Below, one piece after another: positions 1 to 64,000 of a DNA stretch of 64,000 nt (within the stretch, counting starts at the first letter, position 1; each line of letters starts with the position of its first letter). This stretch comes from Pedobacter sp. (GTDB taxonomy: Bacteria; Desulfobacterota; Desulfuromonadia; Desulfuromonadales; Syntrophotaleaceae). The position numbers were made by a program, and so were the translations under genes. The notes beneath the pieces were generated by a model that worked only from the letters and a program-made list of their open reading frames with translations, searched no databases and had not been told where the DNA came from. The stretch lies in assembly GCA_050253415.1 (NCBI GenBank), contig JBFWJC010000001.1, positions 904,679 to 968,678 of the forward strand. The letters are read 5' to 3'.

Positions 1-3000
1 AGCAACTCCTCGCCGTCGAGCTTGGCTGCCTGGTTCGGGAAGTGCTTCGCCAGCAGATAGACGAACTGGGCGTCGCGGGTCAGGGGCGAGTGGAATGCGC
101 CGTCTTTGTTGCTGCCTTTGGCACCGAGGCGGTAGTGGCTGATCAGCTCAATGGCGGTGTCCTGCTTTTGCAGCAGGCCATAGGATGCGGCCATATAGGC
201 GGCGGCCAGATCCTGACGCCAGGTTTTTGACTGGTTTTTGTCCAGCCAGCTCTGCAGGCTGACCAGGTGGTTGGTGGTGACTTCCCCCATGCGCGTCAAC
301 AGGTAGATGGCATAGGCACGTACCCGCGCCTGCTCCAGATTTTCCGGCGTATGACCGACATAATAGCGCATATAATCCCTGCCGCGGGTCATGAGATCGT
401 TCGGCACAGCGTAGCCCAGTTCGCGCACCTCGAGCAGGAAATGCATGGCATAAACGCTGGGGAATTCCGCCACTTCGCTGCCACCGGGCCAGAAGCAGAA
501 ACCACCGTTGGCCAGTTGCCGCTCGCGCAGGCGGGTGATGAGGGTGGCGAATCGCTGCCGGTTGTCGCTGGAGTGGGGCGCGAAGGCCGGATGGCTCATG
601 AGGCCGACCAGCGGGAAAACCTGGCTGACCACCTGTTCGGTACAGCCGTGGGGGAAGTGCTCCAGGTAGGATGATAGTCCATCGATGAGTACCAGCGGGC
701 TGCTTGATGCCGCCACCTGCTGCTGGGCCAGATCGGCGTACAGCCTGCGGGGCACATTCAGCTGCGCCTTTCCGTTGTCCGCGAAGCCGCTTGTCATGGT
801 GGTGGCGTAGGGCAGCGCCGGACGGACGCTGAGGGTCGCACGGCGGGTAGCCTGCTCTTTGCCCGAGGTGACGATGAAGCGCACCTGTGCCGCACCAAGC
901 TTGTCTGTAGCCTTGAGTTGGAAGTGGACGGTTTTTTCGCTGCCTTCGCCGATGGTCAGCCGCTGGTCTTTATCCCCGACGATTCTAAGCTGTGGTGAAG
1001 CCTCCAGGCGCACGGTGACCGGGGTGTCCTTGCCCGAACCTTCCAGGATATTGCTGATGCTGGCCGAGGCGCGGAAACTGTCACCGGGAGCGGCCTGGGT
1101 CAGCAGGCTGGGGGTGATGACGAAGGGGCCGCGCACCAGGCTGGAGTTTTCCGCCACGCCGATAGCATCGGTCGCCACCGCCACCGCCATGACACGCAGG
1201 GTGCCGGAAAAGGTATCGGGGACCGTAAAGCTGACCGTGCGTTTTTGGCCGTCGGCATCGATAATTCCGGACCAGAACACGGCCGGTTTGTCCAGCGCTC
1301 GGGCGAAGGGGTTGAGATTGGCAGCCAGGGCTTTGCGCATGCTTTCGTCGGCTATGCCGCCGCCGCTGGCCGAGAGCTGACGGATCAGCTCGAATTCGGG
1401 CAGGATCAGGTCGAGCATCTGCAGGGTGTCGACCTGCAGGGCGCGTTTGCGCAAGAAGTGATCGAGGGGTTGCGGGGTCTTGTAGTTTGCTACCTGCAGA
1501 ATCCCCTCGTTTACGGCGAACACCGCGATGCGCGACGGGCGGGAGGCACTGTAGGCGATCTCCATCCGGTCGCCGGGGCGCACCTTGGGGGCCACCTCCA
1601 GCTGGACATCAAGCGTGCGTTTGCCGCGGTCGATGGTAAAAGGCGCCACGGCGTAGCTCAAGGGGCTGGTAAAGATTTCCCTGGAGTCGGCGGCGCGCAC
1701 AAAGGCGACGTTGATGTAGGCGTTGCCCTCGAGATTTTTGGGGATGGTTATGGTCTGCATGGAGCTGGTGGTATCCGTGGAGAACCATTTCCAGGCATGC
1801 ACTCGGTCGCTTTCAATGGTGATCAGGCCGCTGCCCGTGTAGGGAGCGGTGATGTTCATCTCGATGGTATCGCCGGCCTTGTAATCCTGACGGTCCAGTT
1901 TCAGATCGAGTTCGGCGTTTTTCTCAAGTTGCCCCAGCAGGTTGCCGTGACCAACCACGGTGAAGCGCACCCGGGCCAGTTTCAAGCCCTGCGGGTCCAG
2001 GATCTCCCAAACAAAGGTTCCCGGCCGGTTAGTGGGGAGCCGGTGTCGCATGCCGTCGACAGGGATGACAAAATCCTCTGACAGCATTTCCTGTTCCTTC
2101 TCCACGGACTGGTAGGCGTAGGTGCCATCCGGCTGCTGTACCAGGGTCGAGATCGTGCGGATTTCCGTGAGGCGCGCCTTCAGGTTTTTCACGGCCCGGG
2201 GTTTGAGATCGGTACCGATGGCGATGAGGTCGACAAAGCGTTCGGCCTCCTTATTGATGTAATCAAGTTTTCCGTCGCTTTTGGTGCCGACCAGGGTCTC
2301 CAGGGGGGACAGCAGCAGGCTATTGCGCGCGGTGACGCTGCGCCCGCCGCCGGGTTCGAAACCCTCGGTGGTGAGAGTCAGCATATAGGTCCCGGCGGTA
2401 AAGCGCTCCAGCGGCAGGGTGAATTCGGCCTGGCCCTGCGCATCGGTGGTCCGGGCTTCCAGTTCTTCGTCGATCTGTAGCGGCTGTTTGTCCGGGTCGT
2501 ACCAGGGATCGGCGAAGGTGTAATCCTTGTATTCCTTGAAGTTGAAACGGGCGCTGCGCACGTTCATGAAGGCGGTGACTTTACGCCCCTGTGCCGGGGT
2601 GCCGAACAGGTTGCGCAGGTCCACCCGGGCGGTGAGCTGTGTGGCGGTACTCCAGCCCCGTTCTTTGATACCGAGCAAGGTGCTCTGGATTTTCAGGGTA
2701 TCGGGCTGAAACTCCTCGACACGGAACTGGGCCAAGTCGATCATGCGCCCGCGGTATTTATTGTCACGCACCAGATACAGGGCCACCTGGTAGGTTCCGG
2801 TTTCCGAGGCGGGTTGGGTTACATAGGGGTAATCGAAGAAACCCTTGGTCGGAAGATTAAGACGTTTGCTGGCCACTTCAGCGCCACGCGGGCTGCGGAT
2901 GGCGATTTCCAGCGGGATCCCTTCGATATTGTCCAGCGACTGTGATTTGACGATACAGCCGATGGTCGCCTGCTCCCCTGGACGGTAGAGGCCACGGTCG

Positions 3001-5066
3001 CTGAACAGGTAAGCTCCGAGGCTCTCGCCGTTGGTTTGCCGGTCGCGAACGCCGTCGACCTGGAATCGGGAAAAATTGAGTTGCCGGGCGGGGCGCTCAA
3101 ACGGGATAAAGGCGGTGTCGCCGGCGGTTTTGACCACATAGACGGTCGGCTGTTGCTCGTTCTCGAACCCCTTGGTGCTGGGGAACCGCGCATGGCCCTG
3201 ATTGTCGGTGGTGCGGGTCAGCAGCGGCAGGCCGTTGCGTCCCTGCAGAGTGACTTTTGCACCGGCCACCGGGCGGCCATTGCCGAAAGACTGCACGAAG
3301 ACTTCATGGCTCTGGTCGGCGTTGTCCTTGACCAGCAGGCCCAGGTCGGTCACCAGAATCAAACGCCTGTCGCTGATCCAGCCCAATTTTTGTTTGCGGG
3401 TCTTGTCCCAGCCGCATATTTCCACGAAGAACAAGCCGCAGCGGTCGTTACCCGTGGGCAGGTAAGTGCTGAGGTCGACGGAGGCGTAATTGGCCTGTTG
3501 AGGAGGCAGCGGTTTAAGGTCGACGATCTGCTGGGCATATTCAACGATGTTGTCCTGGTCGAAACGGTAGCTGGCAAAGGAGGGATCGCGCAGATCGCCG
3601 CGGGTCTGGCTGACCAGGTGCTGCAACTGGCCCGGCAGCAGTTTGCCGATGCGTATCTGGAAGGCCTCCAGTCCGCGGGCCATGAGTCCCAATTGGTGCG
3701 CGCCGGCCAGCGACAGCAGTGCGCCATCGGCGGCGATGGTGATCTCTTTTGGATAATCAGGAACCGTTACCAGTGTGTCGTAAAGGGAGGCATGGATGAA
3801 TCCGCCCAGGGAGGTCAGACCTGGCTTGAGGCGCAGGTAGAGGGTGCGGCCCGGCGGTGCATCCAGGGGCAGATGATATTCCTTGGCGAAGCCATGTTCC
3901 GTCTCGAGGGGGGCCGGGGGCAGGGGGGTGGCACTGGCCAGCACCGCGTCGGTTACTTCACGGGGACTGCGCCAGGATCGATTGTTGCGCTGCGGGTTGC
4001 GCGGTGGCAACAGCCAGACCTGCAGTTTGTCCTTCAGTTCGGTTTCGGCGATGTCGTCGGTGAACCGGAGGGTAACAACCTGTTGCGGTTCGTTTTTTTG
4101 GGTACGGACGATATCGGCGGTGGCGCTTTCGACCTTCAGGAAGCTGAGGCGGTCGGGGATCAGCAATTCCTTGGAGAGTTGCTGATCCGATGGCGAACCA
4201 CCGGTAGCCGGGGCGATGCCGGCTTTGAGGTCCAGTCGCAGGTAGTTGCTATGTTCCGGTAGTTGCAACGGGACGCTGTGCACATAGGCTTCACGCTGGT
4301 TCTTGTCGCAGGTGAGGGTGAATGTGATCTGTTCCGGGCGGGTTTTGCTCCCCTCGTCGGAGGGGCGCATGGTCAGAGTCAGATGTTTTTCCAGACTTTG
4401 GATATCCACCGGATGGGAAAACCGCAGGGTGGCGACAGCCTGACGAACTTTGCGGTCCCTGGGGTCCTGATAAAACTCCAGATTGCCGAGATCGATGTTG
4501 AAATCCGGTGTATGAAATTCGTAGCTCAGGGTCTTGAAACGGGCCTCATGCGAGAACAGTTTTTTGTCGAAGCGCACCCGGTAGCGGGTGCCGGCCTGCC
4601 ATTCGCGATCGGGGACAAACACCAGGGTGTTGTCCCCCTCCCAGCTCCAGGAACCGCCCATGGCCGGTTCGAGGTGGATGCCAGCTTCGACGCGCTGGTC
4701 CACCAGTTCGAGGCGCGCCACCGATGGCGGTGCGTCGGGGAGTTCCTGCTCCGGTTGCAGTCGCTCTGTATCGTAGATAAAAGTGACGCGCAGGGCATCG
4801 GGTTGCGGGTTTTCGATGTTGGGGGTGATCCCCGGGGACTCGATCTCAGCCGTCAGTAACAGAGGTTTTGGCAGTTGCCGATAGTAAAGGTAGCCCGCCC
4901 CTGTCGCGAAGGTCAGCAATAAAACCATTGCAAGTCCGCCCCAGAATCGACCCGGTCGCTGTTTGCGCGTGCGCTGCAAGGCCGCAGCCCAGGGTGGGGG
5001 CGTCCAGCAAAATGAGCCAGCAAGTTTGCTTGCACAACGACCGGCGACGCGAAACAGTCTCCTCAT
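1..5066 (-). CDS. Bacterial alpha-2-macroglobulin family protein (3' end outside window)
   Basis: Hand translation from ATG 5066 (GGAG RBS; alternative ATG 5075) gives MRRLFRVAGRC..., a TM segment GLAMVLLLTFATGAGYLYY and MG2-type FSDRGLYRPGE. The thioester motif FPHGCTEQ (GCTEQ at 633-647) is in the same frame. Not in the ORF track because its stop lies outside the window; I spot-checked the frame rather than every codon. Confidence 0.9.
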   Translation of the reverse strand, partial: MRRLFRVAGRCASKLAGSFCWTPPPWAAALQRTRKQRPGRFWGGLAMVLLLTFATGAGYLYYRQLPKPLLLTAEIESPGITPNIENPQPDALRVTFIYDTERLQPEQELPDAPPSVARLELVDQRVEAGIHLEPAMGGSWSWEGDNTLVFVPDREWQAGTRYRVRFDKKLFSHEARFKTLSYEFHTPDFNIDLGNLEFYQDPRDRKVRQAVATLRFSHPVDIQSLEKHLTLTMRPSDEGSKTRPEQITFTLTCDKNQREAYVHSVPLQLPEHSNYLRLDLKAGIAPATGGSPSDQQLSKELLIPDRLSFLKVESATADIVRTQKNEPQQVVTLRFTDDIAETELKDKLQVWLLPPRNPQRNNRSWRSPREVTDAVLASATPLPPAPLETEHGFAKEYHLPLDAPPGRTLYLRLKPGLTSLGGFIHASLYDTLVTVPDYPKEITIAADGALLSLAGAHQLGLMARGLEAFQIRIGKLLPGQLQHLVSQTRGDLRDPSFASYRFDQDNIVEYAQQIVDLKPLPPQQANYASVDLSTYLPTGNDRCGLFFVEICGWDKTRKQKLGWISDRRLILVTDLGLLVKDNADQSHEVFVQSFGNGRPVAGAKVTLQGRNGLPLLTRTTDNQGHARFPSTKGFENEQQPTVYVVKTAGDTAFIPFERPARQLNFSRFQVDGVRDRQTNGESLGAYLFSDRGLYRPGEQATIGCIVKSQSLDNIEGIPLEIAIRSPRGAEVASKRLNLPTKGFFDYPYVTQPASETGTYQVALYLVRDNKYRGRMIDLAQFRVEEFQPDTLKIQSTLLGIKERGWSTATQLTARVDLRNLFGTPAQGRKVTAFMNVRSARFNFKEYKDYTFADPWYDPDKQPLQIDEELEARTTDAQGQAEFTLPLERFTAGTYMLTLTTEGFEPGGGRSVTARNSLLLSPLETLVGTKSDGKLDYINKEAERFVDLIAIGTDLKPRAVKNLKARLTEIRTISTLVQQPDGTYAYQSVEKEQEMLSEDFVIPVDGMRHRLPTNRPGTFVWEILDPQGLKLARVRFTVVGHGNLLGQLEKNAELDLKLDRQDYKAGDTIEMNITAPYTGSGLITIESDRVHAWKWFSTDTTSSMQTITIPKNLEGNAYINVAFVRAADSREIFTSPLSYAVAPFTIDRGKRTLDVQLEVAPKVRPGDRMEIAYSASRPSRIAVFAVNEGILQVANYKTPQPLDHFLRKRALQVDTLQMLDLILPEFELIRQLSASGGGIADESMRKALAANLNPFARALDKPAVFWSGIIDADGQKRTVSFTVPDTFSGTLRVMAVAVATDAIGVAENSSLVRGPFVITPSLLTQAAPGDSFRASASISNILEGSGKDTPVTVRLEASPQLRIVGDKDQRLTIGEGSEKTVHFQLKATDKLGAAQVRFIVTSGKEQATRRATLSVRPALPYATTMTSGFADNGKAQLNVPRRLYADLAQQQVAASSSPLVLIDGLSSYLEHFPHGCTEQVVSQVFPLVGLMSHPAFAPHSSDNRQRFATLITRLRERQLANGGFCFWPGGSEVAEFPSVYAMHFLLEVRELGYAVPNDLMTRGRDYMRYYVGHTPENLEQARVRAYAIYLLTRMGEVTTNHLVSLQSWLDKNQSKTWRQDLAAAYMAASYGLLQKQDTAIELISHYRLGAKGSNKDGAFHSPLTRDAQFVYLLAKHFPNQAAKLDGEEL

Positions 5067-5377
5067 AGTCTCCATCCTTTTGTGTACGCGGGATTTCTGT
5101 ATATGGATACCGCGAAGCATTTTCCTTTGGGCTATCCTGAACCTATTTTCAGCCATCAACTGTTTTTCATAATTGCGGACAAATATATCATGATGCCGCT
5201 CACTTGACGAGGGTCATTGTTGAACTTGCCAATGATGAGAAATCGTAAAAAAAATTTAAGAAAAATGTCAACTTGTTGACTGTTTGGAAGCTTAACTAAG
5301 CCATAAATAAAGGGATTTTTTTATTTACATTTTTGGTCGTGATTAGTATAGTCCCGTCCATAATGGTGTTCTAATTA

Positions 5378-5417
5378 TCGTATACATATTCTTTCTGGTT
5401 AATTTTAGTGTATACGA
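5378..5417. promoter_or_regulatory. Candidate operator: perfect 9-bp inverted repeat TCGTATACA-N22-TGTATACGA in divergent AT-rich promoter region
   Basis: Seen directly between the divergent A2M and MCP genes; regulator unknown. Confidence 0.35.
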
Positions 5418-5631
5418 GTTTGTTATGTGGTCTTTGTTTTCGTTTGACTATCTTTTATTTGATTGAATGGAACTCGCGGTCGACCGCTTTTGGCACAAGG
5501 ACTTTTAATCTGTGATCATAACAGGACGATCTCATCTACTCCTGATACATCTTATTGTTTGTTTTTGGGAGAAATCCGTTTTCAAAATTGTTGTCGATGG
5601 CAAAAAATCATAAGTTGCTCTGGAGGTAAGT

Positions 5632-7641
5632 ATGAAATGGAATTTGCGAGGGAAGATTTTATTTCCAACCATTCTGGTGGTTCTGGTCGGGTTGGCGCTG
5701 TCAGGGTTTCTTAATTACCGATCGTCCAAGGTCGCCCTGGAAACGACCATTGACGGACAGTTGACCGAAATGACCCGCAGTCTGGCCGGGCAGTTCGAGG
5801 GCTGGATCGATGGGTTGAGCAAGGATATCGAGATCTGTTCCCAGCGTGATGTCATTCGCAAGGCGCTGCATGCCGAAAGTGAGGAACAGCGACTGGCAAC
5901 TTCTGCGGCAGCCGGTGTTGCACTCGAAACGATGGTTAAACAGTATGGCGGCTACGAGGGTTTTCATGTCACCGGTATGGATGGTGTCGTAGTGGCGTCT
6001 TCCGACCCGGCTGCCGTTGGCAAGCTCGACATCAGCCAGCGTGATTATTTCCGTGCGAGTCTTACAGGCAAGACCGTCGTTTCCGAGGTGTTGCGCAGCA
6101 AGGTGACCAACAATCCAATCTTCGTTATTGCAGTACCTGTACATGACGGGGCTGAGATTGCCGGGGTGATTATCGGGGTGCTGGACCTGATGCAATTTAC
6201 CGAGAAATATATCAGCCCCATCAAGGTAGGCCAACGTGGCTACGTTTATCTGCTTGATGACCAAGGCCGTTTTATCGCCCATCCCAATCAAGACAATATT
6301 CTCAATGTGGATGTTTCCGGCTACGATTGGGGGCAGGAGGTGCTGCGCAAAAAGAAAGGCTTTACTCTCTACCAATGGGAAGGTATCGACAAGCTGCTTG
6401 CCTATGATCAGGTTCCTTCCACCGGATGGATCGTGGCCGCCTGCGCCGAAAGTCACGACGTGTTTTCCGCGATTGACGGGATTCGTAACCAGAGCCTCTT
6501 CATCGCTCTTATTCTGCTGGCAGTGCTGGCCGGGGTCGTTTTCCTCGTCGTGCGCCCTATTGTTAACGATGTACGTCTTGGGGTCCGGTTTGCCGAAACT
6601 ATTGGCCTTGGGGATCTGTCAGAACGATTACAACTTGCGCGGCATGATGAAATCGGTCAACTGGGGCAAGCCCTTGATGGCATGGCCGACAGCCTGCAGG
6701 CCAAAGCCCGCCTTGCCGACCAGATTGCTCAGGGCAACCTGGCTGTTGAGGTGCAACTGGCTTCGGACAGGGATCAGTTGGGGCAGGCCCTGCAGGGAAT
6801 GACATCCAATCTCAATGAAGTGCTCACCCAGGTAAGCGAGGCCGGAGAGCACATCGCCAGTTGCGCACTTCAGGTTGCGGATTCAAGTCAATCCTTGTCG
6901 CAGAGTGCTACCGAGGCTGCGGCCTCCATGGAGGAGATTACTGCGTCCATGACCGAGATGGCTTCCCAGACCGGTCTTAACGCGGAAAATGCCGAGCAAG
7001 CCAATAAATTGTCCGATAATGCTCGTAGCGGCGCGACTCAGGGGGCCGAGTTGATGGAAAAAATGCTGGCGGCTATCTGGGATATCAACGCTTCGAGTGA
7101 AGATATTTCCAAAATTATCAAGGTTATCGACGAGATTGCCTTCCAGACCAACCTGCTGGCGCTCAACGCTGCCGTCGAGGCCGCCCGTGCCGGCCAGCAC
7201 GGCAAGGGGTTTGCGGTGGTGGCCGAAGAAGTACGTACCCTGGCGGCACGCAGCGCCAAGGCCGCCAAGGAAACCGCCGAACTCATCGAGAATTCCGTGG
7301 CCAAGACGCGCAACGGAACGGAACTGGCCGACAAGACAGCCGTTGCCTTGCAGACCATTGTCGATGGTGCGACCAAGGTTTCCGACCTGGTCGCGGAAAT
7401 CTCCATGGCATCCAACGAACAGGCCCAGGGCTTCAGCCAGGTTAACCTGGGCTTGAATCAGATCGATGGCGTTACCCAGCAGAATACCGCCAATGCGGAG
7501 GAAAGCGCTGCGGCAGCCCAGGAGCTTACCGGTCAGGCCGAACGCATGCAGCAGATGTTGGCACGTTTTACCCTGAAAGGTCAGTCGCGGGGTAACGGTA
7601 AGCCGGCCAGCACAGCAGTTCTGGCTTTGCCATCGGCATAA
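5632..7641 (+). CDS. Methyl-accepting chemotaxis protein (dCache sensor, HAMP, MA domain)
   Basis: Two TM segments flanking a Cache domain ([21 protein letters not shown]); signalling hairpin [42 protein letters not shown]. Confidence 0.97.
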
Positions 7642-7660
7642 TTCCCCAAGAAATACTATG

Positions 7661-7709
7661 AAAAAAGCCGTCTCCCTCTGCCAGCAGGCAAAAGGAGACG
7701 GCTTTTTTA
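7661..7709. terminator. Bidirectional intrinsic terminator
   Basis: AAAAAAGCCGTCTCC...GGAGACGGCTTTTTT between convergent mcp and cheW. Confidence 0.8.
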
Positions 7710-7766
7710 TTATCGGGACGAGACAGGCGACATGGTGCTAAACATACTTGCCACCGTGAGGGGAAC

Positions 7767-8273
7767 TCAGTGGCTCATGAATCTTTCGACATGCAACAGA
7801 ATCTTGACCGAATCGCCGGTCTTGCCAATACCCATGATATAACTCTTGGTCCCTCCCATGTCGCCTGACTGAGCTGTTTCGATTTGATCCTGGGCGATGT
7901 TGGCGACTTCGTTAACCTGGTCAACAATCATGCCGGTAGTCTGGTTGTTAACATGGATGACGACGATGCAGGTCCGCTCATCGTAGGCACGCTCCGGTAG
8001 CCCGAAACGGGCGCGGACGTCGACCACCGGGATGATGCGTCCTCGCAGATTAATGACCCCTTTAATGAAGTGCGGCATGTCAGGCACCTTGGTGATCTTT
8101 TGAACGCCGATGATTTCCGTGACGAATTCGATGCCCATGCCGTATTCTTCATCCCCGATCCAAAAAGTGAGGAACTTATCCTTCATGGTGTCTTCGGAAT
8201 CGAACATATCGACGTTGGCTCTATTGGCAGGTGTCTGGAGTATCTGTTCCGCATTCTGTGTGGTATTTTGCAT
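7767..8273 (-). CDS. cheW: Chemotaxis coupling protein CheW
   Basis: KFLTFWIGDEEYG, VPDMPHFIKGVINLRGRIIPVVD, GMIVDQVNEV; ATG 8273 with GAGGGAAG RBS preferred over the upstream TTG, which lies in the riboswitch terminator. Confidence 0.95.
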   Translation of the reverse strand: MQNTTQNAEQILQTPANRANVDMFDSEDTMKDKFLTFWIGDEEYGMGIEFVTEIIGVQKITKVPDMPHFIKGVINLRGRIIPVVDVRARFGLPERAYDERTCIVVIHVNNQTTGMIVDQVNEVANIAQDQIETAQSGDMGGTKSYIMGIGKTGDSVKILLHVERFMSH

Positions 8274-8313
8274 GACTTCCCTCTCTTCCGTGAGAGGCCG
8301 TGTGGCCAGCCTC

Positions 8314-8346
8314 AAATAAAAAATCCACCTTCAAGCCGAAGGTGGA
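8314..8346 (-). terminator. Riboswitch expression-platform terminator upstream of cheW
   Basis: Minus strand TCCACCTTC-GGCTT-GAAGGTGGA followed by TTTTTTATTT. Confidence 0.85.
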
Positions 8347-8396
8347 CCAAGACATCAGCCCGATTGAAGAGAGGCCTGCTGTCTGCGCGTCGTCGG

Positions 8397-8481
8397 TTTC
8401 TTCGGTAACCTGGCGGCCCGGTCAACCCGGGTCCATGGCTTTGCGTCGCCGGGTCGCCCCGGGTTTGCTTTTATCGGAAAT
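8397..8481 (-). ncRNA. GEMM-I (c-di-GMP-I family) riboswitch, A20 variant (predicted 3',3'-cGAMP binder)
   Basis: Minus strand CGATAAAAGCAAACCCGGG-GCGA-CCCGGCGACGCAAAGCC...CCAGGTTACCGAA matches the GEMM-I consensus (GCAAACC..GNRA..GACGCAAAGC..GGTTACCG); A at the Vc2-G20 equivalent (8469). Confidence 0.9.
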
Positions 8482-8624
8482 ATTATGTGAGTTATTTAGT
8501 ACGATTTCCTTTGTGCCATAAATAAATGGTCAGGTCAATAAACAAAGCATGAGAGTCGAAGGCCCGGAGGGTATTACAGGGTATTGAGAGTCACCTGCGA
8601 TCGCTGTCATTGTGCTCTTGAATT

Positions 8625-8661
8625 AAAAAGCAGGGCCGGATTATTCCGACCCTGCTTTTTT
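8625..8661 (-). terminator. Intrinsic terminator after ompA-family gene
   Basis: AAAAAGCAGGGCCGGA-TTAT-TCCGACCCTGCTTTTTT. Confidence 0.75.
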
Positions 8662-8678
8662 GGTTTATGTCGGAACTG

Positions 8679-9941
8679 TTATTCAGGCAGAACCGCGCAG
8701 CATACGAGTTCAACGCGGCGGTTCTGGTAGCGACCTTCTTCCGTATCGTTGGTGGCAACCGGCTGGGTTTCTCCCATGCCCTTGGCCTTAAGCTTGGTGG
8801 CATCCAGACCGTAGTTGGTGATCAGCGCCTGCCGGACAGCTTCGGCCCGCCGCTGGGAAAGCTTCATGTTGTAGGCGTCCTTGCCCTTGCTGTCCGTATG
8901 TCCGGTCAGTACGATGAAGGGAACGTGGCTATTGGCGCGAACAAAAGCCGCGGCCTTGTCCAGTTCCGTTTTGAATTCAGGCTTGATCACAGCCTTGTCG
9001 AAATCGAAATTGATGTGCAGGGTGAGTTTGAGTTCGCAGCCCGTGTCGTCGACGAGGGTGCCCTTAGGGGTGCCGGGGCACTGGTCGAGGTAGTCGAAGA
9101 CACCGTCGCCGTCACTATCAAGGGGGCAGCCCTTGGCATCTACCGGTGCGCCTTTGGGGGTGTCGGGGCACTGGTCGAGGTAGTCGAAGACACCGTCGCC
9201 GTCACTATCGAGGGGGCAGCCTTTGGCATCTACCGGTGCGCCTTTGGGGGTATCGGGGCACTGATCGAGGTAGTCGAAGACACCGTCGCCGTCGCTATCG
9301 AGGGGGCAGCCCTTGGCATCCACAGCAGCACCTTTGGGGGTGTCGGGGCACTGGTCGAGGTCGTCCGTTACGCCGTCGCCATCCGAATCCATGGGGGCTT
9401 TTTTAACCGGTTGCTCGGTTCCGGCAAACTGAAATTTGAAGCCGGCCGTATAGATGAAATTGTTTTCCAGATTGCTTTCGTTGAAGCCGATCATATGACG
9501 GACATCCGCGCGCAAGGCTACGTTCTCACCGAGGAAATAAAGCAGACCGGCACCGTAGTTGGTCATGAACTCATCGTCGCCGTCAAGGGTGTAGCCGCCT
9601 ACCCCGGCTGCCAGGTAAGGGACCAGTTTGTTGTCCGGCATGAAGTGGTAGAGAGCGTCCAGGCGATAGTTCCAGAAGTCGGCATCGTCGCCAGAACCTT
9701 CTTTGTCGAGATTGGCTCCGGCGATTACCGCCTCAAGTCCCAAAGCCTGGGTGAAGTTATAGCCGAGACCGAGGCTGTATGCGAGGCCATTACTGTCGAC
9801 AGGCTGATCGCCTTCCATGGTGATGCCGCCGAGCATGGGCGACAACGTCAATACTCCTGTTTTGATTTCGGCCTGCGAGATGGCTGGCATCGCGCACAAC
9901 GACAGCACAAGTGCGGCAACGAGAGATTTTACGATTTTCAT
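8679..9941 (-). CDS. OmpA/OprF-family outer membrane protein with thrombospondin type-3 (Ca-binding) repeats
   Basis: Signal peptide, beta-barrel, four DSDGDGVxDxLDQCPxTPKG repeats, C-terminal OmpA domain (GHTDSKG..YNMKLSQRRAEAV, NRRVE). Confidence 0.95.
   Translation of the reverse strand: MKIVKSLVAALVLSLCAMPAISQAEIKTGVLTLSPMLGGITMEGDQPVDSNGLAYSLGLGYNFTQALGLEAVIAGANLDKEGSGDDADFWNYRLDALYHFMPDNKLVPYLAAGVGGYTLDGDDEFMTNYGAGLLYFLGENVALRADVRHMIGFNESNLENNFIYTAGFKFQFAGTEQPVKKAPMDSDGDGVTDDLDQCPDTPKGAAVDAKGCPLDSDGDGVFDYLDQCPDTPKGAPVDAKGCPLDSDGDGVFDYLDQCPDTPKGAPVDAKGCPLDSDGDGVFDYLDQCPGTPKGTLVDDTGCELKLTLHINFDFDKAVIKPEFKTELDKAAAFVRANSHVPFIVLTGHTDSKGKDAYNMKLSQRRAEAVRQALITNYGLDATKLKAKGMGETQPVATNDTEEGRYQNRRVELVCCAVLPE
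9060..9392 (-). repeat. Intragenic 90-bp tandem repeat (about 3.7 copies)
   Basis: Near-identical units (GGGGCACTGGTCGAGGTAGTCGAAGACACCGTCGCCGTC...) recur every 90 nt. Confidence 0.9.
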
Positions 9942-10178
9942 TCAATACCTCCATTTTGGAATTTCAAGGTTGGACATAAAACTTACCGCAGCGGTAATAG
10001 TTTATGATCTTACCACTACGGTAAGTTGTCTTCAAGGAGTATAATTTTTCATGGCTCATTGTTTTTTGTTTATTTGTCCGGGGTCCGGCATTTTTCTTGT
10101 GGGGCAAAGGGTTGAAATGCATTCATACTATCATGTTTTAGGCTTCCGTCCAGCGCGTCTCACTATCTCTCAAAAAGC

Positions 10179-10206
10179 AAAGCCCCGGCAGAGGTTGCCG
10201 GGGCTT
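10179..10206 (-). terminator. Intrinsic terminator after lemA
   Basis: AAGCCCCGGCA-GAGGT-TGCCGGGGCTT with T tract on the minus strand. Confidence 0.7.
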
Positions 10207-10233
10207 GAGGTTCGTTGAGTCGGGAATGCAGTG

Positions 10234-10806
10234 TTACATGTGCTGGAAATTGACTTCGACATCCTGTCGGTGGGCCGGGTCGATCTTCCACAGAGACCGG
10301 CGCACGAAATTGAAGGCGCGTGCGATAATGATATCGGGGAATTGTTCTATGCGGATATTGTAAAGGTTGGCGGCATCGTTGAAGAATTCACGACGGTCGG
10401 CGATCTGGTCTTCGATCTCTGAGATGCGATTGCCGAGGTTGCGAAATACGGCGTCGGCCTTGAGGTCCGGATAGCGCTCTACCACCATGAACAGGGACTT
10501 CAGCGTGTCGCTCAGCATGTTCTGTGCTTCGAGTTTTTGCTGTGTTCCACGGGCGTTTTGCACCAAGGAGCGGGCTTTGATAACCGCTTCAAGGGTTTTC
10601 TGTTCGTGTTGCATGTACCCCTCGCAGACCTTGATCAGTTTGGGTAACTCGTCAAAGCGCTGTTTGAGCAGGACATCGATATTGCTCCAGGCCCGGTCGA
10701 TATTGTTTCTAAGGCTCACTAATCCATTGTAAATAGTAATGATGTAGCCGACAAATATCGCCAGAAGTAAAGCCAGTACCCCAAGAAAAATAATAAAAGC
10801 CATCAT
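10234..10806 (-). CDS. lemA: LemA family protein
   Basis: N-terminal TM; YNGLVSLRNNIDRAWSNIDVLLKQRFDELPKL, ERYPDLKA, RREFFND, IEQFP. Confidence 0.92.
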   Translation of the reverse strand: MMAFIIFLGVLALLLAIFVGYIITIYNGLVSLRNNIDRAWSNIDVLLKQRFDELPKLIKVCEGYMQHEQKTLEAVIKARSLVQNARGTQQKLEAQNMLSDTLKSLFMVVERYPDLKADAVFRNLGNRISEIEDQIADRREFFNDAANLYNIRIEQFPDIIIARAFNFVRRSLWKIDPAHRQDVEVNFQHM

Positions 10807-10829
10807 CTCCTCCTCGTCTGTAGACCTTT

Positions 10830-12734
10830 TTACGGCTGCAGATAGTCTTTCAGTGTCATGAGAGTCCAGGTCACGCCAGCCAGTGCCCCGGCAAACAGGG
10901 GCACGGTCAGCAGGGTATAATTACGCACCAGGTGTAATTCCGATTCGGTTTGGGCGATAACAAACGGGATGGAGTGCCGATGAGGCCGCTTGATGACCAC
11001 GCGGTCGCTTTGAATCGGTTGCATATGCTCATTGGTCAGGCTTTGTTGTAACACTTGTTGTTCGATGCTGGAACGTGCATGTTCCCATTCCGTTTCACAT
11101 ATGTGGCCGTCGCCGTTGCGGTCGTAGTGCTGCAGGGCGGCGGGATTGCGCTTCAGCTCCTGCAGGGTTTTGGTTACCCTTTCGCGTAAAGGTATCCGTG
11201 CCTGTTGGCTTGCCCCTGCCTGGCCGAGAATGAAAAGCTGGGCACCTTCGGAGACGACTTCTTCCACCCATTTTTCATCGCTGCTTCCGATGGACCCGAA
11301 CAGGGAGGTTGACCGGTCACCGTAGGATTCCTGACGTTCGCGAGCCGAGACAGACGCTCCGCGCGGATCGATGGTAACTTTGCCGGTTTCGTCCTCCAGG
11401 TAAAAGGGCACATGGCTGCTGTCCGTGGAATGCGACAGGCGCCAGTTATTTTTACTGTCTCGACGGTATTTCCGCAAACGGTAAAAAACACAAGGTAGTT
11501 GGCCCACCGGAGATACCAGTGCGTATTTACGCACCGCACGCCCTTGAAGCTCCACCAGGCCCATGGCCAGAGACCGGGCTTTACTGGTGGGGGTGTTTTC
11601 GATGTATCTTTTCAATCGCAAAAAATGAAACCCTCCCCAAAGGCAGGCGCCACTAAGAATCATTGGCAGAATGGCGGTGCGCACGCCGAACTTCAAGGCC
11701 GTCGCCAATAAATCGTTGCCAATGGTGGTCAACAGGCCAAACCCTGTCGCGACGGCGAAACCCAGGGTAAGTTGCGGTTTTATGGAACGATGGCTGCCAT
11801 CCGACGCAGGGGGAGTCGGCAGGCTGGCGGGGGCGGGCGCCGGTGGGGGAGAGGCCGGGATGTCGTCCCCTATTTCCTGACACAGCGCTTGGAAAAATGG
11901 CAGAGGGGCTGCGCCAGCAGCGTCCCTGCTGTAAGCTTCGGAAGGTGCGAGCTCGGTCATGAGCCATCCAAAACGCGTTAAGGCGGCCAGGTTGTCACGC
12001 TGCCAATGCAGACCCTCCTCGTCGTTTTTCAGACGGCACCCGGGCAGATTGGCAAGGCCGAAATCCAGAACCAGGCGGGCGTCCTGCACATGGCTGCGAA
12101 CCAACTCGAGAACGATTTTGAGATTGCCGATTGCGCTGAGGGTGGCGTGTTCACCCAGACCGCTCGGATCAAAACGGCCCGGCAGAATGCGTACTCCGGC
12201 ATCGACGCGTCCCAGGTCGTTGAAGCGATACAGGTCCAGGACCGGTTTGCCGCGCAGAATGGCTCTGGTTAATTCTTCATCGCTTAGGGGCCGGACATCA
12301 CGGATTCCGCTATAGACGTGTTGTGCCATGAGGTATTTGAGATTTTTTGCTGCGGCTTCTCCGGACAGGTCGGCAAGTATCGCCATGATCCGATGTTCCG
12401 GGTCCAGAGTGACAACCCGTTCGTCCGTCAGCAGGGACAGTTGTCCGTTGCCGGTACGTAAACCCCGCAATCTCAGAGGGGTAAAACGTGGTGGCCGCGA
12501 CTCGATGATCCAGCAGCGAATGTCCTGTTCCGTAAGCAGTGCGGCAATGCCTTCCAGACGTTCCTGTGAGCCTTCCGCGATCAGGTTGGGCCCGCGACCG
12601 ATGAGGCGTTGTTGCAGGAGGAAGGTATCAAGCTGATACTTTCGGGCCAGCAGTGGTCGCAGTTGAGCCAGTTTTTCATTGTCGGAAGGGATGCTTTGGG
12701 CTATCAACAGGTATGTGGGGGAGGGTTGGGTCAT
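10830..12734 (-). CDS. Membrane protein with GIDE/BAM-like domain and EF-hand-like loop
   Basis: After a TM: RYIENTPTSKARSLAMGLVELQG..CVFYR..VPFYLEDETGKVTIDPRGA; loop DRNGDGHICETE; C-terminal TM. Confidence 0.7.
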   Translation of the reverse strand: MTQPSPTYLLIAQSIPSDNEKLAQLRPLLARKYQLDTFLLQQRLIGRGPNLIAEGSQERLEGIAALLTEQDIRCWIIESRPPRFTPLRLRGLRTGNGQLSLLTDERVVTLDPEHRIMAILADLSGEAAAKNLKYLMAQHVYSGIRDVRPLSDEELTRAILRGKPVLDLYRFNDLGRVDAGVRILPGRFDPSGLGEHATLSAIGNLKIVLELVRSHVQDARLVLDFGLANLPGCRLKNDEEGLHWQRDNLAALTRFGWLMTELAPSEAYSRDAAGAAPLPFFQALCQEIGDDIPASPPPAPAPASLPTPPASDGSHRSIKPQLTLGFAVATGFGLLTTIGNDLLATALKFGVRTAILPMILSGACLWGGFHFLRLKRYIENTPTSKARSLAMGLVELQGRAVRKYALVSPVGQLPCVFYRLRKYRRDSKNNWRLSHSTDSSHVPFYLEDETGKVTIDPRGASVSARERQESYGDRSTSLFGSIGSSDEKWVEEVVSEGAQLFILGQAGASQQARIPLRERVTKTLQELKRNPAALQHYDRNGDGHICETEWEHARSSIEQQVLQQSLTNEHMQPIQSDRVVIKRPHRHSIPFVIAQTESELHLVRNYTLLTVPLFAGALAGVTWTLMTLKDYLQP

Positions 12735-12903
12735 GAAAAAGTCATCCGGTTTTGGTTTTAAAAACGCAAGGTACCTTTATAGCGCGTTGCTCCTTTGACG
12801 ATCAAGTGCTTTGCGTCAAGCCTGCCAGCTTGTGATAATTGTCTTGGTACCCTTTATATGGTAGGGTAACAGCGTTTTTTATTTCCTATCAGGAGTTTAA
12901 CTT

Positions 12904-13467
12904 ATGGCTACAACCGGTGATTTGAAACGGAATCTGGTTATCCAGATCGACAATGCGCCCTGCCTGGTGCTCGACGTGACCACTCAGACCCCCTCGGCCC
13001 GTGGCGGCAGCACCCTGATCAAAACCAAGTACCGCAATCTGCTGACCGGGCAGGTTCTCGAAAAGGCCTTCAAAAGTGGCGAACGTGTTGAAGATGCTGA
13101 TTTTGAACGCCGCAAAGGCCAGTTCCTGTACGCCGGTGACAACCATGGCGTGTTCATGGATCTGGAAAATTACGAACAATATGAGATCAGCGGGGCTATG
13201 TATGAGGATGCCCAGGGTTACCTGACCGAGGGACTGGAGCTTCAACTCGGGGTGTTTCAGGGGCAGGTGGTCAGCATCGATTTGCCCCAGAACGTGGAAC
13301 TGCTCGTCACCGAGACGGCGCCTGCGCTTAAAAATGCCACGGCTACCGCTCAAACCAAAGAGGCCATCCTGGAAACCGGTCTGCGTCTACAGGTTCCGCC
13401 GTATCTGGAGACAGGCGAGCGCATCAAGGTCGATACTCGCGAGTGCCGGTTTATTTCCAGGGCTTGA
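12904..13467 (+). CDS. efpL: Elongation factor P-like protein (EfpL/YeiP type)
   Basis: EF-P architecture (LETGLRLQVPPYLETGERIKVDTR); tip loop TPSARGG resembles YeiP SPTARG, not PGKG. Confidence 0.85.
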   Translation: MATTGDLKRNLVIQIDNAPCLVLDVTTQTPSARGGSTLIKTKYRNLLTGQVLEKAFKSGERVEDADFERRKGQFLYAGDNHGVFMDLENYEQYEISGAMYEDAQGYLTEGLELQLGVFQGQVVSIDLPQNVELLVTETAPALKNATATAQTKEAILETGLRLQVPPYLETGERIKVDTRECRFISRA

Positions 13468-13656
13468 GGATCGTCGTACTGATTTTTTCATATGAAAGCG
13501 TCGGGATAATTAATCCAAATCGAAATCTCTATCAGGATCGAGCGCTTCCGCCCGGCATTTCCATTTTGATCCCGACCAAATCAAATCCTGACAAATTAGT
13601 TGAGGGGCTGACTATATGGTCGGCACCCTTTATTAGCGTGACAAGGAGAGAGAACC

Positions 13657-13959
13657 ATGCCTATTACCGGCCCGCGTATTGTTCGTAATATGAGAGATTT
13701 TATCAGCCGCAACGGAGACGATTGGGCTAACTGGTATATCGGTATTGCCGTGGATCCATCCGATCGCCTGGTCGATGACCACAAGGTTGATATCGGCAGT
13801 GACCTATGGGTATGCAGCGAAGCCTTTACACCGGAAGAAGCGCTTCTGATAAAAGGCCGCTTTGTTGATGAGCACGGAGTTGATAGCGATGATGCCCGTG
13901 ACGAGAAGCAAGGCAGATTTGTGTATGCCTATAAAAAAGCGCCCCATACCAAACCCTGA
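13657..13959 (+). CDS. Small hypothetical protein (WYIGI..DP..RL..H; GIY-YIG-like motif)
   Basis: AAGGAG RBS, plausible 100-aa globular protein. Confidence 0.7.
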   Translation: MPITGPRIVRNMRDFISRNGDDWANWYIGIAVDPSDRLVDDHKVDIGSDLWVCSEAFTPEEALLIKGRFVDEHGVDSDDARDEKQGRFVYAYKKAPHTKP

Positions 13960-14034
13960 TCTGCAGGCTGTTACAGGTGGCAACTGCTGTCAACACCTGT
14001 CATGCAAGGTTGATCTGACTGTTGATTTGACAAT

Positions 14035-14066
14035 AAAAAAGGCCGCTCCTTTGGGAGCGGCCTTTT
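14035..14066. terminator. Bidirectional intrinsic terminator
   Basis: AAAAAAGGCCGCTCC-TTTG-GGAGCGGCCTTTT. Confidence 0.8.
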
Positions 14067-14088
14067 GCGTATCGGTAAAGCGTCAAGC

Positions 14089-14679
14089 TTACAGAGGCAA
14101 CAACTTCTTGCCATAAACTTCGTTGATAACCTGAGCAAGGCCGGTGTAGATGGCGCTCATGCCACAGAAAATGCCTTCGTAACCGGCAATCATTCCGATG
14201 GTGTGGCGCATGGGGTTGTCACCGGGGATGGTGTGCTCATAGGCCAGCAGGAAGAACAGGAGAGTCAGGGTGCCGAATACCACCTGCAGGGCGCGGGAGA
14301 GTTTGAAGGTTCCGATGAACAGTACAAAGGTGAACAGACCCCACATGAACAGGAACGCGGTCAGAGCTGCGTCGTCGGCGGCGGGAGCCTTGCCGAAGCC
14401 CATGTCAGGCAGCAGCCACAGGGCAACCAGAACCAGCCAGAACATGCCGTAGGAAGTGAAAGCGGTGGTGGCGAAGGTATTGCCCTTCTTCCATTCCATG
14501 ATGCCGGCGATAACCTGGGCGATGCCGCCATAGAAGATGCCCATGGCCAGGATCATGGCGCTGAGGCCGATGATGTTGGCGTTGTGCAGGTTGAGCAGGA
14601 CGGTGGTCATGCCGAAGCCCATGAGGCCCAGAGGCGCGGGATTCGCGGTTTTGTCGACGATCGAGAGCTGATCTGCCAT
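14089..14679 (-). CDS. satP: Acetate uptake transporter, GPR1/FUN34/YaaH (SatP) family
   Basis: Signature [35 protein letters not shown]; 6 TM. Confidence 0.95.
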
Positions 14680-15041
14680 TGTTTGTTTCCTCCCAGAAAA
14701 ATATAGGTTTTGCCGGCAAGGGGTGCCGACACGAATGATTTCCTACTGGATGTGTTTAGAACCGTGTTTGTAGAAATCGCGGAATTATTATTTAGAATGG
14801 GTCGCGAAGTCAAGTCCCCAGTGCCTTAAAATCAGTTCCGATATGGTATACGTTCAAGTTTGTGGGCCTATGTAACGACCTGATGTACAGTAGGAAATTG
14901 GGTGTTGGTGGTCATGTTCAGGACTGCTGTCGGCAAAGGTTGACCGGTGGCGGGGGGCTTGCTACTCTCATGTTTCACTGATGTTGCCGGAATAGTGTTG
15001 CTCAGACCGGTAACGTTAAGCACAGCTTTCAACCTCTTAAG

Positions 15042-16895
15042 ATGACGGAAAACGCGATGTTCACCTTTGAAGCCGCAAAGTATCCAACCGCCAGTGGCGT
15101 GTATATCATGAAGGGTGAGCAAGGGACGGTTTTTTATGTTGGTAAGGCGAAGAACCTGCGCAGTCGGTTGCGCAGTTATTTCTCCGAGCATGGGGACAAC
15201 CGCCCGCAGATCCGCTTTTTGCTTAAGCGTGTGTGCGATATCGAGACCATCGTTACCGACACCGAAAAAGAAGCGTTGATCCTGGAAAACACCCTCATCA
15301 AAAAATACCGGCCGCGCTACAACATCAATTTGCGCGATGACAAGACCTATCTTTCATTGCGTCTCGATCCGCGCGAGGAATTCCCCATGCTGCAACTGGT
15401 GCGGCGGGTACGACGCGATGGGGCACTTTATTTCGGTCCCTATGCTTCATCCACGGCGGTGCGCGCCACCCTTAAGGAGATTTATCGAATCTTCCCTCTC
15501 CGGCGACATCCCTTCGAAACCTGTCGCCGTCGTACGCGTCCCTGTCTCTATTATCAGATCGGACAATGCAGCGGGCCCTGTCATGGCAAGATCAGCGCTG
15601 CCGACTATCGTCGGTTGGTCGACGGTGCTCTGGCGTTGCTGGGCGGGCGGGAGACAGAGGTGGTGGCGGCCCTGCGGAGGCAGATGACGGCTGCGGCCGA
15701 GCGTATGGCTTTTGAAGAGGCAGCCCGATTGCGTGATCAGGTGCGGGCCATCGAACAGACTGTCGAGCGGCAGAAGGTCGTTGAATCGGGTGGCGGTGAC
15801 CAGGATGTCATCGGTCTGCATCGTGAAGGGGGGGAGGTGGAGATCGCCATCCTGTTTGTGCGCGAGGGCAAGGTTGTCGATCGCCGTAGCTATAATCTCG
15901 AATGGCGTCTGGATGAGGACGAACTTCTGTCGACATTTTTGCAGCGGTTTTACGGGCGCGAGGTGTGTATCCCCGATCGGGTGTTGTTGCCTTTTCTGCC
16001 GGAGGGTAGCGAGGTGCTTGCTGACTGGCTTAGTGAACTGCGAGGTAAAAAAGTACAGGTATTGGCTCCCCAGCGCGGTTCACGCCGTGAACTGGTGGCG
16101 TTGGCCGGGCGCAACGCCGAGGAAAGTTTTCGTGAGAGAGGTTCCCGGCGCGAGGCTCGCCAGGGGGTGCTGGAGGAGATCGTTACGCGTTTGCAGCTGG
16201 GCCGCTTTCCCCATCGGATCGAATGTTTCGATATCTCCAACGTTCAGGGTCGATTCAGCGTCGGCAGTATGGCGGTGCTTACCGATGGCGAGCCGGACAA
16301 GGCTGCCTACCGGCATTTTCGCATCCGCAGTGTCGAGGGCAGCGATGATTATGCTTCCCTCTATGAGGTTCTCAGGCGTCGATTGGAACGGGGACTGCGC
16401 GAGGACCTGCTGCCCGATTTCATTCTTATGGATGGTGGCAAAGGGCAGTTGACCGTGGTCTGCACCGTGCTGGATGAGTTGCGGCTGACGGGGCGCATCG
16501 ATGTGGCCGGCATCGCCAAAAGCCGGGTAATGGCCAATGTCCGCGGCAAGGTGGTGGAACGCAGCGAAGAGCGGTTCTTTTTACCTGGCCGCAAAAATCC
16601 CGTCAACCTGCGCCAGGGGTCTCCGGCCTTGTTCATGCTCGAGCGCTTGCGTGACGAAGCTCACCGCTTTGCCATTACGCACCATCGCAAGCTGCGTCGC
16701 AGCAGCACTCTGGGCTCCGTGCTGGAGGAGATTGCGGGGATCGGAGAAAAACGTCGCAAGGCATTGTTGAAGTATTTCGGCAGCCTGAAGGCGATTCAGG
16801 CCGCCAGCCTCGACGAGTTGCGGTCCATGCCCGGCCTGCCTGCCGGACTGGCGGAACGTCTCTACGCGGCGTTTCAGGAACGGAAATCATCGTGA
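15042..16895 (+). CDS. uvrC: Excinuclease ABC subunit C
   Basis: GVY..YVGKAKNLRSRL GIY-YIG domain, IECFDISN, LMDGGKGQ, LRDEAHRFAI, C-terminal HhH. Confidence 0.98.
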   Translation: MTENAMFTFEAAKYPTASGVYIMKGEQGTVFYVGKAKNLRSRLRSYFSEHGDNRPQIRFLLKRVCDIETIVTDTEKEALILENTLIKKYRPRYNINLRDDKTYLSLRLDPREEFPMLQLVRRVRRDGALYFGPYASSTAVRATLKEIYRIFPLRRHPFETCRRRTRPCLYYQIGQCSGPCHGKISAADYRRLVDGALALLGGRETEVVAALRRQMTAAAERMAFEEAARLRDQVRAIEQTVERQKVVESGGGDQDVIGLHREGGEVEIAILFVREGKVVDRRSYNLEWRLDEDELLSTFLQRFYGREVCIPDRVLLPFLPEGSEVLADWLSELRGKKVQVLAPQRGSRRELVALAGRNAEESFRERGSRREARQGVLEEIVTRLQLGRFPHRIECFDISNVQGRFSVGSMAVLTDGEPDKAAYRHFRIRSVEGSDDYASLYEVLRRRLERGLREDLLPDFILMDGGKGQLTVVCTVLDELRLTGRIDVAGIAKSRVMANVRGKVVERSEERFFLPGRKNPVNLRQGSPALFMLERLRDEAHRFAITHHRKLRRSSTLGSVLEEIAGIGEKRRKALLKYFGSLKAIQAASLDELRSMPGLPAGLAERLYAAFQERKSS

Positions 16896-16937
16896 GAGAT
16901 TTGGCTGTTTGAATTGTAGATTGGATAAGATTTTGAC

Positions 16938-17023
16938 TTTCTCCGCGCCTTCGCGGCTTCGCGTGAGATAAGAACAGGGGCACTTCTTTTTGTCACGCGA
17001 AGCCGCGAAGAACGCGAAGAAAA
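16938..17023. repeat. REP-like inverted repeat built from CGCGAAG units
   Basis: CTTCGCGGCTTCGCGTGA (16949-16966) is the exact reverse complement of TCACGCGAAGCCGCGAAG (16993-17010), with imperfect extension outward. Confidence 0.75.
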
Positions 17024-17087
17024 CCTTGAAAGCGTAGCATTGAAAGCCGACAACGCAGAGGTCTCAGCGATATGCTGGGGAAAGGGC

Positions 17088-18581
17088 CTAGGGCGCCCGC
17101 CCGAAGCGGCGGGTCATGTCCCCCAGTCGCTGCTGCAGTTCCGAGGTCAGCGCGCCCGGCAAGTAGCGCCAACCCCAGTTGGCATCGGCGTGGCCGGGGT
17201 GATTCATACGCGCCTCGCCATCCAGTGCCAGCAGATCCTGCAGCGGGCAGATGGCAAGTCGGGCGACGCTCGACCAGGCAAGGTGGATCAGGTCCCAGGG
17301 CATGTCAACGGAGGACCGGCCGAGGTAGGCAGCGGTTTCGGTGCGGAGCTGTTGATCCAACGACTGCCACCAGCCGAGGGTTGTGTCGTTGTCATGGGTG
17401 CCGGTATAGACGATGCAGTGCACGGGCAGGTTGTGGGGCAGATAGGGGTTGTCCGGTCCGGAATCGAAGGCGAACTGCAGAATCTTCATGCCGGGCAGGC
17501 CAAGCCGGTCGCGCAGTTGCTCGACTTCGGGGGTGATGATGCCCAGATCCTCGGCCACCAGCGGCAATGCCGGGTATTTATGCTTCAGGGTGGAGAAAAG
17601 GGCTTCGCCGGGGCTGTCCCACCACTGGCCGTTGATGGCGGTCTTTTCTCCGGCCGGAATCGCCCAGCAGGCGATGAAACCACGGAAATGATCGATGCGC
17701 AGCAGGTCGCATTGTTGCAGGTTCCACGCGAGCCGGTCCTGCCACCAGGCGAAATCATCCTGTTGATGCGCTTCCCAGCGATACAGGGGGTTGCCCCAGT
17801 GTTGGCCGGTAGCGCTGAAGTAATCGGGAGGCACACCGGCCACCACCGTCGGCTGCAACTGCGGGTCCAGATGGAACAGACCGGGATGCGCCCACACGTC
17901 CGCCGAATCAAGCGCCACAAAGATCGGCATATCGCCCAGAATACGCACTCCCCGTCGGTTGGCATAATCGCGCAGGGCCAGCCACTGTTCAAAAAACACG
18001 AACTGGCTGTATCGATGAAAGTACAGGCTGTCGGCCAGTTCCCCACAAGCCTGCTCCAGGGCGTCCGGCTGCCTCTCCCTCAGGGGCCGGGGCCATTGCT
18101 GCCATGACTGGTCGTCGAATTTTCGCCGAAGGGCGCAGAATAGAACGAAGTCCTCGAGCCAGCCGGCTTGTTCATGACAGAAGGTGTCGAAGTCGTTCTT
18201 ACGCCGGGCGGAGGCTCCCTCGCGGAAGCGTTTGCCTGCCTTGCGCAGCAGTCGGGTTTTGAAAGGGGCGACAAATCCGAAATGTGCCAGCCCCTCTTCC
18301 AGGCTGACCCCCGCCAGATCTTCCGGTTCGAGATCTCCCTCTTCCACCAACCGCTCGAGGGAAACCAGCAGGGGATTGCCGGCGAACGCCGACAGGGCGC
18401 TGTAGGGTGAATGTCCGTAGCCCGTTGGTCCCAGGGGCAATATCTGCCAGATGCTCTGCCCTGCTCCGGCAAGGAAGTCGACGAACCGCCAGGCTTCGGT
18501 GCCCAGATCGCCCATGCCGTGCGGTCCCGGAAGGGAGGTGGGGTGCAGCAGGACCCCGCTGGCGCGGTGCTGGCCCGTCAT
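17088..18581 (-). CDS. malQ: 4-alpha-glucanotransferase (amylomaltase, GH77)
   Basis: RASGVLLHPTSLP, WQILPLGP, GVPPDYFSATGQHWGNP, RIDHFRG, AEDLG, YTGTHDNDT. Confidence 0.97.
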   Translation of the reverse strand: MTGQHRASGVLLHPTSLPGPHGMGDLGTEAWRFVDFLAGAGQSIWQILPLGPTGYGHSPYSALSAFAGNPLLVSLERLVEEGDLEPEDLAGVSLEEGLAHFGFVAPFKTRLLRKAGKRFREGASARRKNDFDTFCHEQAGWLEDFVLFCALRRKFDDQSWQQWPRPLRERQPDALEQACGELADSLYFHRYSQFVFFEQWLALRDYANRRGVRILGDMPIFVALDSADVWAHPGLFHLDPQLQPTVVAGVPPDYFSATGQHWGNPLYRWEAHQQDDFAWWQDRLAWNLQQCDLLRIDHFRGFIACWAIPAGEKTAINGQWWDSPGEALFSTLKHKYPALPLVAEDLGIITPEVEQLRDRLGLPGMKILQFAFDSGPDNPYLPHNLPVHCIVYTGTHDNDTTLGWWQSLDQQLRTETAAYLGRSSVDMPWDLIHLAWSSVARLAICPLQDLLALDGEARMNHPGHADANWGWRYLPGALTSELQQRLGDMTRRFGRAP

Positions 18582-19030
18582 GACGGGTTACTTGAGCCGA
18601 GAGAGTCTTTTTCCGCGGCAACCAGTACCTGGCGCGCGGCCAGCAGACGTCGGTAGTAGTTGGCGGCTTTCTGATGCTGGCCGGATACCAGGGCCTTATG
18701 CAGATCCCCCTCCAGTTCGGCCACTTCCAGGCGCTTGTAATAGTCCATGGTTTCGAGCAGGTGCGCGACGACGATGCGGGCGGTCAACAGGGGGTGGTTG
18801 TTGGTGACGTTGGCTGCCGGATACATGGTGCCGTGCTCAAGCTCAACTTCCAGTCCGGCCCGAAAATCTTCCAACGGGATTTTCAGCCCGGCCGTGTCGG
18901 TGTTGGCCAGGATCATGCCGGCTTCGTCTTCCGATACTTCGACCTTGTCCAGACATGTCCAGTCTCTGATATCCAGAGCTTTGCATACCCTCCGCACTTC
19001 TTCCACGGTGATATAGACAGGCAGTTCCAT
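18578..19030 (-). CDS. DUF5661-like hypothetical protein
   Basis: GLEVELEHG..NVTNNHPLLTARIVVAHLLETMDYYKRL; 4-bp overlap with malQ start. Confidence 0.7.
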   Translation of the reverse strand: MELPVYITVEEVRRVCKALDIRDWTCLDKVEVSEDEAGMILANTDTAGLKIPLEDFRAGLEVELEHGTMYPAANVTNNHPLLTARIVVAHLLETMDYYKRLEVAELEGDLHKALVSGQHQKAANYYRRLLAARQVLVAAEKDSLGSSNPS

Positions 19031-19197
19031 GGTGATATCCTTTGGTTTGAGATGTTGTAGGCAGCTTGCTATTACGCTTCATTATACTCGATGTGGCGTG
19101 GTTTCCCACAAGCAGCCATTCATGTGTGGGGTTTTTAAGTCGATGAAAGTTGCGGGCAAAGGGGCGTCATGAGGCGCCTCAGGCGAGGAGGATGGTC

Positions 19198-19992
19198 ATG
19201 GAGAATCAGCAGCGCGTGATCGAAGATGTCGGGATGGCTAATTTGCAATTTCCTATCCGGGTGTTGTCCGGGCGTAATGCTCAGGGACAGGATACTGTTG
19301 CCAGCATAACCGTTAATGCCCGCATTCTTCAGGAATTTGAAGCTCGCTGGATCGACCGTTTTATCCAGGTATTGCATCGACACAGAGGTATTGTCGGCGC
19401 AACCGCATTGCAGGATCAGGCCCTCGATTATCTGCACGAACTCGATGCCCGCTCGGTAAGCGTGGAGTATGAGTTTCCCTATTTTATCGAAAAGACGACT
19501 CCGGCATCCGGGGAGAAGTGTCTGGTGAGATATCGCTGTGCCTATGCGGTGCGGGTCCATACCCTCAATAATGAACCGACGGTTCTGTTTCGTATAGAAG
19601 TGCCGTGCATAACCACCTATCCCGGCTCGTCGCGGGAAAAACCCGGGGGGCTGTTTGGCCAGCTCAGCCGCATCGGCCTGGAAGTCATGACGCGCAGGGA
19701 TATCTACCCGGAAGATCTCGTCGACATGGTCGACCGTCATGCGTTGGCGCCATTGTATTCTTATCTCACCGAAGAAGATCAGATGCATGTTATCGAGCGG
19801 GTGCATACCGAGGAAAAAAACAGCGTGGTGGTGGTCGACGCTATCAAACTGGAGTTGGCGCGTCGGCGGGATATCGAGTGGTATGCGGTCAAATCGGCCA
19901 ATTATGGCATGCTGCATTCTTATTCGACCATGGTCGGACTGGAAAAAAGCCCCTGGATCCCCTTCAGTGGTTATGAGTCGGGTGATATCTGA
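19198..19992 (+). CDS. folE2: GTP cyclohydrolase FolE2-family protein with degenerate active site
   Basis: IEDVGMANLQFPI, FPYFIEKTTPASGEKCLVRY, EDLVDMV..ALAPLYSYL align with FolE2; AGGAGG RBS before ATG 19198. Confidence 0.7.
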   Translation: MENQQRVIEDVGMANLQFPIRVLSGRNAQGQDTVASITVNARILQEFEARWIDRFIQVLHRHRGIVGATALQDQALDYLHELDARSVSVEYEFPYFIEKTTPASGEKCLVRYRCAYAVRVHTLNNEPTVLFRIEVPCITTYPGSSREKPGGLFGQLSRIGLEVMTRRDIYPEDLVDMVDRHALAPLYSYLTEEDQMHVIERVHTEEKNSVVVVDAIKLELARRRDIEWYAVKSANYGMLHSYSTMVGLEKSPWIPFSGYESGDI

Positions 19993-20070
19993 CGGTTTGG
20001 GCTTGCAGGGTGCACGGTGTGGCGAAATTGCGTGCCAATTTCCGTTAAGGGGAAGGCCCCTCTGTATAGA

Positions 20071-22164
20071 TCAGGCACTGGGTTCGGATCGATTCCTGAG
20101 TTTGATAATCGGTGCCGGTAAACTGCTGGTCTTTAGATACGCCTGACAATCTTCGGCAGGAATAGGGTAGCTCAGATAGTATCCCTGGCCTATCTGGCAA
20201 CCCCGCTTTTTTAAGAAGACTTTTTGGTATTCCGTTTCGATACCTTCCGCAATAACCCCCAGCTTAAGGGTGTTGGCAAGGGCGATGATGCCCTCTGCCA
20301 GCGCACCATTCTCCTCACCCTGGTTGACTTTGCTAATAAACGAACGGTCGATTTTAAGGCTGTTGATAGGGAAGTTTTCCAGGCAGCTGAGAGACGAATA
20401 ACCGGTACCAAAATCGTCAATCGACAGGCTGATACCAAGAGAGACAAGGCTTTTCATGGTTCGAATGGCCTTTGCCATGTCGAGCATGATGGCCGTTTCG
20501 GTTATTTCGATTTCCAGATATTCCGGTGCAAGCCCGGCTTCGGTGAGAGCGTGGCTTACGACATCGCACAGATCGGCCTGACAAAACTGTTTGGGGGATA
20601 TGTTGACGGCAACTTTGCATGGGGGCAGACCTGCCTTTTGCCATGCCTTGGCCTGTTTGCAGGCGGTGTTTAAAACCCAACGGCCTATCGGCAGGATCAG
20701 ACCGCTTTCTTCGGCTACCGAAATGAATTTTCCCGGAGGGATAAGCCCTAAAGAGGGGTGCTGCCAGCGGAGCAGTGCTTCCATGCCGTGCACCGTATTT
20801 GAAAACAGATCGATCTGTGGCTGATAGTAGAGAATGAATTCACCATTCTGAAGCGCTTTACGCATGCTGTTTTCAAGAAACAATGTCTCTTCGACCTGTT
20901 CATTCATACCGTTGGTGAAGAAGCGGTAGGTATTGCGACCGATTTCCTTGGAGCGGTACATGGCGACGTCGGCACATTTCATCAGGTTTTCCACGCTATC
21001 CCCGTCGTCAGGATAAATGCTGATGCCGATGCTGGTGGTGATAAACAATTCCTGGTCGTTGATGGTAAACGGCTCCGCCATCGAATGGAGGATTTTATCG
21101 GCAACCAGAGATAGAGACCGTGCATCGCGAACCTCTTCGATCACAAGTACAAATTCGTCACCCCCCAGTCTCGCCAGGGTGTCCTCGTTCCGAATCTGAT
21201 CCTTCAGACGGCGGGTAACGAGCTGAAGCACGACGTCGCCGATGTCGTGACCCAGGGTGTCGTTGATATTCTTGAAGCGGTCCAGGTCGAGAAACAGCAG
21301 GCCGACCTTGTTGCCGGAGCGTTGGCCGCGGGATAGAGCGTGGGATAACCGGTCGCGAAACAGCAGGCGGTTAGGCAGGCCCGTCAGGCAGTCATGGTGG
21401 GCCAGATGATCCAGATGTTTGCGCTGGTTGGACAGTTCGTGGTCACGATGTTGAATCTGGGTCAGCATGTTGTTGAAGTTCTCGATCAAAGTTCCCATTT
21501 CATCGATTCTGTTATTAACAATTCTCCTCGAATAATCTTTGTCCTGCGAAACGGAATTCATGGCTGTGGCCAGTTGTTCGACCGGTTTCGAAATAATTTT
21601 CTGGAGTCTTGTGGCAAGCAGAAAGCCGAGCATCGAAGACCCCATGAGACCGAGCAGGCCGAAGGTGGCATAGCGTATCAGTGTTTGACTGATATCGGAA
21701 AGATCCGCTTGTATATAAAGGGTTCCCAATGCCTCGCTTTTGTGTTGCAAGGGGATACATATTTCGAGGGTTTTGCCAAAAACATGGCCCTGCCGAAGCA
21801 GTATTTCAGTTGGTGTGACAGGATAGGCATGGGAGTTGTCGGCTTGGCCATAGTGTGTAAAGGTTTCACCCGTTTTAGCTTTTATCTGGATGAGTAAAAT
21901 CTGTTCTTTTTTAGAAAAATTGTTCAGTGCGTCGCTGATGGCTTGTCTGTCATCAAAAATCAGTGCGGCCGCAAGGTTGCCTGATATATCATTGGCAATG
22001 ATCGTGACTTGCTTGAGGAGGGATTTTCGCAAAAAAGTTCTTTGCGTATAAATCAGTGTAGAAAACAGCAACAGCATTGTAAGCGTGCTGACAATGCCAA
22101 TGATAGAAAGCAGCTTGGCTTTAATGGACAGTTTGTTGATGATTGTCTGTGATATTTTTGTCAT
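20071..22164 (-). CDS. Membrane sensor-HAMP-GGDEF-EAL protein (YfiN-like N-terminus)
   Basis: Two TMs around a periplasmic domain (AAALIFDDRQA), HAMP, RNED I-site + RLGGDEF, EALLRW, DDFGTGYSS. Confidence 0.93.
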   Translation of the reverse strand: MTKISQTIINKLSIKAKLLSIIGIVSTLTMLLLFSTLIYTQRTFLRKSLLKQVTIIANDISGNLAAALIFDDRQAISDALNNFSKKEQILLIQIKAKTGETFTHYGQADNSHAYPVTPTEILLRQGHVFGKTLEICIPLQHKSEALGTLYIQADLSDISQTLIRYATFGLLGLMGSSMLGFLLATRLQKIISKPVEQLATAMNSVSQDKDYSRRIVNNRIDEMGTLIENFNNMLTQIQHRDHELSNQRKHLDHLAHHDCLTGLPNRLLFRDRLSHALSRGQRSGNKVGLLFLDLDRFKNINDTLGHDIGDVVLQLVTRRLKDQIRNEDTLARLGGDEFVLVIEEVRDARSLSLVADKILHSMAEPFTINDQELFITTSIGISIYPDDGDSVENLMKCADVAMYRSKEIGRNTYRFFTNGMNEQVEETLFLENSMRKALQNGEFILYYQPQIDLFSNTVHGMEALLRWQHPSLGLIPPGKFISVAEESGLILPIGRWVLNTACKQAKAWQKAGLPPCKVAVNISPKQFCQADLCDVVSHALTEAGLAPEYLEIEITETAIMLDMAKAIRTMKSLVSLGISLSIDDFGTGYSSLSCLENFPINSLKIDRSFISKVNQGEENGALAEGIIALANTLKLGVIAEGIETEYQKVFLKKRGCQIGQGYYLSYPIPAEDCQAYLKTSSLPAPIIKLRNRSEPSA

Positions 22165-22799
22165 CTTTGCTCCATAACGATGCCATTTTTTATGATAGAC
22201 AAAGACAATCCGAATAGTTTTGAGCTAATATGCAGTCTGTTTTTTGCGGCGTTATCCAGATTTAAGCAGAAATTGACGCGACCTCCTACTTCAACAAAAG
22301 AAACGATCCCACCATTTTTGAAAAAACTGTCATCATCGCTTACGGATAAAATTGGTAACGATTTAGTTAATGATAAGACTTGCTTTGAATGACTCTGTTG
22401 GTTATCCGCGATATAGAGAATCTGGCATTGGTGCATGGCTTGTTGCAGTTCGACCAGGTTCTTTAAAACGAGTACTTCAATAGGTCTGCCAAAATAGGAC
22501 CGTTCTTGCCATTTCATGAGCTCTTTCTGCAGAAGATCTTCACCGAATACGCATACCCTTAAGGCGGTTTTATTGCTATCGAAACTTGTATCAGGCCACT
22601 CGACAAACTGGGCAATACTGTACAGTATCGCAGACTGGACGACTTCTTCCCGGTAGACCGGTTGGCAAACCCCCTGTGCGCCGGACAACAATAACAGGGA
22701 CAGCAAAAGCATGATGACGCCACACGGTTTTTTTAGCCGTATTAACGACCGAAACCGGTTGGGTGGTGCCATTATCGAATTTTCTGGAAGAATCCCCAT
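22161..22799 (-). CDS. YfiR/HmsC family (DUF4154) periplasmic protein
   Basis: Signal-like segment, AILYSIAQFVEWP, VCVFG, CQILYI, GGIVSF..GGRVNF..NL..A...L.ISSKL; overlaps downstream gene by 4 bp; start uncertain. Confidence 0.85.
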   Translation of the reverse strand: MGILPENSIMAPPNRFRSLIRLKKPCGVIMLLLSLLLLSGAQGVCQPVYREEVVQSAILYSIAQFVEWPDTSFDSNKTALRVCVFGEDLLQKELMKWQERSYFGRPIEVLVLKNLVELQQAMHQCQILYIADNQQSHSKQVLSLTKSLPILSVSDDDSFFKNGGIVSFVEVGGRVNFCLNLDNAAKNRLHISSKLFGLSLSIIKNGIVMEQR

Positions 22800-22865
22800 A
22801 GTCTGGAATCACTAAAAATTTAGGCGAAGGGATTATTAATTCCCTTCACGTCGTAAGTGGATCCG

Positions 22866-24932
22866 CTATTTAAACCGACCCGTTAATTGCGCATAAAAAC
22901 CTCTTGCCACCCCGGTGCTGATGGCTGTAGTCGAGGTGAATTCCTGGCGATTGTCATCCAAAAGATTCTGTCCGACGATGGCCAGTTCCAGCGATGAATT
23001 CAACTGTAATGCCACCCGCAGATCCAGGGTGTGATAGCTCGGTATGTCCAGTTCCGGGAGGCTGTCGACATAACGCCACCAGGCGTCCAGTTCGACCCTT
23101 TCGCCGATATTCCATTTGGATAGAACCGATACCTGATGCTGCGGGCTGAATCCTTCATCGGTTTCAAAGGACTCTGCTCCGCTTGAATGATCGATATGCA
23201 ACGCCATTTGCAGATAGCTGTAGGATGTTTTGAGTTGCCACCACGGAAGGGGGGTATAGTCGACAGCGACTTCGATGCCGTAGGTTTCGCCGGAGCCCTG
23301 GTTTTCGGCGCTTAAGGGGACAATGAAGTATAATTGGGGGAAAGTTCCTGTCTGGATGGGTGTTTGAGGTTCGTAGGTGATCAGACTGTCGTAATCGTTG
23401 TAAAAGGCTGTGATATCCAGGTTGAACCACCGCTTCGGCTGATAACGAAAGCCGATCTCATAAGCGATGAGATCTTCGGAGTCTGCATCCTCATCCCCTC
23501 TTAAGGAATAATACGAAGTTACAGGTCCTGTGGCTGATACCCCGAAATTGATTTGGGAGTCGTGATCAAGTCTTGAAGGGGTACGCACGGCACGCGATAC
23601 CGCTGCCCAGATGGAATAGGGGATGGAAGGGGTCCAGATGATGCGGGCGTTCGGTTGGGCTTCCAGGCCTGTATACCCATTGTGCTCAAATTTCGATCCG
23701 ACAATGAACGTCAGTCGATCCTGGATGAGCATGACGTTGTCCTGCAGAAACAGACTGTAAAGACTGTCGGCGCGACTGTCGGGATCGCCGCTTACGGTAA
23801 AGCTGTCGTCGATGCTGTCGCGGGTATAGCGATAGCCCGCGCCCCACACCAGCGTATGGCGTTCCCCCAGGTTGAACTGGTGCTGAAAGTCGAAGTCCAG
23901 GGTGTCGCGTTTTTCGTTGAAAGCCATATCCTTGCGTTTGGTGCCGTCATAGTAGAATTGCGCTGAAAAATTGGACGTTTCGGATAGCGTGTGTTGCCAG
24001 CGCAGCAACACATTCTGGCCGGAAAATTCGCTGTCGCCGACGGTGTTGAGGCTGTAGGGTGCTTCAATCAGGCTCATAGGCCGAACGGAGCCGGACGAAC
24101 CGCTATACGCGTCGCCTTGCAGGGTTACCTGGTCGTCGTCCGGATCGCCCCACTCGGCCCGAAAGCCCCCCCGAAAAGATCGCCAGTCATCGGCGGCGTC
24201 TTCACCGAAAAGGCTCTGACCTGTATCGCGATCAAAATATTTGGCATAGATACGGTAAAACCCCTGGTCGCCGAAGGTGCCGCCGTAACGAATCCTGCCG
24301 AAGCCACGCTCCTCGGAACCGCTCCCGCCGGCTATCAGCAGGCCCTGCGTATCTTTGGCGGATTTGGTCATGATGTTGATGACGCCGTTGACGGCATTAG
24401 CGCCCCACAGGGTGCCGCCCGGGCCGCGAATGACTTCGATGCGGTCCACGTCTTCCAGCATGACATCCTGGACATCCCAGAAAACTCCGGCAAACAGTGG
24501 GGTGTAGACGGTCCGTCCGTCGATCATGACCAGCATTTTGTTGGCAAACGCTTCGTTGAAGCCCCGGCAGGTGATGGCCCATTTATTACCGTCGATACGG
24601 GCGACCTGCAGGCCTGGAACCATACGCAGGGCTTCCGGAATACTGGTGGCACCGGAATGCCGGATATCTTCACTGGTTACCACATAGATGGCAGCAGCGG
24701 CCTGGCTGATTTTTTGAGGCATTCTGGCGGCACTTGTGACCTCGATATTGACCAGATCCTCCAGGCTCAATGCCATGACTTCCTCGGTGGTTGCTGCCGC
24801 CGCAGGCATCACAGATGAGACCATAATGAAAAAAATACTCCCCAGGACCGCAATAATCAGGAGCCTGTTGGCGATGCCGATTGGTGGTGGTGCTAAAAGC
24901 ATGCAGCTACGGTTTTTGATGCCTGCTTTCAT
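22866..24932 (-). CDS. TonB-dependent outer membrane receptor
   Basis: LSLEDLVNIEVTSAAR, plug motifs (EALRMVPG, IEVIRGPGGTLWGANAVNGVINI), C-terminal barrel strand. Confidence 0.93.
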   Translation of the reverse strand: MKAGIKNRSCMLLAPPPIGIANRLLIIAVLGSIFFIMVSSVMPAAAATTEEVMALSLEDLVNIEVTSAARMPQKISQAAAAIYVVTSEDIRHSGATSIPEALRMVPGLQVARIDGNKWAITCRGFNEAFANKMLVMIDGRTVYTPLFAGVFWDVQDVMLEDVDRIEVIRGPGGTLWGANAVNGVINIMTKSAKDTQGLLIAGGSGSEERGFGRIRYGGTFGDQGFYRIYAKYFDRDTGQSLFGEDAADDWRSFRGGFRAEWGDPDDDQVTLQGDAYSGSSGSVRPMSLIEAPYSLNTVGDSEFSGQNVLLRWQHTLSETSNFSAQFYYDGTKRKDMAFNEKRDTLDFDFQHQFNLGERHTLVWGAGYRYTRDSIDDSFTVSGDPDSRADSLYSLFLQDNVMLIQDRLTFIVGSKFEHNGYTGLEAQPNARIIWTPSIPYSIWAAVSRAVRTPSRLDHDSQINFGVSATGPVTSYYSLRGDEDADSEDLIAYEIGFRYQPKRWFNLDITAFYNDYDSLITYEPQTPIQTGTFPQLYFIVPLSAENQGSGETYGIEVAVDYTPLPWWQLKTSYSYLQMALHIDHSSGAESFETDEGFSPQHQVSVLSKWNIGERVELDAWWRYVDSLPELDIPSYHTLDLRVALQLNSSLELAIVGQNLLDDNRQEFTSTTAISTGVARGFYAQLTGRFK

Positions 24933-24944
24933 GGGTTCTCTCCC

Positions 24945-24977
24945 AAATAAAAAAACCCGTTCCGAAAGGGAACAGGG
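24945..24977 (-). terminator. Riboswitch expression-platform terminator upstream of TonB receptor
   Basis: Minus strand CCCTGTTCCC-TTTC-GGAACGGG followed by TTTTTTTATTT, about 12 nt before the ATG. Confidence 0.8.
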
Positions 24978-25016
24978 CGCAGTGGGCCTGCATCGGCCAC
25001 ATACATTAGGGCTCCC

Positions 25017-25100
25017 CCTCTTTCTGCAGCTCGGCCATCCGCTCAGACGGATCCGTAGCTTTGCGCCATCAAATTGCTTTGACTTTGCTTTTTCCAGAGG
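25017..25100 (-). ncRNA. GEMM-I riboswitch, A20 variant
   Basis: Minus strand CCTCTGGAAAAAGCAAAGTCAAA-GCAA-TTTGATGGCGCAAAGCTACGGATCCG..CGGATGGCCGAGCTGCAGAAAGAGG: P1 CCTCT/AGAGG, GNRA-capped P2, GCAAA/GCGCAAAGC core; A before G21-C22 (25089). Confidence 0.82.
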
Positions 25101-25107
25101 TTTTATC

Positions 25108-25135
25108 AGGTTATCGGTGAAATGATGCCTGTCAA
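25108..25135 (-). promoter_or_regulatory. Sigma70-type promoter driving riboswitch/TonB operon
   Basis: TTGACA-N16-TAACCT; predicted start site falls at the 5' end of riboswitch P1. Confidence 0.6.
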
Positions 25136-25244
25136 TAAATACATATCGTTAATGTAAGTAAAATAATTATTGTTTAGATATGTTCAGGGTGGACAAGGTT
25201 GTGCCTTTATCCCGGCAGGTTGTTTCGGTAGATCGGCGGGATGC

Positions 25245-26507
25245 TCAACGGGGTCGGTAGTCGGGGTGGGCGAAAGAGTAGGAAAATTCCATGTGGTCGG
25301 CGTAGCTTCCGTCGAGAATGGCAGCGACGTCTTCTATGAATACCTGTTCTTCATCGGTCGGAATGACGAAGACCTTTATGGGGGATGTATCGCTTGAGAT
25401 GAGCACTTCTTTGCTGCCTGCCAGTTCACGGTTGCGTTGTTCATCGAGATAAATGCCGACATGCTCCAGGTTTTGCAGCGCCATGTGCCGGATCAGGGCG
25501 GAACGCTCCCCGACTCCGGCGGTAAAAACCACGGCATCGAGCGGACCGATCGCTGCCAGGTAGGCGCCAATGTATTTGCGCAACCGGTAACTCTCGATTT
25601 CCAGGCAGAGCTGGCAACGGGGATCGCCGTTTTGTGCCGCCGAGATGACATCCCGCCGGTCGGTGTAACGCCCTGTTATACCCAATACGCCGCTCTTTTT
25701 GTTGAGCAGGTTATCCATTTCATCCGAGGAGAGGTTTTCCATCTTCATCATGAAATGCGGGATGGCCGGGTCGATATCGCCGCAGCGCGTCCCCATTACG
25801 GCGCCTTCCAGGGGGGTGAGACCCATGCTGGTGTCGATGGAGATGCCGTTGCGGATGGCGCAGTGGGAGACGCCGTTGCCGATGTGCATGGTGATCAGAT
25901 TGCAGTCACGGGCATGCTTGCCGAGCAGGGCCGCCGCACGTTTCGATACATAGAGGTGGGAGGTGCCATGAAACCCGTAACGTCGAACCCGGTAATGTTC
26001 GTACCATTCGTAGGGCAGGGCGTAAATATAAGCATGTCTGGGCATGGTCTGGTGAAAGGCCGTATCAAAAATGGCAACGCCTGGCACTGTGGGCAGGGCT
26101 GCGCGTACCGCCTCGATACCGGCGATGTTGGGCGGGTTATGCAGGGGCGCAAGGTGCTGAACCTCGCGGATGGTTGCCAGAACCTCATCATCGATACGTA
26201 CCGATCGGGTGAATTTTTCACCGCCATGTACCACGCGGTGGCCAACGGCTGAAATGGCATCGATGTTGTCGATGACCGCCTCCCCGCCTTCGGTCAGTGT
26301 CCGCAGGATCAGGCCGATGGCGGTGTGATGGTCGGGGCATTCCTGTTCCAGCCGGTAGTCTTCTCTGCCGGGGACATTATGGATAATGAAAGAGCCCCCG
26401 ACGATGACCCGTTCGACACCTCCTTTGGCAAGAATTTTTTGGTTGGTCCAATCAAAGAGATTGTATTTGACCGATGAACTGCCGCAGTTCAGTGCCAGTA
26501 TGATCAC
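25245..26507 (-). CDS. ackA: Acetate kinase
   Basis: LNCGSSSVK, GHRVVHGG, APLHNP, YGFHGTSH, TSMGLTPLEG, FTAGVGE, PTDEE. Confidence 0.97.
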   Translation of the reverse strand: MIILALNCGSSSVKYNLFDWTNQKILAKGGVERVIVGGSFIIHNVPGREDYRLEQECPDHHTAIGLILRTLTEGGEAVIDNIDAISAVGHRVVHGGEKFTRSVRIDDEVLATIREVQHLAPLHNPPNIAGIEAVRAALPTVPGVAIFDTAFHQTMPRHAYIYALPYEWYEHYRVRRYGFHGTSHLYVSKRAAALLGKHARDCNLITMHIGNGVSHCAIRNGISIDTSMGLTPLEGAVMGTRCGDIDPAIPHFMMKMENLSSDEMDNLLNKKSGVLGITGRYTDRRDVISAAQNGDPRCQLCLEIESYRLRKYIGAYLAAIGPLDAVVFTAGVGERSALIRHMALQNLEHVGIYLDEQRNRELAGSKEVLISSDTSPIKVFVIPTDEEQVFIEDVAAILDGSYADHMEFSYSFAHPDYRPR

Positions 26508-26689
26508 GATGCCCTCCCGGGTTCTTGTATAATTAAATAACTAACAAGAATTCGGGGAAATGCAACGAGGACACCACGGCTGTTACCATGCTTGCTGTGC
26601 AAATTCCTGCTGCGAAAAGTTCACCACGCGTTATACTTCTCGACATTGTTTGGAGATAACCACGACGGTATCGATAAGGAGGACAACTA

Positions 26690-27127
26690 ATGCAAAGGTC
26701 AGTCTGGATGTTGGTTATGGCATGTTTGGGGATGATGCTGGTTACCGGTTGCGGTCGCGAGGAGTCGCAGGAGAACAGTGCGGCCGTTTCGCAAAAGCAA
26801 GCGATGCCTATGGAGCATGATATGGGATCGGGGATGGATGCCATGCATGAGATGGACCACGACATGATGGCTACAACGGCAGTTACGGATGATGGCGCTG
26901 CATTGTTTCAACAACACTGCGCCGTGTGTCACCCCGGTGGCAGCAATATCATTACCCCTGCCAAGACCCTTGATCGGCAGACACTCGAGAAAAACGGCAT
27001 AACCACCGTGGAAGATATTCTGGCGATCGTGCGCAAACCCGGTCCGGGTATGACCCCGTTCGGGCCGGAGCAGTTGTTCGACAAACAAGCGGAGCAGGTG
27101 GCCGAGCATATCCTGTCAACTTACTGA
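26690..27127 (+). CDS. Lipoprotein monoheme cytochrome c (c6-like) with Met/His-rich linker
   Basis: Lipobox LVTGC; CAVCH; PGPGMTPF distal Met; AGGAGG RBS. Confidence 0.88.
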   Translation: MQRSVWMLVMACLGMMLVTGCGREESQENSAAVSQKQAMPMEHDMGSGMDAMHEMDHDMMATTAVTDDGAALFQQHCAVCHPGGSNIITPAKTLDRQTLEKNGITTVEDILAIVRKPGPGMTPFGPEQLFDKQAEQVAEHILSTY

Positions 27128-27143
27128 TTTTGCCCCGGGTTGT

Positions 27144-27359
27144 TCATGAATGGCGTTTTCTGGCTCTGCGGTCGACAAGGTACGCGATGAGCATGCCGAG
27201 GACCATCCCCACCAGCAGGGTCATGAGCAGCAATACCGCCAGGGGAGCCGTCATGGTCAGGTAAAGGATTCTGACCGGCACCTCAACGGTATTTTGCAGG
27301 ATGATAAACAGGGCCAGCACGGCCAGGATGAAGAAGCTGTACATTTTTAGACTTTTCAT
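27144..27359 (-). CDS. Small membrane protein, LapA/DUF1049-like
   Basis: LFIILQNT..V.V....APLAVLLLMTLLVG two-TM pattern. Confidence 0.7.
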   Translation of the reverse strand: MKSLKMYSFFILAVLALFIILQNTVEVPVRILYLTMTAPLAVLLLMTLLVGMVLGMLIAYLVDRRARKRHS

Positions 27360-27449
27360 AGAGAGAATCTCCCCAGGCGGCTCGATCGAGCCGCCTTTGT
27401 ATGTTTTGAGCAAAGGAGGGGGATGCCGATAGCCATGTTGCCGGAATTG

Positions 27450-28661
27450 TCAGACGGTGATTTCCCCCGCTTTTTGCAAGGCTCGTCTGGCCAGTAGTGG
27501 GCCGATCAGCTCATGGATAACCGTAGCGCCCAGGGTCACACTCATGACCGTATCGGCCACCTCCGCAAAATCGGGGTTGTTTTTGAGTAGCAGGGCCAGG
27601 CCTATAACGATGCCGCCCTGGGGCAACAGTCCCCAGAACAGGTGGCGTTTCACCTGTATCGAAGCATGAGACAGCGCTGCGCCGGCTCGGCTACCCAGCC
27701 ATTTTCCAAGACTGCGCAGTACTACGAAACCGACGATCAACGCTAAACTGGTACCAAGCATTTTAAGATCGAGCAACATGCCGCTGAGGGTAAAGAACAG
27801 GGCAAAGATCAACTCCTCCGTATAACGCTCGAGCATTTTAAAAATCATTTGGCGGCGTGGATTAAAGTTGGCGACCACCGTGCCCATGCTCAGAGTACCC
27901 AGTAATTCATCCCCACCGAACACATGAACAGTACCGAAAACCAGAGTCAGGGCGGCGAAGATCAGAACAATTAAAGCCCCCTCCGTCTCCCTGCGAAAAA
28001 GTTCCGTCAAGATGTTGAATACCAGCCCGCCCGCAATCCCGATGCCGACGCCGATCAGAATCATGCTGGTTGGATGCCATAACAACATTCCCAGATTGGT
28101 CCCCGGTGCCGCAACCAGCAGACTGGCAAGGCCGGTCGACAGGGAAAAGTTGAGGATGGCCAGGACATCGTCCAGGGCAGCCACGCCCATGATTGTCGTG
28201 GTGACATCACCGCGAGCCCTGTATTCGTGGGCGACAGCCAAGGTTGCCGATGGGTCGGTCGGTGTCGCCAGCGGGGCCAGCAGGAGCGCCAGCAGCGACG
28301 GGGCAGGCCATCCCAGCAGCCAGCCGGCGACAATCAGGCCGGTGCCAACGGCCAGCATGGCGGTCTGCGCTTCCCCAATGGCGATCCAGAGGATACTGCG
28401 TCCCAGACGCTTAAGATGAGGAAACAGCAGTGATCCCCCGACCGAAAAGGTGATGAAGGCCAGGGCCAGGTTGGTGATGAATTCGGTGTGATCGGGAAAA
28501 TCACGGGGGATGATCGGCATCAGTCGCGGGTTGAGCGCGATGCCGGCCAAAATGTACCCGGTGATTTTTGGCAGTTTGACAACCCGGGCAATTTCCCCAC
28601 CGATCAGGGCGCCCAACAGGATGATGCCGATAATCAGAGTTGTATCCATTGCATGACTCAT
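27450..28661 (-). CDS. Cation:proton antiporter (CPA2 family)
   Basis: LPKITGYILAG, TDPSAT, AALDDV, LLPQGG; about 12 TM. Confidence 0.9.
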   Translation of the reverse strand: MSHAMDTTLIIGIILLGALIGGEIARVVKLPKITGYILAGIALNPRLMPIIPRDFPDHTEFITNLALAFITFSVGGSLLFPHLKRLGRSILWIAIGEAQTAMLAVGTGLIVAGWLLGWPAPSLLALLLAPLATPTDPSATLAVAHEYRARGDVTTTIMGVAALDDVLAILNFSLSTGLASLLVAAPGTNLGMLLWHPTSMILIGVGIGIAGGLVFNILTELFRRETEGALIVLIFAALTLVFGTVHVFGGDELLGTLSMGTVVANFNPRRQMIFKMLERYTEELIFALFFTLSGMLLDLKMLGTSLALIVGFVVLRSLGKWLGSRAGAALSHASIQVKRHLFWGLLPQGGIVIGLALLLKNNPDFAEVADTVMSVTLGATVIHELIGPLLARRALQKAGEITV

Positions 28662-28816
28662 TTCGCAGGCGGTAAGTGTCCCGTGTGGTTATTCCTGACT
28701 TCCGACTATGGCCTTTATAAGCACGTCCTGCGATGTTGCGCTTTGGTGGCACCCAAAATGTCTCAGAAATATCTGACGCGATTACCTGCGCAGGACACTG
28801 GGTCGCAAGGTTTTCT

Positions 28817-30391
28817 CTATACCGGTAAGGGCCCGGCGTAACGGTGTGAAAGTTGTGTGGCCCAGCCCTGTCGATCGTGTTTCAGGGCCTGTGGTAGAAG
28901 GTCGAGAATATCCTGGGCGGTCATGCCGTCTTCCCCCTGCCTCAGTGCGGCAAGATCCCCGGCTGCACCGTGCAGGAAAACCCCCTTGCACACCGCTTGT
29001 TCCAGGCTCAGGCCGAGTCCGTGCATGGCGGCGATGGTGCCGGTCAACACATCCCCGGAGCCGGCCGAAGCCATACCGCTGTTGCCGCTGAGGTTGATGA
29101 ACACACGTCCGTCCGGGCAGCCGATCAAGGTGTGAGCTCCTTTCAGGACGATAATAGCGTTCAGATCGGCGGCGGCCCGTTGCACGCTACCGATGCGATC
29201 CTTCTCCAATGTTTCGATGCTTTGCCCGGTCAGGCGAGACATCTCTCCCATATGGGGGGTGAGTACGGTGGGCGCAGGGCGTGTGCGTACCAGATCCAGA
29301 TTTTGGCAGATGGCGGTAATGCCATCGCCGTCGATAAGCAGGGGCCGCTCGATGGCGGCTGTCAGCTCTCGCACCAGTTGCTGGGTTTGTGTTTCGAGGG
29401 ACAACCCTGGTCCGATCACCGTCATATCGAGTCCATTGGCCAGTTTAAGCAGGGTGTCCCGGTTGGACAGTGCAATGCTGCCCATATCGGTGCTTAGCTG
29501 GGGCAAGAATACGATTTCGCTGCCTTTCATGGCGATAAACGGCGTGATGGCGGAGGGTGCCGCCAGACGGCTGTAGCCGCCGCCTGCTTTGAGGTAGGAC
29601 AAGGCGGCAAAACAGGGGGCGCCCAGATAACCGGCGGCGCCTGCAATGAACAGGGCCTGGCCGAAACTTCCCTTGTGGCCGGTATCGGATCGTGCCGGCA
29701 ACGGCGGCGGGGCATTTACGGCGACTTTAAGTTCGTCGTTGGTGTGCAATGCCGGCGGGAAAGAGATGTGACTGACATGCAATTGGCCCCCGAAGGCAAA
29801 GCCGGGGAAAAGCAGATTTCCAATCTTCGGCAGACCAAAGCTTACCGTCTGGGTAGCCTGGATGGCACAGCCGAGTACCTGGCCGGTGTCCCCGTGCACG
29901 CCTGATGGAATGTCGAGGCTCAGAACCGGCTTGCCGCAGGCATTGATGGATTCAATCACTTCCTGATGCAGCCCGGTGACCTCGCGGGCAAGGCCGGTGC
30001 CGAAGATGGCATCGATCACTGCGGCACAATGCGCCAGTCCTACGCTAAGCCCTGACGCACTGTCGAGTTGCTTTATGACTATGGGCATGCGGCGAATGAT
30101 ATTGAGATTAAGCCGCGCGGCTCCGCAAAATTTCTCGGCGTCTCCAAGAATCAGTATCGTAGGCACGCCGCCGGCCGAATGAATCTTGCGCGCGACGACA
30201 AAGCCATCGCCGCCATTGTTTCCAAGTCCGCAAAAGACCATGAATCTGCGTCCCTGCATGGGACCCATTTTTTCCAGAACGGAGAACGCGGCGTGCCCGG
30301 CATTTTCCATGAGTATCTCTTCGGGGATGCCGTACTCCTCGATGGCAGCGCGATCCATGGCGCGCATCTGGTCGACCTGGCTGACTTTCAT
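28817..30391 (-). CDS. nnr: Bifunctional NAD(P)HX epimerase/dehydratase
   Basis: LMENAG, GNNGGDG, DAIFGTG, LDIPSG, HKGSFG, LTPHMGE, GSGDVLTG; GGAGG RBS before ATG 30391. Confidence 0.95.
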   Translation of the reverse strand: MKVSQVDQMRAMDRAAIEEYGIPEEILMENAGHAAFSVLEKMGPMQGRRFMVFCGLGNNGGDGFVVARKIHSAGGVPTILILGDAEKFCGAARLNLNIIRRMPIVIKQLDSASGLSVGLAHCAAVIDAIFGTGLAREVTGLHQEVIESINACGKPVLSLDIPSGVHGDTGQVLGCAIQATQTVSFGLPKIGNLLFPGFAFGGQLHVSHISFPPALHTNDELKVAVNAPPPLPARSDTGHKGSFGQALFIAGAAGYLGAPCFAALSYLKAGGGYSRLAAPSAITPFIAMKGSEIVFLPQLSTDMGSIALSNRDTLLKLANGLDMTVIGPGLSLETQTQQLVRELTAAIERPLLIDGDGITAICQNLDLVRTRPAPTVLTPHMGEMSRLTGQSIETLEKDRIGSVQRAAADLNAIIVLKGAHTLIGCPDGRVFINLSGNSGMASAGSGDVLTGTIAAMHGLGLSLEQAVCKGVFLHGAAGDLAALRQGEDGMTAQDILDLLPQALKHDRQGWATQLSHRYAGPLPV

Positions 30392-30709
30392 GGGGTGATC
30401 CCTCCATAGATCAGACACCGCCCTGGTCGGTGCGGCGGGTCATCAAAACAGGCTTGCGTACGTAAAGAGAACGCTGCAACGGAGCCGGAGTGAATCGCTG
30501 CGCACTTTTGCTTCCTTCTGGATGATATCACGCGCTCGATGCGAAGCAATAGGGGCGGGGTCTGGCTGATGTTGCGAAAATCAAGGAGATCTTAGCCTAT
30601 AACGGGTGAAGGTGTCAAAATCCGCGCGGCGGATAAATGTAATATTTTCGATTACCTTGCAACCTTGTTCCGGGAGGTCCGGCCTCTGCAGTCCCGCTGG
30701 TGCGGCAGG

Positions 30710-32599
30710 TCAGGCGATGCAGTTACGCCCCTTGCTTTTGGCTCGGTAAAGGGCTTTGTCTGCCTGTTCGAAAAGCTGCTGAGGCCGGGAAAGCTGTGAC
30801 GGTGTCATGGTGGCGATGCCAATGCTGACGGTAACAATCGGTGCGACCTGTGACGCGGAGTGGGGAATGTCCAGCAGGGCAATGCGCTGTTGAATGCGCT
30901 GGGCAAACAGCTGCGCTTTTTCGTCATTTAATCCGGGCAACAACAGGATGAATTCTTCGCCGCCGTAGCGGGCCGCCAGATCGGAGGAACGGTGGGCTAA
31001 CTCGGACAGCACGCCAGCGATGGCTTTCAGACATTGGTTGCCAGCCTGGTGGCCATAGGTGTCGTTGTATTGTTTGAAATAATCGACATCACATAAAATC
31101 AGAGACAACGGCTCCTGGCGACGTTGCATCAGCCCCCACATCTGTTGCAGGAATCCTTCAAAATGTGTGTAGTTGGCAAGCTGGGTCAGGCCGTCCATCA
31201 GCGACAGCGTCTGAAGTCTATGGTTCGCCTTGCGTAAGGCGGCATTGGCGTGACCCAGATCGCGGGTGCGTTTGGCAACGCGTTTTTCCAGTAATTGATT
31301 CTGGCAGGCGATCTGTTCCGCAAGGTTTTCATTGTCGCTGAATATGCCCTCCACGGTGTTGAACCACGGCTGCCAGCAACGGGGAACTTTGATTTCAGGT
31401 TTGGGCTGACGCCGGCTCAGGGCCAGCATGAATTTCAGAAAAATCTTTGAGGGCCGGACGATATAGATGTGGGTAATGAACATCCATGCTGCTACCACCA
31501 GGGACAATTCCACCATTAGAAGCAGGGGACCGACGCCGAGATGCTGCAGAGTTGCCTGCATCCATGTTTGATTTCGGCGGTAAAAAATCAGTTGCCAGGG
31601 GGCTTGTTGCAGAGGCATGCGCAAAACGCTATAGGTCCCCCAATTGCGCAGCTGCCCCGCTGGGATTGCCGCGAAATCATCCACCTGCAGGCCAGCAGGG
31701 AGAATTTGCTCCAGGGTCAGGGAACGGGCAGGGTTTCCGGCAATCGGGGTCGGAGAGGCCAATAAGTGCTCCTGCTCATCGATGAGTAGTAGCGTGCCCT
31801 GTTCGGCTTCGAGGAAGGCAGCGGATTCGAAAAGCTCACGCAGGTTGAAGTCCATGGCTATGACGCCGAGAAACCGATCGCCAAAGTAGACTGGCGCCGC
31901 ACAGGTGGCCGTCGGATTGTCTGCTGTCTTTTTAAAAGGCGTATGCGACCAGTAGAGTTGGCGCGAAGGGTTGTGCGTCGGCGCCCCGGCCATAAACAGG
32001 GGGTGCTGCAATAAGGCAGGGGTGAAATGATAGCGCTCCGAAGGTTGCCATGGATACAGGCTCAGGAAGCTATGGGCGGAGATGTAATAGAACCATGGGG
32101 TTGGAATAAATGAATCGGCTGCGGCTTGAAAGCTGCTGTAGAGACCCAGCGCCATATTCATTTCGCGAAGGGTTTCGGAGTCACATTGTGTCGGCTTTCC
32201 CGAGCCGGTGAGACTGCCGATTTGTTCCTGCAGGAAGGGGTGCTGTAACCTATCGAGATGAAAATAACCCTTTTTCTCATCGTATTGCAGCGAGGATGTC
32301 AGGAGGCAGCTTGCTGTTGGATCGTGATCCTGACGAGTTTGTATTACCTGGGTTTGCGCCGTGGCGCGCAAGGTCCGGATATGGTCGCCAATGCGGGTCA
32401 GGGAACTATCCAGATGGCGGGACTTTTCTATCAATCGGGTTGTCAGGGCCCGATTGTTTTGTCTGGTAAGATGATGGCTGCTTCTGTCTAGAAACAGGCC
32501 GGCCAAGCTGCCCAGCAACAAAAATGTAGCCAGCATGAAAGCTGATAGGCGCGTATGAAACCTGACCAGGTTGGACTTCTTGGACATGATGAAGAGCAC
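30710..32599 (-). CDS. dCache sensor GGDEF protein (Asn at base-specificity site)
   Basis: TM-Cache-TM; DVDYFKQYNDTYGHQAGN, RSSD I-site, RYGGEEF; alternative start 32587. Confidence 0.92.
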   Translation of the reverse strand: MLFIMSKKSNLVRFHTRLSAFMLATFLLLGSLAGLFLDRSSHHLTRQNNRALTTRLIEKSRHLDSSLTRIGDHIRTLRATAQTQVIQTRQDHDPTASCLLTSSLQYDEKKGYFHLDRLQHPFLQEQIGSLTGSGKPTQCDSETLREMNMALGLYSSFQAAADSFIPTPWFYYISAHSFLSLYPWQPSERYHFTPALLQHPLFMAGAPTHNPSRQLYWSHTPFKKTADNPTATCAAPVYFGDRFLGVIAMDFNLRELFESAAFLEAEQGTLLLIDEQEHLLASPTPIAGNPARSLTLEQILPAGLQVDDFAAIPAGQLRNWGTYSVLRMPLQQAPWQLIFYRRNQTWMQATLQHLGVGPLLLMVELSLVVAAWMFITHIYIVRPSKIFLKFMLALSRRQPKPEIKVPRCWQPWFNTVEGIFSDNENLAEQIACQNQLLEKRVAKRTRDLGHANAALRKANHRLQTLSLMDGLTQLANYTHFEGFLQQMWGLMQRRQEPLSLILCDVDYFKQYNDTYGHQAGNQCLKAIAGVLSELAHRSSDLAARYGGEEFILLLPGLNDEKAQLFAQRIQQRIALLDIPHSASQVAPIVTVSIGIATMTPSQLSRPQQLFEQADKALYRAKSKGRNCIA

Positions 32600-32744
32600 A
32601 ATCCCAATAAAACATAAAAAGATGTTGCAATGTTTTTCATTAAAATAGAGATTTTAGCTTTACTGGGGGCTGGATGTAAAGGATTTTGAAAAAAGTCACC
32701 GACTGCGTTACGGTTTTTCGTATCCGGAAATGGACAGTCCCGAT

Positions 32745-33425
32745 TCAGCACTCCAGGCATGTTCCCAATCCATGGGGAGGATGTAGCTCTTCCTGTATCA
32801 CGGCCGCGGCAGTGGTAATGTCGGGTACGACCTGCCAGGCTTCGGGGAAGCTGGTTTGCGGTGTCAGGCCGCTGGGGATGACCAGGCAGCGTATGCCGGC
32901 TGCCACGGCCGCTTCGAGTCCACGCCTGGTATCCTCGATGACGAGGCATTCTTCGGGACGCAGGCCGCTGCGGGCCAGGGCTTTGAGGTAGGGTTCCGGA
33001 TGCGGTTTGGTAAGTTGAAAGTCTTCGCGTGTGAGGATGAAGTCAAACTGTTGCGGCAGGCCGGTATGGCGATGAATAAGATCGAAATGCTCGCGCAGAG
33101 AACTGGTAACAATGGCCATGCGGCACTGCAGGCGCAGGCCTGCGACCGCATCGATAACTCCCGGCAAGGGTTGAATGCCAGACTGCAGCAAGTCGCTGTA
33201 GCGGGCGTTTTTGACGTTGCGTAATCGTTTGATTTCCGGTGGCGAAAACCCCGCCTGCTGGGCCAGGCTGAGGCTGCTGCGTCCTTCTTCCAGGGTGATG
33301 CGGGAATACAGATCGAGGGGCAGTTGGATGCCGACTTCGGCCAGCGTTTCACTCATGGCCTGGAAATAGAGAGGCTCGGTATCGACCAGGATGCCGTCAT
33401 TATCCCAGAATAGGCCTTTAAGCAT
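32745..33425 (-). CDS. HAD-superfamily phosphatase
   Basis: WDNDGILVDT, VTSS, KPHPEPY, IEDT..G. Confidence 0.92.
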   Translation of the reverse strand: MLKGLFWDNDGILVDTEPLYFQAMSETLAEVGIQLPLDLYSRITLEEGRSSLSLAQQAGFSPPEIKRLRNVKNARYSDLLQSGIQPLPGVIDAVAGLRLQCRMAIVTSSLREHFDLIHRHTGLPQQFDFILTREDFQLTKPHPEPYLKALARSGLRPEECLVIEDTRRGLEAAVAAGIRCLVIPSGLTPQTSFPEAWQVVPDITTAAAVIQEELHPPHGLGTCLEC

Positions 33426-33440
33426 AACTTCTATAATTCC

Positions 33441-34085
33441 TTATTCGTCGTTCGGATTTTCGCAGGGCAGAATTTTTACCGGGACGGAACAGCCTGCCTC
33501 GAAATGTTTTGCGTCGACCACGGATCCGATACTCCGTCCATAATGCATGGGGATGGCGAGTTTTGGGCGAATCAGTCCCGCGGCCTCGGCCGCTTCGGCA
33601 GCGGTCATGACGTAAGTGCCGCTGACCGGAAGCAAGGCGATGTCGCAGACGATGCCGGCCATTTCCGGAATCAGATCGCTGTCGCCGGCGTGATAGATGC
33701 GACGCTCGTCCACCGTTACAATAAACCCGACATTGCCTGCTTGTTTGGGGTGGAAAACCAGTCCGGGGGCGCGGAACTTGTCGAGATTGTAGGCCGGCAC
33801 GGTTTCTACCAGCACATCGCCGACCTCCCGTCGCTCGCCCACCTGCACCACACGTACAGGCTCGGGGAGCTTGGCCGCGGCCGCAGCCACAGTCATTATG
33901 ACGGTATGCGGGGTGCGGATGCGCGCCACATCCTCCGGGGAGCAGTGGTCGTGGTGGTCGTGGGTGATCAGGATCAGGTCCGCAGGAGGGCCGTCAGGGA
34001 TCTGCCATGGGTCGATGTAAATCACCATGCCACTGCCTTCGATGCGAAAACTGTCGTGGCCAAGCCAATGGATGTCGTGAAACAT
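33441..34085 (-). CDS. MBL-fold metallo-hydrolase
   Basis: WLGHDSF, ITHDHHDH, YHAGD, IPMHYG. Confidence 0.92.
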   Translation of the reverse strand: MFHDIHWLGHDSFRIEGSGMVIYIDPWQIPDGPPADLILITHDHHDHCSPEDVARIRTPHTVIMTVAAAAAKLPEPVRVVQVGERREVGDVLVETVPAYNLDKFRAPGLVFHPKQAGNVGFIVTVDERRIYHAGDSDLIPEMAGIVCDIALLPVSGTYVMTAAEAAEAAGLIRPKLAIPMHYGRSIGSVVDAKHFEAGCSVPVKILPCENPNDE

Positions 34086-34348
34086 GCGGCATGCCTCCTT
34101 GTTCGCTGGGTGGACGATGCTCCTATTATATCAGAATCAGCGGCCGGGATGCGGCCTGGAGCAGGAATGAATCCACCCGTTAAAGCGGTAAATGCGTCCT
34201 TGATGGTCCCCGTTCTCGTTACGGTCCCGCCGCCCTGTGGGGTCGGCTTATAGCCATTGCTGAAGATGGACTTTGACCGGTATGAAAAAAATGGTCTATA
34301 CTTTTTCATAAACCGTTTTTATGGATGACTTATTGAAGGAGAGATCTT

Positions 34349-35143
34349 GTGAAAAAGTGGTTTGTTGCAGCAGGTGTGGTGACAGTCGCACTGGTGGTTC
34401 TGGTGGTCGTCGGAGTCTCCAATCTGGGACCCATTATCAAACAGGCGGTCAACTCGCAGGGCCCCGGGGTGACCGGCACCGATTTGCACGTGGGAAATGT
34501 TGACATTGCCTTGTTTTCCGGTCGTGCCAGCATCGAGGATTTTTTGCTCGGCAACCCCCAGGGGTTTGAAGCGCCCTATGCTGTGTCGGTTAAAACCATC
34601 AAGGTCGATATCGACGAAAAATCTCTGACCGGGGATACCGTGATTATCGACCGTATCGAAGTGGTCGCACCCCGTATTATATTTGAAAAAAATCGCGGAA
34701 GCGATAACTTCAAAGCTTTGTTAAGCAATGTGCAGAGGTCCTCGGCAGGAGCTGAAAAGGACGCTGCAAAGGCTGATGCAGGGCGTAAAAAATTACTGAT
34801 CCGGGAATTTATCCTGCGAGATGGCAAGGTGAATCTGGCCATTAAGGGGCTTAAGGGGAAAGATCTCACGGCCTCATTGCCTGAAATACGCTTGGAAAAT
34901 ATCGGACAGCAGCAGGGGGGGGCGACTCCGGCTCAAGTTGCCAAGGAGGTTTTTACCGCGCTTTATGGCAAAATCACCTCCGCGGATATGAAGGACGTCC
35001 TGCAGAAAAACCTGTCCGATGTGAAGGGGCAGGTGTCCGGTCTCAAAACAGGGGCTGAAAAGGAGCTGGATGCGACCAGGGAACAGACCACGCAAAGCGT
35101 GGATGCCGCCAAGGAGTCGCTTAAGGGGCTGCTTGGTAAATAG
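34349..35143 (+). CDS. AsmA/DUF748-like membrane-anchored protein
   Basis: N-terminal TM, LGNPQGF, beta-rich body; GTG with AAGGAG RBS. Confidence 0.7.
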   Translation: MKKWFVAAGVVTVALVVLVVVGVSNLGPIIKQAVNSQGPGVTGTDLHVGNVDIALFSGRASIEDFLLGNPQGFEAPYAVSVKTIKVDIDEKSLTGDTVIIDRIEVVAPRIIFEKNRGSDNFKALLSNVQRSSAGAEKDAAKADAGRKKLLIREFILRDGKVNLAIKGLKGKDLTASLPEIRLENIGQQQGGATPAQVAKEVFTALYGKITSADMKDVLQKNLSDVKGQVSGLKTGAEKELDATREQTTQSVDAAKESLKGLLGK

Positions 35144-35165
35144 TGTATCCATAGAGTTAAACAGA

Positions 35166-35196
35166 ACGGGCCTGCCACTGGCAGGCCCGTTTTTTA
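35166..35196. terminator. Intrinsic terminator between convergent genes
   Basis: AACGGGCCTGCCA-C-TGGCAGGCCCGTTTTTT. Confidence 0.75.
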
Positions 35197-35595
35197 TTTG
35201 CTGTTGGTAGCTTCGGCGTCAGGCAGATCGAAATCGGCCAGCACCCCGGAAAAGCTTCGCTCGTTGGGGGAGGAGCATCGGTAGATGAAACTGTCCATTT
35301 TCAGGTAGGCCTTGCCCTTGGATGGCTTGTACCGGATTCGCATGCGCCCTTCGGCGGTATTGGTTTCCGATGACAGGTAAAATTGACGGAAGGGTTCGTC
35401 CGGACCGAGGGTGAACTGGGTAAGAACTTCATCATTGATGGAAAAATGCACGTTGACTTGTTGGTCGGTGGTCATTTCCCATTCCATGTCAAAACAGCCG
35501 AACAGTTTGCTGCCGGATGTTTCGCCGGCTATGCAAGAGATAGCCCCTGTGCCGATCAGCAGCAGGGCGCAGAGCAGGATTTTGATGAATTGCAT
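35194..35595 (-). CDS. Hypothetical exported protein
   Basis: Signal peptide, GGAG RBS. Confidence 0.65.
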   Translation of the reverse strand: MQFIKILLCALLLIGTGAISCIAGETSGSKLFGCFDMEWEMTTDQQVNVHFSINDEVLTQFTLGPDEPFRQFYLSSETNTAEGRMRIRYKPSKGKAYLKMDSFIYRCSSPNERSFSGVLADFDLPDAEATNSK

Positions 35596-35778
35596 GACAT
35601 CTCCAAAAGGTAGGGGAGCCTTTATCCGCAGGGTGATGCAGTGAAGGCGTCAACGGAAAAAAGGTCCATGTTATAACATCGGTGCTACATGTGCCTTAGA
35701 CCTTCGGTTGTATCTCTGTGTTACGATCTCGGTACGTTTGCAGGCCGGGGGTCGGTCGAGTGCTGGACAAGGGGGACG

Positions 35779-36279
35779 CTAAATCAGGGCCAGCAACGGG
35801 TTGTGCCCATTGGTCCGGTCCTTCACGATCAAAGTGGTGACCGGTGCCAGGGAGTGCTTGTTGAATAACAGGTCATGGCCAAGGCACAGCCCCATCGATA
35901 CGTTCAGTTGGGTCTCCGCCGTTGCTAACAGCTGCGCCTGGCCGATAGGGTTGCAGGCGATTCCCCGGCCCCCTTCTGCCAGGGCCGCAGCCGGCAGTCG
36001 GCAGATTTTGCAGTCGGTGCGTGTAACTTCGAAGCCTTCCTGAGTCAACAGTTCTTCAAGTCGCCCCCCCGCATCCTTGACGGCGACACAGTGGGCGATA
36101 CCGAGCCGGGAATAACCGGCGGCACGGGCGAAGCGGGCGATTTCCTCAACCCTGTTCAATCCTTTGCCTTTGGCGGCTTCGGCAAGTGCCATCAGCTTAA
36201 GGTCTTCTTCATCGTAAAGATCCAGACAGCGTTGCTGTTCTTCGCTGAGGCCGGGATTCTCTAAAATTGCAGTATCCAT
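35779..36279 (-). CDS. DUF1847-family metal-binding protein
   Basis: RVEEI..FA..G..RLGIAHC, CKIC, CNPIGQA, GLCLGHD, PVTTLIVKDR..GHNP; GGAGGAG RBS. Confidence 0.85.
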   Translation of the reverse strand: MDTAILENPGLSEEQQRCLDLYDEEDLKLMALAEAAKGKGLNRVEEIARFARAAGYSRLGIAHCVAVKDAGGRLEELLTQEGFEVTRTDCKICRLPAAALAEGGRGIACNPIGQAQLLATAETQLNVSMGLCLGHDLLFNKHSLAPVTTLIVKDRTNGHNPLLALI

Positions 36280-36395
36280 AAAACTCCTCCGAGACATGAA
36301 TGATTCCACCGGTTGTTTCCTGAGGGTTACCGGAGCATCGGGGAGAAAGCTTGCGCGATTAAGGAGATACTGTCAAGAGGAAAGGGGCTCAGAGC

Positions 36396-36989
36396 TTAAC
36401 GACGGGTGTCATGGCGGCCTTGTGGTAAAGCAGGTCCGGAGGGGCCGAAGGGGTGACAGCGATTGCATGACCGGACCGGTTCGCTGCGGTTGACGTGGCA
36501 TCTTTCGCACAGCGCCATGGCCGAACGGGCTTTAACCGGAACCATGGTGGCATGGGCCAAACCTCCATGACAGGCGGTGCATTGTACCCCACGATCGAGG
36601 TGCAGGGCATGATAAGTGTTATGTGTTTCGCTGGGGCCGGGGTGTTCCCTCAATGTTTCGCCGGGGTGGCATTTATTGCAATTGGCGTTTGGGACTTCGG
36701 CCATCAGGATGGGACCGCTGATACGGCCGGTTACATAGGCATAGAGGTAGCGGGCACCGGCCATATGAGCCTTGATTTCGCCGCGCCAGCCTGGCTCGGA
36801 ATGGCACGACAGACAACTCGTCGTCATGGCGTGGTCCGAATTGCGCCATGAAATATAGCGGGTTTCCATCAGGTGGCAGGATGCGCAAAATCTCGGCGTG
36901 GAAGACCATGCCAGTAGCCCCGTCAGGACGGCTATGCCAGCCAGTGTGATCATGCCTCCGATGGCAAGCCATTTGCGTGTGCGCCGCAT
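36396..36989 (-). CDS. NapC/NirT-like membrane-anchored multiheme cytochrome c (6 CXXCH)
   Basis: N-terminal TM then TPRFCASCHLM; CLSCH, CNKCH, CTACH, CERCH, CNRCH. Confidence 0.88.
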   Translation of the reverse strand: MRRTRKWLAIGGMITLAGIAVLTGLLAWSSTPRFCASCHLMETRYISWRNSDHAMTTSCLSCHSEPGWRGEIKAHMAGARYLYAYVTGRISGPILMAEVPNANCNKCHPGETLREHPGPSETHNTYHALHLDRGVQCTACHGGLAHATMVPVKARSAMALCERCHVNRSEPVRSCNRCHPFGPSGPALPQGRHDTRR

Positions 36990-37046
36990 GAGACCCCTTT
37001 GTGGATGTCCCGGCTGGAGGGTACGGTCCTGCCAGCCGGAAAGGCA

Positions 37047-38267
37047 TCAAGGTGTTTGTGGTAAAGGCCGCCGCGCGGCGTCAAGCCGTAACTGGAGCTG
37101 TGCTGGTTCGTGTTTATCATGGTGGTGGCAGCTATTGCAGGAGTTGGGCTGCTTGTTTACATCGCCGTCTCCCAGTTCCACGGTAAGACGCGGTGGGATA
37201 AAGCGGAATGTATGAGTGCGCTCGTCACCCACGGTAGCACTCTTGCCGGTAGCGGGCATATGGCAGGAGATGCAGTCGCTGTGCTGGGGCGCATCTTTGA
37301 TGGGGGCATGACCGCTGACCGGATCGGTGCTGATGGTGGCATGACAGCCAAGGCACAGGTTGTTGCCCGCAACCTTGGTGGAAAAACGATTGCCGGTGCT
37401 GTGGGTGGTGTGGCAGTCCAGGCAGCTTACGCCAGCCTTGAAATGCTGAGATGTCTGCCATTCGGGGTATTGTTGCCGGTGCTGTTTGATCGCCCCGGAA
37501 GGCCACCAGGCGCTGCTGTCATCATAACCGGCCACCTGGAACATGCTCGGCAACAGGCGCTTGCCAACTTGAAACCCAACTGGATAGGCATGTTTGCCAT
37601 CCGGCGATTTGCCACGGGTGTGGCATTGCCCGCAGATATCCGCGGCCAGGTGCCAAGGCAACTTGGCCGGGTTGATAATGGTGTTCGCTCTGGCCAATCC
37701 GCGCGCTTTGACATGGGCGACGCCGGGACCGTGGCAAGCTTCGCAACCGATGCTCAACTCCGCCCAGCTGTTGTCGGCAGGCCAGAAGCCGGTCACATGG
37801 CAGTACGCGCAGTCGGTTTTCCAGTTGGGGCCTTGGGGGTCGCTGAAGTGGTAAGGGGCCCAAGTGTTGTCGACCATATTCCACTGAAATTTCTGCACTT
37901 CCCAATCGGCATTGATATAGCGCTGTTTCCAGAGAACGCCGTGTACCAGCATGATATCTGTTTTTTTAAGGTCGCCCAGGCTGGTGACGGAAACGGACTG
38001 TCCCGATGCATCTTTGGTGGTGAAATCGGGAGGGGTAGCCCAATCGCCGAGGATTGCAGGATCGTCCGGACCGTTGACCTGTCGGATAACCATGGAGTGA
38101 GGGGTGGTTTTCCAGGTAGATGCAATGCGATCGTGGCACTGGCCGCAGACAGCTGAACCGACATAACCACCGGGTTTGGCTTCTACCTGCGCGGGATCTT
38201 CACCGCATCCGCCTGTAAAAGCCATGGCCGCCATAGACAGAAACAGTAACATCCAACGGTGTGCCAT
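37047..38267 (-). CDS. Lipoprotein multiheme cytochrome c (8 CXXCH)
   Basis: Lipobox FTGGC; CGQCH, CAYCH, CEACH, CGQCH, CLDCH, CLGCH, CISCH, CNSCH; GGGGAGG RBS. Confidence 0.92.
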   Translation of the reverse strand: MAHRWMLLFLSMAAMAFTGGCGEDPAQVEAKPGGYVGSAVCGQCHDRIASTWKTTPHSMVIRQVNGPDDPAILGDWATPPDFTTKDASGQSVSVTSLGDLKKTDIMLVHGVLWKQRYINADWEVQKFQWNMVDNTWAPYHFSDPQGPNWKTDCAYCHVTGFWPADNSWAELSIGCEACHGPGVAHVKARGLARANTIINPAKLPWHLAADICGQCHTRGKSPDGKHAYPVGFQVGKRLLPSMFQVAGYDDSSAWWPSGAIKQHRQQYPEWQTSQHFKAGVSCLDCHTTHSTGNRFSTKVAGNNLCLGCHATISTDPVSGHAPIKDAPQHSDCISCHMPATGKSATVGDERTHTFRFIPPRLTVELGDGDVNKQPNSCNSCHHHDKHEPAQLQLRLDAARRPLPQTP

Positions 38268-38307
38268 TGAGCACCTCCCCTGTCGGTTGAAAAAATTTAC
38301 TCTTTTC

Positions 38308-38335
38308 AATCTACCGGACAGGAAAGGTTTGTCAA
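38308..38335 (-). promoter_or_regulatory. Sigma70-type promoter for cytochrome pair
   Basis: TTGACA-N16-TAGATT on minus strand. Confidence 0.55.
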
Positions 38336-38342
38336 ATGTCGT

Positions 38343-38969
38343 TTACCGATACTCGATAAGCCAGTCGGTGGCGGGTAAAGTCAGGTGGATCCGGTGGGGG
38401 TGATCACCAAGTTCTCCTTCGCTTTCGGCCAGTTGCCCGCGACAGGTAATGCGATAAGCCTGACATTGGTCAAGGCCGGTGGCTTGGAGAAATGCTTCTG
38501 TGCGTACCATGAGGGATACAACGCCGACCAGGGTACCATCGGAAAGAATCGGACTGCGCATGGCGATCAATCTCGGTTGCACTATAGATCCATGCCCGGG
38601 TTCGCTTAACTGGGAGGTGGGGGTGGTGCGCATTCGATCCCAGAAGTAGTCCAGTTCCTGAACTTTTTTAAGGTCAAAACCACGTGCCAGAAAATTACGC
38701 GAAAAATAGACCTGCCGGATGATGAAACTGTCATCGATCAAGGTGGCGCCGTATAACCCATCGATATCCGATACCAGCGGTTTCATGATGGAACGAAAGG
38801 TGTCGGGGGTCGGATGCTGTCTGGCGGCACGCTCCAGTTTTTCGAACATCCCTGCAAAATAGTTTTGTACCGATGCCGCCATCTGAGTCTCGCTCGGAGC
38901 GGCCATGGATGCAGAGGCGAGCAGACAGAGTGCCACACAAATGCTGAAAATGCGCATCAAACGTTGCAT
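38343..38969 (-). CDS. Hypothetical exported protein (possible Cache/PDC-like fold)
   Basis: Signal peptide ending ASMA; LSEP..IAMRSPI..G.LVGVV pattern; AGGAG RBS. Confidence 0.7.
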   Translation of the reverse strand: MQRLMRIFSICVALCLLASASMAAPSETQMAASVQNYFAGMFEKLERAARQHPTPDTFRSIMKPLVSDIDGLYGATLIDDSFIIRQVYFSRNFLARGFDLKKVQELDYFWDRMRTTPTSQLSEPGHGSIVQPRLIAMRSPILSDGTLVGVVSLMVRTEAFLQATGLDQCQAYRITCRGQLAESEGELGDHPHRIHLTLPATDWLIEYR

Positions 38970-38979
38970 GCTGTAACTC

Positions 38980-39645
38980 CTAATTTTCAAGATAAAAGAT
39001 CGAAATATGCCCGGCGTGGTGGGAAACCTTTTGTACCAGGGAGAAACCGGCCGCGTTTAGAGCCTCGACCAGTTGGCCTTCGATGTTTTCGCGTATTTCC
39101 TCTTGGTGGAACAACCAATATCCGGACCAGGCGCACAGCTTGCCGAACAGATTGCTCGGCGTGTCGACATCGACAATCACCGCGCGCCCGCCAGGTTTCA
39201 ACACCCGGCGCAGTTCCGCCAGGGAGGAGTTTTTGAGATCACGGTCGATATGGTGATAAAAGAAGGTCGATACCGCCGCATCAAAACTGGCATCGGCAAA
39301 GGGCAAATTTTCGGCCAATGCCGTTTCAAAGCGCAGGTTGGCAAGACCGGCGGCTTTGCGCTGTGCAACCGCGATCATTTTGGCTGCAGCGTCGATGCCG
39401 ATGGCTTGTTCGTCAATCGAACCGTCCAGTACCTTTGCCAGTTGACGGGTCAAAATGCCGGTGCCGCAACCGATGTCGAGTACTTTTTCGTCACCACGCA
39501 GGTGCAACAGCTCAATGGCTCTCTTTCGATATCGGCCTTCAAGCCCGAGGGTCATGACCGGTGCCAGCAGGTCGTAGACCGATGCGGCGTGATCGAGGGT
39601 GCGGCCGCGGGTTTTTAAAGAAGCGGGGTCGCGTTCAGCAGGCAT
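38980..39645 (-). CDS. Class I SAM-dependent methyltransferase (UbiE-like)
   Basis: VLDIGCGTG, GIDAA, LPFADASFD, RVLKPGG. Confidence 0.92.
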   Translation of the reverse strand: MPAERDPASLKTRGRTLDHAASVYDLLAPVMTLGLEGRYRKRAIELLHLRGDEKVLDIGCGTGILTRQLAKVLDGSIDEQAIGIDAAAKMIAVAQRKAAGLANLRFETALAENLPFADASFDAAVSTFFYHHIDRDLKNSSLAELRRVLKPGGRAVIVDVDTPSNLFGKLCAWSGYWLFHQEEIRENIEGQLVEALNAAGFSLVQKVSHHAGHISIFYLEN

Positions 39646-40684
39646 GGCTGAGATCCTCCAGGTCGAGGACATTGAGCATCGAGCAAGCCATATCGTGGCT
39701 GCGCCCATGTCCGAGCTTGAGACCGTTATTGGCTAAGGTGGCCAGGGCCCCGCGCATGGTGTCGAGGGCCAGTCGCAACGTCGGCAGGGCGGCATGCGGC
39801 ACTTCCCGGTAGAGACGCTCGTCCAGGTCGATATTGCGGATTGCCCATTCGTTCAAAATGGGATGACTTTCGCAGGCCAGTATGGACAGAACGTAATTGT
39901 GCCGATTCTCCACAAAGTCACGGGCCATGTCCCGCAGGTCGTCCAGCAACTGGCAGCCAAGGCCGAACTGCAACAGTGCGTTTTTGATGGTTTGCAGGCG
40001 AACCGGATCCAGATGGGTGTCCACGGTTTCCGGCCCCACGAAGGGAATGTGGAAGAGCAGTCCTGTCTTGAGCACATGAATGGTATTCATCACATAGTGC
40101 GGTTCGGGGCGAAGGGTAATGCCACCTTCTTCCGAGGCTTCCTGTGCAGCGCTTGGTAACAGGACCTGCAGCGCCCGGTCCCCGAGTTCAATCGCCTTGG
40201 CGGCCGGTATCACTTTATTTTGTACCGCTTCATCCAGCAGGTGGTGCAATGCACGGTCGGCAGCCATGATGGCCACCACCTGATTCATGACCCGCGAGTT
40301 TCCGGGCATGGCCAGGGGGACAACGACTTTGTTTTCGTCATCAAGCAGGTTGTCGGCACTGGTCACCCAGATCCGGAACAGGTGATTCAGTTTCCCGTAC
40401 AGCAGTCGGCGTTCCGGTGAAATATCGAGAATCTGATAGGTCGCCTGGAACAGGGAGGAAAACAGGTTCTTGCGCCGCTTGTAAAAAGTGTCAGGGATAT
40501 CCCCCATGCGTACCCGATATTCTTCAGGGGTGTCTGCGGAGGTGTTGAGTGTTTTGTCGAGCAGAGAATAGATCCCACGCATGCACTGACGCTGTTCTGC
40601 AAACGCACGCTGCATGATGCGGCCTGTTTCCCAGAGGTCTAGCCAATTGCGGGGCGGTAAGGGACTCAGAGCTTTCCATGCCAT
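39635..40684 (-). CDS. Class I isoprenoid synthase-fold protein (polyprenyl synthetase/terpene synthase-like)
   Basis: Asp-rich motifs ADNLLDDE and QLLDDLRD, with the KTG and FGLGCQ context typical of trans-prenyltransferases. Confidence 0.72.
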   Translation of the reverse strand: MAWKALSPLPPRNWLDLWETGRIMQRAFAEQRQCMRGIYSLLDKTLNTSADTPEEYRVRMGDIPDTFYKRRKNLFSSLFQATYQILDISPERRLLYGKLNHLFRIWVTSADNLLDDENKVVVPLAMPGNSRVMNQVVAIMAADRALHHLLDEAVQNKVIPAAKAIELGDRALQVLLPSAAQEASEEGGITLRPEPHYVMNTIHVLKTGLLFHIPFVGPETVDTHLDPVRLQTIKNALLQFGLGCQLLDDLRDMARDFVENRHNYVLSILACESHPILNEWAIRNIDLDERLYREVPHAALPTLRLALDTMRGALATLANNGLKLGHGRSHDMACSMLNVLDLEDLSHAC

Positions 40685-41087
40685 GAATTCTGCCTCGTTT
40701 CTGGAGTGGTGGGCGGTATGCGCCAGATGACGGTTGATGTATGCACGGGATTATGAAAACAAATCACCCGCCTAGTCTCCAAATTGAGCAAAAAATCTGC
40801 CATGTTTGTAACCTTCTAAAAATATTACGTTTTGTTTGTAGTGGTGTGATTTTGTGTACAAATATTTAAACAAAAAGCGTGCGTCTCGACTAAAACAGTC
40901 AAGTATTTGTACGCATTTCACGTTACCGCAAGCGCTCGCATGGGCTGACTGAAAACGATAATCCTGCCCCGGGGGGAGTCTACGCGGGGCAGGTCAGGTC
41001 GGCAGGCCAGCTCGATGTGGTTCCGTAACGGTTCCGTTCACTTGAGTCGGATGTTGTTGAATCGTTGGCGCAATGGTGTTTGGCCGG

Positions 41088-42794
41088 TCAGGATGATTTC
41101 GGCGGTGCCATCCTTTCCATGTAGCGATAAAGCCAGCCGCCGGCATAGAAGGTGACACCCACGATCAGAAGACAGCCGATGCGTACCGGTGTTGCGGCAT
41201 CGGCAAGATCGTGAAGTAACACTTTTAAGGCCGAAAAGATGAACAGCAGAAGGGATGAATGCCCCAGCATGCGATCCCCCAGCGTCAGGGCCAGGCCCAG
41301 GCAGATCAGTGCCAGAAGTCCCCAGGCCATGGACACGCCGAGGCTGCTGTTTAAAATCTGCCATGCCGCGGCCATGGCGGCCAGGTGGCCAAGGTAGACC
41401 AGCGCGCCCGATAACAGGCGCGTGATCCCTTCTTTTTTACGCAGCAGGGCATAGCCGGCATAAAGTTCCATAGCATGGAGCAGGGCCAGGGCTTTGTGAC
41501 CATAGATGGGTGCGGGCAGGTCGTGGCGGATGATCTGGCCGAAGTTGACCAGCCACAGCATTCCAATGGCCGCCAGTAATGGCCAGTCGGTGGAAATGTT
41601 GCGACGGCTTGCGCCCAGCCAGGCAGCAAGCACGGGCAGGGCCAGCAGGGCCAGCCAGGGCCTCCATCCGGGGGGGACCAGTTCCAGATAGCCGGCATGC
41701 ACCAGCGCCAAACTACCGTAGCAGGTCAGGATCAGGCGGCCCCCTGGTAACTCTCGTCCCAGCAATAGTCGTGGCAGCAGATAGCATAATCCAACAGCCA
41801 CTACACTAAAGAGCGCCAGCCAAGGTGCCAATTGGGGGAGATGGCGATGCAGCAGAGAATACTGCAGGATATAGAAAATCAGCAAGGCCGGCAGGTGCAT
41901 TGCGGCGCTACGCTGGTCAAGGGGGCGCTTGTGCCGCAGGGTGAAAAGGGCGGCGCAAATCCCGAAGATAACGAGTTGGGCGGTCTGGTAGCCAAGGGCC
42001 GGCAGCCACTGATGGCGCGCCGTATGCCGCCAGATGAGATCGAATCCGATGACGGCCAGGTAAAGCGATAGCAGGTAATAGCGGCGCCGGCCTGTAAAGA
42101 GAGAGAAAAGGCCGAAGCTGATGCTCCAGGTAGAAAAATACAGCATCAATGGCCAGAGCTGCTGGGGTGTGCCCTGAATGAGAAAGGGCGCAGAGTATGA
42201 GCCGACGATGGCAAAAAGGGCGTAAAGATCGCTGTCAAACATGCGGCACAACCACAGAGATGCGATGCATGTCAGGACGACACCTGCCCCGGAGGCGCCA
42301 CTGCCGATAAAGTGATAACCGAGATGCGCACTGTAAATAGATAGAAAGAGGATGACAATACCCGCGGCCGGAAGCAGGGATGCATAATGGCGGTCTTTGC
42401 GACGCAGTAACAGGCCGCAGGCGATGAGACCCAGTCCGCTGACCATGGCAAGGCCGATACGCGCCTGAGGGGGAAGCGACAGCCATCCACTTTCGTAAGC
42501 CAGTTTGATCAGGTAGGCGGCCGCCAAGACCAGGGCCATGGCTCCTCCCCAGCCGAGAAGTCGCGTAATGGCATTCCCAACTTTAGCAGTGTCACGGCTT
42601 TTGGGTGAGGCTGGCGGTCGGATGGTAGATGCGGGGCGGGTAGGTTGGTCAGCCCCCTTGTTGCGCGCCGGTTGCGGTGTGTGGAAGGAAAATGACTCTT
42701 CCGTCGCGGATGGCTGAGCCGTCAGATTCAGATGACGTTCGATCCGCTCGAGACGGCATTCCAGCTGAGACAGGCGCTGCTCCAGGCTTTCCAT
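41088..42794 (-). CDS. DUF2339-family multi-pass membrane protein
   Basis: LEQRLSQLECRLERIE start, LGWGG..L..AYESGWL..PPQARIG, KVLLHDL..RIG. Confidence 0.85.
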   Translation of the reverse strand: MESLEQRLSQLECRLERIERHLNLTAQPSATEESFSFHTPQPARNKGADQPTRPASTIRPPASPKSRDTAKVGNAITRLLGWGGAMALVLAAAYLIKLAYESGWLSLPPQARIGLAMVSGLGLIACGLLLRRKDRHYASLLPAAGIVILFLSIYSAHLGYHFIGSGASGAGVVLTCIASLWLCRMFDSDLYALFAIVGSYSAPFLIQGTPQQLWPLMLYFSTWSISFGLFSLFTGRRRYYLLSLYLAVIGFDLIWRHTARHQWLPALGYQTAQLVIFGICAALFTLRHKRPLDQRSAAMHLPALLIFYILQYSLLHRHLPQLAPWLALFSVVAVGLCYLLPRLLLGRELPGGRLILTCYGSLALVHAGYLELVPPGWRPWLALLALPVLAAWLGASRRNISTDWPLLAAIGMLWLVNFGQIIRHDLPAPIYGHKALALLHAMELYAGYALLRKKEGITRLLSGALVYLGHLAAMAAAWQILNSSLGVSMAWGLLALICLGLALTLGDRMLGHSSLLLFIFSALKVLLHDLADAATPVRIGCLLIVGVTFYAGGWLYRYMERMAPPKSS

Positions 42795-42954
42795 AAAAGT
42801 TGCTCCCACAAGATAATATGTATGACGAACAGAAACAGTTGCTGATACAGCAGCCGCTCTGAACGCGATAACATATGGCATCGGGAGTTGGCAACGCTTA
42901 AATGTGTTTTGTCCGGAATAACAAGAGGTTTGTTTCAGGTTATCCGGGTAGACT

Positions 42955-43227
42955 CTAAACGGGGGCAATCCCCAGTATCGCATACGATCTCTGTTTAGCG
43001 TCCGGAGTTATTTCAAAGATGCTGTTCAATTTGGAACAGGGGAACTCTATGCAGTTAGCGCAGAGGGCCTGCCTATTGCGTTGTGCGCACAAGCGGATAG
43101 GACAATCCTTGCCGCAAATGTTGGCATTTGGCCCCTCAGACCGACAACCGGTGCAATGATTTTTTTCAAATGCGGAAGCATGAAAGGCCTCGCAGTATTC
43201 GCAGTCGCGTCCACAATACCCTAGCAT
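42955..43227 (-). CDS. DUF3795-family Cys-rich protein
   Basis: GYCGRDCEYC, CTGC, CPIRLC, CANCIEFPC; GAGG RBS before ATG 43227. Confidence 0.82.
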   Translation of the reverse strand: MLGYCGRDCEYCEAFHASAFEKNHCTGCRSEGPNANICGKDCPIRLCAQRNRQALCANCIEFPCSKLNSIFEITPDAKQRSYAILGIAPV

Positions 43228-43681
43228 GGCGGATTTCCCTCCTCTGATATCAATAAAGGTATGCCACATTTCTTCGAGAGTTGCCATGCACCCGATGAGT
43301 GCCATGATCGTTTGAAAAATGGGCTGGAAATATGCATGAATCTCAAAGGATATTACCTTTGAGGTGGTTAATTTTTGTGAAATTAAATGAATTATAAGAA
43401 AAAAGCAATGGTTTGTTCTTGGCACATCCTTCTGGTCACAGAATTGCAAGTATGCAATAGGCGGCAACCGGGTGCTGGTTTTAGGAATCCATTGTTGACT
43501 TGCGTAGGGAAATAACCTAAACCTACAGACCTGTGGTTCTTTTGGCGGGATGTCATTGGTATATGATCGGATGGGTGTTTTGTAATATGGGTTGTGATGG
43601 CAAGTATTGATTATGTGTAAAAGAAGAGAATCCTGATCCATATTGACTTGAGTATTACCAACCATGGAGAGCTGATTTCGA

Positions 43682-44155
43682 ATGGAATATAAGGACATTA
43701 TCAAGGAAGCGGTCATTGACATATTCTCAAGCATGGTATTGCTTGATATTTCAGTGATCGAGGGGGGCACGCCTGGCCCAATAGAAGGTCCTATGCTTTC
43801 TGGCATGATCGGACTGGCCGGTGATCTTCAGGGAACCGTCCTGATTCATCTGCCTGTTCCTGTAGCCATTGACATTACCAACGCCTTTTTGGGATTGGAA
43901 ATCGACACGGTGGATGATGATGTCAAGGATGCTATTGGTGAGTTGGCGAATATGGTTGCAGGCGGGGTTAAATTTCTGGTTCCCCAGAAGGGGCAGGATA
44001 TAGAGCTGGCAATTCCATCGGTAGTGTGCGGTCAGTCCTACAGTTGCGAAGCGACAGGCAGATTTGATCGTACTTCAGTGCTTTTTGAATTAGGTTCAGG
44101 GCGTTTTATCGTAGAAATGCAAATAAAAGCCGCCAGCAGCATGCTGAGACGCTAA
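43682..44155 (+). CDS. cheX: Chemotaxis phosphatase CheX
   Basis: SGMIGLAG..G, DAIGELANMVAG (ExxN), IPSVV. Confidence 0.92.
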   Translation: MEYKDIIKEAVIDIFSSMVLLDISVIEGGTPGPIEGPMLSGMIGLAGDLQGTVLIHLPVPVAIDITNAFLGLEIDTVDDDVKDAIGELANMVAGGVKFLVPQKGQDIELAIPSVVCGQSYSCEATGRFDRTSVLFELGSGRFIVEMQIKAASSMLRR

Positions 44156-44240
44156 GGACCGTTCTACAGTAAGGGAAGTATCTCTGAGCGAATTAAACAT
44201 AATCTTCAAGGATTTTGACTTCTTGGGAGATGCTAGCAGG

Positions 44241-44271
44241 AAAAGGACGGCCATGCGGCGGTCCTTTTTTT
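44241..44271. terminator. Bidirectional intrinsic terminator
   Basis: AAAAGGACGGCC-ATGC-GGCGGTCCTTTTTTT. Confidence 0.65.
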
Positions 44272-44325
44272 ATGGTGAAATGATATGCCGGGAGAGATTC
44301 GCATCGGCAGGCGTAGACGCATCGG

Positions 44326-44508
44326 TCAGGTATTAGGTTGCATGGCGCATTTACGGCGGAAGATGGCGCAGGCTTGAAAATTGCCGACACAGAAAAGCAC
44401 GGTGTTTTGAATGTCGCTGCTGGTCATTTTCATGAAATAACACTCCTCGTGTTCTTCCTTGACCAGCGGGCATAGGTGATTTCCTGTGTTGATTGATGGC
44501 AACGTCAA
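44326..44508 (-). CDS. Small Cys-rich hypothetical protein
   Basis: CP..ECY..FC..F.AC.IF pattern; sits between a sigma54 promoter and a terminator; TTG start uncertain. Confidence 0.6.
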   Translation of the reverse strand: MTLPSINTGNHLCPLVKEEHEECYFMKMTSSDIQNTVLFCVGNFQACAIFRRKCAMQPNT

Positions 44509-44610
44509 ACCCTAACTATCAGCCGATGCCAGGTAGTCCGGCATAGTATTTTAATTGTTGGAGGGTAGCTGTGCAGGCGAGCGGGCCTGCTCCTTCAGAT
44601 AAGGTGAATT

Positions 44611-44626
44611 AGCAACCTTTATGCCA
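44611..44626 (-). promoter_or_regulatory. Sigma54 (RpoN) -24/-12 promoter
   Basis: Minus strand TGGCATAAAGGTTGCT: GG-N10-GC with TTGC. Confidence 0.75.
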
Positions 44627-45209
44627 GTTGCCGAAACTTGGTGCAAATCGCGGGATATTGTGCCTTGAAAAAGTGATTTGCGACGAGCGGGTATACGTTA
44701 TTCAAGAGAAGAATTTGTTGTCGCCAAGGCTGTGGATCTCAGGTTTGAGCGAGGTTAGAGCGCTTTGTGTGTCAGTGTGTCGCTGTGTATTGGCGCGGCA
44801 CGAGTGTGACAGGTTAAAAGAAGTGCTGGATAGTGTTTCAGGCTTAGTGGCCTGAGAAAAATGTTTCAAGTGTGTGGCAAGTGCCCCAGGCAATGTCAGC
44901 ATTTTTGGGTCATGTCACATACGATCGCGTATGAAATCTCCTGTATCCGGTAACCGTAAGCACGGTCACTTATCTGGCGAATTATTATGCATGGACGGGG
45001 TGTGTTTGCCGGACGCATTTCCTGGCGAACCGGCAAGTGGTTTATGCAGGTAAACGTGGCAAATAAGCCAGAGAAATTTGTGTGTCTGGCAAGGCGACGC
45101 AAAAATTGCCTATTGGCGCTTCAAGTCAAGTTGGCACAACCCCGCAATGCTTGATGCGGGTCGGCATTCGATTTCAGCATCAAGGTACGCAGGGTTTGCG
45201 AGGGGGCGG

Positions 45210-45587
45210 TTATCTTGCAAGCCAATGGAGGGCGTGATCCCGGTCAAAGAAGAAATTGAGGCGGTCTGTTTGTTCCGCTTGAATTTGCATCAGGGACAGG
45301 ACGCTTTCGTTGAAACGGTGCTGATCTGAAAACAATAAGGCGGTTCTTTGGGATTGCCCCAAAAACATCTGGTAGGCACTGCCCAGAGTGTCGTTGGTGT
45401 CGCCAGAGGCCAGAGCCGTTGTCTTGCGCTTATCTATGAGAACCTTGTTGATCTTCTGTGTTTGGGCCAGTGCCAGGGTTTCGGACAGAGCACTGATAAT
45501 GTTCTGTTCGGTAAAGGGTCCGTAAATCTCGAGTTGAATGATCTCGGGTTCTTGAAGAGTTGATATTTGCCAGCCTGAATGGGCCAT
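45210..45587 (-). CDS. Hypothetical protein (SpoIIAA/STAS-SEC14-like)
   Basis: VLID.R..., FF.DRD.AL.WL C-terminal pattern. Confidence 0.6.
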   Translation of the reverse strand: MAHSGWQISTLQEPEIIQLEIYGPFTEQNIISALSETLALAQTQKINKVLIDKRKTTALASGDTNDTLGSAYQMFLGQSQRTALLFSDQHRFNESVLSLMQIQAEQTDRLNFFFDRDHALHWLAR

Positions 45588-45932
45588 GTTGTTACTCGAT
45601 ACTGGTTTGAGGTGTTATAGCTGCTATCCGGGAACTGGCAGGATACAACGCAAAACTGAGGCCAGATAAGCCAGTTCCGTCCAGCTACCTGTCGATAATT
45701 TGATCTTGCGTTGAAAATGATATGTAATTTTAGGGAATTACCAGAGGGAAGAAGTATCGAAAGTTATTTTGGAGCGCCGTGAATTGGTAGGCATGCATAG
45801 GGTTACGCTATGACGCAGTGCCATTTTATGAAACAAGAATCTAAAAATGGGACAGTCTGGAGCGCAATATACCAGGGGGGGGAAGCCCATGTCGCTGGTA
45901 TGTGAAAGCTCTGTGCAACGATGGGCTATTTT

Positions 45933-47969
45933 TCAAGCAGGGAGATCGTTGTCTCGGGCTACCTGATTTCGGCCGTGTTTTTTAGCCTGGTAGAGGGTCT
46001 GATTGGCTCTGACAATCAGTTGTTCGTAGTTGTTGTCCTTGCTCGGTTGCATGCTGGCTATACCGACACTGACCGTGACCACACCTTTTACGTCTTCGCC
46101 GGCATGGGGAATCTGTAGCGCCTCCACCATTTGTCGAATCTTTTCGGCAAGAGGGTAGGCTGAATCGGTATCGCTATCAGGAAGAATCACTGCAAACTGT
46201 TCTCCACCGAAGCGTGAGATACGTTCTTCGTCATTAGGGGTGGCCTCTACCAGCGTTTGGGCAATTTTTTTGAGACACTGGTCCCCGGCCTGATAACCGT
46301 AGGAATTGTTGAAATGCTTGAAGCGATCCATGTCGACGAGGATTAACGCCAGGGGGGTTCCCTTTTGTCTGGCGCGCTGCCAGTAAGAAGGCAGGGCGGC
46401 ATCGAAACTGCGGCGGTTTGCTATGTCGGTCAAGGGGTCGAGCATGGCAAGTCTTCGCAGAAACTGTTGGGCGCGGCGCCGTTGCTGAACTTCCAATTCA
46501 AGTTTTATGTTGGTTTGTGCCAACGTTTCTGTGCGTTCGTTGACCCGTTGTTCCAGTTCGCCGCGAATGATACGCAATTGTTCCAGGGCGTCGGCCAGTT
46601 TTCGCGTTCGGACATTGAACCAGTATGCAAAGGTTCCGAATTCATTGCGAAAATCGTCTTTTAGACACAGCATTTCCTCAGCGTTGATGTCCACGGCATT
46701 CTTTAACTGATGGGTGATGCGGGATAAAGGGCGCATGAGCATGCTGTTGAGAGTGAGAAACGCTCCGATAACCGCTGCCGATACACAGATAATCAGTGCC
46801 GCCAGTATGGCATGATAGATAACGGTGGCGGCGGACATGGCATGACTCACCGGTGTCACGGTGACGATTTTCCAGTAGGTGTTGGGTACGTGGAAAATAG
46901 CGATGCTGCACGGTTCCTTCAGGAGAAGGTCGTCGGGCGTCGTGAAGTGTTTCAGAAGAATCTCTTCGTTGTTGCCACCGGGCCAGGGATCTTGGAGAAC
47001 GGCAGCGATAAGCTCGGCTTCTTCTGTCGATACCTGGCTGCCGTCGTTGGCAATGACTTCGGCAATGCGGCGATCATACAAGTTGGACTGTTTCGCTTTC
47101 TTTAGCAGATCGCTGCTGCTGTCATAGAGAGCCTTCGCCAGAGGCGCGAATGTCGGTTGTCGGTCTGCAAGGTTGCGAGCCAGGATATATTCGATGTGCT
47201 TCCGTCCAAATTTGTCCTGGGTGGTATCACGGGTGATGGTCACATCGGGAAAGGAAAGAAATTTGCCGTTGCGGTCGACGGCAAAAGCATATCCGCCCAT
47301 TTTTTTTGCCTGCGCATCGAAAAATGCTTCGAGTCCCGCCAGCTTAAGGTCGACGGTGACCACGCCCACAAAGTGATTATCCCGATAGATGGGGGCCGTA
47401 CAGGTAACCATGGGGACCGAGGTGTGTGGGTCGACGTATGACTTGGACCAGAAAACCTGATCCGGCTTTAAAAAACGACCCGGAACGTACCACTCCTCAT
47501 GATGATATCCGGGGCTACGAGGGTCGTTGTAATCTTCTACAAACTCAAGGGTGCCTTTGGCATTACGTCCCCAGAAAAAACTACGCCGTTCACGGTTGGC
47601 GTCGAAGGCATACGGTTCGTACCACACTCCGCCGCCTATAATGAATGAAGATGGACCAAGTTCATCGATGAGGCGTGGAATTATTTTCATGTGATCCTGC
47701 GCCCTGAGGGGCAGGTTTGCACTGGTGGTTGCAAGGGCTCGTGCCAGGGTTTCGGCGACCGCCAGACGCTCGCCGAGCTGGGCTACCATGGTGTTTCCGA
47801 CCTGATTGACCATCCGAAAGGATTGTTCCTCCAGGCGTGGTCGGCCGATGGTATCCATGATGATGGTGAGACTGACCACCAGCACGGCAAGCAGCAGGAG
47901 AAACAGCAAGGGGGTGCGAAACAGAAGACTGTTATACCAACGCACAGAAAAAGCGTTCCTTTCGTTCAT
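45933..47969 (-). CDS. Cache sensor GGDEF-domain protein, degenerate GGEQF
   Basis: TM-Cache(EEWY, FWSKSYVD, MVTCTAPI)-TM-HAMP; DPLTDIANRR, DMDRFK, RFGGEQF. Confidence 0.9.
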   Translation of the reverse strand: MNERNAFSVRWYNSLLFRTPLLFLLLLAVLVVSLTIIMDTIGRPRLEEQSFRMVNQVGNTMVAQLGERLAVAETLARALATTSANLPLRAQDHMKIIPRLIDELGPSSFIIGGGVWYEPYAFDANRERRSFFWGRNAKGTLEFVEDYNDPRSPGYHHEEWYVPGRFLKPDQVFWSKSYVDPHTSVPMVTCTAPIYRDNHFVGVVTVDLKLAGLEAFFDAQAKKMGGYAFAVDRNGKFLSFPDVTITRDTTQDKFGRKHIEYILARNLADRQPTFAPLAKALYDSSSDLLKKAKQSNLYDRRIAEVIANDGSQVSTEEAELIAAVLQDPWPGGNNEEILLKHFTTPDDLLLKEPCSIAIFHVPNTYWKIVTVTPVSHAMSAATVIYHAILAALIICVSAAVIGAFLTLNSMLMRPLSRITHQLKNAVDINAEEMLCLKDDFRNEFGTFAYWFNVRTRKLADALEQLRIIRGELEQRVNERTETLAQTNIKLELEVQQRRRAQQFLRRLAMLDPLTDIANRRSFDAALPSYWQRARQKGTPLALILVDMDRFKHFNNSYGYQAGDQCLKKIAQTLVEATPNDEERISRFGGEQFAVILPDSDTDSAYPLAEKIRQMVEALQIPHAGEDVKGVVTVSVGIASMQPSKDNNYEQLIVRANQTLYQAKKHGRNQVARDNDLPA

Positions 47970-48259
47970 GTATAGCCTCTGAGGGGGAAAATATAAGAAC
48001 TAAATATTTCTACCTGCGAGGGAAGGCGATCAAAATGCCCGCCAGTTATCCTGAGTGATCTTTCTGCGGAGCATACCATACAGCCGTGGGACGAAACATC
48101 CCTTTTTTCTGTTTTGATTTTGTCTCTCTGACCATGGTTTTTCATTAGACATATCCACCTTCTTCGGATAGGTGCGTACCTATAATCCTTTGTAGGTAAA
48201 CCTTTTGAAAACAGCTCCGTCTATGCAATCAACTATCCTGCAAACCAAAGGAGCTTGAA

Positions 48260-48649
48260 ATGAAACAAACGACGATTGGTATCTTTGTGCTGTTTGCCTG
48301 CATGGCTATTTTCTCCGGCAACGGTATGGCTGCTACATCAAAGGACACGAACAATATTGAAAGCAGACATGAGTATCGTCACGATCGACGCCAGGACCGG
48401 CGAGAGCTGCATCGTGAGCTTGCAAAAGATACTCAACGATACCAACAGCAGAGGCGTCACGATCTGCGAAAATTACGGTGTGCGAATTCCTCTGAATCGC
48501 GACACAGTTATCGGCATGACCTGCGTCATGACCGTCGTAACTACAGAGCCGACAAAAAAGGGGCTATCCGGCATTACAGGCATGACCGTCATGTCGCAAA
48601 ATGCGAGTTTCGTAGCAAGCGCCACATGACATGGTATTCAATGCGCTGA
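48260..48649 (+). CDS. Exported Arg/His/Asp-rich low-complexity protein
   Basis: Signal peptide, RHD/RHY repeats; AAGGAG RBS. Confidence 0.7.
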   Translation: MKQTTIGIFVLFACMAIFSGNGMAATSKDTNNIESRHEYRHDRRQDRRELHRELAKDTQRYQQQRRHDLRKLRCANSSESRHSYRHDLRHDRRNYRADKKGAIRHYRHDRHVAKCEFRSKRHMTWYSMR

Positions 48650-48712
48650 TCAGCTCTGGCTGGGGGCGTTGTGTGTAAGGGGTACCTTGGTATGGTGTCC
48701 AAAGGATTTTCA

Positions 48713-48818
48713 TTGACTAAGGGGTGATAGTGCTGTTAACCTGAGCTATTAAAACTGCTTTCCCTGCAAAACACGAAATCATTCGTAGGCCCCGGAACGC
48801 ATCCGGGGCTTTTGTTTT
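48713..48818 (+). promoter_or_regulatory. Promoter plus leader terminator hairpin upstream of DEAD-box gene
   Basis: TTGACT-N18 with extended -10 TGtTAACCT; hairpin AGGCCCCGGA-ACGCA-TCCGGGGCTT followed by TTGTTTT. Confidence 0.5.
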
Positions 48819-48839
48819 ATCTGGTTTAAAAAGGACACT

Positions 48840-50141
48840 ATGGACTTCAACACATTTGATTTTCACCCGCAGATCGCCAAAGGCATTGTTGCCGCGGGTT
48901 ATGTTTCACCGACACCGATACAGGCTCAGGCCATACCCTCTGTTCTGGCCGGCCGGGATGTTATGGGCCTGGCCCAGACCGGTACGGGTAAGACTGCTGC
49001 TTTTGCGCTGCCGATATTGCAGCGCCTGATAAAAGGTTCCCGAGGCGGTGTGCGTGCCTTGGTGGTTGCGCCCACACGCGAACTGGCCGAACAGATTCAT
49101 CAAGCAATTAGCGATCTGGGGGCAGAAACCGGATTGCGAAGCATGACGATTTATGGCGGCGTCAACATCCGGCCGCAAATCACCGCGCTGAAACGAGGCG
49201 TTGACATTGTGGTGGCCTGCCCCGGCCGTTTGATCGATCACATCGGCCAGGGGACCATCGATCTTTCAAAGGTTGAGGCGCTGGTGCTGGACGAAGCCGA
49301 CCAGATGTTCGATATGGGCTTCTTCCCCGCAATTCGGCGCATTCTGCAAAATTTGCCTAAAAAGCGGCAGACACTGTTGTTTTCCGCCACCATGCCCGAT
49401 GAAATCCGGCGGTTGTCCGCCGAAGTTCTGTTTCAGCCGGTGACTGTGCAGGTCGGAAATACCGCTCCGGCCGAAACCGTCAGCCATGCCCTGTATCCGG
49501 TTGCTCAACATCAAAAAACCGCCATGTTGCTGGAATTGCTTTCGGGAGACAGTACCGAGTCGGTGCTGGTCTTTACCCGCACCAAGCACCGCGCCAAGCG
49601 GTTGGGTTTGCAACTCGACAAGGCTGGGTATCGGGCTGCTTCCTTGCAGGGCAACCTATCCCAGTCCCGCCGCCAGGAGGCCTTGTCGGGGTTTCGTGAC
49701 GGGAAATACCAGGTTTTGGTAGCGACCGATATTGCCGCGCGTGGCATCGACGTATCCCAGGTATCCCATGTCATCAATTATGATATTCCCGACACTCCCG
49801 AGGCCTATGTGCATCGCATCGGCCGTACCGGCCGGGCATCACGCAAAGGCGACGCTTATACGCTGGTTTCCGGCGAGGATAATGCGATGGTTCGGGCTAT
49901 TGAAAAAGTATTGAAGGCCCCTATTGAGCGCCGCACCATCGATGGTTTTGATTACAATGCTCCGGCTCCGCCGCGGGCTGCCGATGGCGATCGTGATAAT
50001 GCCGCAAGGCGGACTCCGCGGGGTGGAAAATCCTCCAAGCCTGCAGCAGGAAAAGCTGGCGGGCAAGCGCGCCGGCAACGTTCATCCAGCTCTGCTCCGT
50101 CGCGCAGCAACTCAAGCAGGGGGCGCAAACCCGCCCAGTAA
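48840..50141 (+). CDS. rhlE: DEAD-box RNA helicase (RhlE-like)
   Basis: Q motif, AQTGTGKT, PTRELA, DEAD, SAT, ARGID, HRIGRTGR; basic tail. Confidence 0.93.
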   Translation: MDFNTFDFHPQIAKGIVAAGYVSPTPIQAQAIPSVLAGRDVMGLAQTGTGKTAAFALPILQRLIKGSRGGVRALVVAPTRELAEQIHQAISDLGAETGLRSMTIYGGVNIRPQITALKRGVDIVVACPGRLIDHIGQGTIDLSKVEALVLDEADQMFDMGFFPAIRRILQNLPKKRQTLLFSATMPDEIRRLSAEVLFQPVTVQVGNTAPAETVSHALYPVAQHQKTAMLLELLSGDSTESVLVFTRTKHRAKRLGLQLDKAGYRAASLQGNLSQSRRQEALSGFRDGKYQVLVATDIAARGIDVSQVSHVINYDIPDTPEAYVHRIGRTGRASRKGDAYTLVSGEDNAMVRAIEKVLKAPIERRTIDGFDYNAPAPPRAADGDRDNAARRTPRGGKSSKPAAGKAGGQARRQRSSSSAPSRSNSSRGRKPAQ

Positions 50142-50184
50142 CGATAGTTAGCTCGGTAGGATAAGGGCAGTGGATAAAAAAATA

Positions 50185-50219
50185 AAAAGGGATCGGCTTG
50201 AAAAAGCCGATCCCTTTTT
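50185..50219. terminator. Bidirectional intrinsic terminator
   Basis: AAAAGGGATCGGCTT-GAAA-AAGCCGATCCCTTTT. Confidence 0.85.
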
Positions 50220-50245
50220 ACGTTAAGAGGTCGTGACGAAAGCTG

Positions 50246-50860
50246 TCAATCCCGAACCAGAGCGATACGTAACCCCAGCGCAATCATTGCACCGCCGAAA
50301 ATGCGATTGATAAGGGTGTTGAAGCGGGACAGACTGCGTCTTATCAACGCATGCTGAACGAGCAGTGTAAATAGTGACCATCCGCACAAGGAGGTTAGTA
50401 CGATGACTGCCCCATAGGTGGTTTTCATCCATGATGAATCGTGCGGATCGATGAACTGGGTGAATATGCTGAAAATATAGATGGTGACCTTGGGGTTGAG
50501 AAGGTTGCAGAAAAAACCATCGCGTAGGCCTTGCATGGCTGATCGGTGCACCAGGGATTCAAAGTCATCCAGATTGAGGGCGCCACGAAATTTGAGAGCT
50601 CTGATACCAATAAAGACCAGATAGCCTGCACCGAGCAGGCGCACTGCATCGTAAATATAAATGTTTCGCGTGATCAACCAGGCCAGCCCGGCAACCGCCA
50701 GCGTGACATGGACCAGCAAACCGCCACAGATACCGAGCACCGTGGCAAATCCGACCCGGCGGCCTCCGGTCAGACCGTTGCGGATCAGTAGCAACATGTC
50801 CGGGCCGGGACTGGCCATGGCGATCAGGGTGATGCCGGCAAGCAATGCGAACTTTTCCAT
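50246..50860 (-). CDS. LysE/RhtB family translocator
   Basis: SPGPDMLL, GAGYLVFIG, NLLNPK. Confidence 0.92.
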   Translation of the reverse strand: MEKFALLAGITLIAMASPGPDMLLLIRNGLTGGRRVGFATVLGICGGLLVHVTLAVAGLAWLITRNIYIYDAVRLLGAGYLVFIGIRALKFRGALNLDDFESLVHRSAMQGLRDGFFCNLLNPKVTIYIFSIFTQFIDPHDSSWMKTTYGAVIVLTSLCGWSLFTLLVQHALIRRSLSRFNTLINRIFGGAMIALGLRIALVRD

Positions 50861-51271
50861 GACAGGCAGCCTTTTATGATTAGGTGGATATTGATGGCCT
50901 TTTAACCGGAAAAGCCTAACGTATTTATTGATTCTCAGCAAGACTTCGTGTGTTTTAGGAACGTCATCTGTATTGCTTGAGAATGGTTCTTTGGGTGTGG
51001 TTTGGCTGAGAAATGGGAATTATTGCCAATAAGGGAATTATTGATTTGCGTTTTATCAATGTCTATCTGGATAAAATTTTATCTGATTAGTGTTAACAGT
51101 GTTTTGCCCTGATGAAGAGAGTGACTTCCTCGACCTCCAGCCTTGTTTGATGATTTTTTGCGACAGATAATGGTACCTGCCAGGTCATGTATTTTTAAAA
51201 CAAAGTTATTATTAAAATGATTGACAATGTCTGTATATGAATTAGTTTCTGTAAAAAATAAGTTCATAACA

Positions 51272-51358
51272 ATGTGATCGATAATAGCAAAGCCGGGGTA
51301 ACTCGGTGACGCAAAACTGCGGGTCCCGATTGGGATAGCCGGGTTGCCGAAATCATAT
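51272..51358 (+). ncRNA. GEMM-I riboswitch, A20 variant (predicted 3',3'-cGAMP binder)
   Basis: CGATAATAGCAAAGCCGGG-GTAA-CTCGGTGACGCAAAACTGCGGGTCCC..GGGATAGCCGGGTTGCCGAAATCAT; P1 ATGTGAT/ATCATAT; A20 equivalent at 51286. Confidence 0.92.
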
Positions 51359-51396
51359 GGATAATTATAAAGGTTTTCCCAATAGAGATGTTGATG

Positions 51397-51440
51397 ATGC
51401 CCGCTACCGGCTATGTCCTGGTTGCGGGCATTTATTGTTT
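51397..51440 (+). terminator. Riboswitch expression-platform terminator upstream of MCP
   Basis: ATGCCCGCTACCGG..CTGGTTGCGGGCAT followed by TTATTGTTT. Confidence 0.7.
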
Positions 51441-51564
51441 AAAGTCTCATCGATATTTGAATTGAGGTTGTTTTTGTCTGCTATGTGTCTGTCGCTTGAG
51501 TGTTCCAAAAAGTGAATTTTGATAGCTTTTTCAGGCTTGCTTTAACCACAGAAGGAGAAGGTCC

Positions 51565-53655
51565 ATGAAGTTGCGCACGCAATTGTTAATGCCGACGCTA
51601 GCGGTAATTATCCTGTGTCTGTCCGTTTCGGGTTTCGTGACCTACCGGATCGCCAAAAATGCCTTGCAGGAGGCGTTGCAGGGGCAAATGATTTTGGCAA
51701 CGGAGAGCGTGCGGGATCAGATCAACGGCTATATCGGTGAACTGACCCGGACCTTCAAAACCTTGACCGGGCGCAATGTGGTGCAGCAGGTGCTTGCCGA
51801 TAACGCCGACGCCAGCGCCGGCCAGGCTGCTGAGCTGGTTTTACGAAAAATGTTGGCGGATTACCCGGATCAGTTTGAGTTCCTGGCGGTTATCGGACTG
51901 GACGGTATGGCCAAGGCGGCTTCGGATGGCAACCTGGTCGGGACCTTGAATGTGCGTGATCGTGGCTATTTCCAAAGTGCTTTGTCGGGGAAAACCGGAA
52001 CCGAAATTGTGCAGAGCCGCGCCAGCGGCCAACCGGTTATGATTCTGTCTTATCCCGTGAGCGTCGATGGCCGGGTGGCTGGTGCCTGCATCGGGGCCAT
52101 TCAAATGAGTTATTTTGCCAACCATTTCGTAAGTCCGGTGCGCATCGGACAGAAGGGTTACGCCTACCTTGTGGATGACACCGGAACGTTTCTTGCCCAT
52201 CCGGAAAAATCCAAGGTATTCAATGCCTCCATTGCCGATTCCGACTGGGGCAAACAGATGCTCGCCGAAAAAAACGGTTTTCTCGTCTATGCATGGGAAG
52301 GTCAGGAAAAGGTCATAGCGTTTCGCCATATCGATGAGGCTGGTTGGCAGGTGGCAGCCGGAGCTGAGTATAAAGATATTTTTGCGCCCCTTTCAGGTAT
52401 CCTGCAGGGCAATATATGGGCTGCGGTTCTGACCCTGCTGGGTGTATCCTTGGTCCTTTTCATGGTTGTTCGCTCGATTGTGAAAGCGGTTCGTGCCGGC
52501 GTGGATCTGGCTATGGATATCCGTGCCGGAGATGTCAGTCGTCGTTTGCACTTCAAGCGTGGAGATGAGATCGGCGAGCTGGCCGGTGCTCTCGACCAGA
52601 TGGCGCAAGGGCTTGAAGAAAAAGCTCTGTTGGCGGAAAAAGTTGCGGGGGGCGATCTTACGGTTGATATTCACATGGCCTCGGATCGGGACCGCCTCGG
52701 TATCAGTCTCACGCAGATGGTGCGGCGACTCAGCGATATGATGGCTCAGGTGCAGTCGGCAAGCGAGCAGATCGCGGCCGGTTCGCTGCAGGTGGCGGAC
52801 GGCAGTCAGACCTTGTCCCAAGGCGCCACGGAGTCGGCAGCCAGCCTGGAGGAGATCTCCGCATCGATGATGCAGCTCGCGTCCCAGACCCGCTCAAATG
52901 CCGAGAATGCCAAACAGGCCAATATGCTGACCGGCGAAGCCCAGGCCGCTGGTCAGGAAGGCGACCGCCAGATGGAGACATTGATTGCCGCCATGCGGGA
53001 TATTAATCATTCGTCCGACAGTATCACCAAGATCATCAAGGTCATTGACGAGATTGCCTTTCAAACCAACCTGCTGGCCTTGAATGCGGCGGTCGAGGCG
53101 GCACGGGCCGGACAGCATGGCAAGGGGTTTGCGGTGGTGGCCGAAGAGGTGCGAAATCTGGCGGCACGGAGCGCCAAGGCCGCCAAGGAAACGGCGGAAC
53201 TTATAGAGGATTCCACGGTTAAAACCGTTCGTGGTGTGGAAATTGCCGACAGGACCGCAGTGTCCCTGAAAACGATTGTTACGGGTACGGCCAAGGTCTC
53301 GGATCTGGTTGCGGAGATTGCCGCAGCCTCGCAGGAGCAATCAGCTGGCATTGATCAGGTCAGCAAAGGCCTTGATCAGATTGAGACAGTTACGCAGCAG
53401 GCGACGGCCAATGCCGAAGAGAGCGCCGCTGCCGCCGAGGAACTGTCGGGACAGGCGGATCACTTACGACGCCTGCTTGCCGTATTCAAGGTCAAGGGAG
53501 GGCAAAAGCCGGTTGCTGTCAGCGATCAAAGGCCAAAAATCCAACCTGCGGTCAATCTGTCTGTGAAGCCTCGTCAACTCCAGGTGGCTGCTGCAACCGA
53601 GCGTCGCCCGGAGCAAATCATCGCTCTCGATGATGCGGATATGGGCCGATACTAA
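51565..53655 (+). CDS. Methyl-accepting chemotaxis protein (dCache) with C-terminal pentapeptide-like tail
   Basis: TM-Cache-[26 protein letters not shown], ends [11 protein letters not shown]. Confidence 0.97.
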
Positions 53656-53670
53656 CCAGAAAAAACCATG

Positions 53671-53713
53671 AAAAAAAGCCCGGCAGCGCTATCCTGCGCA
53701 GCCGGGCTTTTTT
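53671..53713 (+). terminator. Intrinsic terminator
   Basis: AAAAAAAGCCCGGC...GCCGGGCTTTTTT. Confidence 0.8.
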
Positions 53714-53868
53714 ATGGACATTTAATCGTCGCGATTCAGCAGATTTGCTTAAGGCAAGGCATGTCAGACCGCTTGCCTTGTGTGGTGGAATGGAGTTAGG
53801 GTGTCAGCATTCATGCGGTCGCATAACGTGGCTGCCGTGGCGAGTCTGATGCCGATGAAGGATAGAGC

Positions 53869-54771
53869 ATGTTTCGTAAAAAGGACGCGATTTTACTGTT
53901 AACCAGCTACGGGACGATGGCGCTGGGCATATTCCTGCCGCAACTTGCTGATCCTTTGCGTTATGCACCGGTGGGCTTTGTCATGTTGTTGTTACTGCTG
54001 TCGTTTCTTGCTATCGATGTGCGAGGTTTGTTGATCCATGCCTTGAAAGCGCCCCTGGCTACCGCCGGGTTGCTGGTGGTGAAAACCGTGCTGATGCCGT
54101 TAGCGATGTATGTCCTGTTCCATTTTGCCTGGGCGGGTTATGAACTTGCTGCCCTGTTGGTTGCCGGCGCATCAACTGCCGTGCTGGCGCCATTTTTCGC
54201 CAATCTGTTTGATGCCGATATTGTCTTGACGGCCGCTGTGGTAATTCTGTCTTCGCTGTTGCTGCCCTTTACTTTGCCACCCCTTGTTTGGGGGCTTGCC
54301 GGTAAGGCCATGCAGGTTGGTGTTCTGCCCATGGTGCAGATGTTGGCGCTGATGATTTTCGTGCCTGCTGTGCTGGGGCGGGCCTGCGCCCGATGGATGC
54401 CAGGCACCACCCAGTGGTTGCTGGGCAACAGTTATCCCCTGTCTCTGTTGGCCGTTGGACTGACCAATGTCGGGGTTTTTTCCCGCTATTCGGAGTATTT
54501 TCTCGAGACCCCGCAGCAGGCGTTGGAGGCCATGGCTGCCGGCAGTGTGATGGTCGTTTGTCTGATGGCCCTGGCAGGTTGGTTCTTGCGTCGCATGGAA
54601 CCCGTTATGCGATCCACGTCCCTGGTGTGTCTGTTGTTCCCGAACTACATTCTGGTGCTGGCTTTCAGTTGCCAGTTTTTCGGGCCCCTGGAGGCTACCT
54701 TCGCGGCAACGTACAGTGTGCCTTTTTTCCTGCAGCTGCTGTTTTTTCGCAAGGTCGGGGGGCTTCGATAG
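53869..54771 (+). CDS. Bile acid:sodium symporter-like membrane transporter
   Basis: About 9-10 TM, LLLPFTLP and IFVPAVLG BASS-like motifs. Confidence 0.7.
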   Translation: MFRKKDAILLLTSYGTMALGIFLPQLADPLRYAPVGFVMLLLLLSFLAIDVRGLLIHALKAPLATAGLLVVKTVLMPLAMYVLFHFAWAGYELAALLVAGASTAVLAPFFANLFDADIVLTAAVVILSSLLLPFTLPPLVWGLAGKAMQVGVLPMVQMLALMIFVPAVLGRACARWMPGTTQWLLGNSYPLSLLAVGLTNVGVFSRYSEYFLETPQQALEAMAAGSVMVVCLMALAGWFLRRMEPVMRSTSLVCLLFPNYILVLAFSCQFFGPLEATFAATYSVPFFLQLLFFRKVGGLR

Positions 54772-54849
54772 CTTGGTTCGTCTATCCGCACAATAGGATG
54801 TTTGCAAAAACATTGGGCCGGTCTTTGAACCGGCCCTGCTTCGTTGACC

Positions 54850-55362
54850 TTACTCGATGACCGTGACTTTGGTGATGACCACCGGCTCCAGGGGAACGTT
54901 CTCGAATCCTGCCGTTGTTCCTGTGGCGACCCGTTCGATTTCATAGATGACATCCATGCCATCCACCACCTGTCCGAATACGGCGTAGCCGTACATCGCG
55001 GGACTCAATCCGGCATGATCCAGGTCCCGATTGTCTTCCGTGTTGATAAAGAACTGGGCGCGTGCGCTGTCCACATCTTCGGTACGCGCCATGGCGATGG
55101 TGCCGGTTTTGTTTCTAAGCTTATTGCGGGCTTCGTTGACGATCGGCTCACCGGTCGGTTTTTCCGTCATGTCAGCGGTCAGGCCGCCGCCCTGGATCAT
55201 AAAGCCTTTGATGACCCGGTGAAAGATGGTTCCGTCGTAATGGCCGGCTTTGGCGTAATGGAGAAAATTCCCTACACTGATGGGGGCTTTGGCGATATCC
55301 AGTTCCAGCAGGATTTCGCCGAAGTTCGTTTCCATTTGAATCAAAGGATTCGAAACACTCAT
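54850..55362 (-). CDS. Cyclophilin-type peptidyl-prolyl cis-trans isomerase
   Basis: YDGTIFHRVIKGFMIQGGG, GTIAMAR, AQFFIN, GYAVFGQVVDGMDV. Confidence 0.96.
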   Translation of the reverse strand: MSVSNPLIQMETNFGEILLELDIAKAPISVGNFLHYAKAGHYDGTIFHRVIKGFMIQGGGLTADMTEKPTGEPIVNEARNKLRNKTGTIAMARTEDVDSARAQFFINTEDNRDLDHAGLSPAMYGYAVFGQVVDGMDVIYEIERVATGTTAGFENVPLEPVVITKVTVIE

Positions 55363-55512
55363 GTTGTAATACCTCCGGTGTTGTCATCTAGATATTGGTT
55401 GGCGGCAGAATTATAGGGGAGATTCGGGTCGGGGGGGAAGGGTAAATATATGTCGATTATATGCCTGCTATGCCGGTTGCCCTGGATCGGTCTGGAAAAC
55501 CCATGCTGGCAT

Positions 55513-55869
55513 TTACGCTGAAGGTGATTGCTTGCCGTTATCATGAGGGCTTCTGCGACTGTCCCAAAGGTGCCGCATGGCCAGCCAGGGATGTCGCCAC
55601 AGCATGCGCGGTCCGGCAAAGCTCATGACCTTGCGAATCCTTGTCCGCTCCGTTGGTGCGTGGCAATTGTGCGGGCACTTGCCACAAGCTGGCTTGGCGT
55701 TGCCGAAGGGGCATTTTCCCAGGCGAATGCAGGTGTTTAGCAGCAGCTGGTGACATTCGGCACATAACTGTTGGCCGGTGCCGTGGTGGGCGCGGCAATA
55801 GATACGAAGCATCAGCTCAAAGGTACGTTGTTCCCGCTCGATACGATTTAAGGACTTTTCCCGTGCCAT
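55513..55869 (-). CDS. YgbA-family (nitrous oxide-stimulated promoter family) protein
   Basis: IYCRAHH..LCAEC..CPFG..KPAC.KC..C..MSFAGPRML..HP. Confidence 0.88.
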   Translation of the reverse strand: MAREKSLNRIEREQRTFELMLRIYCRAHHGTGQQLCAECHQLLLNTCIRLGKCPFGNAKPACGKCPHNCHAPTERTRIRKVMSFAGPRMLWRHPWLAMRHLWDSRRSPHDNGKQSPSA

Positions 55870-56110
55870 GGATCATGCCTGGGTGAAGGGTTTGTCGGAC
55901 AACACGAATCGTCTCCGCATGAAGAAAAATAGCGTTGTTGCTGTCAGACCTTCTACCATGATTGGAGGTTAAATCGCAACGACGATGCATCATTGAGTAA
56001 AGCCGTAGCGTTGGGCAAGGCAGTTTTGTGGTTTGACAAGCTCTTATGCCATGGTTCAATTGACAACGTTATCCAGGTCCTATGTCCAACCATACTCAAT
56101 GAGGTGTGAC

Positions 56111-56299
56111 ATGCATATCAACGAAGTGCGAGCCCGGGCCAAGGCTGCTGGACTCAACGGTGTCGGAAAGATGCGTAGAGCGGACATTATTCTTCAGATT
56201 CAGCGGGAGGAAAATAATACCCCTTGCTTTGGTTCGGAGCAGCGCAAAGATTGCCCCTACGAAACCTGCTGCTGGCGCGGCGATTGTCTGCAGATCTGA
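56111..56299 (+). CDS. Small SAP/Rho-N-like protein with C-terminal Cys cluster
   Basis: EVRARAK..G..M..ADII..IQ..E.N..CF..C..CCWR.DC; GAGG RBS. Confidence 0.78.
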   Translation: MHINEVRARAKAAGLNGVGKMRRADIILQIQREENNTPCFGSEQRKDCPYETCCWRGDCLQI

Positions 56300-56435
56300 A
56301 GACCCTGTGTCGTGCCCATGCCGATAGTTCGAGCCATGACGTCTGAGCTATTTGGGGTGCTGTAAGGTCGGATTACTCAGGCAGCACCCCGTGACTTCAT
56401 GAATGGCAGGTACGATACCCGTCGCCCTCCGGAGG

Positions 56436-57113
56436 CTAAAACTTGTAACTGACCCCCATGGAGATAACGGGGTAGTAGCGGTAGCTGTCTAGATCGTCCT
56501 CGAGTTCGCGGCGTTCCTGCTCCAGTTCCGCTTGGAAGTCCAGATCGGATGCTATCGGACCGCTGGCCTTCAACGAGAGGTCCGTTTTGCCTTGAAATAC
56601 AACGCCGAGATCGCAAACGAAAGACCAGTGGGGGTTTTTTTCGGAGTTTCCCCAGCCGAGCCCAAGATAGGGGGCCAGGGTGTTGAAGGTGAGCTTGCCG
56701 GAAAGATCTCCCAGTTCTGACGAGGTATATTCCGTATCACCGATCGTATAAGTACTCTGCGATGTGGCAGCGACATTTGCTTTGTTCTTGTTGATCACCA
56801 GACCGGTGCTGATGCGGAATCCGCGGTGTGAAAAGGGATGCCAATCGAGCAGGATGGGGAACGATAGCAGTCTGACATCAAGATCATAGGCGATGTCATT
56901 TTGTGTCGTCTTGAGGTCGAAATTAAAGGCACTTATTCCAACCCTGGCATTGAGATGAGAGGAAATCCCCACCGTAGTATCGGCGCTGATGCCTAAGGTG
57001 CCCGGGCCGACGCCGATAGCAAAGTCGCCCGTATTCGCCGATGCGGTTTGCAGTGTCCCATATGCAAGACTGATCGAAATCAACCCAATCAATACCATTC
57101 TCTTGGCATTCAT
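56436..57113 (-). CDS. Outer membrane beta-barrel protein
   Basis: Signal peptide, GTLG, DWHPF, APYLGLGWG, C-terminal GVSYKF. Confidence 0.85.
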   Translation of the reverse strand: MNAKRMVLIGLISISLAYGTLQTASANTGDFAIGVGPGTLGISADTTVGISSHLNARVGISAFNFDLKTTQNDIAYDLDVRLLSFPILLDWHPFSHRGFRISTGLVINKNKANVAATSQSTYTIGDTEYTSSELGDLSGKLTFNTLAPYLGLGWGNSEKNPHWSFVCDLGVVFQGKTDLSLKASGPIASDLDFQAELEQERRELEDDLDSYRYYPVISMGVSYKF

Positions 57114-57631
57114 CGATCCCTCCCCGTATTCTATTCTTAAGTGGGCATACCTTTGGTGTTTTTCACGTTGGTTTCGTTCAACAGACCTGGCCCTTCGAGA
57201 ATGACTGCTAACGCAAGGCTCACGCCGGATTTCTTTTCATAGTGAATTTCTGGACGACGTAGTGCTTTACAGTGGTCGCCTTGCTTCGTCTGTTGCGGGT
57301 CGCCATAGGGGAAGAGTGTCTATTAAGTTTCTGAAATAATTCGGGATTGTTTGTGGTCGGAGGTTGAAGAGGAAAGGCTGCGTGAGGGAGGAAGATTGCC
57401 GGATTTATTTTGTTAATTTTATTTATTGGGATAAAAAGTTTATGTTTTTGCCAAATAGACAGATCTTTTTAGTGATATCGCCGCGATGGGGGACACTTTT
57501 TTGTATCCCCCGGGTTTCCATGCCATAAAATAATTTGGTAGGTAACGGCCGGGAGAGCTTTCCTCTCCCGGCTGTTGTTTTGTAAAGAGACCTTCTGGTT
57601 CCAAGGGAGGTCTCTGTCTTATCAGCGATGG

Positions 57632-58711
57632 TCATCCATTGCCTAACGATTCCCATACCTCAAGTTTTGTTTTGACCCGGCGAATGATCTCGTCGGTAAA
57701 ATCCGTAGTCGTGCAGCTGCCTCCCAGGTCGGGGGTGCTTACACCGCGATGCACGGCCTCGAAGACTGCTTCGTAAATAGCCCGTGAGGCGCGATGGGCG
57801 TCCGGGTTGGCGATATACCGCAACAGCGCTCCTCCGGCCAGAATCATGGCCATCGGGTTGGCGATGTTTTTACCCTGCAAAGACGGTGCGGTGCCATGGG
57901 GAGCCTCGGCCATAACCACTGCGGGGGTCCACTCCTCATCGAAAGACAGTAGCAGCGATTCTGCTCCTGCAATCGATCCGAACATCTGCAAAACGAAATC
58001 GCTCAGGCAGTCTCCGTCCCGATTCAGCGAGGGGATGACCATTCCGTCGCCGGCGTTGGTCAGCAGCAGGGCATAGGTGGCGTCGATCAGTTGCGGTTCA
58101 TAAATCACACCCGGATAGCGTTTGGCCGCTGCATCCATTTCTTCCTTAAGCATGCCCTCGTAAACCGGGCTGACGGTAAATTTGGGTCCTCCGAAAACCT
58201 TGACGCCGAGTTTTTGCGCATGCCGAAAGGCGAATTCGGCAACAGCATAGCAGTTGCGACGGGTAATGTATTCGGTTCGGGAGGCTACTTCATCCAGCCC
58301 TTTACCTTGCCGGGACTCCTGGGCGCCGTAAGCCCCCCCGACAGCCATTCGGACCACGGAGATCGGTGCATAAGCTCCGCCGGACGGGCGGATGCCGGGA
58401 ATGCGTCGCCCCGTACGGACGATGACGGTGCCGTTGACTTCATCGCGCAGAATGGCATTGGGGCTGCCGACATCCCCCTGGACTGCGGGGGTAATGGTGG
58501 CGGCTTTCAATCCCAGTCCGGTTTTTTTCATGGCCTCTGCGGCGGCATAAACAATCTTGTTTTTGGTTGCGCGTCGATTTTCCAAACTTAGATCGAAGTG
58601 TTCAAAATGTACCGGGATGCCGGTGACGGCGGGGTCCAGTACACGTAAACCTTCCAGGAGAAGTTCCTGGCCGGTCTGGTCGCCTTCCAGAACTGCTATG
58701 GTCGAAATCAT
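57632..58711 (-). CDS. Isocitrate/isopropylmalate dehydrogenase family protein
   Basis: EGDQTG.E, SPNAILR, GDCLSD, EAPHGTAP, ANPMAMILA, TPDLGG; GGAGG RBS before ATG 58711. Confidence 0.9.
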   Translation of the reverse strand: MISTIAVLEGDQTGQELLLEGLRVLDPAVTGIPVHFEHFDLSLENRRATKNKIVYAAAEAMKKTGLGLKAATITPAVQGDVGSPNAILRDEVNGTVIVRTGRRIPGIRPSGGAYAPISVVRMAVGGAYGAQESRQGKGLDEVASRTEYITRRNCYAVAEFAFRHAQKLGVKVFGGPKFTVSPVYEGMLKEEMDAAAKRYPGVIYEPQLIDATYALLLTNAGDGMVIPSLNRDGDCLSDFVLQMFGSIAGAESLLLSFDEEWTPAVVMAEAPHGTAPSLQGKNIANPMAMILAGGALLRYIANPDAHRASRAIYEAVFEAVHRGVSTPDLGGSCTTTDFTDEIIRRVKTKLEVWESLGNG

Positions 58712-58978
58712 GGGGCCTCCAGGGCGCTCGAAAAGAGAATCCAAGGTCGGTCGTTTTTTCGTGCCCATAATGGGTTTATTCATAATACAAGATAAGTACA
58801 TTGAACCGATGAACGATACCAACCCATCATATAGGAAAATAATCCTGTCACAAGCAGATTGTACCCTGTGGCGCGTATGTTGCCGGAAGGGTTTTATTTC
58901 AGCCGTGATGCAAGAACAGAGGCCTTTTGGGAAAAAAGGCTCTTCAGTCAATACCTGGTTTAGGGTATCCTGACGTTT

Positions 58979-59731
58979 ATGAATCTTACCTTGTCAAAAC
59001 AGATCAGTGTTGTCCTCGTTGAACCGCAGAGCCCCGGGAATATCGGCATGACGGCTCGAGCCATGGCCAACTTCGGGGTCAGCGACCTGCGCTTGGTCAA
59101 TCCCTGTCAGCATCTGCATCCCGAAGCGCGCAAGTTTGCGGTGGGTGCTGCTCCTTTGCTCGGTAAGGCGCGGATCTTTCCGGATCTGAGCGCGGCCCTG
59201 GCCGATTTGCCGATGGCGGTAGCGGCAACACGCCGTACCGGCAAGCTGCGCGGAGAGTTACTGGATGTTTCAACCGCCGCCTGCCTGGCTGCGAGCAGTC
59301 CGCCGGCCGAACGGGTAGGTCTGGTGTTCGGCCGAGAAGATTCCGGACTCACCAGCGAGGAAGTTTCCCTGTGTACGCACGCTGCCTCCATCGCCACGGC
59401 GCCCGAAGTCGGGTCCATAAATCTGGCCCAGGCGGTATTGGTGTTCCTGTACGAATTTACCCGACAACCCCTTGTTACGGGGAGTGCCCAATCGGTCCCG
59501 GCGGAACGGCCACCGCAGGCGGAGCTTGAGGAACTGTTTGCCCAGATGGAGCAGGTGCTGACGCAGATCGCCTTTCTCAACCCCAGCCGTCCTGCTGCCG
59601 TCATGAACCGTTTGCGCCGCATGATTCACCGCACTGATATCGATAAGCAGGAGCTTTCCCTGTTGCGGGGCATGTGGAGCCAGTTGCAGTGGAGCATTAA
59701 CGACTGGCGCGGTCGCAAGCGTGGCGGTTAA
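58979..59731 (+). CDS. trmJ: TrmJ/LasT family tRNA methyltransferase (SPOUT)
   Basis: VLVEPQSPGNIGMTARAMANFG, VFGREDSGLTSEE, SINLAQAV. Confidence 0.92.
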   Translation: MNLTLSKQISVVLVEPQSPGNIGMTARAMANFGVSDLRLVNPCQHLHPEARKFAVGAAPLLGKARIFPDLSAALADLPMAVAATRRTGKLRGELLDVSTAACLAASSPPAERVGLVFGREDSGLTSEEVSLCTHAASIATAPEVGSINLAQAVLVFLYEFTRQPLVTGSAQSVPAERPPQAELEELFAQMEQVLTQIAFLNPSRPAAVMNRLRRMIHRTDIDKQELSLLRGMWSQLQWSINDWRGRKRGG

Positions 59732-59897
59732 TCGCTCGTTGCATGGGACAGTATGGTTTCTTAAGACGTAGCGGATACTATGGTTCGCTGCCCCTTTTTT
59801 CGTTCTGGCGTAGTCCTTGCTCTCTTTAAGACAAATAGGAAGGTTTACTTCCCGACCGAGAGCTGTTTTAAGCATTTGAAGTTTGAGAAAGGACGGT

Positions 59898-60359
59898 TTG
59901 AACGTGGAAAATCTGACAGAGGAAAAGGTTTGCCACCTGGCTATGAGCCCCCTGTACGTACTGTATCTGGTGGCCTCGGAGTACCTGGCTCCAGAGAAGA
60001 TAACCCAGCGCCATATCGTGCGTGCCATGGAATATGGGCTTGCCGGGCACACACCTTTCAGTGAGGCGATTTTTGAGCTGCTCCGTTCCAATTTGCATGA
60101 ATTTTATGCAGAGTTGTCCGCTGAGAGCAGTGATGAATTTCAGGAGAAGTTACGTGCGGAACTGTCGTCAGTGACCCAAATCCTGGGGCAGCTGTCCGGA
60201 CCTCAGGCGATGATTGAAGATTTTAAGACGGCCCTTAAAAATCTTGCTGTCTTCGTAGCCGGGGGCGGAGTTTTTCGCAAGGATATCCAGAACGCGGGGA
60301 TGCAGGCCCGGGCCGCGTGGATTTCAGCGTTGCTGGATGGTGCATGTCCGAGCATGTAG
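59898..60359 (+). CDS. Hypothetical protein
   Basis: Helical ORF filling the gap between trmJ and the convergent hydrolase; start uncertain. Confidence 0.6.
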   Translation: MNVENLTEEKVCHLAMSPLYVLYLVASEYLAPEKITQRHIVRAMEYGLAGHTPFSEAIFELLRSNLHEFYAELSAESSDEFQEKLRAELSSVTQILGQLSGPQAMIEDFKTALKNLAVFVAGGGVFRKDIQNAGMQARAAWISALLDGACPSM

Positions 60360-60371
60360 CCATCCGACTTT

Positions 60372-61160
60372 TCAGACTTCGACTTGTTGATAGGTGGATG
60401 CAGCCAGGTTTGCGGCGGCAAGATCCCAGTCGATGATCACAATGGTGGAGTCGGGCGAGCTGAAGGATATCAGTCGCTGGCCGTCTTTGACGACCACTGT
60501 TTGCGCTTCGGCAAAGTCGAGGGTGTGGTCGGCACCCGAACGATTGCAGACCAGCAGGGGCAATCCGGTATCCAGAGTACAACGCTCCCACTCACCATTG
60601 GGGCCGTGGAAACCGGGCGCCCAGGAGGCACTGGAAACGAGCATTTTAGCGCCTTGTTGCTTAAGTGCGATGGCGATTCCAGGGGAAAAGGCATCGCCGC
60701 AGATCATGACCCCCACATTACCGACAGGCGGGACCAGGATAGGCGTGGCCTGTGCGCCGGGGCTGGACCAGGCTTCAGATCCCACGCGCAATGCATTGAT
60801 TTTGCGATGTCGGCCGATGATCATGCCGTTGGCGATGACGAATACCGAATTAAACAGATGTCCGGAATGTTTGTCACGCTCCGGGTGGGCGAGGAAAACC
60901 GTGACCTGCAGTTCGGCAACCTGTTGGCAGAAGGTTGTCATCCATGAATCCGGTTGCGGAGCGATCCAGTCGGTGCCGATACGATCGGCGAAACTATAGC
61001 CGCAGACGCAGAGTTCCGGGGTGATAATCCATTGTGCACCAAGACGTGCCGCCTTGTTGACGGCCTGGATCAGCAGGTTGCGATTCCCTTCAACATCGCC
61101 CGGCACGGGCGCAAGGTGCAAAAAGGCTATTTGTAGGATGCCGGGCCGGACTGTTTTCAT
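60372..61160 (-). CDS. Carbon-nitrogen hydrolase (nitrilase superfamily)
   Basis: Catalytic triad TPEL..GY, HRK, MICGD. Confidence 0.92.
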   Translation of the reverse strand: MKTVRPGILQIAFLHLAPVPGDVEGNRNLLIQAVNKAARLGAQWIITPELCVCGYSFADRIGTDWIAPQPDSWMTTFCQQVAELQVTVFLAHPERDKHSGHLFNSVFVIANGMIIGRHRKINALRVGSEAWSSPGAQATPILVPPVGNVGVMICGDAFSPGIAIALKQQGAKMLVSSASWAPGFHGPNGEWERCTLDTGLPLLVCNRSGADHTLDFAEAQTVVVKDGQRLISFSSPDSTIVIIDWDLAAANLAASTYQQVEV

Positions 61161-61361
61161 AGCAGATGAATTCCTTCTTTTGAACGTGTGAGTCTGGTTA
61201 AGGCGTTTTCCCTGGCATGTTGCAGCATTCACTCCCGTGCAAATGTCCTTGTCGCTGTTCCCGCCTGAATGACATAAATCCTCCGCATCAAAATTCCGGA
61301 TATGATAAAATGCAAGTATGAGTATAAATCGAAGGTCGCATGGCTGGAAAGGATATATACC

Positions 61362-61586
61362 ATGAGAAAAATTTATGAATGCGAAAAATGCGGAGTGGTG
61401 ACCAGTGAACGTGACCATCTCTGTGTCCCCAGATCTGTGGACACGATGGACAGTTATTGTGGCTCCACCGGCAACATTTCAAATATGTGTGACAGTATTC
61501 GGGAAAAAGCGGAATACACCTGCGTGACTTGTGGACGGACGGCGGAGAAGGCCGATCTGGTTTGCGATACGGTGAAATTGCACTAA
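61362..61586 (+). CDS. Small Cys-rich protein with duplicated zinc-ribbon-like repeat
   Basis: YECEKCG..HLC.P and YTCVTCG..LVC; AAGGA RBS. Confidence 0.75.
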   Translation: MRKIYECEKCGVVTSERDHLCVPRSVDTMDSYCGSTGNISNMCDSIREKAEYTCVTCGRTAEKADLVCDTVKLH

Positions 61587-61629
61587 ACATAGGTTGAAAA
61601 GCTTACAAATCTATTGATGTAAAGATCGT

Positions 61630-61661
61630 AAAAGGGGTCTGGCACAAGCCGGGCCCCTTTT
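61630..61661. terminator. Bidirectional intrinsic terminator
   Basis: AAAAGGGGTCTGGC-ACAA-GCCGGGCCCCTTTT. Confidence 0.75.
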
Positions 61662-61683
61662 ATGTTTAGCCGATGATCTTAAT

Positions 61684-61908
61684 TCAATAAGGTGAGAAAG
61701 CGATATCATCCTCTTCGTGAAGTTCGGTATCCAGTTCGCATTCCTTGTAGTTGATAAAAACCAGCTTTATTTTATCGGGGTTAAGCTGCAACCTTGTTGC
61801 AAGTTCCCCTGCGGTGGTCCCAGTTGGTACGTCATGCAGGGTGCTATCGTGGTAGTTGCAGACGTTTTCTTTGGATAGATTGAGCAGACATTTGACGTGT
61901 ACGTTCAT
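61684..61908 (-). CDS. MoaD/ThiS-like beta-grasp protein lacking C-terminal Gly-Gly
   Basis: GTT..EL..L.L....IKLVFIN....LDTELHEEDDIAFSP then Y-stop. Confidence 0.7.
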   Translation of the reverse strand: MNVHVKCLLNLSKENVCNYHDSTLHDVPTGTTAGELATRLQLNPDKIKLVFINYKECELDTELHEEDDIAFSPY

Positions 61909-62245
61909 AAGGCCGCACACCCCCTTTCGCGAGTCTATACGGTTAGTTTACCATCTGTGTCCGGTTGGGTGCAAAGCACGTTCAACAATGGTGGTGGCGC
62001 AATTGTGGTTGCAAAAAGGGGGACTATCCTCCGATGTGAGGAGACCTGTCCATCTGTTCGTGGTGTGTCTTGCCTGTTCCATGGCAGCTGTTTGATTTAT
62101 GCAATGAACCGCCACTTTGGCTCAAAAACTATTTTTTTAGGCATTGTTATTGCTGTATCTGCTCATTAAGACGATTTTTTTTGAATCCGTTGGGTTGTCG
62201 GCAATAGACAGCGTGGCGCCTGTTTTTCTAATAATGTAGGGGGAA

Positions 62246-63499
62246 GTGGTGAAAAAAGTTCTGGTTGCTGAGGATTCCGGTTTTTTTGGACGCATGTTGA
62301 AGAAAAAACTGGAAGCGGAAACGGGCGCTCAGGTCTGTTGGGCGCAAACGATGGAAGAAGCCGGTCAATTCGTTGACCAGGGGTTGGATGGATTTTGTGC
62401 CGCTATCGTCAACTTCAATCTTCCGGATGCTCCTGGCGGCGAAATTGTCACCATGCTGGGTGAACGGAATATTCCGGTCATTGTCTTTACCAGCGTGGTC
62501 AATAAGCAGATTCGCGATCGTATCTGGGAAAAGAAGGTCGTCGATTATGTGTACAAGGAAGGTGCCCAGAGTCTCGATTATCTGGCCTCGTTGCTCCTGA
62601 GGCTCGAACGCAACCGCAAGATCAAGGTCATGATTGTGGACGACTCCCCCATGCAACGAGAGGTTATGGCGGATTTGCTGCGTGTGCATCGCTACCAGGT
62701 GCTGGAAGCGTCCGATGGCAAAGAGGCGTTGGACTTGCTGTCGCAGCATCCGGAAGTAAAACTGGTGGTCAGTGATTTTCATATGCCCCACATGGACGGG
62801 TTTGAGCTGACCCAGAACATCCGCAAAACCCATTCCCGGCAGGATATGGCCATTATCGGGATTTCGGCGCTGGGCGATAATGTTATGGCCGCACGCTTCC
62901 TCAAGTGCGGTGCCAACGATTTTATTATCAAGCAGCACTTTCTGACCGAGGAGTTTTATTGCCGCGTGACCCAGAGTATCGAAAACCTGGAAAATATTCA
63001 GGCCATTCAAAAGGCGGCAATTACCGACTTTCTCACCGGGGTTTCCAATCGGCGGTTTTTGATCGACCATGGAGAGCGTGTTTACCAGCAAATGCTTGGC
63101 AGTTGCACTTCCCTGTGTTGCGCCATGCTCGATATCGATCATTTTAAAAAGGTGAACGATACCTTCGGTCACCACGCCGGAGATATGACCCTCAAACGGG
63201 TAGCGGACCTGCTGCGGGAGTATCTGCCGGAATCGGGTATCCTGGCGCGTATCGGCGGCGAAGAGTTTTGCGCCCTGGTGCCGGGCTCCAGGGAGGAGAT
63301 CGTCGCGTTATTTGAGGAAATTCGTAGCGCAATTGCCGAGCTGCCGGTTTCGCTGGCACCGGGCAGCGAAACCTTCCATATTACTGTCAGTACCGGTATC
63401 TGCTCCGAGCCCGGCCGTAATCTTCTCGATATGCTGAGCAGGGCAGACGCTTATCTCTATCAGGCCAAAAAAGAAGGTCGCGACCGGGTCGTTTTCTGA
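62246..63499 (+). CDS. Response regulator-type diguanylate cyclase (REC-REC-GGDEF)
   Basis: Two receiver domains; DFLTGVSNRR, DIDHFKKVNDTFGHHAGD, RIGGEEF. Confidence 0.94.
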   Translation: MVKKVLVAEDSGFFGRMLKKKLEAETGAQVCWAQTMEEAGQFVDQGLDGFCAAIVNFNLPDAPGGEIVTMLGERNIPVIVFTSVVNKQIRDRIWEKKVVDYVYKEGAQSLDYLASLLLRLERNRKIKVMIVDDSPMQREVMADLLRVHRYQVLEASDGKEALDLLSQHPEVKLVVSDFHMPHMDGFELTQNIRKTHSRQDMAIIGISALGDNVMAARFLKCGANDFIIKQHFLTEEFYCRVTQSIENLENIQAIQKAAITDFLTGVSNRRFLIDHGERVYQQMLGSCTSLCCAMLDIDHFKKVNDTFGHHAGDMTLKRVADLLREYLPESGILARIGGEEFCALVPGSREEIVALFEEIRSAIAELPVSLAPGSETFHITVSTGICSEPGRNLLDMLSRADAYLYQAKKEGRDRVVF

Positions 63500-63678
63500 T
63501 TGCCAACGCACCAGCCTGGCGTACCAAGCCAAACGGAGGGTGGTAAGCGTTTTTGACCCCCGCGTTTTCCTTTTCATGGGAGTTGCCATCCTTGCGTATT
63601 GCGCAAGGATGGTTAGTCTTTATGAGACTGTATGCAAACTGCCGGCGGAATCGCCGGCCTTGAAAAGGAGATGGTTGC

Positions 63679-64000
63679 ATGGTGCGGCTTAAAAACCTGT
63701 TGATCGGCGGCGTTTGTGTCCTGGGCGTTGTTTTTTTCATGCAGAACGCTCATGCGGGATTTCAGGATTTCTTCAAGGGCGTGCAGGATGTTTTTACCGG
63801 TAGCGCCTCGTTAACCGATGGCGATATAGCTGCCGGCCTCAAGGAGGCCTTGCAGATCGGGACCGGAAATGCCGTGGCCAATGTCGGCAAGGTGGGAGGC
63901 TATCTGGACAACCCGCAGATTCGTATTCCGCTGCCGGGGCCGTTGGAAAAGTCCGAGAATTTACTGCGTCTCGCCGGATACGGGTCGCAGGTTGATGCTT
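63679..64000 (+). CDS. DUF4197-family exported protein (3' end outside window)
   Basis: Hand translation MVRLKNLLIGGVCVLG..AHA..LTDGDIAAGLKEALQIG..GGYLDNPQIRIPLP; AAGGAG RBS. Confidence 0.85.
   Translation, partial: MVRLKNLLIGGVCVLGVVFFMQNAHAGFQDFFKGVQDVFTGSASLTDGDIAAGLKEALQIGTGNAVANVGKVGGYLDNPQIRIPLPGPLEKSENLLRLAGYGSQVDA

Follow-up and report, generated by a model that had tools for sequence, protein, structure and literature searches.

The window, a stretch of 64,000 nucleotides, carries on its minus strand an operon (20071..25135) in which a riboswitch leader is followed by genes for a TonB-dependent receptor (TBDR), a YfiR-like protein, and an enzyme with a CHASE8 sensor and a GGDEF-EAL output. 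On balance, this operon is probably a riboswitch-gated copy, with c-di-GMP as output, of a widespread TBDR/YfiR-like/CHASE8 trio in which the receptor would relay its state to the enzyme via the YfiR-like protein. The wiring of the trio is already known in so far as it is catalogued in NCBIfam; particular to the window are the GGDEF-EAL output and the riboswitch leader. A preliminary description of this DNA knew of no characterised system with such wiring. NCBIfam models do cover the trio, but no experimental study of it was found in a literature search covering sources other than subscription journals. The trio is very common.

Organization of the operon

The elements of the operon are the following:
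25108..25135, minus strand: promoter-like site (-35 TTGACA 25135..25130, 16-nt spacer, weak -10 TAACCT 25113..25108)
25022..25099, minus strand: GEMM-I (c-di-GMP-I, RF01051) aptamer with A at the G20 position, GEMM-Ib-like (Rfam)
24964..25020, minus strand: predicted antiterminator (ViennaRNA folds, constrained and unconstrained)
24949..24981, minus strand: intrinsic terminator (stem 24976..24956, T7 tail)
22866..24932, minus strand: TBDR, 688 aa, TOL_0244 family (Pfam, NF053590)
22824..22849, minus strand: terminator-like hairpin with weak T tail in the gap between the receptor and yfiR-like genes (hairpin scan)
22161..22799, minus strand: YfiR-like periplasmic protein, 212 aa, DUF4154 (Pfam, E 1.5e-34)
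20071..22164, minus strand: CHASE8-HAMP-GGDEF-EAL inner-membrane protein, 697 aa (Pfam)

The aptamer with its A20, the terminator, the identities of the genes, the overall coordinates of the operon, and a 4-bp overlap of the yfiR-like and sensor genes had been given in the preliminary description and were confirmed by Rfam, a hairpin scan, the ORFs, and Pfam; the overlap is ATGA (22164..22161). The operon is flanked by an acetate kinase gene and a convergent folE2 (Pfam). Neither the three genes nor these flanks include a YfiB-like (OmpA/Pal-like lipoprotein) gene, which is in keeping with the earlier inference that a TBDR replaces YfiB. The receptor and yfiR-like genes are separated by 66 nt with a hairpin of 9 pairs (5 G-C, loop of 8, tail CTAAATTTTT), which may halt some of the transcripts or stabilise the RNA. 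Because of this hairpin with its weak T tail, equal co-transcription of the operon genes is not assured.

The riboswitch leader

RF01051 matches 25099..25022 with 59.3 bits against a gathering score of 35 (E 4.7e-9 for the 64-kb window, model positions 1-87), and all 21 of the 21 mapped consensus pairs are standard. At the conserved G column just 5' of 'GCAAA' the leader aptamer has an A, and this aligned column is presumably position G20 of Vc2. The available part of PMC6140456 agrees with this numbering of the column. A promoter had also been proposed; its -35 is a perfect TTGACA, but its -10, TAACCT, has only 3 of 6 consensus matches when read by eye, and a consensus scan with at least 4 of 6 matches per hexamer did not list the site. 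From this site, transcripts would begin at roughly the first aptamer base.

The terminator (8 pairs, 5 G-C, loop of 5, T7 tail, TTTTTTTATT) ends 24 nt upstream of the receptor ATG (24932). ViennaRNA predicts two competing folds. For fold A (-50.0 kcal/mol), pairing of GAGGGGGAGC (25020..25011) with GUUCCCUUUC (24973..24964) is predicted to form an antiterminator that takes up the terminator's 5' arm and loop and can coexist with a folded aptamer. Fold B (-54.2 kcal/mol) forms the terminator, and here UGCGCC (24981..24976) can pair with GGCGCA (25067..25062) of the aptamer core. Transcription would start near 25100, and the aptamer would bind either 3',3'-cGAMP alone or c-di-GMP as well. The ligand-folded aptamer would hold GGCGCA off UGCGCC, so that the antiterminator would persist and RNA polymerase would pass the terminator. 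These competing folds and the precedent of the Geobacter GEMM-Ib riboswitches are the grounds on which we infer an ON switch. With the aptamer forced, the terminator fold (-52.1 kcal/mol) still beats the antiterminator fold (-50.0 kcal/mol), so the ON reading depends on kinetics and on ligand energy outside the computed energies. The precedent comes from G. sulfurreducens, where deletion of gacA lowers the transcripts downstream of GEMM-Ib riboswitches (PMC6456294, available part).

Like the window leader, Geobacter GEMM-Ib leaders, e.g. the pgcA leader Gs1761, combine an A for G20 with an intrinsic terminator. The Geobacter GEMM-Ib regulon as described in the available part of PMC6456294 comprises cytochrome, pilus, and polysaccharide genes, whereas the cargo of the window riboswitch is a sensor cassette whose last gene encodes a c-di-GMP enzyme. 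An Rfam scan of 14 of 20 related loci gave no riboswitch match. The remaining 6 and all later loci were covered by a loose motif screen, which found no GEMM-I site upstream of any receptor in 986 kb of loci and recovers 8 of 8 true GEMM-I sites in the window's genome. The riboswitch thus precedes no other examined cassette, and its linkage to the trio is without comparative support. Within the genus, one operon is orthologous: it comes from a congener with 88-89% DNA identity and lies on a contig that ends inside the receptor gene, so that its leader is lost. A further small contig of this congener carries a riboswitch, which gave no match to the window leader. A literature search of sources other than subscription journals returned nothing on a GEMM-Ib riboswitch together with TonB.

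Cyclic dinucleotides in the genome

The genome contains eight GEMM-I aptamers, five with A and three with G at the G20 position, so that two kinds are kept apart. Among its 55 GGDEF-like ORFs, one encodes a Hypr-like REC-GGDEF protein (GHLDGS, RYGGDEF; G000:C1:1357453-1358880), and no other ORF with a GGDEF motif has a Ser where the nucleobase is read (Ser348 of GacA). The combination of Ser and GGDEF defines Hypr cGAMP synthases (PMC6456294, PMC8835794, available parts). A Hypr-type GGDEF is shared by Geobacter and the window's genome (PMC6456294, PMC6140456, likewise in part). The enzyme of the operon itself has the GTP-specific Asp (GHDIGD) and is a canonical GGDEF protein, not a Hypr one. 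The A-type aptamer, the Hypr-like protein, and the coexistence of both aptamer types make the proposed cGAMP input plausible. Judged from sequence, the leader aptamer is plausibly of the cGAMP type or bispecific, and cGAMP control of the operon is plausible.

An A at G20 is no proof of selectivity for cGAMP, and this part of the preliminary description has to be loosened, since Vc2 G20A RNA binds c-di-GMP (53 nM) as well as cGAMP (120 nM) and some natural A-type GEMM-I aptamers are bispecific (PMC6140456, available part). The riboswitch may consequently sense c-di-GMP or both dinucleotides, in which case the leader would close a homeostatic loop on a c-di-GMP enzyme and there would be no bridge between two messengers. 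Two of the three G-type aptamers of the genome precede GGDEF-EAL genes too, which indicates that dinucleotide control of such enzymes needs no cGAMP. This reading is set against a genome that keeps five A and three G variants together with a Hypr-like synthase, and against the A-type aptamer of Geobacter pgcA, which is about 1200-fold selective for cGAMP (PMC6456294, available part); we regard it as somewhat doubtful. If the leader is of the cGAMP type, the operon would exemplify such riboswitches over c-di-GMP enzymes, seemingly a theme in this genome, where three of the five A-type aptamers precede GGDEF/EAL genes.

The receptor

The receptor has a signal peptide, an N-terminal LSLEDLVNIEVTS motif that is TonB-box-like, a plug (Pfam Plug, residues 76-184), and a barrel (TonB_dep_Rec, 219-657). 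By reading, about 30 residues separate the predicted signal peptide from the plug, and Pfam detects no N-terminal signalling (STN) domain. The protein passes NF053590 (703.4 bits, cut-off 645, profile positions 2-604 of 604), and its nearest solved structure is the colicin I receptor CirA (E 1e-20). Three TonB_C genes lie above the Pfam cut-off in the genome. The LSLEDLVNIEVTS motif had been put forward as a contact for YfiR. It was rejected as specific evidence for a dock, because the corresponding LSLEELxxxEVTS is also present in same-family receptors without an adjoining YfiR gene and is thus a family feature; it is probably the TonB box. In contrast to the FecA-FecR-FecI system, the window receptor has neither an N-terminal signalling domain nor an adjoining anti-sigma/ECF sigma gene, and its middle partner is a soluble YfiR-like protein. 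In Thalassolituus oleivorans, the TOL_0244 protein is upregulated sevenfold on the n-C28 alkane (PMC6304351, available part).

The YfiR-like protein and the GGDEF-EAL enzyme

The YfiR-like protein has an N-terminal hydrophobic signal segment and matches the PDB sequence of YfiR with E 6e-4. Its model (pLDDT 89.2) resembles YfiR closely: the 12 best-ranked Foldseek chains are all YfiR entries, with TM by target of 0.76-0.83 for the top ten, and substrate-binding proteins follow next after YfiR at ranks 16-21. The pair C83/C125 is kept and is equivalent to Cys71/Cys110 of YfiR, while the second YfiR Cys pair is lost. The best-conserved stretch among YfiR-like proteins is the C-terminal part (ISSKL), and it is the C-terminal region by which YfiR binds YfiB and probably also YfiN (PMC4655355, available part). 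The best family for the protein is NF053591, but its 104.4 bits fall below the cut-off of 125; it also falls below the YfiR equivalog cut-off (48.6 vs 85).

The enzyme is YfiN-like over residues 13-406 and then has an extra EAL domain. Its motifs are intact by eye (GGDEF, RxxD I-site RNED, EALLR, DDFGTGYSS, KID, and EGIE). It reaches 304.2 bits against the cut-off of 325 of the DgcN/YfiN equivalog NF007423 (profile positions 3-390 of 390), and its first 238 residues reach 141.9 bits against the cut-off of 194 of NF053592 (positions 1-222 of 223). Pfam finds no HisKA or HATPase domain in the sensor protein, whose output is GGDEF-EAL.

Relation to known systems and conservation of the trio

The operon has the same families in the same gene order as the NCBIfam trio NF053590 (TOL_0244 TBDR), NF053591 (TOL_0243 YfiR-like), and NF053592. 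It differs in that NF053592 is a YfiR-like protein-associated sensor histidine kinase and the window output is GGDEF-EAL instead, in that the YfiR-like protein and the sensor module stay below the cut-offs, and in the GEMM-I riboswitch that precedes the operon. Systems such as YfiBNR (TpbB/DgcN; P. aeruginosa, E. coli) and HmsCDE (Yersinia pestis) likewise have a YfiR-fold protein beside a CHASE8-HAMP-GGDEF enzyme. They have the OmpA/Pal-like lipoprotein YfiB (HmsE) where the window operon has a gene for a 22-strand-type TBDR, and YfiN of YfiBNR has no counterpart of the EAL domain. With a YfiN-like cyclase rather than a kinase as its output, the window copy is the one closest to YfiBNR, whose assays (c-di-GMP read-outs, YfiR titration) could be transferred to the question of the receptor's role. 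The riboswitch offers a second experimental handle, as operon expression should track a cyclic dinucleotide.

A neighbourhood survey of DUF4154 genes and TonB receptors, as suggested in the preliminary description, yielded, within the taxonomic order of the window, 22 DUF4154 genes at 20 loci from 16 related genomes. Of these genes, 17 are directly preceded by a TBDR, complete or fragmentary, and 18 are directly followed by a CHASE8 sensor. Relatives of the YfiR-like protein on metagenome contigs (20 loci) all share 24-36% identity with it. For a survey across phyla, the receptor alignment was searched over genome contigs and 80 loci were sorted. The complete TBDR-YfiR-CHASE8 arrangement on one strand was found at 53 of these, in many phyla; three more show TBDR-YfiR before a contig end and two TBDR-YfiR followed by another gene, 13 have no YfiR gene immediately downstream of the receptor, and nine are cut at the receptor. 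A YfiR-like gene thus directly follows the receptor in 58 of 71 informative loci. Of the 13 loci without it, three have a YfiR-CHASE8 pair further on or on the opposite strand, and nine of the other ten have unrelated downstream genes (Pfam). Tandem arrays of two to four receptor paralogues precede a single YfiR-sensor pair at 10 of the 80 loci. Receptor relatives are encoded in at least 588 stretches of one-genome-per-species contigs.

GGDEF-EAL outputs occur in 9 of the 18 sensors from the window's own taxonomic order and, among the sensors scanned, only there, the 30 from other phyla all being kinases. NF053591 is the best family for all 24 YfiR-like proteins from other cassettes; its cut-off is reached by 17 of them, and by three of seven linked to GGDEF-EAL sensors. 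One fused DUF4154-kinase protein was found (P0035). PA1613-PA1612-PA1611 of P. aeruginosa may be such a trio but carries no evidential weight here. The available part of PMC3462791 describes PA1612-PA1611 as an operon next to PA1613.

Proposed relay and alternative explanations

The inner membrane would hold the GGDEF-EAL protein, whose CHASE8 domain would face the periplasm; the YfiR-like protein would be periplasmic, and the receptor would be an outer-membrane protein. By analogy with YfiBNR, the YfiR-like protein would bind CHASE8 and set the balance of cyclase and phosphodiesterase activity. Through its state (ligand-loaded or TonB-energised), the receptor would alter the amount of free YfiR-like protein, either by capturing this protein or by admitting a compound that it binds. 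As a net effect, cGAMP would decide whether the envelope sensor is built, and the sensor would then adjust c-di-GMP. The strongly conserved order of the three genes is an argument that receptor and YfiR-like protein are functionally linked, and to this extent the earlier proposal of a relay from receptor to YfiR is supported; models lend weak support to direct capture. The predicted complex of receptor and YfiR-like protein has a median score of 0.42, with all three controls at 0.00, at least 61% contact agreement between runs, and partner pLDDT of at least 82. Solved complexes attain the score mark in 116 of 157 cases and mismatched pairs in 2 of 215, but passes at or below 0.60 comprise only 18 of the 157 solved complexes plus both mismatches, so that 0.42 lies in a band where a pass is oftener wrong than right unless the pairing is likely beforehand.

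A full scheme in which ligand- or TonB-driven capture of the YfiR-like protein frees the CHASE8 enzyme, combined with a cGAMP ON switch and I-site feedback onto the Hypr cyclase, is for now unlikely. If true, TonB-dependent signalling across the envelope would gain a third type, one that many phyla use; cGAMP synthesis would be subject to feedback from the c-di-GMP output via the Hypr I-site, and both networks would be coupled to an outside cue. The receptor may instead be an ordinary importer whose compound binds the YfiR-like protein and changes its hold on CHASE8, with no contact between receptor and YfiR-like protein. This explanation, which we consider doubtful, fits the resemblance of the YfiR fold to type I periplasmic binding domains (PMC4655355, available part) and the substrate-binding proteins among the structural matches. 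The receptor arrays would be several importers serving one sensor, and the existence of orphan receptors and the weakness of the complex prediction point the same way, while the contrast of the predicted complex with its controls does not. The order of receptor and yfiR-like gene is equally expected with capture and with import and does not discriminate between them.

Quite improbable is a further explanation, in which the YfiR-like protein makes up, together with the sensor and by means of the conserved Cys pair, a periplasmic redox or envelope-stress sensor of the YfiRN/HmsCD type and the receptor, without a signalling role, is a transport target or a mere neighbour. In its favour are the conserved Cys71/Cys110-equivalent pair, the hairpin that separates the receptor gene from yfiR, and the response of HmsC and YfiR to the periplasmic redox state (PMC8846402, PMC4655355, available parts). 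The adjacency of receptor and YfiR-like genes, both across phyla and in the window's taxonomic order, is nevertheless far above what is expected for a passenger gene, and the NCBI curators define the receptor family jointly with the other two.

Organization of the operon

The preliminary description had placed a riboswitch aptamer and a terminator before three genes, the last two of which overlap by 4 bp, and all of these elements are in place according to ORF, Pfam and Rfam analyses. The features of this region are as follows.

26507..25245, minus strand, acetate kinase, upstream neighbour of the operon (Pfam)
25099..25022, minus strand, full-length c-di-GMP-I aptamer (Rfam; 59.3 bits against a gathering score of 35, E 4.7e-9)
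24976..24956, minus strand, terminator-like hairpin of 8 bp with a T7 tail, just 5' of the receptor start codon
24932..22866, minus strand, TonB-dependent receptor (TBDR), 688 aa, Plug 76-184, barrel 219-657 (ORF listing and Pfam)
22799..22161, minus strand, DUF4154/YfiR-like protein, 212 aa (ORF listing and Pfam, E 1.5e-34)
22164..20071, minus strand, CHASE8-HAMP-GGDEF-EAL protein, 697 aa, CHASE8 at about residues 41-164 (ORF listing and Pfam)

The yfiR-like and sensor genes share a common ATGA, and the downstream neighbour of the operon is a convergent folE2 gene (Pfam). By eye, a candidate promoter with a perfect TTGACA -35 element (25135..25130, minus strand) and a weak -10 element would put the transcript start at the aptamer; a consensus promoter scan did not list this TTGACA site. 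A second terminator-like hairpin (22824-22849, minus strand), whose T tail is weak, is located in the gap between the receptor and yfiR-like genes and could lower expression of the yfiR-like and sensor genes relative to the receptor gene.

In the GGDEF half of the third protein, RLGGDEF is preceded by an RxxD site (RNED) five residues ahead. The base-reading position is an Asp (GHDIGD), and because of this residue the domain is read as a canonical cyclase type and not as Hypr, the GGDEF class making cGAMP. The EAL half contains EALLR, DDFGTGYSS, KID, and EGIE. These are catalytic motifs, and judged from them both halves look catalytically competent. The full-length DgcN/YfiN model of NCBIfam fits residues 13-406 with 304.2 bits (cut-off 325), while the remainder fits phosphodiesterase families.

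Conservation of the trio and its outputs

The wiring of receptor, YfiR-like protein, and CHASE8 sensor had been described as having no known characterised counterpart. The wiring is not unusual, as the trio is widespread across phyla and is modelled in NCBIfam (release 20.0).

NCBIfam models of the trio and scores of the proteins encoded in the window
NF053590, 'TOL_0244 family TonB-dependent receptor': receptor 703.4 bits, cut-off 645
NF053591, 'TOL_0243 family YfiR-like periplasmic protein': YfiR-like protein 104.4 bits, cut-off 125
NF053592, 'sensor histidine kinase, YfiR-like protein-associated': sensor module 141.9 bits, cut-off 194

NF053591 was also the top family for all 24 YfiR-like proteins from other cassettes that were compared (24 of the 56 aligned), 17 of which reached the cut-off. 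Literature searches turned up no experiments on these three genes as a set. Passages of PMC6304351 report that the TOL_0244 protein is up sevenfold on n-C28 alkane, and propose a function in alkane uptake from its likeness to Alcanivorax OmpS. The trio is strongly conserved and previously catalogued, and what is new in the window is the combination of a YfiN-like GGDEF-EAL output with a leader resembling GEMM-Ib, the A-type subclass of GEMM-I.

Within the order of the window's genome, the YfiR-like query was matched in 18 of 40 related genomes, and within the genus in one of six congeners. The distribution in the genus is patchy; the single orthologue has 88-89% DNA identity, and its operon is truncated by a contig end. 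Gene neighbourhoods were compared at 20 loci from 16 genomes of the order, comprising 22 DUF4154 genes and 44 neighbours assigned by Pfam, with two genomes of very short contigs omitted. A TBDR gene is located immediately 5' of 17 of the 22 DUF4154 genes (among these 17, one receptor gene is cut by a contig end and one is a fragment), and a CHASE8 sensor gene immediately 3' of 18. Nine of these 18 sensors are CHASE8-HAMP-GGDEF-EAL proteins, seven are histidine kinases, and two are cut.

In the reverse direction, an alignment of 15 receptors from these loci was used to search contigs from one genome per species, where at least 588 stretches encode receptor relatives. According to their record titles, the best 80 of these loci belong to Acidobacteriota, Planctomycetota, Verrucomicrobiota, Nitrospirota, Nitrospinaceae, Bacteroidota, Gamma-, Beta-, and Alphaproteobacteria, Deltaproteobacteria/Thermodesulfobacteriota, Gemmatimonadales, Spirochaetales, Deferribacteres, and others. 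Profiles built from the set of the window's order assigned 53 of these best 80 to the complete order of TBDR, YfiR-like protein, and CHASE8 module; at three the YfiR-like gene is followed by a contig end, at two by another gene, at 13 no YfiR-like gene directly follows the receptor, and at nine the contig ends at the receptor. Three of the 13 have a YfiR-CHASE8 pair farther along or on the opposite strand, and at nine of the remaining ten Pfam showed unrelated genes downstream. Two to four tandem receptor paralogues precede a single YfiR-sensor pair at ten of the best 80 loci (L038, L048, L059, L062, L065, L066, L070, L072, L077, and L097). Locus L003 has two consecutive cassettes with a third receptor after the second one.

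Among the 53 trio loci, all 30 sensors examined have a histidine kinase output, 29 of them with a CHASE8 match (Pfam). GGDEF domains were found in none of these 30 by Pfam and in none of 39 cleanly parsed triples by a purpose-built GGDEF profile, which indicates that the GGDEF-EAL output is a lineage variant of the trio. When the sensor N-termini were placed in a quick tree rooted at its midpoint, eight of ten GGDEF-EAL rows including that of the window cluster together (SH-aLRT 91), and the GGDEF-EAL label takes two changes.

The YfiR-like protein and its possible contact with the receptor

PDB chains of Pseudomonas aeruginosa YfiR match the YfiR-like protein in sequence (E about 6e-4), and the alignment retains YfiR Cys71/Cys110 as C83/C125 but not the second Cys pair. 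For the predicted model (mean pLDDT 89.2, built on 56 sequences), all 12 of the best-ranked solved chains displayed are YfiR entries, and the top ten structural matches have a probability of 1.00 and a TM by target of 0.76-0.83. The best-conserved stretch among cassette YfiR-like proteins is the C-terminal F..NL...ISSKL, corresponding to the region of YfiR that binds YfiB and, by mutation data, also YfiN, as described in part of PMC4655355.

Complex prediction of the mature receptor (47-688) and the mature YfiR-like protein (44-212), with alignments built for the purpose, hints weakly at a direct complex. The median score was 0.42 against 0.00 for the best of three controls, with contact agreement between runs of at least 61% and partner pLDDT of at least 82. 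Of 157 solved complexes, 116 reached the score mark, as did two of 215 mismatched pairs, and 18 of the solved complexes and both passing mismatches fell at scores of 0.60 or lower. The N-terminal motif LSLEDLVNIEVTS is kept throughout the receptor family. As a dock for YfiR it was rejected, since it occurs also in receptors without an adjoining YfiR gene; our reading of this region is a TonB box. Pfam found no FecA-like signalling domain in the receptor, and three TonB_C genes above cut-off are encoded in the genome. The suggested relay of an external signal across the envelope through the trio is a reasonable reading of this strongly conserved set of genes, although the mechanism itself is one that we infer.

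Two unusual architectures were observed. The metagenome protein P0035 (551 aa) fuses DUF4154 with HisKA-HATPase-REC and links YfiR-like domains with kinases. In a related draft genome, a 457-aa ORF (L012:4107-5480, plus strand) preceding a CHASE8-GGDEF-EAL gene combines a TonB Plug (84-194) and DUF4154 (299-444) with no barrel between them, and could reflect either a deletion or an error of assembly.

Aptamer type and the leader as a proposed switch

The operon had further been proposed to be under cGAMP control. In all three aptamers of the window and in five of eight genome-wide, an A replaces the conserved G before GCAAA, the other three having G (Rfam). Passages of PMC6140456 describe G20 to A in cGAMP riboswitches, and also that Vc2 G20A binds both ligands and that some natural A-type aptamers are bispecific. 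A candidate synthase is encoded outside the window (G000:C1:1357453-1358880, minus strand, locus L106), a REC-GGDEF protein with GHLDGS and RYGGDEF. No other GGDEF-motif ORF (55 GGDEF-like ORFs in the genome) has a Ser as its base-reading residue, and the protein bears the signature of Hypr cGAMP synthases, for which Ser at this position plus GGDEF is the defining pair in parts of PMC6456294 and PMC8835794. An ORF at C4:232877-234241 has GYQSGS and lacks the GGDEF motif. Gating by cGAMP is thus plausible from the A-type base and the Hypr-like synthase, but this base also allows c-di-GMP binding.

RNA folding yielded two competing leader structures. In fold A (-50.0 kcal/mol) the aptamer is intact, 25020..25011 is paired with 24973..24964, and the terminator is blocked. 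In fold B (-54.2 kcal/mol), the unconstrained optimum, the aptamer core GGCGCA (25067..25062) is paired with UGCGCC (24981..24976) and the terminator forms. A ligand locking the aptamer would favour fold A and block the terminator, so that the leader should be an ON switch. This agrees with Geobacter sulfurreducens, where GEMM-Ib-led transcripts fall upon gacA deletion (in part of PMC6456294), but when the aptamer is constrained to form, folding still favours the terminator structure by 2 kcal/mol. Upstream of other cassettes, Rfam gave no GEMM-I match in the 14 loci scanned out of the 20 related ones, and a permissive motif search across 986 kb of locus sequence, which recovered eight of eight true sites in the window's genome, found none 5' of a receptor.

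A-type aptamers of the genome precede GGDEF + GGDEF-EAL, PAS-GGDEF-EAL, the TBDR operon, an MCP, and CheW; the G-type ones precede two PAS-GGDEF-EAL proteins and a Calx-beta/Ig surface protein. With c-di-GMP enzyme genes behind five of the eight, placing dinucleotide riboswitches ahead of dinucleotide enzymes is therefore a habit of this genome.

Two divergent G-type aptamers (G000:C3:126282-126359, minus strand, and C3:127856-127934, plus strand) each lead into a PAS-GGDEF-EAL gene, and on contig C5 the genes behind two A-type aptamers encode GGDEF and GGDEF-EAL proteins (C3 and C5 aptamer loci L103, L102, and L104). In the window, an A-type GEMM-I (8401-8479, minus strand, 58.8 bits) is located directly 5' of a CheW gene (7767-8315, minus strand), which is followed by two ORFs without a Pfam family. 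Another (51276-51351, plus strand, 62.9 bits) lies about 210 nt 5' of a dCache-HAMP-MCP chemoreceptor gene (51565-53655, plus strand). All five congeners searched have GEMM-I aptamers, with 4-12 in each.
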